Shown: in pieces, positions 1 through 14,005 of the stretch
Layout: every line of letters starts with the position of its first letter
How positions within the stretch are numbered: position 1 is the first letter of the stretch
Origin: a virus
UHGV virus genome: UHGV-1657810
Reading direction: 5' to 3' (one strand)
DNA length: 14,005 nt
Position numbers and translations under genes: made by a program
The notes under the pieces: generated by a model
Told to the model about the DNA's origin: nothing
The model's input: the letters and a program-made list of their open reading frames with translations, nothing else
Database searches by the model: none

Positions 1-528
1 TTGCTTATTAGCCAATACGTATGCGGCGTTGTCGCCATACAATGCTGCGGAATTTTTACCATTGTTCAGCAGCGTAGCCTGAAACTGGCCTTCTTCGTAG
101 GCATTTATTTGCCCTATCTCGTGCCGCCCTGCCTGCGTAGTGAACTGAATGCGCTGCTGCTGCGCCTGCTGCATGAAAGCATTACGAGCCTGTTCATCCG
201 GCAGCGACATAGCCAGTTGTTCGACCTGAGCATCAAACTGCTGCGTATACTCCTGACCTTTTCCAATAGCATTTTTCCCTTTCAGGTTAAGCAATCCTGT
301 TTCAGGATTATTCAGCAGATCACTGCTTATCTGACTGAGGTTAAGAGATGCCTCCTGAGCCAGAGCGATATTGGCACGCTGTTTTGCCTGACCAAAAACA
401 TCAATTGCCTCTGTCCCTGCCCGAACAAAAGCATCACCAATACCTGGCTGAGAAAACGTCTGCAAGCCTGCTGACTGAACTCCACGGCTCTGAACCTGAC
501 GGCCGGATACTGTTGGTACGACTGGCAT
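1..528 (-). CDS. Internal virion / ejection protein (T7 gp15-like by position), N-terminal 176 aa; 3' end lies beyond the left edge
   Basis: I translated the minus strand myself: ATG at 528..526 overlaps the stop of the upstream gene (TAATG), and the frame is open for 176 codons to position 1 (MPVVPTVSGRQVQSRGVQSAGLQTF...). It is absent from the ORF track only because it has no stop in the window. Product assigned by synteny after the gp12/gp13/gp14-like genes. Confidence 0.5.
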   Translation of the reverse strand, partial: MPVVPTVSGRQVQSRGVQSAGLQTFSQPGIGDAFVRAGTEAIDVFGQAKQRANIALAQEASLNLSQISSDLLNNPETGLLNLKGKNAIGKGQEYTQQFDAQVEQLAMSLPDEQARNAFMQQAQQQRIQFTTQAGRHEIGQINAYEEGQFQATLLNNGKNSAALYGDNAAYVLANKQ

Positions 529-1073
529 TATAATCCTCCGGGTAATCTGGTTCCTGCTGCTGCCCCGATTGGCGCAGGGGTGCTTTGAGTAAACGGACTC
601 CACGTCCCACCAAACATCTGGTACGCACCGTATGCCTTCAGAGGCGCAGTGAGCAATGTTGTTGCTGCTCCCACATTCCCCTGTTTACGGACTGAACTGG
701 CTTCTGCTTTATAGTTGGCAGCCTGAACCTGATAACCGTAAGCCTCGCGTTGCGCGTTATTCACCGTCGTCAGAGAATCAAGAGCGCCAAACTGGGCAGT
801 GTCGCCAAATATATCCAGCGCGTTACCTGTAGATAAATCAGCGCCGGTAGCCCCCATTGTCGCCGCCTGTGTACCAAGCCGCTGTCGGGTCTCTCTGCGC
901 CGTTGCTCAGCTTCAGCGTTACCTCTGTTTATTGCATCATTTGCCTGAGCTGTGGCTATATCTGCGTTCGCTTCTGCAACCTTCGAGGCATACTTTCCCT
1001 GTTGGTACTGGGTGTATGCCTGAATGCCACTCATGGCGAGCATTGCGCCACCAGCAATAACCGGATCGCACAT
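528..1073 (-). CDS. Internal virion protein B-like (T7 gp14-like), 181 aa
   Basis: ORF 528..1073 starts MCDPVIAGGAMLAMSGIQAY, a hydrophobic N-terminus followed by an Ala/Gln-rich helical region, which resembles my recollection of T7 gp14. ATG overlaps the upstream stop (TAATG). Position is directly after the gp13-like gene. Confidence 0.55.
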   Translation of the reverse strand: MCDPVIAGGAMLAMSGIQAYTQYQQGKYASKVAEANADIATAQANDAINRGNAEAEQRRRETRQRLGTQAATMGATGADLSTGNALDIFGDTAQFGALDSLTTVNNAQREAYGYQVQAANYKAEASSVRKQGNVGAATTLLTAPLKAYGAYQMFGGTWSPFTQSTPAPIGAAAGTRLPGGL

Positions 1074-1537
1074 TATTTTCTCTCCATGTGAAATCTGTGG
1101 AAATTAAGACCAAGAGCACCATAAGGCGCGGCTTCTTCAAGCCTGAATCCAAGCCAGTGCAGCCATGCTTTGGCAACATGGTTTCGCTCGTCGACATAGT
1201 TTTCCAGGCGCGGATAAACTGCCAGCATCTGCTGCAATACCGGGCGGCAGTGGCGAAGAAATGTCTTCTGATATTTTTCAATACGGCTGGTTCCGACCAG
1301 CCAGGGCGTACCATTGCCACCGATCATTGACGCCGGAGATACGCCAAACATGGTTACCAGTTCTCCGTTCGCAAATCCTGACCAGGCCATAGTCGCAGTA
1401 CGCAGACCAACACGCAGCGCATCTTCGGTAGTCATCAGTGATACCGCATACAGTTCGTCAATATCAGCCTGACGAACATCCGGCAAAATCATCTGAAGAT
1501 GCTCTTCGGTGGCGGGAATAATTCGAACATCGATCAT
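1073..1537 (-). CDS. Putative internal virion protein A-like (gp13 position), 154 aa
   Basis: ORF with ATG at 1537 overlapping the stop of the tail tube B gene (TGATG). Located between the gp12-like and gp14-like genes. No motif recognised; call is by synteny only. Confidence 0.4.
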   Translation of the reverse strand: MIDVRIIPATEEHLQMILPDVRQADIDELYAVSLMTTEDALRVGLRTATMAWSGFANGELVTMFGVSPASMIGGNGTPWLVGTSRIEKYQKTFLRHCRPVLQQMLAVYPRLENYVDERNHVAKAWLHWLGFRLEEAAPYGALGLNFHRFHMERK

Positions 1538-4008
1538 CAGAATCCCCCAACAGTAAGGCGAGGAATAACGGCAAGAACAGACAGCGGCAACGGGTCAAGC
1601 TGACGGATTTTTACACGTCCGTTTTTGCCCCAGTTACTGTCCAGTTTCACTTCTACTTTTCCGGTAGCATCATCAACAGGATCATCGTAGAACTCGAATT
1701 CACGCTGTGGATATTCGTACCATTTACCGCCGGGCGTAGTCGCCCAGATGCCGCGACTGGCATTCACAACCAGAGTAACGGAGGGGGTTACCTGTTTTTT
1801 ATCCAGCAGCGTTTCCTGTCCGTTAATGTTGATATCCAGTGTTTCGAATTCAGCAGTTATTGGCAGGCCGATGTGCACTACAGCCCCCGGAGATTCCAGC
1901 GTGACGGCACCTCCGGAAACCACTTTCTGTGGTTCCACGTTCGCATCAGAGAGAATGTTTACGGCCTGGCCTTCAAGATGAGACAGGCCTCCAAATGTCC
2001 GGCGCGCCATCTGCCAGTTCGTGGTGGCCACACTCCTGAGGGATGGCGGGACGTTCCTGTTAGCACGAACCACTACAGCGGTATTGCTGGTTACAGAAAT
2101 AATGTCGCAACGTAATTCTTTTGACACTTCATCGCCAGTATCAGGAACAGTTCCGGTATAAGGGAACTGTAGTTGCGCGCCGACATCACTACTGGTGAAG
2201 TACGCACCACCAGAAACACTGATTGTATATTCCGCACGGTAATCCCATTCACCAGAACCACCAGTGATGGTCATCGTTCTGTCAGACGTATTTCTTCCAT
2301 CATAGCTAAGGCCAGAATCAACAAAGAAAGCATCTTCATCGCTGGTAAATAAACGGCTGGACAGCCGCTCGATGTATCTCACTGTTTGCCCGTTAACGGT
2401 TCGGTTAACGACGAAATACACCGCATCTTCATTTCCTTCGCTGATACTGCATGTGCTTTCATATTTTCCGGTACTGGACTGTGGTGCCCATGCAAAAACC
2501 TGTTGATCACGCAAATAGGTCATCACCAGTAATTTACCGTCATCACGAATGCAGAAGGCGCTGGAGTAAGGGACAATAGAGAAGCACCAGTCAACGATGC
2601 TGTGCTTCTGAAAAAGATGATTAGCAAGGATGGTCAGGTCGTTCCCCTGATAGCCGTCAACATCGAATGAGTAGGCCAGATCACGGACAACACTGCCTTT
2701 CTCCTGGACGAACAGAGCAATATTCGCCACGGCAATTGGTGGGACATTGCTCGAGCCATTTGATCCCTGAGAGCTGAATGCAAATGATGATGGGGTTAAT
2801 ACTTTGTTCTGGTCGCCGGTGATGACGTACTCACCTCCGGAAGTCAGCGCCACCAGCGAACCAACATCAATCAGGTGGCGGATCTCATTAACCTGACGCC
2901 CGGCATAGGTGTAGATAATTCTGTCGTCATCCTGCGTAGGATTGCTTTTGCCAAAATCCTTATAATCCCCGGTACGGCTGGCCCAGATAGTCTGAGGGAA
3001 CGCAGTCGATGCGGCGAAGTAAAGACGTTGTTGATAATAAACAACAGTGCCAGGATAACCATTAACACTGTTCCAGGCATATTTAGCCCATTTATAGCTG
3101 GCATTATCCTCGCCAACGACCTGCGAAGGGATATAGGAAATCACCTCGGCAGTTGCAGTAGTTCCATTTGCAGCAGTGATACGGGCAATGCCAAAACCAC
3201 TGTGCAGATATTCCCACTCAATACCAGTATCATCATCACCGGATCCGCCCCAGCCATCCCATGATGTGCCTTCTGTATGCGAAGGGCGCAAAGTACCTGT
3301 TTTGCCTGCTGTAACGGCGCGATAGTAGTTACTGTCTGCACGGCGAATATCGCCAATCGACGTACTCTTACTGGTTTCCCATACCGGCACTGAATCCACT
3401 GCAGGCTGTTCCAGATAGAACAATTTGCCTACCTGCTCCGCGCCAAAAATAGAGGCGCTTGCCGTTAACGTAATTGTCCCGGTGCTGGCGCTGGCATAAA
3501 CCGTCACTGACTCGTCAATATTGATATCTTCAAATGGTCCGTTCTTCGTTACCACATCAACCAGTTGCCAGTTGTCATGCGCATAGCGACGCAACTCTTT
3601 CGGCGGGTATGCCGGATGAACAAGCGTAAGCACGTCTGCGCTTTGCGTGAATTTAATTCGGAACAGATCGGCTTCAGTATATGGCGTGGCAATTTCATAA
3701 ATAACATTGCTGCTGTTCAGCACCAACGCACCATCTTTGATAACGCGCATGTACTGGTGTCCGAACTCCAGAGCATAAGTCTGAACCGTCGAGAACTGGA
3801 ACGGGATCAGGCGGCATTTCCGATTTGGGTATTTGGCGGCACCGACAAAACGCGTACCAGGTCGATTCTCAACGCCGCCATACTGCCGCACGATAAAGTT
3901 ATCGCACTTGCGCAATGCCACCTGGTACTTCGCCATGTCGATACGACCGTACAACGACGGTCCAATCTCACCACCAGCAAAGCTGGGCTGGATCCAACTG
4001 ATAGCCAT
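1537..4008 (-). CDS. Tail tubular protein B (T7 gp12-like), 823 aa
   Basis: 823-aa ORF. The N-terminus MAISWIQPSFAGGEIGPSLYGR resembles the recalled T7 gp12 N-terminus (MALISQSIKNLKGGISQQPDIL). Size class about 800 aa, directly downstream of a roughly 200-aa gp11-like gene. ATG at 4008 overlaps the upstream stop; RBS GAGG about 10 nt upstream. Confidence 0.7.
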   Translation of the reverse strand: MAISWIQPSFAGGEIGPSLYGRIDMAKYQVALRKCDNFIVRQYGGVENRPGTRFVGAAKYPNRKCRLIPFQFSTVQTYALEFGHQYMRVIKDGALVLNSSNVIYEIATPYTEADLFRIKFTQSADVLTLVHPAYPPKELRRYAHDNWQLVDVVTKNGPFEDINIDESVTVYASASTGTITLTASASIFGAEQVGKLFYLEQPAVDSVPVWETSKSTSIGDIRRADSNYYRAVTAGKTGTLRPSHTEGTSWDGWGGSGDDDTGIEWEYLHSGFGIARITAANGTTATAEVISYIPSQVVGEDNASYKWAKYAWNSVNGYPGTVVYYQQRLYFAASTAFPQTIWASRTGDYKDFGKSNPTQDDDRIIYTYAGRQVNEIRHLIDVGSLVALTSGGEYVITGDQNKVLTPSSFAFSSQGSNGSSNVPPIAVANIALFVQEKGSVVRDLAYSFDVDGYQGNDLTILANHLFQKHSIVDWCFSIVPYSSAFCIRDDGKLLVMTYLRDQQVFAWAPQSSTGKYESTCSISEGNEDAVYFVVNRTVNGQTVRYIERLSSRLFTSDEDAFFVDSGLSYDGRNTSDRTMTITGGSGEWDYRAEYTISVSGGAYFTSSDVGAQLQFPYTGTVPDTGDEVSKELRCDIISVTSNTAVVVRANRNVPPSLRSVATTNWQMARRTFGGLSHLEGQAVNILSDANVEPQKVVSGGAVTLESPGAVVHIGLPITAEFETLDININGQETLLDKKQVTPSVTLVVNASRGIWATTPGGKWYEYPQREFEFYDDPVDDATGKVEVKLDSNWGKNGRVKIRQLDPLPLSVLAVIPRLTVGGF

Positions 4009-4613
4009 CAGGACAACCTCGCAATGGTAAACTCGTCAACCGGTGGCTGTGGTTCCTGTGATTCATTCTGGCTATGCGAACCAGCACTAAGAATCACGCG
4101 ATTGTACATATTGAGAGCAAATGTACCGAGATCCGCATTCCCAGTCAGCGCCATGTTAATGGCTGCCGCAAGACGCCAGGCCAGCGCCTCCATAAAAATG
4201 GCATCAAACATGTTCACATCTGAAACGCGAGAGACATACTTGAGCCATGCCTGCGGCTGGTCTGTATAGATCAATTTTCCTGTTCCGTTGGTGTCTGCAC
4301 CAACTTCGTACTGAACGCGCATTGCTGCTGTTGGATTGCGTACACCAGGAAGCATAATTTCAGTAATGCGCAGACAATCGGACGGGTACTGGTACGCATA
4401 TTCCCAGTCAGGCGGTGGATTGCTCGTATCTGCAAGCGCCACGCGTTTGGTAGCAAAGTTCCAGTCAAAATCAGAAAGCACAGCATCACGGCAGGCCTCA
4501 AAGTGCAGCGAACATTCCCCCGCTTCCTTGCTGGCTTCCGTCAGGCTGTTAATGCTGCGGCTATTGCCAATATTGGACAGCGCACGATTACAGATCTCTA
4601 CTACAGAGGCCAT
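4008..4613 (-). CDS. Tail tubular protein A (T7 gp11-like), 201 aa
   Basis: ORF 4008..4616 in the track. I prefer the ATG at 4613, preceded by GGAGGTGA with 5-nt spacing; the track start at 4616 is GTG. The N-terminal segment ALSNIGNSRSINSLTE is reminiscent of the T7 gp11 N-terminal region as I recall it. Size about 200 aa, immediately before the gp12-like gene. Confidence 0.6.
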   Translation of the reverse strand: MASVVEICNRALSNIGNSRSINSLTEASKEAGECSLHFEACRDAVLSDFDWNFATKRVALADTSNPPPDWEYAYQYPSDCLRITEIMLPGVRNPTAAMRVQYEVGADTNGTGKLIYTDQPQAWLKYVSRVSDVNMFDAIFMEALAWRLAAAINMALTGNADLGTFALNMYNRVILSAGSHSQNESQEPQPPVDEFTIARLS

Positions 4614-4936
4614 CACTCACCTCCGTTACCGTACAGAGTTTCAGCCGCTGATTTTTCTACATCCCCGGAAACAGGAGCGATCGCCATATCAGTGATCTGC
4701 AGATCGGCGCTGCGATTAACACCATCGTCAGTTTCTCTGGCAGACAGGCCTCGAATAACAGCCTTTGCAGTTATCATCACTTCTGTTCCGACGCCCTGAG
4801 GTTGCGCCTTCAGCTTATTCAATGTGTCGTTATTAAGAGTGATGCACAGCCCCCACGGGTATTCATCGCGAGTTCTGGTTTCTCCGCTCTCATCCTGGTA
4901 GCTGTCAGTGCCGGTTTTGAGGTTTACGAGTTCCAT
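4613..4936 (-). CDS. Hypothetical virion protein, 107 aa (possible head-tail adaptor or head completion protein)
   Basis: ORF 4613..4942 in the track. Likely start is the ATG at 4936 (MELVNLKTG...), preceded by GGAG about 8 nt upstream; the track start at 4942 is GTG. Stop overlaps the tube A start. No recognisable motif. Confidence 0.5.
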   Translation of the reverse strand: MELVNLKTGTDSYQDESGETRTRDEYPWGLCITLNNDTLNKLKAQPQGVGTEVMITAKAVIRGLSARETDDGVNRSADLQITDMAIAPVSGDVEKSAAETLYGNGGE

Positions 4937-4945
4937 ATACACTCC

Positions 4946-4970
4946 TGCAATAAAGGGGCCGAAGCCCCTT
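4946..4970 (-). terminator. Intrinsic terminator-like hairpin inside the late operon (minus-strand sense)
   Basis: On the minus strand: AGGGGC-UUCG-GCCCCU (6-bp GC stem, UUCG tetraloop) followed by UUAUUG, 15-20 nt downstream of the stop of the 111-aa gene and just upstream of the next gene's RBS. Confidence 0.55.
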
Positions 4971-4986
4971 GTCGGATTCGCGAGGC

Positions 4987-5322
4987 TTACACGCCCAGTT
5001 CTTTACGCTTATCTGCGATCTTCTCGCGGATCGTTTCGGCTTTAGCGTTATGGTGTGGCTTCTCGTTAAAGAGCAATTCGTACTCTTCACGGAGCTTATC
5101 CAGTTCACCATCATCTGACACATCGTTGATGATTTTGGTGCTGGTTGCTGCCATAGACACCTTTCCTGCTACCTTTGCTTTTGCCTGTCTGGCTGCATCG
5201 TTAACAGGTTCCAGTGCGCTACCAGGCTCACCTTCGTATTCGATTTCTGCCCCCTCCTGCCACAGTGTGTTATGGATATGAGAGAGGCGCAGAACGCGGT
5301 ATCTTGGTTTCTTACCTGACAT
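4987..5322 (-). CDS. Hypothetical protein, 111 aa, charged and helical
   Basis: ORF 4987..5331 in the track (GTG start). I prefer the ATG at 5322 (MSGKKPRYRV...), preceded by AAGGTGA. Followed by the terminator hairpin. No motif recognised. Confidence 0.5.
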   Translation of the reverse strand: MSGKKPRYRVLRLSHIHNTLWQEGAEIEYEGEPGSALEPVNDAARQAKAKVAGKVSMAATSTKIINDVSDDGELDKLREEYELLFNEKPHHNAKAETIREKIADKRKELGV

Positions 5323-5332
5323 CGATATCACC

Positions 5333-5770
5333 TTAACCAGTTACTTTTGAGCGGATCGGGTACGGCGTATTGGCATCAACATCCAGACTGATACCCGCAG
5401 TGAATTTGCCGGCCGTTAGTGGGCCAGTTGCGACGGAGTAGTTAACACGCAGATATCGCTGAACACCGGCAGGCACCTTTGCAGAAACAACTCGTTTACC
5501 TGCTGTCAGGGTAGCCTTTGCCAGTGCGCCACTATCATAAATAGTGGACCATGAGCTGTTATTCTCACTCGTCTGCAACTGGATGTTTACAGTTGCCTCA
5601 CCACTTGCCGTGGCGGCTTCGTTAACCAGCACCCAAAACTCAAGCGGGTAACCCACACCGATATCGCGACGGTTTCCGTCAATTGGACCGAGATCGATTA
5701 CGTCAGTAGAAGCCGCGGTATCAGTTACCGCCTGTGCTTCGGAGAACATCAACAGTTTGTCGGTGATCAT
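5333..5770 (-). CDS. Hypothetical virion protein, 145 aa (possible capsid decoration or Ig-like surface protein)
   Basis: ORF immediately downstream of the major capsid gene. ATG at 5770 preceded by GGAG about 9 nt upstream. Ser/Thr/Ala/Gly-rich composition typical of beta-rich structural proteins. Functional call is by position only. Confidence 0.45.
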   Translation of the reverse strand: MITDKLLMFSEAQAVTDTAASTDVIDLGPIDGNRRDIGVGYPLEFWVLVNEAATASGEATVNIQLQTSENNSSWSTIYDSGALAKATLTAGKRVVSAKVPAGVQRYLRVNYSVATGPLTAGKFTAGISLDVDANTPYPIRSKVTG

Positions 5771-5785
5771 CTTCTTTCTCCATTA

Positions 5786-5805
5786 GTGGGCCTGTTGCGG
5801 CCCAC
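5786..5805 (-). other. Stable hairpin between the major capsid gene and the next gene (no U-tract)
   Basis: GTGGGCC-(6 nt loop)-GGCCCAC, a perfect 7-bp GC-rich stem located 17 nt after the MCP stop. On the minus strand it is followed by UAAUGGAGAAAG (not U-rich), so it is not a canonical intrinsic terminator. Confidence 0.4.
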
Positions 5806-5821
5806 AGGTTAATAACAGGCG

Positions 5822-6808
5822 TTACACCACGCGGGCTTCTGTTTCCAGAAGTGCGTCAGTTTCACGGATTGGTACACCACGGAATGAAGTCCACCACTCG
5901 CCTTCAGTCTCTTTTACGCTGATAGCCAGAGATGTTTTCTCCAGAGACTGTAGATCAAGAGCCTGGCCTACAGTGCGGTTCATGTAGAACACCGGGCGGC
6001 CCATGCCACGGTTTGGAATGCGATGCAGTGCTTTAACCATCAACTTCGCAATATTTGCGGCAGAGGAAGGTTCTGAAAGATTGCTGACATCGATGTTTGC
6101 AATGCGAACAACATAACGCCAGTCACGCAGAGCAAGTCCGTTGTCCCATTTGTAATGGGTACGGTAGCCTTCGTACTTGCCGCCATTCGCATCTTCCAGT
6201 GTCACCTGGCCTTTATCTTCCATCTGGATGCCAGCCTTCTGCCCTTTCGGGAAGATGCCATGCACGGTGTTTTCGCCCCACACCACTAACCAGATTGAGG
6301 TGTTATCTGTACCCGTGCCACCAGCATCAATAATGTTCTGAGCATTACCCGCAGACAGGCTGGAATAGCGGGAGGACAATCCCATAAACTGCTGAGGGTT
6401 AACGCTGGAATCACCATAAAACAACGTCTGCGCCATCTGCTGATTCATCGCTTCAATAAATGCGCGGTCTTCAGACAGGCGGAATTCGGCGGTATTACCG
6501 TTCAGATCAGCCAGTGACTTATCGACTTCAGCATAGGTTTCCAACATGCCAACGGAATCGGTGACCTGCACTGTGGTTGATTTGCTTGGCTGTACGCCAT
6601 AGTTCAGCAAACGCCAGGTAGCTGAAGGTAAACCAGAACGAATGGTGGTTCGGTGTCCGGTAGGAAGGTTCCCTTCGACAAAAGGCATATCCTGAAGGAT
6701 CGGGTTTGTTTGACCGAGAAGCTCGATAATCTTATCGACTTTCCCGTTTGGATCGACGCGCTTACCCCAGTCAGCCAGCGTTAGCGCAGTTAAGCCTTTA
6801 ACAGCCAT
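5822..6808 (-). CDS. Major capsid protein, 328 aa
   Basis: 330-aa ORF in the track, directly downstream of the scaffold gene and upstream of small structural genes. I prefer the second ATG at 6808 (MAVKGL...) because GAGAGGAA lies 7 nt upstream of it and is too close to the ATG at 6814. Size and position match T7-type/HK97-fold capsid proteins. Confidence 0.8.
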   Translation of the reverse strand: MAVKGLTALTLADWGKRVDPNGKVDKIIELLGQTNPILQDMPFVEGNLPTGHRTTIRSGLPSATWRLLNYGVQPSKSTTVQVTDSVGMLETYAEVDKSLADLNGNTAEFRLSEDRAFIEAMNQQMAQTLFYGDSSVNPQQFMGLSSRYSSLSAGNAQNIIDAGGTGTDNTSIWLVVWGENTVHGIFPKGQKAGIQMEDKGQVTLEDANGGKYEGYRTHYKWDNGLALRDWRYVVRIANIDVSNLSEPSSAANIAKLMVKALHRIPNRGMGRPVFYMNRTVGQALDLQSLEKTSLAISVKETEGEWWTSFRGVPIRETDALLETEARVV

Positions 6809-6822
6809 TGTCATTTCCTCTC

Positions 6823-7518
6823 TTATTTGCCATAGAGCACTTCGGCCGCACTACGCTGGCCTTCATTACCACCGGTGACCATGCCATCTTCAGACATCGC
6901 CTTTCCGATTTTCACGAACGTTTTGACCAGATCAGGGTGATTACCCAGCCCGGTGGTGTTCAGATATTCTTTGAGTTCAGGTGTCCCGAACTGGTCAAGC
7001 GCACGCTGTGCGACGCTAAGGTTAGAAATCAACTTGTCGCCACCGATTTCTTTGTCAGCTTTTACATCCGCAGCCCACTGCTCGGTTGTTTTCTGCCAGG
7101 CTTCTGCCTGGCGCTGCTGAACACCTGCCAGAATCTTCGGATAAGCATCAACCAGCTTTTGCGCTTGCTCGTTGGTCAGGTTAAGTTCTCGCGCCACCGG
7201 CTCGAATTCCTTCAACGCTTCTGTATCCAGCTCTACGCCTTCGGCAGCATGAAATTCGTACTTCTCCGGCGCACCATCTGGTTTATCGCCGTCCTTTTTT
7301 TCACCCTGTTTATCGTTTTCAGATTTTTTTTCATCATCAGGTTTATCGACATCAACAACAGGTTGTGGCTTATCACCTTCCTGTTGTGATGGATCACCAG
7401 CTGGAGCAGGGTTATCACCTGCATGCGCTGACGGTTCTGACGCAGCCGGAGCTGCCCCACCATCGACTTGTTGCTCATTGCAAAGACGGCGATACAGCAA
7501 ACGCTCAAATAAATTCAT
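6823..7518 (-). CDS. Scaffolding protein, 231 aa
   Basis: Acidic, low-complexity, Ala/Gln/Glu/Lys-rich predicted helical protein (PAPAGDPSQQEGDKPQ...DDEKKSENDKQGEKKDGDK) located between portal and major capsid. ATG at 7518 with GGAGTG SD 5 nt upstream; the track start at 7524 is GTG. Confidence 0.6.
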   Translation of the reverse strand: MNLFERLLYRRLCNEQQVDGGAAPAASEPSAHAGDNPAPAGDPSQQEGDKPQPVVDVDKPDDEKKSENDKQGEKKDGDKPDGAPEKYEFHAAEGVELDTEALKEFEPVARELNLTNEQAQKLVDAYPKILAGVQQRQAEAWQKTTEQWAADVKADKEIGGDKLISNLSVAQRALDQFGTPELKEYLNTTGLGNHPDLVKTFVKIGKAMSEDGMVTGGNEGQRSAAEVLYGK

Positions 7519-7520
7519 GA

Positions 7521-7817
7521 TCACTCCTGTTCACTGGCCTCTTTGGCCATCTTCAAATACTGTTCAGGGCAATGCGCCATAACGCGCTGAAACAGTTCCA
7601 GCGCCAGATTGCGTTGCCCCTCATTAAATGCCATTGCCATAGCGTCCATCGGTGAGATAGCGGAAAACACACGGCCTTTCTCCAGCACCGACCAGACAAC
7701 GCGACGTCCCTGTTCACTGCTCATGACAAAGCGAATGTCATCAATTTCACGCTGCGCCATGTCACGTTGCTTACGGGCGTTTTCTTCTTTCAGTTGATCG
7801 TCTTCGTAATCTGTCAT
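7521..7817 (-). CDS. Hypothetical protein, 98 aa, between portal and scaffold
   Basis: ATG at 7817 overlaps the portal stop (ATGA). Charged helical protein; no motif recognised. Confidence 0.5.
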   Translation of the reverse strand: MTDYEDDQLKEENARKQRDMAQREIDDIRFVMSSEQGRRVVWSVLEKGRVFSAISPMDAMAMAFNEGQRNLALELFQRVMAHCPEQYLKMAKEASEQE

Positions 7818-9493
7818 TGTGATTGCCCACCCTGACCACTAACTGCATTCGCCATAGCTGACAACACACTCGGATCCGAAGTTTTAGCTTCGCTTAGCGT
7901 CTTGGCCCCCTGTGCCGCCGCCATCCCCATCGCCATCATTTGTTGCTGCTGTTGTTGCTGTGCCCGTTGCTGGCGAGCCTGCTCAACCTGTTCCTGCGGA
8001 ACAATGACGGTTGGAGACACTCCGGACATATCAGCGAATGCATCGATCGCCTGATCAACGTTGAGTTTGTCGAGAGCTTCTGGTTTCGCTTGCGCAAGTT
8101 GACCAATGAAGTTGACCGTAGACGCCAGACTGGACAGGCCGATAGACTTCTGCGCCTGAGCCATGACGGAAATGTATTCGACCTTCAGGGGCATGCCTTC
8201 CATCGCGTCAGGCGGTGGCGGCAGCATGTTTTTACGCACCATCATCGAGAAAGAGCGGTCAATGAGAGGATTAAGACATTCGTCGTTCAGACGCTCCAGA
8301 ACCGGCCCCAACATCAGAAGTTTTTCTTCTTTCATTTCGATCACCGCTTCAACAGGCATCGAGCGGGTATTGATGTTCTGCAACATCATGAACAGATCGA
8401 CAAAGTAGGCGCTGTTAATGATTTGACGAGTGTCCTGAATGTCTGCCACCAAATCTGCTGTACTGGGGTTAACCAGATAAGCAGGCCTGAAGCCATCCTG
8501 ACCAGTAATCTGATCGATATACGTGATGTCGCCAGGAAGAAGGGAGGCGCGCTGATTCTTGAGGGAAGTCGGAGCAACCATCGGCGGATTGGTGGCTTTA
8601 TCAATCAACTGCGACTTGCGCTTCTGGAGAAGCTGCAATGCCTTAACAGGTCCAAGCGCCAGCATACCCGGGCATGATGATCCATAAACATCTTCGCCGT
8701 TAACTTCCCAGCGCGGAGCCATAATTGGAAACTCATCGAATCCGGACTCACGCAACAACTTGTCGTTATCGCCGCCAACCTCGTAATAAACCGATTTGAA
8801 TGGCTTGTTCTTGCTATCCAGCTTCGATGTATCGCGGTCAATGTTCGGGTAAACCGAATGCATCACTTCAATCCACTTCTCGTAGGTGCCGCTTTCCCAC
8901 ATGCTTTTTACGGATTCGCTGACGTTATTTAGCCCGAACTCCTGAACAAGCTGACGAACAGTCATAGAGAACTTGCGAAAACAGGTGTCCACACTGCCAC
9001 GAGGTGAGTTAGCCAAGTAGTAACTGCCTATCGGGAATGGCATTGTGCGAATGATGTCCTCATCATCCTCCAGTACCGCCATTGCGCCGGTGCTGTATGT
9101 GCCGAGGCTTCCGTATAACTGCGGCAGCGACTGATAGAGATTCGACTTATTGAACATATCGTTCATGCGGTTCTGCACGGCCTCAAGCCACAACTTAACA
9201 GGGCCATAATCCATCATTTCAGGATCTGGCGTAGCCAGGCGAAACCACGGACGCGCGGGGCTTGTGATGCCTGACATCATGCCGCTGGCGAGAGTGCGCG
9301 CCGCCATAGTCCCGGTCGAATCAATAATGCGTGTATTGCGTCGATCGTTACGGTTGACCTCAGAAGTCAGAAAGCGGGAACCACGCGGGTTGATGTAATC
9401 ACTCAACTCGCGCCAGTGCGGCTCGAACGACTGACGCTCGCTTTCAAGTTGTGCGAACTGTTTGTTCAATCGCTCTTTAGTTGTTTCCGCCAT
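7814..9493 (-). CDS. Portal protein (T7-type head-to-tail connector family), 559 aa
   Basis: 559-aa ORF immediately downstream of terL and its insert. The Gln/Ala/Met-rich C-terminal tail (QQRAQQQQQQQMMAMGMAAAQGA) is characteristic of T7 gp8-like connectors as I recall them. ATG at 9493 with GGAG SD. Confidence 0.85.
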   Translation of the reverse strand: MAETTKERLNKQFAQLESERQSFEPHWRELSDYINPRGSRFLTSEVNRNDRRNTRIIDSTGTMAARTLASGMMSGITSPARPWFRLATPDPEMMDYGPVKLWLEAVQNRMNDMFNKSNLYQSLPQLYGSLGTYSTGAMAVLEDDEDIIRTMPFPIGSYYLANSPRGSVDTCFRKFSMTVRQLVQEFGLNNVSESVKSMWESGTYEKWIEVMHSVYPNIDRDTSKLDSKNKPFKSVYYEVGGDNDKLLRESGFDEFPIMAPRWEVNGEDVYGSSCPGMLALGPVKALQLLQKRKSQLIDKATNPPMVAPTSLKNQRASLLPGDITYIDQITGQDGFRPAYLVNPSTADLVADIQDTRQIINSAYFVDLFMMLQNINTRSMPVEAVIEMKEEKLLMLGPVLERLNDECLNPLIDRSFSMMVRKNMLPPPPDAMEGMPLKVEYISVMAQAQKSIGLSSLASTVNFIGQLAQAKPEALDKLNVDQAIDAFADMSGVSPTVIVPQEQVEQARQQRAQQQQQQQMMAMGMAAAQGAKTLSEAKTSDPSVLSAMANAVSGQGGQSQ

Positions 9494-9507
9494 TTCAATG
9501 ACTCCGG

Positions 9508-9714
9508 TTACTGACCAAGCAGCGTTTTACCGCTGGTATTAGCGGTTGATGTGTCGCCCTGAGAACCGGTAAGCAGCGTAGAACTACGACCAGCAGCAGC
9601 GCGACGGCGACGTGTTTCTTCGTCGCGGGCATCAACAACGGCGGCATCCTGCTCCTGTGGTGCTGCCTGAACTTCTGGTGTTGCAGGCACTGATGGTGAG
9701 CTGCCCATGCACAT
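9508..9714 (-). CDS. Hypothetical small protein, 68 aa, low complexity (uncertain)
   Basis: ORF with ATG at 9714 preceded by GGAG. Its stop at 9508 sits on the portal RBS, suggesting translational coupling. Composition is Ala/Arg/Thr-rich, so it could be a spurious ORF. Confidence 0.3.
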   Translation of the reverse strand: MCMGSSPSVPATPEVQAAPQEQDAAVVDARDEETRRRRAAAGRSSTLLTGSQGDTSTANTSGKTLLGQ

Positions 9715-9865
9715 ATCAATGACTCCGTACGCAATTAAATTATTACCAATTTAACCACATATGATTTATTTATCGTAGATAGTTGACATTTAACGCACAA
9801 ATTATTACCTTCAAGGTAAGTAAAGGGTTCATTCCGGTTATTAACCTGACTGGCTTGTCGTTAAA

Positions 9866-9893
9866 TTGAACAGGTGGAGTGAGCTTTTATTTT
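9866..9893 (+). promoter_or_regulatory. Candidate sigma70 promoter for the plus-strand tRNA/moron transcript (weak)
   Basis: TTGAAC (9866-9871), 16-bp spacer, TATTTT (9888-9893), inside an AT-rich segment. An alternative perfect -35 TTGACA at 9783-9788 has only a weak -10. Not verified. Confidence 0.2.
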
Positions 9894-10141
9894 GAGCAGT
9901 ACGGCGTATGGCACATGCGCCGATAGCGGTCTGGATACGTTTAAGGGGCACCCTCCCTTGCTCGGGCAAACGAACCAGGTAGCCGGAATGTGCAAGTCGA
10001 GCGGTTTTATTCCGCGCACGGGGATTCACCATCCCGGAGATTCGGTGTGACACCTCGGAAGAGACGAGGGTACAACGATGAGAGCATTTATGGAGCCGCG
10101 ACAAAGTGTGGCGCCTTAACAGGCTAAGTGCTCTCAGCGTT

Positions 10142-10218
10142 GTGGCATTAGCTCAGTTGGACAGAGCAACCGCCTTCTAAGCGGTTGGTCGCAGGTTCGA
10201 ATCCTGCATGCCACGCCA
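10142..10218 (+). tRNA. tRNA-Arg, anticodon UCU (reads AGA/AGG)
   Basis: 77-nt perfect cloverleaf read by hand: acceptor GTGGCAT/ATGCCAC (7 bp), D stem GCTC/GAGC, anticodon stem ACCGC/GCGGT with loop CTTCTAA (anticodon TCT), T stem GCAGG/CCTGC with T-loop TTCGAAT, discriminator G and encoded CCA. The body resembles enterobacterial argU as I recall it. Confidence 0.93.
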
Positions 10219-10261
10219 GAATCACGCCTAAGGACCGTGATGCCAGAAGTTCCAGGGGCTT

Positions 10262-10303
10262 GGCGGTGATGGTTTCCCTTGAAGGACTATCACCGCCCTT
10301 TTT
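10262..10303 (+). terminator. Rho-independent terminator downstream of the tRNA
   Basis: GGCGGTGAT (10262-10270) pairs with ATCACCGCC (10289-10297), a 9-bp stem with a structured loop, followed by CTTTTT (10298-10303). Confidence 0.65.
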
Positions 10304-10381
10304 ACAGCAGGACGCCATTGCGATGACTTCATGCTGTAAACCAGTACAGCCACGGAAGGCATAACTCATTGCTTCCAGTTC

Positions 10382-10405
10382 GCCCGGTTCGCCGGGCATT
10401 TTTTT
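10382..10405 (+). promoter_or_regulatory. Hairpin plus T-tract immediately upstream of the moron ORF RBS (terminator or attenuator-like)
   Basis: GCCCGG-TTCG-CCGGGC (6-bp GC stem, TTCG loop) followed by ATTTTTTT, then the SD AAGGTGAG and ATG at 10422. Confidence 0.4.
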
Positions 10406-10421
10406 AAGGTGAGATTAGACT

Positions 10422-10793
10422 ATGAGTGACAAAGACATTGAATCTGAAATTCAGGCTAAAGGTTTAGCCGCGCCGCGCGTTACGCCAGACAATATCGAGA
10501 GCATTATTGCTCAGGAGTCATATTTCACAGCAGAAGATGGTGCCTTTGGCGTAGCCATAAAAGCGAAACATACTGGCGGAGAGGTAAACTACCAGCCGCA
10601 CGAATCACTTTCTCTGCTGACGTTCTGCGTCCTGGTGCTGCGCAACGGCTTCACCGTCACCGGAGAGAGCGCCTGTGCAAGCCCGGAAAACTTTGATGCA
10701 GAAATTGGTCGGAAGATTGCCCGACAGAATGCTGTAAACAAAATCTGGATGCTTGAAGGTTACTTGCTGAAGCAGAAGTTAAGCGAGCAATAA
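10422..10793 (+). CDS. Hypothetical moron protein, 123 aa, cytoplasmic, unknown function
   Basis: Only convincing plus-strand ORF in the window. ATG at 10422 with AGGTGA SD, TAA at 10791, own terminator downstream. No signal peptide or TM segment; acidic N-terminus, C-terminal amphipathic helix (AEIGRKIARQNAVNKIWMLEGYLLKQ). Possibly related to the small phage accessory family typified by N4 gp49 / Sf6 gp66, but that is an unverified recollection. Confidence 0.6.
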   Translation: MSDKDIESEIQAKGLAAPRVTPDNIESIIAQESYFTAEDGAFGVAIKAKHTGGEVNYQPHESLSLLTFCVLVLRNGFTVTGESACASPENFDAEIGRKIARQNAVNKIWMLEGYLLKQKLSEQ

Positions 10794-10813
10794 CACCGTG
10801 ACATATCACAAAC

Positions 10814-10842
10814 AGCCAGCCTATGAGCTGGCTTTGTTTTAT
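10814..10842 (+). terminator. Rho-independent terminator after the moron ORF (possibly bidirectional)
   Basis: AGCCAGC-CTATGA-GCTGGCT (7-bp stem) followed by TTGTTTTAT on the plus strand. On the minus strand the hairpin is followed by GUUUGUGAU, so it may also act weakly after terL. Confidence 0.55.
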
Positions 10843-10883
10843 CCTCATCAGAGGATATCAACAACATTATCCCCTCAAGCGGA

Positions 10884-12359
10884 TTAAGCATAGGGATCGT
10901 AATCTGTGATGGCCTTGCCTTGCTGGTTCTGCTGCCCGGGAATTCGCAGACGCTTAGACACAGGGAACGCAAACGTCAGCAGTAGCGCATCGCCTTTACC
11001 CGGTGAACGCCCAAGCCGCTCCTTGATATCTTCCTTCGGTTCGATAACGATTTTACCGTCCACTCGAACTTTGTACTCTGCCGCCGACAGGTCGTCTGCT
11101 GTTTCCTGGTCATCCAGCATGCCGCCAAGCCTCAGCCATGTCTTGCATGAATTGAACATCTCCCCACGCTTGTTGAGCATCTGCGGGTCAGTAGACGCGC
11201 CACCGAACGGAACAAGTTGCCATGTACGACCCCAGCCATCACCGATTGACTTCAGACCGGTTCCGTAACCGAAGTCGATGAACACCGCGTCAGCCTGGTA
11301 CTGGTCTTCAAAGTCGGCGATACGCTTCGCCATAATCAGATCGTCAGTGGTCTTGTTGCCGGTCCACAGCACCTTACTGTGCAGCCCCTGCCGCAGGTAT
11401 ATCACAGCGTCATCAACGCCGGAGTATGCCGGGTCAACACCGATTATCACCGGAGCATGTGCCACCTGCGCAGCGGTTACCACCCGTTTCATTGCCTCAT
11501 CAGTAAGACCGGTAGGGATAAACTGCAATTCAGATGCATCAGGGAATATGCCACGCACACGGATTTTAACGAAGTCGCTGTCTTCCCCGTAGTCATCAAC
11601 CCATTTCTGCAACTGCTGTTTGTTGGTACCTTCCACCGTACGACTGTCAATCTGCGCAGTTTTCCAGCGGTGTTTATACTTGCGGAAACATTCACGGAAA
11701 CGTCCGGTATTACGCGTCGGGTTCCCGAACGCCACCCAGATGATTTCGGTGTCTTCGTCCGTCAGCGCACCCTCTGCTACCTCCCACACCAGATCGGCAA
11801 TGTTCGACGCTTCATCGAATACCACGATGATGCGTTTGCGCTCGTTGTGTAGTCCGGCGAATGCCTCAGTGTTGTGCTCAGACCAGGGGATTGCGTCAGC
11901 TCGCCACCGCTTGTCGTGCCCAGGGTCATTGCTGTACATCGCGGTAGCGGTACAGGTAAACCAGTCTTTCGTGATAGCAAGGTTTGACCACTTGATAATT
12001 TCCGGCCAGGTCTTCGTTCGTAGCTGGTTGTCGGTGTTGGCGGTCACCACGACCTTACAATCCTCGCAAGTGGACATGCCCCAGTTGATCAGCATTGAGA
12101 TGAATGCGGATTTACCAATACCGTGACCAGAAGCGCGTGCCAGCATAAGCGGCTGATAGCGCGTCTCTGGATTCTGCAGGTGATCGCGTATCTCTCGGAA
12201 CGCATCAGCCTGCCACTGACGTGGGCCGGTAGCATGTGCCAGTTCAGTCCCCTCTTCCCCCCAAGGGAACGCATAGAGGGCATAGCCAAGCGGATCGTGA
12301 GTGAACCCTGCAATATCCTCGATCAACTGCTCTTCAGGAGATAACGCTGTATCTGTCAC
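10884..12359 (-). CDS. Terminase large subunit, 491 aa
   Basis: Walker A P-loop ARASGHGIGKSA, Walker B IIVVFDEAS, and a C-terminal nuclease-like region (IIGVDPAYSG...D...). Directly downstream of terS with a GTGA start/stop overlap; start is GTG at 12359. Confidence 0.92.
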   Translation of the reverse strand: MTDTALSPEEQLIEDIAGFTHDPLGYALYAFPWGEEGTELAHATGPRQWQADAFREIRDHLQNPETRYQPLMLARASGHGIGKSAFISMLINWGMSTCEDCKVVVTANTDNQLRTKTWPEIIKWSNLAITKDWFTCTATAMYSNDPGHDKRWRADAIPWSEHNTEAFAGLHNERKRIIVVFDEASNIADLVWEVAEGALTDEDTEIIWVAFGNPTRNTGRFRECFRKYKHRWKTAQIDSRTVEGTNKQQLQKWVDDYGEDSDFVKIRVRGIFPDASELQFIPTGLTDEAMKRVVTAAQVAHAPVIIGVDPAYSGVDDAVIYLRQGLHSKVLWTGNKTTDDLIMAKRIADFEDQYQADAVFIDFGYGTGLKSIGDGWGRTWQLVPFGGASTDPQMLNKRGEMFNSCKTWLRLGGMLDDQETADDLSAAEYKVRVDGKIVIEPKEDIKERLGRSPGKGDALLLTFAFPVSKRLRIPGQQNQQGKAITDYDPYA

Positions 12360-12988
12360 TGATTACCATCCTGACGTTCTTTGAGTCGCTTCCTGGCTGC
12401 TGCTATGCGATCAGCAATTGTCACATTCACATTAACATCCAGGCGCTCTTTGAACGCGTTAACGTCGACGTGTTTACCGATGAGCTCGAGGTTTTTCACC
12501 TTGTCGGGCCATTTCACCTTCTTCAGGATATGCTCGACATCCTCAACAGAGAGATCCGCCTCGCCATTCTCTTTTTGCAGAGAAGCCTGGGTCGTCTTGA
12601 TGGTAGCGATATCCATAGCACTGAGAGAGGTACGCCAGACCTTCGGCCATTCAGCGATCGGCTTCATCCCGCCGTCATCGTTCAGGATATCCAGCACGTC
12701 CATCTGGTCGATTTCCACCAGGCGCAGCAGGACATAATCAGCACTGACGCGCAGGCGCTTGTTGCGCTCTTCCATCAGCTCGGCAATCCGTTTTTGAATG
12801 CGTTCATCGCGCATCATGACACTGGCTTTAACTGCCGCTGTATTTGGAGAGAATCCTGCGTTAATCGCTGCCTGAGTCTGGTTTTCAGGCGTTTTGATGT
12901 ATGACTGGCAATAAGCCTCCTGCATTGCTGTTAGTGGCTTAAATTGCGTTGATTTGCGTTTATAGGTTTTAGGTTCAGCAGGCATCAT
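12356..12988 (-). CDS. Terminase small subunit (P27-type), 210 aa
   Basis: Contains QAAINAGFSPNTAAVKASVMMRDERIQKRI, the helix-turn-helix-like signature I associate with P27-family small terminases. Stop overlaps the terL start. I place the start at ATG 12988 (MMPAEP...) rather than the track's 13066, because the 26-codon N-terminal extension would run through a terminator hairpin and the dyad repeats. Confidence 0.85.
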   Translation of the reverse strand: MMPAEPKTYKRKSTQFKPLTAMQEAYCQSYIKTPENQTQAAINAGFSPNTAAVKASVMMRDERIQKRIAELMEERNKRLRVSADYVLLRLVEIDQMDVLDILNDDGGMKPIAEWPKVWRTSLSAMDIATIKTTQASLQKENGEADLSVEDVEHILKKVKWPDKVKNLELIGKHVDVNAFKERLDVNVNVTIADRIAAARKRLKERQDGNQ

Positions 12989-12994
12989 AACCAC

Positions 12995-13027
12995 CGTGGT
13001 AATAGTTACCGTTGTGGTAATAGTACC
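12995..13027. repeat. Tandem dyad-symmetric repeats immediately upstream of the terS start
   Basis: GTGGTAATAGTTACC (12996-13010) and GTGGTAATAGTACC (13014-13027). Each contains the inverted repeat GGTAA-N3-TTACC (the second imperfect). They lie between the terminator hairpin and the terS start codon. Confidence 0.5.
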
Positions 13028-13030
13028 ATG

Positions 13031-13057
13031 CAGAATAAAGCCGCCATAGTTGGCGGC
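13031..13057 (-). terminator. Intrinsic terminator-like hairpin between the 112-aa gene and terS (minus-strand sense)
   Basis: On the minus strand: GCCGCCA-ACUA-UGGCGGC (7-bp stem) followed by UUUAUUCUG. Confidence 0.5.
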
Positions 13058-13106
13058 AGTATTCAAAACCCATCAAATTCATCATGCATAATCTACTCGT
13101 GACATG

Positions 13107-13445
13107 TCACACTATTAATTTCGTTTCATGCCAGCCTTTAGTCACCCAGCATTGCGAGTCACCATTACACGGGCATGAATTAACTGGAACTCTCTCGCCG
13201 CACTTACCGCAACGTTTTCTGCTGATCGATTTTATACGCCCGTGCGCGCGAGCATCATCCTGGCGGATAAGTAACGCAATATACTCACCAAATTCGTAAG
13301 GCACACGCCCGGGGCGACGCGTGGCGCAGTTCCGCTCCAGCATTTCAATTTCCTGAGCATCAAGCACAATCTCCAGCTTACGTACACCGGATGCAGCTTG
13401 TCTGGCTCTCTGAGCGGCTTTGCGCTCTGCTGCTGATTTAGCCAT
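13107..13445 (-). CDS. Hypothetical Cys-rich (zinc-ribbon-like) protein, 112 aa, immediately upstream of terS
   Basis: ATG at 13445 overlaps the end of the upstream gene by 8 nt. Basic Ala/Arg-rich N-terminus (MAKSAAERKAAQRARQAASG) and C-terminal C-x2-C-x8-C-x-C-x5-C cluster (CGKCGERVPVNSCPCNGDSQC). Position matches small genes found between lysis genes and terS in E. coli cryptic prophages (YlcI/YnfO-like), but the family assignment is unverified. Confidence 0.55.
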   Translation of the reverse strand: MAKSAAERKAAQRARQAASGVRKLEIVLDAQEIEMLERNCATRRPGRVPYEFGEYIALLIRQDDARAHGRIKSISRKRCGKCGERVPVNSCPCNGDSQCWVTKGWHETKLIV

Positions 13446-13788
13446 TCTGATTTTCCTGCATCATGAGAAATACAATCATGGCGGCTCGGAGTGGATTATT
13501 CGCATGAAAGCAAATGTTCTCGGCATTAAAAACAGCTGACCACTCACCGCGAGAGTGGTGGCAGGTTAGACTGATTTTATTATCAACAATAATAGGCCAT
13601 GCATCCGATGGATTATTGCAGTAGTCAGGTAAAGGGTTTAATGGCTCAAAAGTTGTATCAGTATTTCCGTAATACCATTTGTTGGTGTTATTCCCTGATG
13701 TTTCCGGTTTACACGCCCAAAGGCCTTTAAAAATTATGTCTCCTACCATTCTGTTAATTTCAAAATCACTTAACTGTGAATAGTCCAT
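13438..13788 (-). CDS. Hypothetical protein, 116 aa
   Basis: ORF 13438..13821 in the track. I prefer the ATG at 13788 (MDYSQL...), which has a strong SD GGGAGGTGA 5 nt upstream and overlaps the stop of the upstream partial gene (TGATG). Contains several Cys, His and Trp residues; no family recognised. Confidence 0.55.
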   Translation of the reverse strand: MDYSQLSDFEINRMVGDIIFKGLWACKPETSGNNTNKWYYGNTDTTFEPLNPLPDYCNNPSDAWPIIVDNKISLTCHHSRGEWSAVFNAENICFHANNPLRAAMIVFLMMQENQNG

Positions 13789-14005
13789 CACTTCACCTCC
13801 CGCGGTGGTTCCGGTAACCACTCAGTCATTTCAACCTTCCCTACCAGGTCTGAACCAGGGTGCATACAGCAATCACTCTGCGCAGCTTTGAAATCATTAT
13901 ACTCATATTCTTGGGCCACCAGATTTTTTGCAGCTTCTATAGCAGCATCCAACCCCTGCGCCCTTACTTCAGCCAGGAAAGCATCGGTGGCTGGAATGGG
14001 CTTTT
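13788..14005 (-). CDS. C-terminal 71 codons of an unknown gene entering from the right edge
   Basis: I translated the minus strand myself: open frame from 14003 down to TGA at 13790..13788 (...AFLAEVRAQGLDAAIEAAKNLVAQEYEYNDFKAAQSDCCMHPGSDLVGKVEMTEWLPEPPREVK). Not in the ORF track because its start lies outside the window. Function unknown; it may belong to the lysis cassette. Confidence 0.45.
   Translation of the reverse strand, partial: KPIPATDAFLAEVRAQGLDAAIEAAKNLVAQEYEYNDFKAAQSDCCMHPGSDLVGKVEMTEWLPEPPREVK

Follow-up and report, generated by a model that had tools for sequence, protein, structure and literature searches.

We find that positions 9735 to 10883 of the window (the whole stretch of DNA analyzed, 14,005 nucleotides of the UHGV virus genome UHGV-1657810) probably represent an early accessory unit, encoded on the plus strand and conserved among epsilon15/phiV10-like phages, rather than a recent insertion. 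Within this unit, comparative analysis points to a widespread structured RNA, wholly missed by current annotation, and to a single exchangeable gene of the Acb4 family.

Layout and control of the unit

Sequence comparison places the source among the epsilon15/phiV10-like temperate podophages (genus Uetakevirus): Over the cassette, identity to phiV10 is 98%, and the gene content is consistent. An earlier reading made from the letters alone (the sequence-only reading) had listed a tRNA, two terminators or hairpins, and an ORF with its own RBS and terminator, and every one of these elements was found in its place. The plus-strand unit comprises a tRNA-Arg(UCU), called by both ARAGORN and Rfam; two plus-strand terminators, T1 and T2, detected in a terminator scan that returned six sites against 1.6 expected; a 123-aa ATG ORF at 10422 to 10793, with the RBS AAGGTGAG (10406 to 10413) upstream; and, downstream of the ORF, a bidirectional hairpin terminator, T3. 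All remaining long ORFs of the window, including terS, terL, portal, and capsid, are on the minus strand. Their description as a single late operon holds for orientation, but one operon is improbable, as terL is followed by a bidirectional terminator and gp3 is preceded by a deeply conserved control region containing a repressor palindrome. The segment had also been located between terL and portal. It does abut terL (10884 to 12359, minus strand; from the ORF list and comparison with phiV10), but its other neighbor is a 68-aa gp3 homolog (9508 to 9714, minus strand; PhiV10p06, similar to epsilon15 gp3), the first gene of the portal-capsid unit, and portal does not adjoin it. Published work on the phiV10 reporter phage and on ZX5 offered nothing on this terL-gp3 locus.

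The divergent control region between gp3 (minus) and the plus-strand unit, at 9735 to 9830, is almost unchanged in seven Uetakeviruses from E. coli, Salmonella, Enterobacter, and Klebsiella (alignment A4). An AT-rich region had been called promoter-like, but a consensus scan found no sigma-70 promoter passing criteria there. The best candidate plus-strand promoter is an invariant TTGACA at 9783 to 9788, with a weak −10 (TACCTT, 9806 to 9811) that lies within a putative repressor operator. This palindrome, ATTACCTTCAAGGTAAG (9803 to 9820; core TTACC-N5-GGTAA at 9805 to 9819), is a perfect pattern match, and a second perfect copy occurs at 13006 to 13020, upstream of terS or inside its 5′ end. 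The homologous 17-mer in epsilon15 is annotated "repressor, lysogeny" and is one of eight such sites in that record. Given a conserved control region with a perfect prophage-repressor palindrome, expression of the plus-strand unit would be expected to be early lytic, not lysogenic. Note that the operator might act only on the minus-strand gp3 promoter, a point against our best explanation.

The cargo gene and its exchange slot

The database search proposed in the sequence-only reading assigned the 123-aa protein to PF13876, and by sequence and predicted fold it is an Acb4-family member, a known kind of anti-CBASS sponge. The Pfam match (E = 4.8e-35, 120.3 bits against a cut-off of 27) spans profile positions 1 to 82 of 82, and comparison by sequence with PDB 9e4w (SPO1 Acb4) gave E = 0.0067. 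The AlphaFold2 model (pLDDT 80; elements H-E-H-E-E-H) has the SPO1 Acb4 fold, in which helices at the N terminus and a long helix at the C terminus flank a three-stranded sheet; the top 13 Foldseek matches in the PDB were all 9e4w chains (probability 1.00, TM-score 0.61 to 0.70 on target). PF13876 is the Acb4 anti-CBASS sponge family, in which eight of eight assayed homologs bound 3′3′-cGAMP, and the published table of 1,331 homologs includes the phiV10 and epsilon15 orthologs (PMC11722364). The phiV10 ortholog is 96% identical to the 123-aa protein. These results support the earlier view of the ORF as accessory anti-defense cargo.

The protein resembles SPO1 Acb4 (PF13876, the N4 Gp49/Sf6 gene 66 family) in its family HMM match and 9e4w fold; it differs from this Bacillus phage protein in being only ~21% identical and in its longer N-terminal region. 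Ligand contacts in SPO1 Acb4 are K36, F48, E49, V56, Y57, F62, N63, I66, T70, and K81 (PMC11722364). In a phmmer alignment, five of these are substituted in the 123-aa protein (E49>T, V56>C, Y57>A, N63>D, and T70>I), and K36 and K81 fall beyond the aligned stretch. Only three of the eight mappable contacts are identical (F48, F62, and I66). Ligand specificity is not readable from the sequence.

Alignment of the junction across relatives, a check that the sequence-only reading had suggested, revealed cargo swapping at the ORF position and genus-wide conservation of the backbone. By this comparison, the ORF alone is swappable cargo, and the surrounding plus-strand unit is a genus feature: Uetakeviruses of four host genera (E. 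coli, Salmonella, Klebsiella, and Enterobacter) have in common T2, T3, the control region, the RNA, and in most cases the tRNA. The 31 distinct slots in relatives held at least 10 different kinds of content (Acb4 in 11, a phrog_4846 protein in 6, a membrane coiled-coil protein, phrog_4780, in 4, a Tad2-like protein in 3, and others in 7). Exchange breakpoints lie directly after T2 and directly before T3, and homology to phages with other cargo stops at window position 10405. T2 (10382 to 10405, plus strand; hairpin 10382 to 10397) consists of GCCCGG-TTCG-CCGGGC followed by T7 and is the last conserved-backbone block. It is kept in TL-2011b and a Klebsiella phage, and epsilon15 has a compensated version (GCCCAC..GTGGGC). 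T3 (10814 to 10833), detected on both strands, closes off the cargo gene on one strand and the terS-terL unit on the other; it is kept in TL-2011b, SPN1S, epsilon15, and a Klebsiella phage and is an annotated terminator in phiV10.

Genes resembling Tad2 (Thoeris anti-defense 2, PF11195) sit in the identical slot in Klebsiella and E. coli relatives, whereas the cargo in the window is Acb4. Since Tad2-like genes occupy exactly the same position, the slot behaves as an anti-defense hotspot. A small N-terminal domain, phrog_11049, occurs fused to either sponge (Acb4 or Tad2). For most of the alternative cargo families, among them phrog_4846, phrog_4780, phrog_3163, and phrog_18493, neither Pfam nor PHROGs suggested a function. 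The terL-gp3 junction of epsilon15-like phages forms a compact anti-defense hotspot in which Acb4 and Tad2 alternate with at least five families of no assigned function. These families, phrog_4846 foremost, are candidate new anti-defense proteins, and the N-terminal domain fused to the sponges is a further candidate.

A structured RNA upstream of the tRNA

About 400 bases separate the AT-rich region from the tRNA, and 9901 to 10141 had been taken for spacer. Instead, we identified there a conserved structured RNA of ~240 bases (9901 to 10141, plus strand), recognized with a covariance model (R1) and by covariation, which on comparative evidence is noncoding. Its predicted helices are H1 (9902 to 9922), H2 (9931 to 9978), P3 (9996 to 10038), H4 (10021 to 10035), with the invariant loop UCACCA, and H5 (10053 to 10069). 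A candidate pseudoknot pairs 10027 to 10030 with 10044 to 10047, and a long-range stem, P6, pairs 10073 to 10086 with 10129 to 10142. The 3′ end of the RNA coincides exactly with the 5′ end of the tRNA, whose first base directly abuts the 3′ strand of P6.

Covariation was assessed in 61 distinct sequences aligned with R1; in this alignment, which is fitted to the model, 97.4% of cells are paired, and both sides have changed in 13 of 28 pairs. None of 500 shuffles was as good, and slid controls paired at 27 to 50%. Compensatory changes in P6 occur in about three quarters of lineages, and covariation was also seen for the candidate pseudoknot. A second pseudoknot, between the H1 loop (GCACAU) and an invariant block (AUGUGC), was rejected, as the block is altered without compensation in two sequences. 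Invariant and frequent G-U pairs assign the RNA to the plus strand.

An Rfam 15 search of window positions 9400 to 11000 (E ≤ 1) returned the tRNA only, with no family for the RNA and no match to it from the C4 antisense RNA, GOLLD, ROOL, YrlA, or tmRNA models. A search with the mEp460 copy (E ≤ 5) likewise gave no meaningful match, and a full-text literature search with three conserved RNA blocks returned nothing relevant. The tRNA-Arg that follows the RNA (10142 to 10218, plus strand) folds as a cloverleaf with a UCU anticodon and scores 73.3 bits with RF00005 (E = 1e-15; gathering score 29). The RNA-tRNA unit ends at T1 (10262 to 10305, plus strand; hairpin 10262 to 10297), a 14-pair stem followed by CTTTTTAC, and alignment A1 shows a T1 homolog downstream of this RNA in lambdoid phages as well.

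The RNA is widespread. Matches are present in 1844 of 5426 complete E. coli genomes, roughly one in three, with no annotation of the RNA among the matches listed, and it also occurs in prophages of at least 10 other enterobacterial genera; so far, it is confined to phages of Enterobacterales. Uetakevirus, lambdoid, and P1-like temperate phages, three lineages unrelated to one another, all carry it, and it is flush with a tRNA in three phage types. Throughout, it appears to head an early transcription unit under repressor control, joined to a tRNA or a tRNA-like domain. In lambdoid prophages, it lies just downstream of repressor-controlled early promoters (in mEp460, immediately past OL-type operators). 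In P1-like plasmids, the RNA lies between tRNA-Ile, upstream, and ban, downstream, and no terminator is evident. No putR-like second copy was found in mEp460 or epsilon15 with filters off, and the RNA is absent upstream of yfdP in the CPS-53 prophage of E. coli K-12. In epsilon15, a natural deletion has removed the tRNA, T1, and the greater part of the RNA but spared T2 and acb4; the RNA is therefore dispensable for laboratory growth.

Expression of the unit and role of the RNA

With an operator over its only plausible promoter, the unit would be silent in the lysogen and switched on upon infection or induction. The transcript would first yield the pseudoknotted RNA, ending at the 5′ end of tRNA-Arg(UCU), where a cut by RNase P would free the RNA and the tRNA as stable RNAs. 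The majority of transcripts would end at T1, and read-through of T1 and T2 would permit expression of the slot gene, here of the Acb4 family. By homology to SPO1 Acb4, its product would form a tetramer that sequesters CBASS cyclic dinucleotides, namely 3′3′-cGAMP and, among Gram-negative homologs, 3′3′-c-di-AMP as well; with these signals sequestered, the host CBASS effector would not be triggered. T2 is 25 bases upstream of the cargo start codon, leaving no room for a promoter. This counts against the explanation, as do the weak −10 element and the empty promoter scan, the few shared ligand contacts, and the deletion in epsilon15.

For the RNA, we lean toward a trans-acting role, at somewhat less than an even chance: Once matured by the enzymes that process tRNA, it would persist as a stable RNA and, early in infection, bind a conserved factor of the host. 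Several noncoding RNAs that adjoin phage tRNAs or are processed by RNase P are known, among them T4 stable RNA species 1 and 2, P4 CI, P1 C4, GOLLD, and ROOL, and their functions are mostly unknown. Unlike GOLLD and ROOL, the RNA described here is much smaller.

Ranked second, as a possibility that we rather doubt, is a cis-acting early leader, for example, an antitermination or processing element. Such a leader would, like the put RNA of HK022, render polymerase resistant to T1 and T2 so that the cargo is expressed; in lambdoid phages, the genes expressed in this way would be those of the early-left operon. In line with this, two unrelated groups of phages have the RNA as the first element downstream of repressor-controlled promoters, and terminators separate it from the first ORF in Uetakeviruses and mEp460-type phages. 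The mEp460 record has no annotated N-type gene, and its copy is at the nutL/putL position; lambdoid copies lie just past the repressor-controlled early-left promoter with terminators downstream, as put does. However, HK022 put is ~70 nt long, with two stem-loops and copies at putL and putR (PMC9378689), whereas the RNA is 170 to 240 nt long, with six helices and a likely pseudoknot, occurs once per genome with no partner on the PR side, and has no detected sequence similarity to put. The terminator-free P1-like context and the retention of T2 and acb4 without the RNA in epsilon15 also argue against a cis-acting leader. Furthermore, sense terminators were found within 600 bases of the RNA in 22 of 43 lineages and antisense terminators in 14 of 43 by an energy-based scanner (a stricter home-made scanner missed known terminators), an enrichment too weak to support universal terminator linkage.

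It is conceivable, if still doubtful, that the RNA represents a new class of phage early RNA, made first after derepression and acting either as a large put-like antiterminator or, after release by tRNA-processing enzymes, as a decoy or inhibitor of a conserved host factor. A defense system directed against tRNA or its CCA end is a candidate target, in view of the invariant UCACCA loop and of the obligatory partner, a tRNA or tRNA-like domain. A cis-acting antiterminator would give many lambdoid prophages an RNA-only substitute for N and put; the trans-acting RNA that we prefer would be a new early host-takeover RNA.

Alternative explanations of the unit

The sequence-only reading interpreted the segment as a classic moron, that is, an insulated insertion into a normally tight junction, expressed by the prophage independently of lytic development and providing the lysogen with a conversion, exclusion, or defense trait. 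We consider this unlikely. In its favor, the unit runs opposite to the structural genes and has terminators on either side. Its cargo ORF is, as in lambdoid morons, single, extra, terminator bounded, and variable among close relatives, and some of the alternative cargo, namely the membrane coiled-coil proteins, could be exclusion factors. Nevertheless, when presence and absence were compared in relatives, it was the ORF that varied across the 31 slots; the backbone, unlike the surroundings of lambdoid morons, is conserved across the genus. The reading itself held that it would fail if related phages all carried the segment as a conserved core feature, transcribed only within the late program, and this is in part what we find, because Uetakeviruses of four host genera share the backbone. 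Independence from lytic development is doubtful, since the repressor palindrome overlaps the −10 of the only plausible plus-strand promoter; the unit is seemingly repressor controlled rather than prophage expressed. T2, moreover, stands between any promoter and the ORF. Finally, sponges of the Acb4 and Tad2 types serve the infecting phage (PMC11722364): For a signal sponge, the need lies with the infecting phage, not with the lysogen.

More improbable still is that the unit mainly supplies tRNA-Arg(UCU) for rare AGA codons, with the ~240 upstream bases serving as a tRNA leader and the ORF being incidental. The tRNA gene is high scoring and encodes its CCA, and AGA accounts for 4.4 of every 1000 codons in the genes of the window, roughly double the average for E. 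coli. Yet, AGA is not used in the capsid, portal, terL, protease, or gp3 genes, which makes codon supplementation unconvincing as the purpose of the tRNA. The same tRNA occurs in phiV10, TL-2011b, SPN1S, and a Klebsiella phage but not in epsilon15, Tyrion, or Kp4865-1, and no tRNA follows the RNA in 90 of its 113 distinct copies. A mere leader, furthermore, would not retain, from one phage type to the next, covarying helices and an invariant block of 18 bases.

We give almost no credence to protein coding on the minus strand at 9841 to 10104, where ORFs of 87 and 83 aa exist and two GenBank records annotate such ORFs (mEp460_037 and PhiV10p04, both probably spurious, the latter running antisense over the tRNA gene), because homologs show indels that are not multiples of three, whole-hairpin replacements, and compensatory stem changes, with G-U pairs that are C-A on the opposite strand.

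Other sequence features

An antisense Rfam match to "Plastid-ycf2" proved to be a chance mirror image of the tRNA. Adjoining T3 is a palindrome, GTGACATATCAC (10798 to 10809), with one mismatch relative to GTGACATGTCAC; a second, perfect copy of the GTGACATGTCAC-type palindrome is present at 13099 to 13110. Epsilon15 has three perfect copies of this type, each directly before an annotated operon-end terminator.

Conserved cassette architecture and exchangeable cargo

The window comes from an epsilon15/phiV10-like temperate podophage of the genus Uetakevirus and covers its packaging and head region. All long open reading frames (ORFs) outside the cassette (9735-10883, plus strand) are on the minus strand, including NinX-like, terS, terL (10884-12359), a gp3 homologue (68 aa; 9508-9714), portal (7814-9493), protease, capsid and other genes. 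Together with its flanks (9495-10900), the cassette shares 98-99% identity with phiV10 and with O157 typing phages 9 and 10. On the plus strand are a structured RNA (9901-10141), a tRNA-Arg(UCU) (10142-10218), terminators T1 (10262-10297) and T2 (10382-10397), a 123-aa ORF with a ribosome-binding site (10422-10793) and a bidirectional terminator, T3 (10814-10833). The sequence-only reading had inventoried the tRNA, terminators, ORF and ribosome-binding site correctly, and every one of these elements was located. It had described the rest of the window as one minus-strand late operon; however, the minus strand probably has at least two transcription units, because the bidirectional T3 follows terL and a control region adjoins gp3. 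Note that 64 Synechococcus phage records also match the cassette query, presumably via the tRNA-Arg alone.

A plus-strand unit lies between terL and gp3 in all seven Uetakeviruses compared (phiV10, TL-2011b, epsilon15, SPN1S, Tyrion and two Klebsiella phages). The control region adjoining gp3 (~90 bases) is near-invariant over four host genera, and T2 and T3 are conserved among Uetakeviruses, with T2 of epsilon15 preserved by compensatory changes. Variation is confined to the T2-T3 interval, the slot. Among 31 distinct slots taken from public viral contigs, the cargo was Acb4 in 11, phrog_4846 in 6, the membrane coiled-coil phrog_4780 in 4, Tad2-like PF11195 in 3 and other proteins in 7. The near-invariant control region, the conserved terminators and the varying slot content together mark the ORF as exchangeable anti-defence cargo and to the cassette itself as a fixed piece of genus architecture. 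The cassette had been read as a moron inserted at the terL-portal junction. That idea survives for the ORF, as swappable anti-defence cargo, but not for the cassette, which is no insertion into a tight junction: the junction is never empty in the seven Uetakeviruses, and what differs among the 31 slots is the cargo. As an anti-defence hotspot, the slot is a new case.

The second commonest cargo, phrog_4846 (140-201 aa; records L122, L035, L015, L072, L120 and L061), shares the N-terminus MKTxDMLAKYLNEWP. These slot proteins have no Pfam match, and phrog_4846 is a strong new anti-defence candidate. A small N-terminal domain of slot proteins, recorded under PHROG profiles 872, 9467 and 11049, occurs alone in an 86-aa slot ORF (record L043), fused to a Tad2-like domain in a 173-aa Klebsiella protein (record L007, 3697-4218) and fused to an Acb4-like domain in phrog_9467. 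This domain is a candidate for a further sponge or anti-defence module.

The 123-aa ORF and the Acb4 family

An HMM search of the 123-aa protein, one of the checks that had been suggested, returned the Acb4 family PF13876 (120 bits in Pfam). The protein also matches the solved SPO1 anti-CBASS 4 structure, 9e4w, by sequence (E = 0.0067). The best 13 PDB matches of its AlphaFold2 model (pLDDT 80) are 9e4w chains (probability 1.00, TM-score 0.61-0.70). Only three of the eight mappable SPO1 Acb4 contact residues are identical, so the exact ligand range may differ. Chang et al. (PMC11722364) showed SPO1 Acb4 to be a tetramer acting as a 3'3'-cGAMP sponge, and equated PF13876 with the Acb4 family, with 1,331 homologues. 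All eight homologues assayed bound cGAMP, and those of Gram-negative phages also bound c-di-AMP (PMC11722364). The homologue table includes the phiV10 and epsilon15 proteins (PMC11722364); the phiV10 orthologue is 96% identical to our ORF. The Pfam match, the 9e4w matches and this listing indicate that the ORF is a known kind of gene, a predicted Acb4.

A conserved structured RNA precedes the tRNA

The segment 9901-10141, previously treated as spacer, holds a conserved structured RNA. Unrelated lambdoid phages (mEp460, cdtI, Stx2c phages, 1720a-02, Ayreon and 2H10) carry copies with about 82% identity. Matches were found in 1844 of 5426 complete Escherichia coli genomes; E. coli K-12 lacks the RNA. 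A distant BLAST with the 241-base RNA as query gave 554 plasmid locations in these genomes, and those inspected were P1-like. None of the E. coli matches listed was annotated. In the phage genomes of mEp460 and epsilon15, a search for a second copy found just one RNA copy each. A pattern scan recovered at least 120 viral contigs with 113 distinct cores, forming 43 lineages below 90% identity. With a second pattern, copies also emerged in Kosakonia, Phytobacter, Citrobacter, Kluyvera, Klebsiella, Erwinia, Pseudocitrobacter, Enterobacter, Scandinavium and Pseudescherichia. The RNA matches no family in Rfam 15, and full-text literature searches with its conserved blocks gave nothing.

We built a covariance model and realigned 61 distinct sequences to it; in this alignment 97.4% of alignment cells pair and both sides change in 13 of 28 pairs. 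None of 500 shuffles reached these pairing statistics, and slid controls paired at 27-50%. The RNA is encoded on the plus strand, given its frequent G-U pairs. Its helices are H1, H2 (distal part length-variable), P3 around a variable hairpin, H4 and H5. The H4 loop CACC would form a four-pair pseudoknot with a downstream GGUG, a candidate supported by one covariation (all five AACC loops occur with GGUU). A long-range plus-strand stem, P6 (10073-10086 with 10129-10142), shows many compensatory changes and is preserved in about three quarters of lineages; its 3' strand terminates exactly at tRNA position +1. The 18-base single-stranded block GUAGCCGGAAUGUGCAAG is near-invariant, with part of that invariance imposed by the search patterns. 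A second pseudoknot was tested and rejected. At 10038 the window copy differs from 60 of the 61 sequences, with A for C (GGAG for GGCG), which breaks one P3 pair. In 1720a-02 (L010) and SPN1S (L004), the variable insert within P6 includes sequence resembling tRNA T-arms, e.g. CTGGTTCAATTCCAG, which hints that tRNA-like modules may be inserted or exchanged there. Two antisense GenBank ORFs, PhiV10p04 (window 10148-10399, minus) and mEp460_037 (L008 2943-3311, minus), overlap the tRNA or RNA and are probably not genes.

Genomic contexts and possible role of the RNA

Among 132 loci surveyed, 42 are Uetakevirus slot loci and at least 48 lie directly 3' of a same-strand cI-type repressor gene, heading the early-left operon. 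Roughly 11 are P1-like plasmids, in which the RNA core stands after tRNA-Ile and before ban (dnaB), and the remainder mostly have other cI alleles upstream. Two TTGC-N7-GCAA sites, of the same type as the cI-cro sites, lie just upstream of the mEp460 RNA, which therefore follows OL/PL. The tRNA-Arg follows 23 of the 113 distinct copies. Lambdoid copies are instead followed by a different domain with an acceptor-like closing stem (GUGGUGA...UCACCAC) and then by a homologous terminator. P1-like phage-plasmids, such as pIso00270_01 (L011, 2411-2773), carry a core without P6 directly after tRNA-Ile and ~95 bases upstream of the ban start. A natural deletion of ~370 bases in epsilon15 (L133 2651-2741, record minus strand) has removed the 3' side of H2 and all of the RNA beyond it, together with the tRNA-Arg and T1, leaving H1, part of H2, T2 and acb4. 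Thus, the RNA and tRNA are dispensable in the laboratory.

At 9803-9820 lies a 17-base palindrome that the epsilon15 record labels a prophage-repressor site; the record annotates eight such sites, three of them adjoining the repressor gene. The palindrome core has two perfect copies in the window, here and at 13006-13020, near the terS start. The first overlaps the weak -10 of the sole plausible plus-strand promoter, whose -35 (TTGACA, 9783-9788) is invariant; a consensus promoter scan of the cassette region found no promoter. We infer from these sites that the unit would be repressed in the lysogen and expressed early in the lytic cycle. Such timing would fit a signal-sponge cargo and counts against the lysogenic conversion proposed by the sequence-only reading. 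Upon derepression, a promoter near 9783-9811 would fire and the RNA and tRNA would be transcribed first, to be split by RNase P at 10141/10142. Most transcripts would end at T1, and read-through of T1 and T2 would yield Acb4, which would soak up CBASS signals.

For the RNA, we tentatively favour a stable, trans-acting molecule that binds a conserved host factor, because it is flush with tRNA-type processing signals on either side, its own terminator accompanies it between phage types and its loops are invariant. A cis-acting antitermination or processing leader, the main alternative, would suit the RNA's position and the terminators downstream; however, the P1 setting, the presence of just one copy per genome, weak terminator statistics and the epsilon15 deletion count against it, and it is the somewhat less probable of the two. 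Codon supplementation was checked as a reason for the tRNA-Arg and proved unconvincing. The ORF is already known as Acb4. The RNA belongs neither to put, the antitermination RNA of HK022, nor to any Rfam family. It resembles, in kind only, the tRNA-linked phage RNAs T4 species 1 and 2, P4 CI, P1 C4, GOLLD and ROOL, and there is a real chance that it is a new class.

Beside the perfect palindrome copy at 13006-13020 is a one-mismatch copy (12988-13002). The perfect copy falls within the 5'-terminal part of the longest terS ORF (12356-13066, TTG start). The epsilon15 repressor site lies upstream of the terS start, so the true start in the window is probably further downstream than this TTG. Finally, the 12-base palindrome GTGACATGTCAC is far commoner than chance, at 10798-10809 and 13099-13110 in the window and at 2142-2153, 19517-19528 and 39612-39623 in epsilon15 (L133). 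Each epsilon15 copy is closely followed by an annotated rho-independent terminator that ends an operon, and the palindrome may be a termination-coupled regulator site.

Follow-up and report, generated by a model that had tools for sequence, protein, structure and literature searches.

A widespread, unannotated phage RNA family found beside a tRNA-Arg gene, with a possible put-like role in antitermination

The viral DNA analyzed here (UHGV virus genome UHGV-1657810; a stretch of 14,005 nt, hereafter the window) carries at positions 9901-10143 of the plus strand a non-coding region composed of two conserved RNA modules, a structured core (9901-10070) and a long hairpin (10072-10143). The core is a real, widespread and unannotated family of folded RNA. 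We tentatively propose, at a probability of roughly 45%, that this element is a cis-acting processive antiterminator RNA resembling the put RNAs of phage HK022 but with a new and larger architecture. This reading is preferred because of the fixed position of the element in the leader, the terminators that follow it, the lack of N, the genomic slot and the hairpin shared with put, and a leader that is untranslated and prone to Rho.

The window matches epsilon15/phiV10-type phages (genus Uetakevirus) and E. coli prophages, with 98-99.7% identity. The element belongs to a plus-strand unit set between the portal gene (7814-9493) and the large terminase gene (10884-12359), both on the minus strand, as is a small ORF at 9508-9714. 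This unit comprises an AT-rich region, the structured RNA, tRNA-Arg(TCT) (10142-10218), two intrinsic terminators and a cargo gene of the Phage_gp49_66 family (10422-10793; PF13876, Pfam E = 4.8e-35), annotated as Gp49 family protein. Terminator T1 (10262-10307) consists of a 14-bp stem (10262-10297) followed by CTTTTT, and T2 (10382-10407) of GCCCGG-TTCG-CCGGGC (10382-10397) followed by ATTTTTTT, ending ~15 nt upstream of the gene start at 10422.

Covariance model R1 matches the core over its full length (9901-10070, plus strand; 139.1 bits, E = 1.6e-40, model positions 1-152). The core is ~170 nt long in the window and 144-175 nt in the family, with four helices and at least one pseudoknot supported by covariation. 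In an alignment of 29 core representatives less than 92% identical to one another (A2), 94.4% of the cells are paired, versus 30-47% when the partners are slid by 1-3 columns. Both sides are changed at 11 pairs (66 cells), and the observed covariation score was reached by none of 500 shuffles. The fold of 9901-10150 has an energy of -98.4 kcal/mol (z = -3.06 versus 200 dinucleotide shuffles). The initial annotation had taken 9880-10141 for a structured non-coding RNA, and the compensatory base changes found in relatives, in the core and in the long hairpin alike, bear this out.

Hairpin P1 (9902-9922, helix 1, 98.6% paired) joins CGGCG (9902-9906) to CGCCG (9918-9922) around the loop UAUGGCACAUG, within which CAUG is invariant. 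At its pair 6:18, 17 sequences have G-C and 11 have A-U; at its pair 4:20, 15 have G.U and 11 have G-C. P2 (9930-9979, helix 3) is formed by UCUGG (9930-9934) and CCAGG (9975-9979) around a variable insert whose loop is of the CCUU type; 19 sequences have C-G and 10 have U-A at pair 32:84, and 27 have G-C and two have A-U at pair 33:83. An invariant 19-mer, GGUAGCCGGAAUGUGCAAG, occupies 9978-9996. Within it, AUGUGC (9988-9993) has its complement, GCACAU (9911-9916), in the P1 hairpin loop, and the two would form a possible pseudoknot, PK1. This pseudoknot is predicted by RNAalifold and competes with an extended local P1 hairpin; the corresponding helix 2 shows no variation in A2 and, since both strands are invariant, covariation neither supports nor contradicts it. 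Hairpin P4 (10021-10035, helix 4, 97.4% paired) pairs 10021-10024 with 10032-10035, shows both-side changes in three of its four pairs and has a conserved UCACCA loop. From this loop, CACC (10027-10030) pairs with GGUG (10044-10047) as pseudoknot PK2 (10027-10047, helix 5), which is 100% paired, with C-G at pair 142:162 in 26 sequences and A-U there in three. Hairpin P5 (10053-10069, helix 6) pairs 10053-10058 with 10064-10069 around a conserved GAAGAGA loop, with three pairs changed on both sides.

Of the three short hairpins singled out by the initial annotation, GGGAT/ATCCC (exact at 10021-10025/10031-10035) is the conserved covarying helix P4, and CCTCG/CGAGG (10053-10057/10065-10069) is likewise P5. 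The third, CGGAAT/ATTCCG, is present at 9984-9989/10009-10014, its end having been placed two bases short at 10012, but it is not conserved because an invariant segment there pairs with one that differs in every lineage.

The long hairpin is written ACAACG-AU-GAGAGCAUUUA / UAAGUGCUCUC-AG-CGUUGU. Its conserved base, ACAACG-AU-GAGAGCAUU / AGUGCUCUC-AG-CGUUGU, carries a variable top of ~30-240 nt. In an alignment of 22 variants (A3), 96.8% of the cells are paired and seven of 16 pairs are changed on both sides, one position running through G-C, U-A, A-U and C-G. The 3' strand ends on nucleotides +1 and +2 of tRNA-Arg, the sole tRNA matched by ARAGORN or Rfam in the region. In line with the initial annotation, the consensus scan calls no promoter between the structured region and the tRNA. 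Because of this, and because the hairpin overlaps the tRNA, the structured RNA is very probably co-transcribed with tRNA-Arg. A 13-codon ORF reported earlier (ATG at 10078, TAA at 10117-10119) is present, but it sits inside the covarying hairpin and is not conserved: 10 of 24 variants lack its ATG and, in those that have one, the ORF runs for 5-53 codons. With neither start nor length kept, it was rejected as a conserved peptide or leader peptide. A likeness of the segment UGCUCU to boxA was also dropped, because this segment is one strand of a covarying helix. Extra copies of the long hairpin were seen 5' of the core in phage Tyrion (locus L007, 2290-2430) and as a second 3' copy in phage SopranoGao (L009, 2830-2930), and 9850-9895 of the window (GTCGTTAAAT...GGTGGAGTGAGCTTT) resembles a degenerate 3' half of one such upstream copy.

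That the region is an ordinary tRNA precursor leader, a decayed tRNA or a coding stretch (the 13-codon ORF or antisense ORFs) is hardly credible. It does lie adjacent to the tRNA in the same orientation, and co-transcription was rightly anticipated, but in ~83 of the 128 loci oriented on the element for context comparison the core occurs without any tRNA, and in phage P1 it lies 3' of one; it is therefore not merely a tRNA leader. ARAGORN and Rfam see no tRNA in the core, and the degenerate second tRNA once suggested for 9880-10141 was found by neither, even at E ≤ 10. The covariance scan of this region against Rfam 15 likewise returned no family at the gathering threshold or at E ≤ 10, and the core, searched from the window and from its homologue in phage mEp460, gave only chance-level matches even at E ≤ 10. 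As to coding, 9880-10141 holds no plus-strand ORF of 60 aa or more, as stated initially (the longest has 52 aa, TTG start, 9892-10050), and is overlapped by minus-strand ORFs of 87 and 52 aa. GenBank records place hypothetical proteins over the RNA (mEp460_037 and Tyrion gp54), which would favor a coding reading, but 3- and 4-nt indels relative to mEp460 break the frame, substitutions track base-pairing rather than codons, and the ORF ATG is not conserved. We reject a protein-coding reading because the indels are not frame-preserving and the substitutions follow the pairing. The plain tRNA-leader, degenerate-tRNA and coding readings are thus contradicted.

ORFs annotated as hypothetical proteins over or antisense to the RNA modules include mEp460_037 (L002, 2943-3311, minus strand), Tyrion gp54 (L007, 2601-2762) and WCS67766 of BUCT709 (L008, 2323-2613, minus strand); PhiV10p04 (L134, 2672-2923), over the adjacent tRNA and terminator region, is possibly the same kind of call. 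Such ORFs over the RNA modules are probably spurious.

The element extends well beyond the relatives of the window. A 256-nt query (9895-10150) matched 85 phage records and 591 plasmid records, with the element at 78-83% identity in phages unrelated to Uetakevirus. These carriers include the lambdoid phages mEp460, cdtI and 2H10, Stx2c and Stx2a converting phages, the phage-plasmids P1, P7, D6 and other P1-like elements, Klebsiella and Salmonella phages, the virulent-type Klebsiella phage SopranoGao and a phage listed under Stenotrophomonas. The same core is found in these unrelated phage types as a self-contained module. An invariant 17-mer taken from the 19-mer was used to retrieve the family and yielded at least 120 IMG/VR contigs with 106 distinct variants. 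It also matched 46 genome contigs, 23 of them confirmed by the covariance model; all of these are Enterobacterales reference genomes except one 1.7-kb contig binned as Bacillota. R1 rejected about 20 of the 46, which come from unrelated MAGs and match the 17-mer by chance. The 170-nt core is present in 1836 of 5426 complete E. coli genomes (34%), in up to four copies per genome; among 12 of these matches listed, 11 coincide with no annotated feature and one with a hypothetical protein. Each phage genome checked has a single copy, with no second copy 3' of pR (mEp460, phiV10 and shorter loci). One locus (L027) has, ~740 nt downstream of the full copy and on the same strand, a partial second copy at ~4090-4152 (minus strand) consisting of the P1 hairpin and the start of P2 before the sequence diverges.

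Three genomic contexts were seen among the 128 loci. About 45 share the arrangement of the window, between the terminase and portal genes and opposite to the structural genes, and tRNA-Arg(TCT) lies directly 3' of the hairpin in 28 loci. In 17 P1-type loci the core occurs without the long hairpin, 18 nt 3' of tRNA-Ile(CAT) and ~100 nt before ban. About 70 loci are lambdoid. Among these, 43 of 43 tblastn matches place a cI-like repressor upstream of the element and in the same orientation (28-100% identical to two query repressors); Pfam analysis of one such repressor returned HTH_3 and Peptidase_S24, and an ORF map gives the same layout for further lambdoid loci with other cI types. The order in mEp460 is cI, its own terminator, two OL-type operators like those at pR, a TTGCAT-17-TATCTT promoter and the element, which begins ~40 nt after the predicted start site and occupies the pL leader. 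In nearly all loci, strong terminator hairpins lie 220-700 nt downstream of the element and before the first gene, and the genes past them are ordinary early-left genes (DUF2303, ParB-like HTH, RdgC). No N homologue was matched within ~4 kb of any element by tblastn at E ≤ 1 with lambda, P22 and phage 21 queries; a match in the P22-like phage UPF_BP1 (L137) served as the positive control. The mEp460 and Stx2a_1447 records contain no annotated N.

The slot held by tRNA-Arg in the window is occupied in lambdoid relatives by a tRNA-like fold of 88-156 nt, at 3241-3372 in mEp460 (L002) and also 3' of the hairpin in L007, L009, L016, L036, L058, L073 and L100. It has an acceptor stem GUGGUGA/YCACCAC, a D-arm-like GCGC-AGGCUGAU-GCGC, a T-arm-like CCGG-AGAUCAGCA-CCGG and a large, variable center, with compensatory changes visible by eye (GCAC/GUGC in L016, CUGG/CCAG in L058). 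Neither ARAGORN nor Rfam called this fold. Other loci have decayed tRNAs in the same slot.

The flanking folds bear on the main alternative, in which the core and long hairpin form a stable, trans-acting non-coding RNA of ~245 nt that is released by RNase P at the adjoining tRNA or tRNA-like fold. It would act, for instance as a sponge, an anti-defence factor or a tRNA-related factor, on a protein of the host or the phage. Substrates of the RNase P type do flank the core in all three contexts, as the tRNA-Arg immediately 3' in the 28 loci, the cloverleaf-like fold 3' in many lambdoid loci and the tRNA-Ile 5' in the P1-type loci. The covarying hairpin stops precisely at tRNA +1/+2, where a hairpin protecting the 3' end would be expected; a terminator-like hairpin comes almost directly after the core in two loci (L033, L089); and the core moves as a self-contained module among unrelated phage types. 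This alternative nevertheless leaves the fixed pL-leader placement ahead of terminators and an operon unexplained, and no candidate partner gene is common to P1, epsilon15-like and lambdoid phages. We consider it unlikely as the function of the element, and it is compatible with antitermination because put works untethered (PMC9378689).

Two candidate promoters could serve the plus-strand unit of the window. The first, the putative promoter 9783-9811, read from the sequence and missed by the consensus promoter scan, is TTGACA (9783-9788), a 17-nt spacer and TACCTT (9806-9811); this arrangement, with a palindrome over the -10, is kept in epsilon15-like relatives. The palindrome, TTACC-N5-GGTAA (9807-9821), overlaps the -10, and AAATTATTACC occurs twice close by, at ~9746 and ~9799. 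The whole arrangement of palindrome, repeat and promoter (9745-9825) is kept in SPN1S, Tyrion and a Klebsiella phage and is possibly an operator in a divergent promoter region between the portal operon and the plus-strand unit. A weaker alternative, TTGAAC, a 16-nt spacer and TATTTT (9866-9893, plus strand), was likewise read from the sequence and uncalled by the consensus scan. Its predicted start (~9900-9901) falls at the 5' edge of the conserved RNA, and it is restricted to the lineage of the window, being absent from the Klebsiella phage and Tyrion relatives.

The antiterminator reading would work in the window as follows. The nascent core (9901-10070) would act in cis on its own RNA polymerase, as HK022 put does, and the modified elongation complex would resist Rho along the long untranslated leader, pass T1 (10262) and T2 (10382) and reach the cargo gene at 10422. 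By the same action, polymerase in lambdoid relatives would be able to transcribe the early-left operon in full. The resistance of put to intrinsic and Rho-dependent termination fits a leader built of untranslated modules. The long hairpin and the tRNA would be accessory modules of the same leader, and an RNase P cut at the tRNA 5' end would free an RNA of core and hairpin with its 3' end protected by the hairpin. We infer transcription of the region, contact with RNA polymerase, antitermination and processing by RNase P. Some observations count against antitermination. In phages P1 and P7 the ban-operon operator is ~2.4 kb upstream of the core, which immediately follows tRNA-Ile, and no strong terminator was seen before ban; the epsilon15-like unit of the window leads to one small gene only. 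In addition, antitermination may fail at terminators with a long stem, T1 among them, as has been reported for another system (PMC10325885).

Two further features of the unit were observed. The gap between T1 and T2 (10300-10407) is a conserved stretch of ~100 nt in which a hairpin, ACAGCAGG...CATGCTGT, is followed by CACGGAAGGCA...UUGCUUCC and finally by T2; it is also kept in Tyrion, SPN1S and the Klebsiella phage, has a weak RyhB-like Rfam match (18 bits, E = 1.3) and may belong to the leader or be a small RNA in its own right. The second feature is a bidirectional terminator-like hairpin at 10814-10833, in the space that separates the gp49-family gene from the convergent large terminase gene. 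Without it, an antiterminated plus-strand complex would run antisense into the terminase genes.

A riboswitch-like or protein-binding leader, whose alternative folds control downstream termination or translation, was also considered. Like a typical aptamer, the core combines a pseudoknot with invariant unpaired nucleotides and variable peripheral hairpins, the P1 hairpin loop has two exclusive pairings (the extended local hairpin or PK1), and in some variants GAGG in the P5 3' arm lies 8-9 nt before an AUG. This AUG is, however, absent after P5 in 10 of 24 variants, which leaves no conserved platform for translational control, and the terminators lie 200-700 nt away with unrelated modules between, so that no expression platform overlaps the core. 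The absence of an Rfam match and the functionally unrelated downstream genes, which give no hint of a ligand, argue in the same direction, and we regard such a leader as quite improbable. Readings as a retron, an omega RNA, a bridge RNA or a type III toxin-antitoxin system were dropped because the annotated contexts contain no reverse transcriptase, TnpB, IS110 recombinase or toxin gene.

No description of the element was found in Rfam 15, the inspected genome records or the searchable literature, King et al. 2011 and the motif-by-motif tables of a published catalogue (PMC10690425; ~10,000 candidate structured RNAs of viruses) lying outside this search. The element differs from svsR (PMC12803456) and from the Pas sRNAs (bioRxiv 2026.05.13.724894). 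Should the antiterminator reading be wrong, a covariation-supported RNA in 34% of complete E. coli genomes would still merit a family model, which would correct the spurious hypothetical protein calls over the element. To our knowledge, put, present in a handful of phages, is essentially the sole family known to carry out processive antitermination by RNA alone. If the element does the same job, it would explain the expression of the early-left operon in many lambdoid phages without N, including Stx2a and Stx2c converting phages. It would also add to put a second natural RNA able to reprogram E. coli RNA polymerase, of use in synthetic biology and for comparing structures.

Compared with known systems, the element resembles lambda nutL with N in its place in the pL leader and in the presumed need to pass early-left terminators. 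Unlike nutL, it is far larger than boxA plus boxB and its helices covary as an autonomous fold; a lambda-type nut site was rejected, with no N homologue matched in any element locus. The C4 RNA of P1/P7 and the CI RNA of P4 are phage RNAs processed by RNase P, and the C4 family is in Rfam. Like these RNAs, and like tRNA genes in lambdoid late leaders, the element adjoins a tRNA or tRNA-like fold that could define one of its ends. Unlike C4 and CI RNAs, it has no sequence or Rfam relation to them (C4 was not matched), and the RNase P cut is only proposed here.

The put RNAs of HK022 are cis-acting, ~70 nt long and located downstream of pL and pR, and make RNA polymerase resist intrinsic and Rho-dependent terminators via the beta-prime zinc-binding domain (PMC9378689). 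Cryo-EM showed a CAUG bulge (with an essential U28) contacting this domain and a G.U at the third pair of stem I, and put RNA remains active on polymerase once untethered from the transcript (PMC9378689). With put, the element shares little architecture: put has two stem-loops in a V and a 5' triplex in stem I, whereas the core is ~170 nt long with four helices and pseudoknot(s), and no 5' strand complementary to the P1 hairpin loop was seen in it. Put sites come as an L/R pair, whereas each genome checked has one copy of the element with no putR counterpart, and the element also occurs outside lambdoid phages (epsilon15-like, P1/P7, Lastavirus). R1 gave no significant score on the put sites of HK022 and HK639, even with filters off on 250 nt, where scores over the putL stem region are -4.4 to -5.3 bits. 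The covariance model thus does not support placing the element in the put family, and we do not file it there because R1 misses put, the architecture differs and each genome checked has one copy. If PK1 forms, the CAUG of the core is base-paired, unlike the exposed CAUG of put.

In position, the likeness to put is closer. As with the put RNAs of HK022, HK639, HK75, phiEt88 and P22-like phages, the element lies in the leader 3' of the early promoter pL. The lambdoid slot directly after cI and on the same strand is also that of putL, since canonical putL occupies the same place between cI and leader in HK022-type and P22-like phages. HK639 has its putL-like RNA annotated just 3' of the putative pL, with several genes between cI and pL. 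An 'M3-like RNA' annotated after cII in HK639 (L135, 12911-12970) has no similarity to the element. Like put phages, element carriers have no detectable N and have downstream terminators to pass.

The P1 hairpin also resembles the lower part of putL stem I, with the stem CGGCG/CGUCG, a third pair that is often G.U and a preceding CAUG. A motif drawn from it, CGG[CT][GA]-N7-16-CATG[CT]G[CT]CG, whose spacer range was chosen after put was seen, had seven matches outside the family in 3.4 Mb: the putL sites of all four put phages fetched, one partial element copy and two random sites. The four putL matches amount to about one independent event, because putL sites are homologous. That the element is a second, distinct class of RNA-only antiterminator, with a put-like CAUG hairpin docking on the beta-prime zinc-binding domain and release by RNase P at the tRNA or its mimic, is conceivable, although we hold this fuller scheme to be doubtful. 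Were it correct, this second class would be larger and far more widespread than put, occurring in about one-third of complete E. coli genomes and spanning phage P1, epsilon15-like phages, and lambdoid and Stx phages without N.

Follow-up and report, generated by a model that had tools for sequence, protein, structure and literature searches.

A prophage tRNA-Arg(UCU) gene lies behind a conserved structured leader RNA and a candidate repressor-controlled promoter

What does a temperate phage gain from a tRNA gene for rare arginine codons that is placed antisense to its own late genes, and when would such a gene be transcribed? The question is raised by a 14,005-nucleotide stretch of DNA (UHGV virus genome UHGV-1657810; here the window), which is a prophage of the phiV10-like Uetakevirus type (epsilon15-like podoviruses) and which between positions 9500 and 10900 shares 98–99% identity with phiV10, with O157 typing phages 9 and 10 and with numerous E. 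coli chromosomes. The late genes are encoded on the minus strand (capsid, 5822–6814; portal, 7814–9493; gp3, 9508–9714; TerL, 10884–12359; TerS, 12356–13066), and between TerL and gp3 a tRNA gene is found at 10142–10218 on the plus strand, opposite to TerS, TerL, gp3 and portal. It belongs to a plus-strand unit that is convergent with TerL and has terminators of its own, including the intrinsic terminator T1 (10262–10303, plus strand; −22.8 kcal/mol), in which a 14-bp stem (10262–10297) is followed by the T-run, CUUUUU in the RNA. A bidirectional terminator at 10814–10833, which is also annotated in phiV10, separates this unit from TerL.

ARAGORN returned a tRNA-Arg with anticodon TCT as the sole tRNA in the window, and the same segment scored 73.3 bits against Rfam RF00005 (E = 8.6e-15; gathering score 29). 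The gene has the 7/4/5/5-bp stems, U33, purine at position 37 and T-loop of a bacterial elongator tRNA-Arg(UCU), with seven Watson-Crick acceptor pairs, U8, G18G19, A20, A37, the T-loop TTCGAAT, discriminator G73 and a CCA end that is encoded in the gene. The identity bases for ArgRS are A20, C35, U36 and G/A73. It can be seen that these are in place, the anticodon UCU being held in the loop CUUCUAA, the D-loop AGUUGGACA supplying A20 and the discriminator being G. Comparison of segments and of variants supports the same call. These results bear out the initial annotation, which had described a complete phage-borne tRNA-Arg(UCU) between the terminase and portal genes, antisense to the late genes and with its own terminator.

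The gene is 100% identical to the phiV10 copy, and a tRNA-Arg is annotated in several GenBank phage records, in RefSeq and in phiV10-like prophages of E. coli; the junction between the tRNA and the RNA upstream of it is present at 95% identity or more in approximately 500 of 5426 complete E. coli genomes. For a close relative, ‘one tRNA’ is mentioned and nothing more is said of it (PMC9782041), and our literature search found no functional study of the phiV10-type tRNA-Arg. The tRNA is genuine and, judged from its sequence, looks functional; it is also ordinary, and annotations of it existed already. In the phiV10 record a coding sequence, PhiV10p04, is drawn over the tRNA and has no family support. 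The corresponding frame in the window (10148–10399, minus strand) and a second one over the upstream RNA (9841–10104, minus strand) have no family matches, and similar coding sequences antisense to the RNA are found in mEp460 (gp36 and gp37) and Enterobacter phage Tyrion (gp54), again with no family support. Lacking family support, these antisense coding sequences are probably spurious.

The closest functional equivalent in the host is E. coli argU (dnaY), with which the phage gene shares the anticodon and a length of 77 nt including CCA. The MG1655 copy and the phage tRNA are identical at 64 of 77 bases and differ at 13, the differences falling in four acceptor pairs (all compensatory), two anticodon-stem pairs (29:41, G:C to C:G; 30:40, A:U to G:C), position 20a and two bases of the variable loop. 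The anticodon loop CUUCUAA, the D-stem, the T-arm and the discriminator are the same in both. Across related loci we found 22 sequence variants of the phage tRNA, in which the stem changes are compensatory or wobble and the anticodon loop is invariant. The recurrence of the tRNA in so many forms with compensatory stems is, on sequence comparison, far beyond chance. Together with the invariant loop it is what a working decoder would show, and it speaks against the idea that a tRNA gene was once captured and is now a relic without function. Such a relic would fit the presence/absence polymorphism of the tRNA within the genus, epsilon15 being one phage that lacks it, but is hard to square with a perfect cloverleaf, an encoded CCA and compensatory substitution around an unchanging anticodon loop, and we consider it scarcely credible.

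The same comparison bears on the suggestion of the initial annotation that the gene has a counter-defence role, as a nuclease-resistant substitute for a host tRNA-Arg(UCU) cleaved by an anticodon nuclease, and that substitutions relative to argU in the anticodon stem-loop might confer such resistance. The phage tRNA is indeed not a copy of argU, with two anticodon-stem pairs and four acceptor pairs changed, and genes resembling tRNA-Arg(UCU) abound in phages (1609 records); the anticodon loop, however, is the same as that of argU and does not vary in any of the 22 variants. Colicin D, a known tRNA-Arg nuclease, cleaves in the anticodon loop, so the phage tRNA should stay sensitive to it. Neutralisation of PARIS and of retron effectors by phage tRNAs is described in two reports (PMC11464382, PMC11555353), and the evasion mechanism for phage tRNAs given in another (PMC10264068) is change of the anticodon loop. 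The anti-defence phage tRNAs (T5 tRNA-Lys against PARIS, tRNA-Tyr against retron effectors, mycobacteriophage tRNAs) resemble the window tRNA in being isoacceptors that duplicate a host tRNA, but differ from the targeted host tRNA in the anticodon loop or stem-loop, whereas the loop studied here matches argU. No defence nuclease specific to tRNA-Arg(UCU) was identified in a literature search, and we regard a counter-defence role as very unlikely.

If the tRNA is a decoder, there should be codons for it to decode. Codon counts were made in typing phage 9, which is 98% identical to the window in the tRNA region. AGA and AGG together make up 10.8 per 1000 codons in this phage (14.5 in non-late and 7.2 in late genes), as compared with 1.4 per 1000 in 40 core genes of MG1655. 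The genome-wide figure for K-12 is approximately 3.3 per 1000. These codons are thus 3–8 times commoner in the phage than in its host. The initial annotation named supplementation of rare codons for late genes as one general role of phage tRNAs. Phage genes are indeed rich in AGA/AGG, but the excess lies in early, accessory and tail genes and not in the head and packaging genes: the capsid, protease, portal, gp3 and terminase genes have 0–5 per 1000, the most highly expressed virion genes having neither codon, and frequencies of up to 15–47 per 1000 are reached in lysis, tail/injection, replication and small early genes. ‘Late-gene supply’ is therefore imprecise, because the capsid, portal and terminase genes are almost devoid of these codons.

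A putative transcriptional regulator (phrog_536; 13107–13445, minus strand) just upstream of TerS has four AGA codons among 112. These stand at Arg13, Arg15, Arg76 and Arg85 in the tRNA-bearing phiV10 clade, and in 23 of 23 relatives that lack the tRNA both Arg13 and Arg15 are encoded by CGN. This pattern is suggestive of a link to codon supply, in a comparison where the AGA-rich form is essentially one lineage and the association with the tRNA is thus phylogenetically confounded. Over whole genomes, the use of AGA/AGG is no different in relatives that have the tRNA from that in relatives that lack it (7.5 vs 9.3 per 1000, p = 0.26), and the idea of genome-wide co-adaptation of these codons with tRNA presence was dropped. 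Given this equal usage, and given that epsilon15 has no such tRNA, any benefit would be modest or conditional, and codon supply is plausible and not obligatory.

Unlike argU, which is a stand-alone chromosomal gene, the phage tRNA sits behind a phage leader RNA. The 430-nt gap between gp3 and the tRNA is non-coding and is conserved in phages of E. coli, Salmonella, Enterobacter and Klebsiella, and the tRNA begins directly after a leader of approximately 245 nt (9896–10141). The first part of this leader is a structured core of approximately 175 nt (9896–10071, plus strand), a long-range multistem fold in which hairpin B has the loop UCACCA and hairpin C reads CCUCG-GAAGAGA-CGAGG. In an alignment of 42 sequences the consensus fold leaves 98.6% of cells paired, as against 25–39% when the partners are slid, and double changes occur at 9 pairs. 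Invariant U.G pairs place the RNA on the plus strand, the same as the tRNA. A covariance model built on the leader finds one copy in the window, at 9896–10071 and on the plus strand only (141 bits, E = 1.6e-37), and no match in HK022 or in the host control. Two coding alternatives were discarded. One-nucleotide indels in the most conserved block, together with the covariation and the G.U pattern, indicate an RNA and not a protein-coding sequence; and a candidate leader peptide with an AGA codon (ATG AGA and onwards, 10079–10120) has its ATG in a stem arm, lacks it in many variants and is broken in frame by the insert lengths.

Beyond hairpin C a closing stem on the plus strand (10073–10141) surrounds a variable insert and ends at position −1 of the tRNA, its 5′ arm being CAACGATGAGAGCA (10073–10086) and its 3′ arm TGCTCTCAGCGTT (10129–10141). 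The arms co-vary between loci, as in the pairs GATGAGAGCA/TGCTCTCAGC, AGGTAAGAGCA/TGCTCTTTCC and CAAAAGAGCGC/GTGCTCTTTTTG. The 3′ arm reads UGCUCU(C/U).. and so resembles boxA, but is predicted to be paired, whereas the boxA consensus (U/C)GCUCUUUAACAA is single-stranded. In three loci of lambdoid context (L035, L091 and L094) a hairpin is followed by a perfect rrn-type boxA, TGCTCTTTAACAA, some 60 nt past hairpin C, and in L085 a boxA variant with one mismatch, AGCTCTTTAACAA, stands after the core.

The leader has no Rfam family, as judged from searches with the window and 18 related loci, and searches by sequence strings and keywords in literature other than the P1 genome paper returned no description of it. 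It is nonetheless widespread: blastn finds it in 1831 of 5426 complete E. coli genomes (~34%), and of the 40 records listed only one has a feature annotated beneath the match. A 26-nt motif within it (10044–10069) occurs in at least 120 IMG/VR contigs and also in 15 species representatives of Enterobacterales. In epsilon15 the covariance model finds a truncated remnant only. This phage (L008, 2598–2727) and VB_ST_E15 lack the equivalent of window positions 9937–10267, and the junction in epsilon15 lies in two similar segments of approximately 25 nt, the P4/P5 segment of the core (9927–9950) and the 5′ arm of T1 that resembles it (10263–10287), which suggests a deletion by recombination.

The leader occurs in three phage contexts. 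In Uetakeviruses it lies in the gap between TerL and gp3. In lambdoid prophages (mEp460, cdtI and Stx2c phages) it is found directly 3′ of a cI-type repressor gene and a PL-like promoter, TTGACC-17-GATACT. In P1, P7, D6, SJ46 and RCS47 the core is in the ban operon, directly after trnI and before ban, and in P1 an annotated C1 operator controls ban expression. The P1 arrangement is a close parallel to the window, in that the tRNAs of a temperate phage (trnA, trnT and trnI) stand in an operon under the operator of the phage repressor, that the same core follows trnI directly (71023–71191) and that trnI reads a rare codon, AUA. It differs in order: P1 has the tRNA on the 5′ side of the core and the ban mRNA after the core, whereas the window has the core first, then the tRNA and then terminators. 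The ileZ-argN-argO genes of Stx phages lie upstream of stx in the late region. These and other phage tRNA-Arg(UCU) genes are comparable as rare-codon tRNA-Arg genes of E. coli temperate phages, and are approximately 82% identical over the core of the tRNA, but have another sequence and another location, with no sign of the leader in the searches done.

When would the tRNA be made? The best plus-strand promoter match within 9690–10145 is a candidate sigma-70 promoter for the leader-tRNA transcript, with a −35 of TTGACA (9783–9788), a 17-nt spacer and a −10 of TACCTT (9806–9811), which agrees with consensus at 9 of 12 positions and falls below a stricter scan threshold. Its −35 and the bases TTACC..T are invariant in six Uetakeviruses from four host genera, and transcription is predicted to start near 9818. 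An operator-type palindrome, ATTACC-N5-GGTAAG (ATTACCTTCAAGGTAAG, 9804–9820), overlaps both the −10 and the start site. In the epsilon15 record this palindrome is annotated as repressor binding sites (‘repressor’), including at the position homologous to 9804–9820. There are seven perfect copies in epsilon15, three of them beside the repressor gene, and approximately 15 copies in typing phage 9 as against 2.1 in shuffled sequences, and copies stand at the heads of transcription units. In the window, copies of ATTACC-N5-GGTAAT were noted at 9804–9820, 12987–13003 and 13005–13021, at the heads of the gp3-portal/leader unit and of the TerS unit. The dispersal of the copies suggests that the repressor acts at many sites, in the manner of P1 C1.

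Because the candidate promoter is overlapped by a repressor operator, the tRNA is most likely made when repression lifts, on infection or induction. Read together with the settings of the leader in lambdoids and in P1, the operator suggests that transcription is early-lytic and under repressor control. The initial annotation had reasoned from the antisense orientation and the separate terminator that the tRNA would be expressed in the lysogen. Orientation and terminator carry no information on promoter control, so this step is unsupported, and the operator over the best promoter candidate and the repressor control of the leader in lambdoids and P1 speak against it. A related explanation is that the tRNA is a moron, constitutively transcribed from the prophage to the benefit of the host or of prophage genes in lysogeny. 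The separate unit convergent with TerL, closed by T1 as its own terminator, and the variability of the slot occupied by the tRNA are in keeping with a moron. There is also a weaker promoter candidate outside the operator, TTGAAC-N16-TATTTT (9866–9893), which could drive constitutive transcription; this is lineage-specific, however, and is not conserved in other Uetakeviruses. With the better candidate overlapped by the operator, and the same leader under repressor-controlled promoters in two other phage groups, we think constitutive expression unlikely, albeit the most serious of the competing accounts of the tRNA.

The position occupied by the tRNA is itself variable. Among 98 Uetakevirus loci with the leader, a biased and redundant sample, tRNA-Arg(UCU) is present at the same offset in 41, a tRNA(CAU) stands on the 5′ side in 4, and 53 are without a tRNA, and in P1-like loci a tRNA(CAU), annotated as tRNA-Ile2 in P1, abuts the core in 16 of 17; the leader is thus recurrently linked to rare-codon tRNAs. 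Most relatives have a tRNA-like or other RNA in the slot instead. A trailer hairpin 3′ of the tRNA, ATCACG-N9-CGTGAT (10221–10241, plus strand), forms the conserved right flank of the slot and is also present in relatives with something other than the tRNA there. In loci that keep this flank, all alternative payloads begin with GTGG and finish in CCAC(A) followed by ACCA or ACCC, a pattern equivalent by sequence to an acceptor-like stem plus an NCCA-like tail. Payloads with intact acceptor, D and T arms and a 60–70-nt expanded anticodon or variable region were observed at L055 (8173–8299), L112 (1309–1433), L036, L050 and L095. With such tRNA-like alternatives in the same place, tRNA-Arg appears as the canonical member of a tRNA/tRNA-like slot. 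At L041 a 47-nt payload segment (3971–4017) matches a small-subunit rRNA helix model (38 bits, E = 3.5e-7), an rRNA-like piece that is seen in only 4 of 228 loci, and 4098–4150 of the same locus gives a weak DicF-like match. The idea that the region mimics an rrn operon, with a boxA-like arm, a tRNA- and 16S-like payload and tandem terminators, was rejected on this low count and on the finding that blastn detects no similarity between the leader and rrnB.

The composition of the slot raises the possibility that the tRNA serves mainly as punctuation, releasing or defining the 3′ end of the leader through RNase P, and that decoding is a bonus. This would account for the many relatives whose slots hold non-decoding RNAs with an acceptor-like GUGG...CCAC stem and then ACCA or ACCC, and for the payloads that retain D and T arms around an expanded middle; P1-like elements have a tRNA immediately 5′ of the core instead. 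However, a mere RNase P handle would not need the anticodon loop and ArgRS identity bases that are strictly kept in the 22 variants, and some loci have protein genes directly after the core with no tRNA-like element. We consider punctuation as the main function to be quite improbable, less so than counter-defence and more so than a moron.

Downstream of T1 lies a short structured interval (10304–10405, plus strand) that ends in a second terminator, T2 (10382–10397 followed by U7), whose stem co-varies with that of epsilon15. The interval between the two terminators is conserved and small-RNA-like. A proposed RyhB mimic at 10351–10405 was dropped, since it scored only 18 bits (E = 2.6), with CATTGCTTCCAGT shared and its GCUUCC, by prediction, forming a local hairpin with GGAAG. 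The next gene, of family PF13876 (N4 Gp49 / Sf6 gp66; 10422–10793, plus strand), has a ribosome-binding site that starts 2 nt past T2, so that its expression requires read-through of T1 and T2. Relatives diverge directly after T2, which marks the position of this gene as a variable protein slot. In mEp460 a terminator-like hairpin with a T-run is seen by eye at a place similar to that of T1. In Tyrion (L007) the gap between TerL and gp3 holds three extra small ORFs, and at 3120–3184 an int-alpA RNA (RF02996, 44 bits, above threshold). The gap between TerL and gp3 is a hotspot for accessory cargo.

The need of the Gp49-family gene for read-through of two terminators, and the place of the core where nutL or putL would be in N-less lambdoids, lead us to favour, by analogy, cis-acting antitermination or anti-Rho activity as the role of the leader. 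A parallel in position is offered by the put RNAs of HK022, which are cis-acting processive antiterminators. In N-less lambdoid prophages the leader, like these, comes directly after an early promoter of PL type, and it further resembles them in its promoter-proximal position with intrinsic terminators between it and the genes, both in the lambdoid context and in the window. It differs from them in form, put being two stem-loops of approximately 35 nt in a putL/putR pair and the leader a multistem RNA of approximately 175 nt present once per phage. Homology to put was rejected, as blastn gave only a 13-nt chance match in the nun gene region and the covariance model found nothing in HK022. An N-like protein encoded after the leader in mEp460 was also rejected, the first downstream ORF having neither an arginine-rich motif nor a Pfam match.

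We therefore return to the tRNA as a functional elongator tRNA-Arg(UCU), a repressor-controlled, early-lytic supplement to argU for AGA-rich genes, a reading that we rate at somewhat better than even. On this model the promoter near 9783–9811 would fire once the repressor is lifted, on infection or induction, giving an untranslated transcript of approximately 490 nt that would comprise the leader (9896–10141), the tRNA and the trailer and end at T1. RNase P would cut at 10141/10142, exactly where the closing stem ends, and the encoded CCA would leave only 3′ trimming. The phage tRNA would then add to the scarce argU tRNA of the host, and the AGA (and some AGG) codons of early, accessory, lysis and tail genes would be translated with it.

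A wider reading, which we offer tentatively and hold to be possible rather than probable, is that the tRNA is one of several interchangeable cargoes of a family of phage leader RNAs not described before, recognisable by three covarying helix groups and the loops UCACCA and GAAGAGA, and placed at the start of early operons under repressor control in three groups of temperate phages that are unrelated to each other: Uetakeviruses, N-less lambdoid prophages and P1-like phage-plasmids. Acting in cis, the family could constitute a novel class of antiterminator or anti-Rho RNAs, by which polymerase would be enabled to transcribe untranslated payloads (tRNAs, tRNA-like RNAs and small RNAs) and to pass T1 and T2, and the tRNA or tRNA-like module might in addition provide the site at which RNase P releases the leader.

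As a tRNA, the gene changes little, since few phage tRNAs are commoner than those for rare arginine codons, and the copy in the window was already annotated. What does change is the inferred timing, which is reversed from that of the initial annotation, the gene now looking repressor-controlled and early-lytic and not lysogenic. The part worth follow-up is the conserved leader RNA with its tRNA/tRNA-like slot, the tRNA serving to flag a conserved, unannotated structured RNA that is present in ~34% of complete E. coli genomes and also in phage P1. Should the leader prove to act in cis as an antiterminator, or else as a processing scaffold, this would account for the expression of early operons with long untranslated RNA at their start in N-less lambdoid and epsilon15-like phages, and the probably spurious coding sequences annotated over the leader would be corrected as well.

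What the first reader, a model, noticed from the sequence alone, without database searches (positions are those of the whole stretch)
10422..10793. 123-aa cytoplasmic protein of unknown function as candidate single-gene defence, anti-defence or exclusion factor
The protein has no signal peptide or transmembrane segment and no catalytic motif I can recognise. It has an acidic N-terminus and a basic amphipathic C-terminal helix. It has an independent RBS and a strong terminator, and the opposite orientation to the virion genes argues against a structural role. Small moron proteins at packaging-module junctions are a recurring source of newly described phage-host interaction factors.
Basis: inference. 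Interest (0 to 1): 0.6.

Follow-up and report, generated by a model that had tools for sequence, protein, structure and literature searches.

The report
Known phage anti-CBASS sponge gene (Acb4)
The 123-aa protein is real, but it is not an unknown: it belongs to the published Acb4 family of phage "sponge" proteins, which soak up the cyclic-nucleotide alarm signals of bacterial CBASS immunity, and a 97%-identical protein from phage phiV10 is already in the published family list.

Summary

The most likely mechanism is a homotetrameric sponge for cyclic dinucleotides, that is anti-defence. Ligand specificity is unresolved: only 3 of 10 SPO1 contact residues are identical, and a hypervariable 25-aa insert replaces the loop that carries a base-contacting lysine.

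Side observations:
- The gene sits in a cargo slot bounded by two conserved terminators. Relatives carry a Tad2-like sponge or unknown genes there.
- It has no room for its own promoter.
- It probably depends on an operator-overlapped promoter upstream of a tRNA-Arg.

Verdict: already known, low interest.

The parts
10422..10793 (+). acb4 homologue (PF13876, 'Gp49 family protein'), 123 aa: predicted cyclic-dinucleotide sponge
10533..10610 (+). Codons 38-63: hypervariable insert between strands beta1 and beta2. It replaces the short SPO1 loop that carries the guanine-contacting K36.
   Evidence: mean column entropy 2.71 bits, against 0.36 for residues 64-123. (the insert is absent from SPO1, Stenotrophomonas and Paracoccus homologues). 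(role of K36 in SPO1 Acb4).
10406..10413 (+). Ribosome-binding site AAGGTGAG, 8 nt before the ATG
   Evidence: It is conserved as AAGGTGA in front of most cargo genes in relatives.
10382..10405 (+). Intrinsic-terminator-like hairpin GCCCGG-TTCG-CCGGGC plus a T7 run, directly abutting the RBS. It is the left boundary of the swappable cargo cassette.
   Evidence: scan. (invariant in 12 phages; the Salmonella clade has GCCCAC/GTGGGC, two compensatory pairs). (homology to TL-2011b and EC.W1-9 stops at 10405). (the epsilon15 record annotates the equivalent stem-loop as a rho-independent terminator).
10219..10381 (+). Conserved structured leader between the tRNA and the terminator: a 14-bp hairpin at 10262-10297 followed by CTTTTT, and a 45-nt block at 10298-10342 that is almost invariant across the aligned relatives and contains TTTACAGCA-N22-TGCTGTAAA
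   Evidence: hairpin. (MFE -71.5 kcal/mol, z -2.96). (conservation). (no Rfam family).
10142..10218 (+). tRNA-Arg (anticodon UCU), on the same strand upstream of acb4
   Evidence: ARAGORN. (Rfam tRNA, 73 bits). (PGAP annotation in a 98.5%-identical prophage).
9783..9819 (+). Predicted promoter TTGACA (9783-9788), 17-nt spacer, TACCTT (9806-9811), overlapped by the palindrome TTACCTTCAAGGTAA (9805-9819). This is the putative repressor-controlled start of the tRNA-acb4 transcript.
   Evidence: sequence. (TTGAC, ATTACCTT and GGTAA are invariant in 6 phages). (the palindrome occurs 14 times in phiV10 against 0.73 expected, clustered around the repressor gene). (the epsilon15 record labels the equivalent site 'repressor; lysogeny'). 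The promoter is inferred; the consensus scan did not call it.
10814..10843 (.). Bidirectional terminator shared by acb4 (+) and TerL (-). It is the right boundary of the cargo cassette.
   Evidence: called on both strands. (annotated in phiV10). (homology to TL-2011b resumes at 10814).

Best explanation
The gene encodes an Acb4-family anti-defence protein. By analogy with SPO1 Acb4 and N4 gp49, the 13.5-kDa protein would assemble into a homotetramer. Its inter-subunit pockets would bind cyclic dinucleotides made by the host's CBASS cyclases: 3'3'-cGAMP and, as in other Gram-negative-phage homologues, probably 3'3'-c-di-AMP. Sequestering these signals would stop them from activating the CBASS effector, so the phage can replicate.

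Shown here: family membership, fold, and the phage and anti-defence context.

Inferred: tetramer formation, ligand binding and ligand identity. Also inferred is expression from an operator-overlapped promoter upstream of the tRNA-Arg, by read-through or antitermination of two leader terminators. That would make the gene silent in the lysogen and active early after infection or induction.

A predicted side effect is that the protein could trigger guard systems (Panoptes, PanDA) that sense sponge activity.
For: - Pfam PF13876: E 4.8e-35, 120 bits against a cut-off of 27, full profile coverage. SPO1 Acb4, N4 gp49 and Sf6 gp66 hit the same model.
- Chang et al. equate PF13876 with the Acb4 family. 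All eight purified homologues bound 3'3'-cGAMP, and those from Gram-negative phages also bound 3'3'-cAA.
- Their Table S3 lists phiV10 Q287B5, which is 119/123 identical to the window protein.
- Direct phmmer hit to PDB 9e4w. hhalign of the window-clade profile against SPO1 Acb4 gives 95.3% probability.
- The window protein is 44% identical to N4 gp49. N4 gp49 binds c-di-AMP with Kd 111 nM and activates PanDA and Panoptes.
- In the relative ST512-KPC3phi13.3 the same genomic slot holds a Tad2-like sponge (PF11195, E 4e-26), which marks the slot as an anti-defence site.
- The stacking and hydrophobic pocket residues F48, F62 and I66 of SPO1 are conserved as F77, F91 and I95.
Against: - No experiment on this protein or its close orthologues was found, and the eight homologues tested by Chang et al. 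are not named in the held text.
- Only 3 of the 10 SPO1 ligand-contact residues are identical. The base-specific K36 and E49 and the phosphate contacts Y57, T70 and K81 are replaced by L65, T78, A86, I99 and M110.
- A 25-aa hypervariable insert and a conserved 19-aa N-terminal extension have no counterpart in the solved structure.
- The tetramer could not be modelled with the tools available.
- A terminator directly in front of the RBS sits uneasily with the high expression a stoichiometric sponge needs.
Confidence: 0.85

Rival explanations
1. The protein is a true dsRNA-binding protein, a dsRBD that still has its basic 'KR' motif. It would act on RNA, for example by masking dsRNA or antisense duplexes or by interfering with RNase III, rather than on cyclic nucleotides.
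Confidence: 0.05
2. It is a lysogen-expressed factor that benefits the host, for example superinfection exclusion or defence, through titration of a signalling nucleotide or another target.
For: It sits in a prophage found at 80% or more window coverage in 497 of 5426 complete E. coli genomes. It is next to a tRNA gene, a class of gene often expressed from prophages. It is on the strand opposite to the late genes.
Against: There was no match to PADLOC defence models. The family is experimentally an anti-defence family. The predicted promoter is overlapped by the phage's operator palindrome, and two terminators precede the gene, which argues for silence in the lysogen. Strictly lytic phages (N4, SPO1) carry homologues.
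Confidence: 0.06
3. It is a virion or DNA-packaging accessory protein, because it lies between the terminase and portal genes.
For: Position only.
Against: The orientation is opposite to the virion genes. Homology is to a sponge family, not to structural proteins. The gene is replaced by unrelated cargo in otherwise near-identical phages (TL-2011b, EC.W1-9), so it is dispensable for assembly.
Confidence: 0.02

Closest known systems
Escherichia phage phiV10 PhiV10p03 (UniProt Q287B5) and Salmonella phage epsilon15 ABK13674 (A0AR14)
   Same: These are orthologues at the same genomic position in Uetakevirus genomes. The phiV10 protein is 97% identical. Both are listed as Acb4 homologues in Chang et al. 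Table S3. They share the leader, terminator and RBS arrangement.
   Different: Four substitutions relative to phiV10: H24N, A33S, V41A and A105V. The epsilon15 protein has a different sequence in the hypervariable insert. I found no individual biochemical test of either protein.
Bacillus phage SPO1 Acb4 (PDB 9E4W), founding member of the family
   Different: About 27% identity over the core. This protein lacks the guanine-reading K36 and E49 and the phosphate contacts Y57, T70 and K81. It has a 25-aa insert in the beta1-beta2 loop and a conserved N-terminal extension (EIQAKGLxAPRVTP). It keeps a basic RK..R motif that SPO1 has lost. SPO1 Acb4 does not bind 3'3'-cAA, whereas Gram-negative homologues do.
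Escherichia phage N4 gp49 (Acb4 of N4)
   Same: 44% identity over 108 residues, the same family and an E. coli host. T78 and C85 occupy the same pocket positions as in N4. N4 gp49 is the best experimentally tested proxy: it binds c-di-AMP with Kd 111 nM and triggers PanDA and Panoptes.
   Different: N4 is a lytic phage. Its protein has a C-terminal Cys-rich tail and a shorter insert, and it lacks the N-terminal extension.
Shigella phage Sf6 gene 66 protein (Q716B1)
   Same: The C-terminal 58 residues (66-123) are identical apart from R74K. It also sits next to the packaging genes of a temperate podophage.
   Different: The sequence of the hypervariable insert is completely different, and the N-terminal third is diverged.
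Other phage nucleotide sponges (Acb2, Tad1, Tad2, Sequestin)
   Same: All are small homo-oligomeric proteins that sequester immune signalling nucleotides. A Tad2-like gene occupies the same slot in a related Klebsiella phage, and Acb4 is often fused to Tad2 or Sequestin.
   Different: Their folds and families are unrelated.

Membership tests
Acb4 / Pfam PF13876 (Phage_gp49_66) | Sequence match to the family model above the curated threshold | tested here: met
   E 4.8e-35, 120.3 bits against a cut-off of 27. Residues 20-120 cover profile positions 1-82 of 82. SPO1 Acb4 itself scores 35.5 bits on the same model.
Acb4 / Pfam PF13876 (Phage_gp49_66) | Acb4 protomer fold: a three-stranded antiparallel sheet flanked by N-terminal helices and a long C-terminal helix (dsRBD-like) | tested here: met
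Acb4 / Pfam PF13876 (Phage_gp49_66) | Homotetrameric pinwheel assembly with four inter-protomer pockets | not testable with these tools
   Only monomer prediction is available. Chang et al. report confident AF3 tetramers for all eight homologues they modelled.
Acb4 / Pfam PF13876 (Phage_gp49_66) | Conservation of the SPO1 ligand-contact residues (K36, F48, E49, V56, Y57, F62, N63, I66, T70, K81) | tested here: inconclusive
   F48, F62 and I66 are identical (F77, F91, I95). N63 becomes D92, a backbone contact. K36, E49, V56, Y57, T70 and K81 become L65, T78, C85, A86, I99 and M110. The proven sponge N4 gp49 is equally divergent at these positions, so this does not exclude binding, but it leaves specificity open.
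Acb4 / Pfam PF13876 (Phage_gp49_66) | High-affinity binding of CBASS cyclic dinucleotides and rescue of phage from CBASS | not testable with these tools
   This needs EMSA or ITC and plaque assays. It is known for SPO1, for eight unnamed homologues and for N4.
Acb4 / Pfam PF13876 (Phage_gp49_66) | Encoded by phages or prophages as a small stand-alone accessory gene | tested here: met
   The window is 98% identical to Uetakevirus phiV10 and to E. coli prophages. The gene is replaced by other cargo in close relatives.
Canonical dsRNA-binding domain (dsRBD) | Alpha-beta-beta-beta-alpha fold with a [KR]-x(1-3)-[KR] motif at the N-terminus of helix 2, and dsRNA binding | tested here: inconclusive
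Classical phage 'moron' (own promoter + gene + terminator) | An autonomous promoter immediately upstream of the gene | tested here: not met
   Only 16 nt, holding the RBS, lie between the T-run of the upstream terminator (ending at 10405) and the ATG. No sigma-70-like site was found in 9400-11000. A downstream terminator is present.
Anti-phage defence systems (PADLOC models) | Match to a known defence protein model | tested here: not met
   No PADLOC family at E up to 1.

The most novel reading that the evidence does not exclude
The protein itself is known. The most novel reading concerns its setting. Uetakeviruses would carry a dedicated 'anti-defence expression dock' made of three parts: a repressor-controlled promoter, a conserved structured leader of about 200 nt (with or without a tRNA-Arg) that ends in an invariant terminator abutting an RBS, and an interchangeable cargo gene (Acb4, Tad2-like or several unknowns). 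The leader would act as a regulated attenuator or antitermination element that times sponge expression. The unknown cargos would be new anti-defence proteins. Within Acb4, the hypervariable beta1-beta2 insert, at the position of SPO1's base-reading loop, would retune which immune signal is captured.
Probability: 0.25. Interest if true: 0.55.

Novelty: already known. Interest (0 to 1): 0.2.

Why it matters
For annotation, 'hypothetical protein' or 'Gp49 family protein' in this very common E. coli prophage can be read as an Acb4-type anti-CBASS sponge. The prophage is present at 80% or more window coverage in 497 of 5426 complete genomes.

Biologically, it implies that these temperate phages can disarm CBASS, and possibly other cyclic-dinucleotide pathways, on infection or induction. 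They should also be sensitive to guard systems such as Panoptes and PanDA.

The finding adds no new kind of system. The only leads beyond the literature are the cargo-swap slot with uncharacterised alternatives, the terminator-gated leader and the hypervariable insert.

Tried and rejected
- NCBIfam and PADLOC scans of the protein gave nothing. PHROGs gave only 'unknown function' families.
- Rfam at E up to 1 over 9400-11000 found only the tRNA, so the leader is not a known riboswitch or sRNA.
- The consensus promoter scan found no sigma-70 site. The promoter I propose narrowly fails that scan's rule and rests on conservation instead.
- I considered the minus-strand ORF 10148-10399 (annotated as PhiV10p04) as a real divergent gene and rejected it. 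It overlaps the tRNA antisense, PGAP omits it and it has no Pfam hit. Differences between clades in its only conserved stretch are all non-synonymous while 15-20 nt runs are invariant. The compensatory hairpin changes also alter two of its codons.
- I considered the inverted repeat TTTACAGCA/TGCTGTAAA as an RNA stem. The Salmonella clade breaks pairs 7-9 without compensation, so only 6 bp are supported.
- I looked for the names of the eight homologues tested by Chang et al. in the methods and in Table S3 and did not find them.
- A literature search for Acb4 together with Sf6 found nothing relevant.
- One preprint (10.64898/2026.08.10.743927) could not be opened.

Full report
**Observation**

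The window has an ATG-initiated ORF at 10422-10793 on the plus strand that encodes 123 aa.
- AAGGTGAG lies 8 nt upstream of the ATG.
- A hairpin at 10814-10833 with a T-rich tail follows the stop codon. It is scored as a terminator on both strands, and the phiV10 record annotates it as one.
- The flanking genes are all on the minus strand: small terminase (12356-13066, PF03592), large terminase (10884-12359) and portal (7814-9493, PF12236).
- The N-terminal third is acidic (pI 4.2) and the last 31 residues are basic (pI 9.8).
- No 19-residue window reaches transmembrane hydrophobicity.
- The C-terminal helix is only moderately amphipathic.

**Source of the window**

The region 9500-11500 is 97.9% identical to Escherichia phage phiV10, a Uetakevirus related to epsilon15. 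The whole window matches prophages in E. coli chromosomes, with 80% or more coverage in 497 of 5426 complete genomes. In RefSeq the gene is annotated 'Gp49 family protein', with a tRNA-Arg upstream on the same strand.

**Identity of the protein**

- Pfam places residues 20-120 on the whole of PF13876 (Phage_gp49_66) with E 4.8e-35 and 120 bits, against a cut-off of 27.
- A phmmer search of PDB sequences finds one entry, 9e4w, 'anti-CBASS 4 (Acb4)' of Bacillus phage SPO1.
- Chang et al. (bioRxiv 10.1101/2024.12.30.630793) showed that SPO1 Acb4 is a homotetrameric sponge. It binds 3'3'-cGAMP (Kd about 157 nM) and other CBASS dinucleotides, and it blocks CBASS in vitro and in vivo.
- They found that it belongs to PF13876, with 1,331 homologues.
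- All eight purified homologues bound 3'3'-cGAMP and none bound c-di-GMP. Those from Gram-negative phages also bound 3'3'-c-di-AMP.
- Their Table S3 lists the phiV10, epsilon15, Sf6 and N4 proteins.
- The phiV10 entry is 119/123 identical to the window protein.
- I confirmed that SPO1 Acb4, N4 gp49 and Sf6 gp66 all hit PF13876.

**Independent checks of membership**

- A profile of 63 close homologues aligns to SPO1 Acb4 with 95.3% hhalign probability.
- An AlphaFold2 model (mean pLDDT 81.5) has three strands (29-36, 67-73, 78-82) and a long C-terminal helix (93-122).
- Foldseek against the PDB returns 9e4w chains as the top 13 hits.
- N4 gp49 is 44% identical. It binds c-di-AMP with Kd 111 nM and is sufficient to trigger the PanDA and Panoptes guard systems.

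**What remains open**

Mapping the ten SPO1 ligand contacts onto this protein gives:
- three identities: F48/F77, F62/F91 and I66/I95;
- one conservative change: N63/D92;
- six replacements: K36/L65, E49/T78, V56/C85, Y57/A86, T70/I99 and K81/M110.

N4 gp49 diverges in the same way, so binding is not excluded. Ligand preference cannot be read from the sequence.

The short SPO1 beta1-beta2 loop that carries K36 is replaced here by an insert of about 25 residues. This insert is by far the most variable part of the clade, with mean column entropy 2.71 bits for residues 38-63 against 0.36 for residues 64-123. The last 58 residues are nearly identical to those of Sf6 gp66. A conserved N-terminal extension (EIQAKGLxAPRVTP) also has no counterpart in the solved structure. 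Tetramer formation could not be tested.

The protein retains a basic R97-K98..R101 motif at the start of the long helix. A 2026 preprint ties this motif to dsRNA binding in viral dsRBDs and notes that SPO1 Acb4 has lost it. I keep dsRNA binding as a low-probability rival, because N4 gp49 has a comparable basic pair and is a proven sponge.

**Genomic setting (beyond the finding)**

- A tRNA-Arg(UCU) lies at 10142-10218 on the plus strand.
- Between it and the gene is a structured leader (MFE z -2.96). It has a 14-bp hairpin followed by CTTTTT at 10262-10305, and a block at 10298-10342 that is almost invariant across the aligned relatives.
- The leader ends with the hairpin GCCCGG-TTCG-CCGGGC and a T7 run ending at 10405, one base before the RBS.
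- Across 12 Uetakeviruses of E. coli, Salmonella, Klebsiella and Enterobacter, this last hairpin and T-run are invariant. The one exception is two compensatory pairs in the Salmonella clade. The epsilon15 record annotates it as a rho-independent terminator.
- Homology to TL-2011b and EC.W1-9 stops exactly at 10405, and for TL-2011b it resumes at 10814, the downstream terminator. The RBS plus gene is therefore a cassette bounded by two terminators.

In relatives the slot holds:
- Acb4: phiV10, epsilon15, VB_ST_E15, Kp4865-1 and BUCT554;
- a Tad2-like protein (PF11195, E 4e-26): ST512-KPC3phi13.3;
- proteins of unknown function: TL-2011b 115 aa, EC.W1-9 201 aa, PAT1 143 aa, SPN1S 64 aa, Tyrion 123 aa, and a further 61-aa ORF ahead of the Acb4 gene in BUCT554.

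This context supports an anti-defence role. It also shows that the gene is dispensable for virion assembly.

**Expression (inferred)**

There is no room for a promoter between the terminator and the RBS. The nearest candidate is TTGACA (9783-9788), a 17-nt spacer, then TACCTT (9806-9811). Its -10 element lies inside the palindrome TTACCTTCAAGGTAA (9805-9819). These elements are invariant in six diverged phages.

The palindrome TTACC-N5-GGTAA occurs 14 times in phiV10 against 0.73 expected. It lies mostly between genes and clusters around the repressor gene. The epsilon15 record labels the equivalent site 'repressor; lysogeny'.

I therefore infer a repressor-controlled transcript that runs from the promoter through the tRNA-Arg and the leader into acb4. 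It would need read-through or antitermination at two terminators. That would keep the sponge off in lysogens and turn it on after infection or induction. None of this has been tested.

**Verdict**

However, the gene is an already catalogued member of a characterised family (Acb4). Novelty: already known. Interest: low, 0.2. The residual leads are the hypervariable insert, the terminator-gated leader and the unknown alternative cargos of the same slot.

Noticed in passing
window 10142-10218 (+) and 10148-10399 (-): A tRNA-Arg(UCU) lies upstream of acb4 on the same strand. The 83-aa minus-strand ORF, which the phiV10, TL-2011b and EC.W1-9 records annotate as a hypothetical protein (PhiV10p04), overlaps the tRNA antisense. 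PGAP does not call it, it has no Pfam hit and it shows no coding-type substitution pattern. It is probably a spurious CDS.
   Followed up: yes
window 10219-10405 (+): A conserved structured leader ends in an invariant terminator hairpin plus T7 run that directly abuts the RBS of whatever cargo follows, in 12 phages. The Salmonella clade has two compensatory base pairs in this hairpin. A 45-nt block at 10298-10342, almost invariant across the aligned relatives, contains TTTACAGCA-N22-TGCTGTAAA. There is no Rfam match. Its function (attenuator, processing site, antitermination element or protein-binding site) is unknown.
   Followed up: partly
window 10406-10813; L005:1316-1663, L006:1277-1882, L008:907-1338, L009:1129-1323, L010:908-1429, L011:846-1217, L012:837-1022, L013:872-1512: The slot between the two terminators is a cargo-swap site. 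Relatives carry Acb4, a Tad2-like sponge (Klebsiella phage ST512-KPC3phi13.3) or unrelated proteins of unknown function, which fall in PHROGs 3163, 4780, 18493, 4846 and 11227. These unknowns are candidate anti-defence or defence genes.
   Followed up: partly
window 9783-9819; L014 (phiV10) 14 sites: The palindrome TTACC-N5-GGTAA overlaps a conserved TTGACA-N17-TACCTT promoter-like site upstream of the tRNA. It recurs 14 times in phiV10 (0.73 expected), mostly in intergenic regions and around the repressor gene. It is probably the phage operator.
   Followed up: partly
window 10533-10610 (codons 38-63 of acb4): There is a hypervariable insert between beta1 and beta2 (entropy 2.71 against 0.36 bits), while the C-terminal 60 residues are almost invariant across Sf6-, epsilon15- and phiV10-type alleles. 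Only 143 of about 500 E. coli genomes that carry the tRNA-leader module have this allele at 80% or more coverage.
   Followed up: partly
L004:1237-1710 and database proteins P0001, P0002, P0005-P0008 (157 aa): Some gene calls extend the Acb4 ORF 34 codons upstream, through the terminator hairpin, the T-run and the RBS (…GHFFKVNV-MSDKD…). These 157-aa forms are probably start-site artefacts.
   Followed up: partly
L010:908-1129 (residues 1-74 of the ST512-KPC3phi13.3 protein) and PHROG 9467: An unassigned N-terminal domain of about 70 aa is fused to Tad2 in this Klebsiella phage. It matches the N-terminal part of PHROG 9467, whose C-terminal part matches Acb4. The domain is therefore fused to two different sponges and could be another sponge module.
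   Followed up: no
window 10730-10738 (+): A third exact copy of TGCTGTAAA, the right arm of the leader inverted repeat, lies inside the conserved part of acb4 (codons N-A-V-N). This may be chance.
   Followed up: no
window 10884-12359 (-): The 491-aa protein annotated in relatives as terminase large subunit gave no Pfam hit at E up to 0.01, and one PGAP record calls it hypothetical.
   Followed up: no
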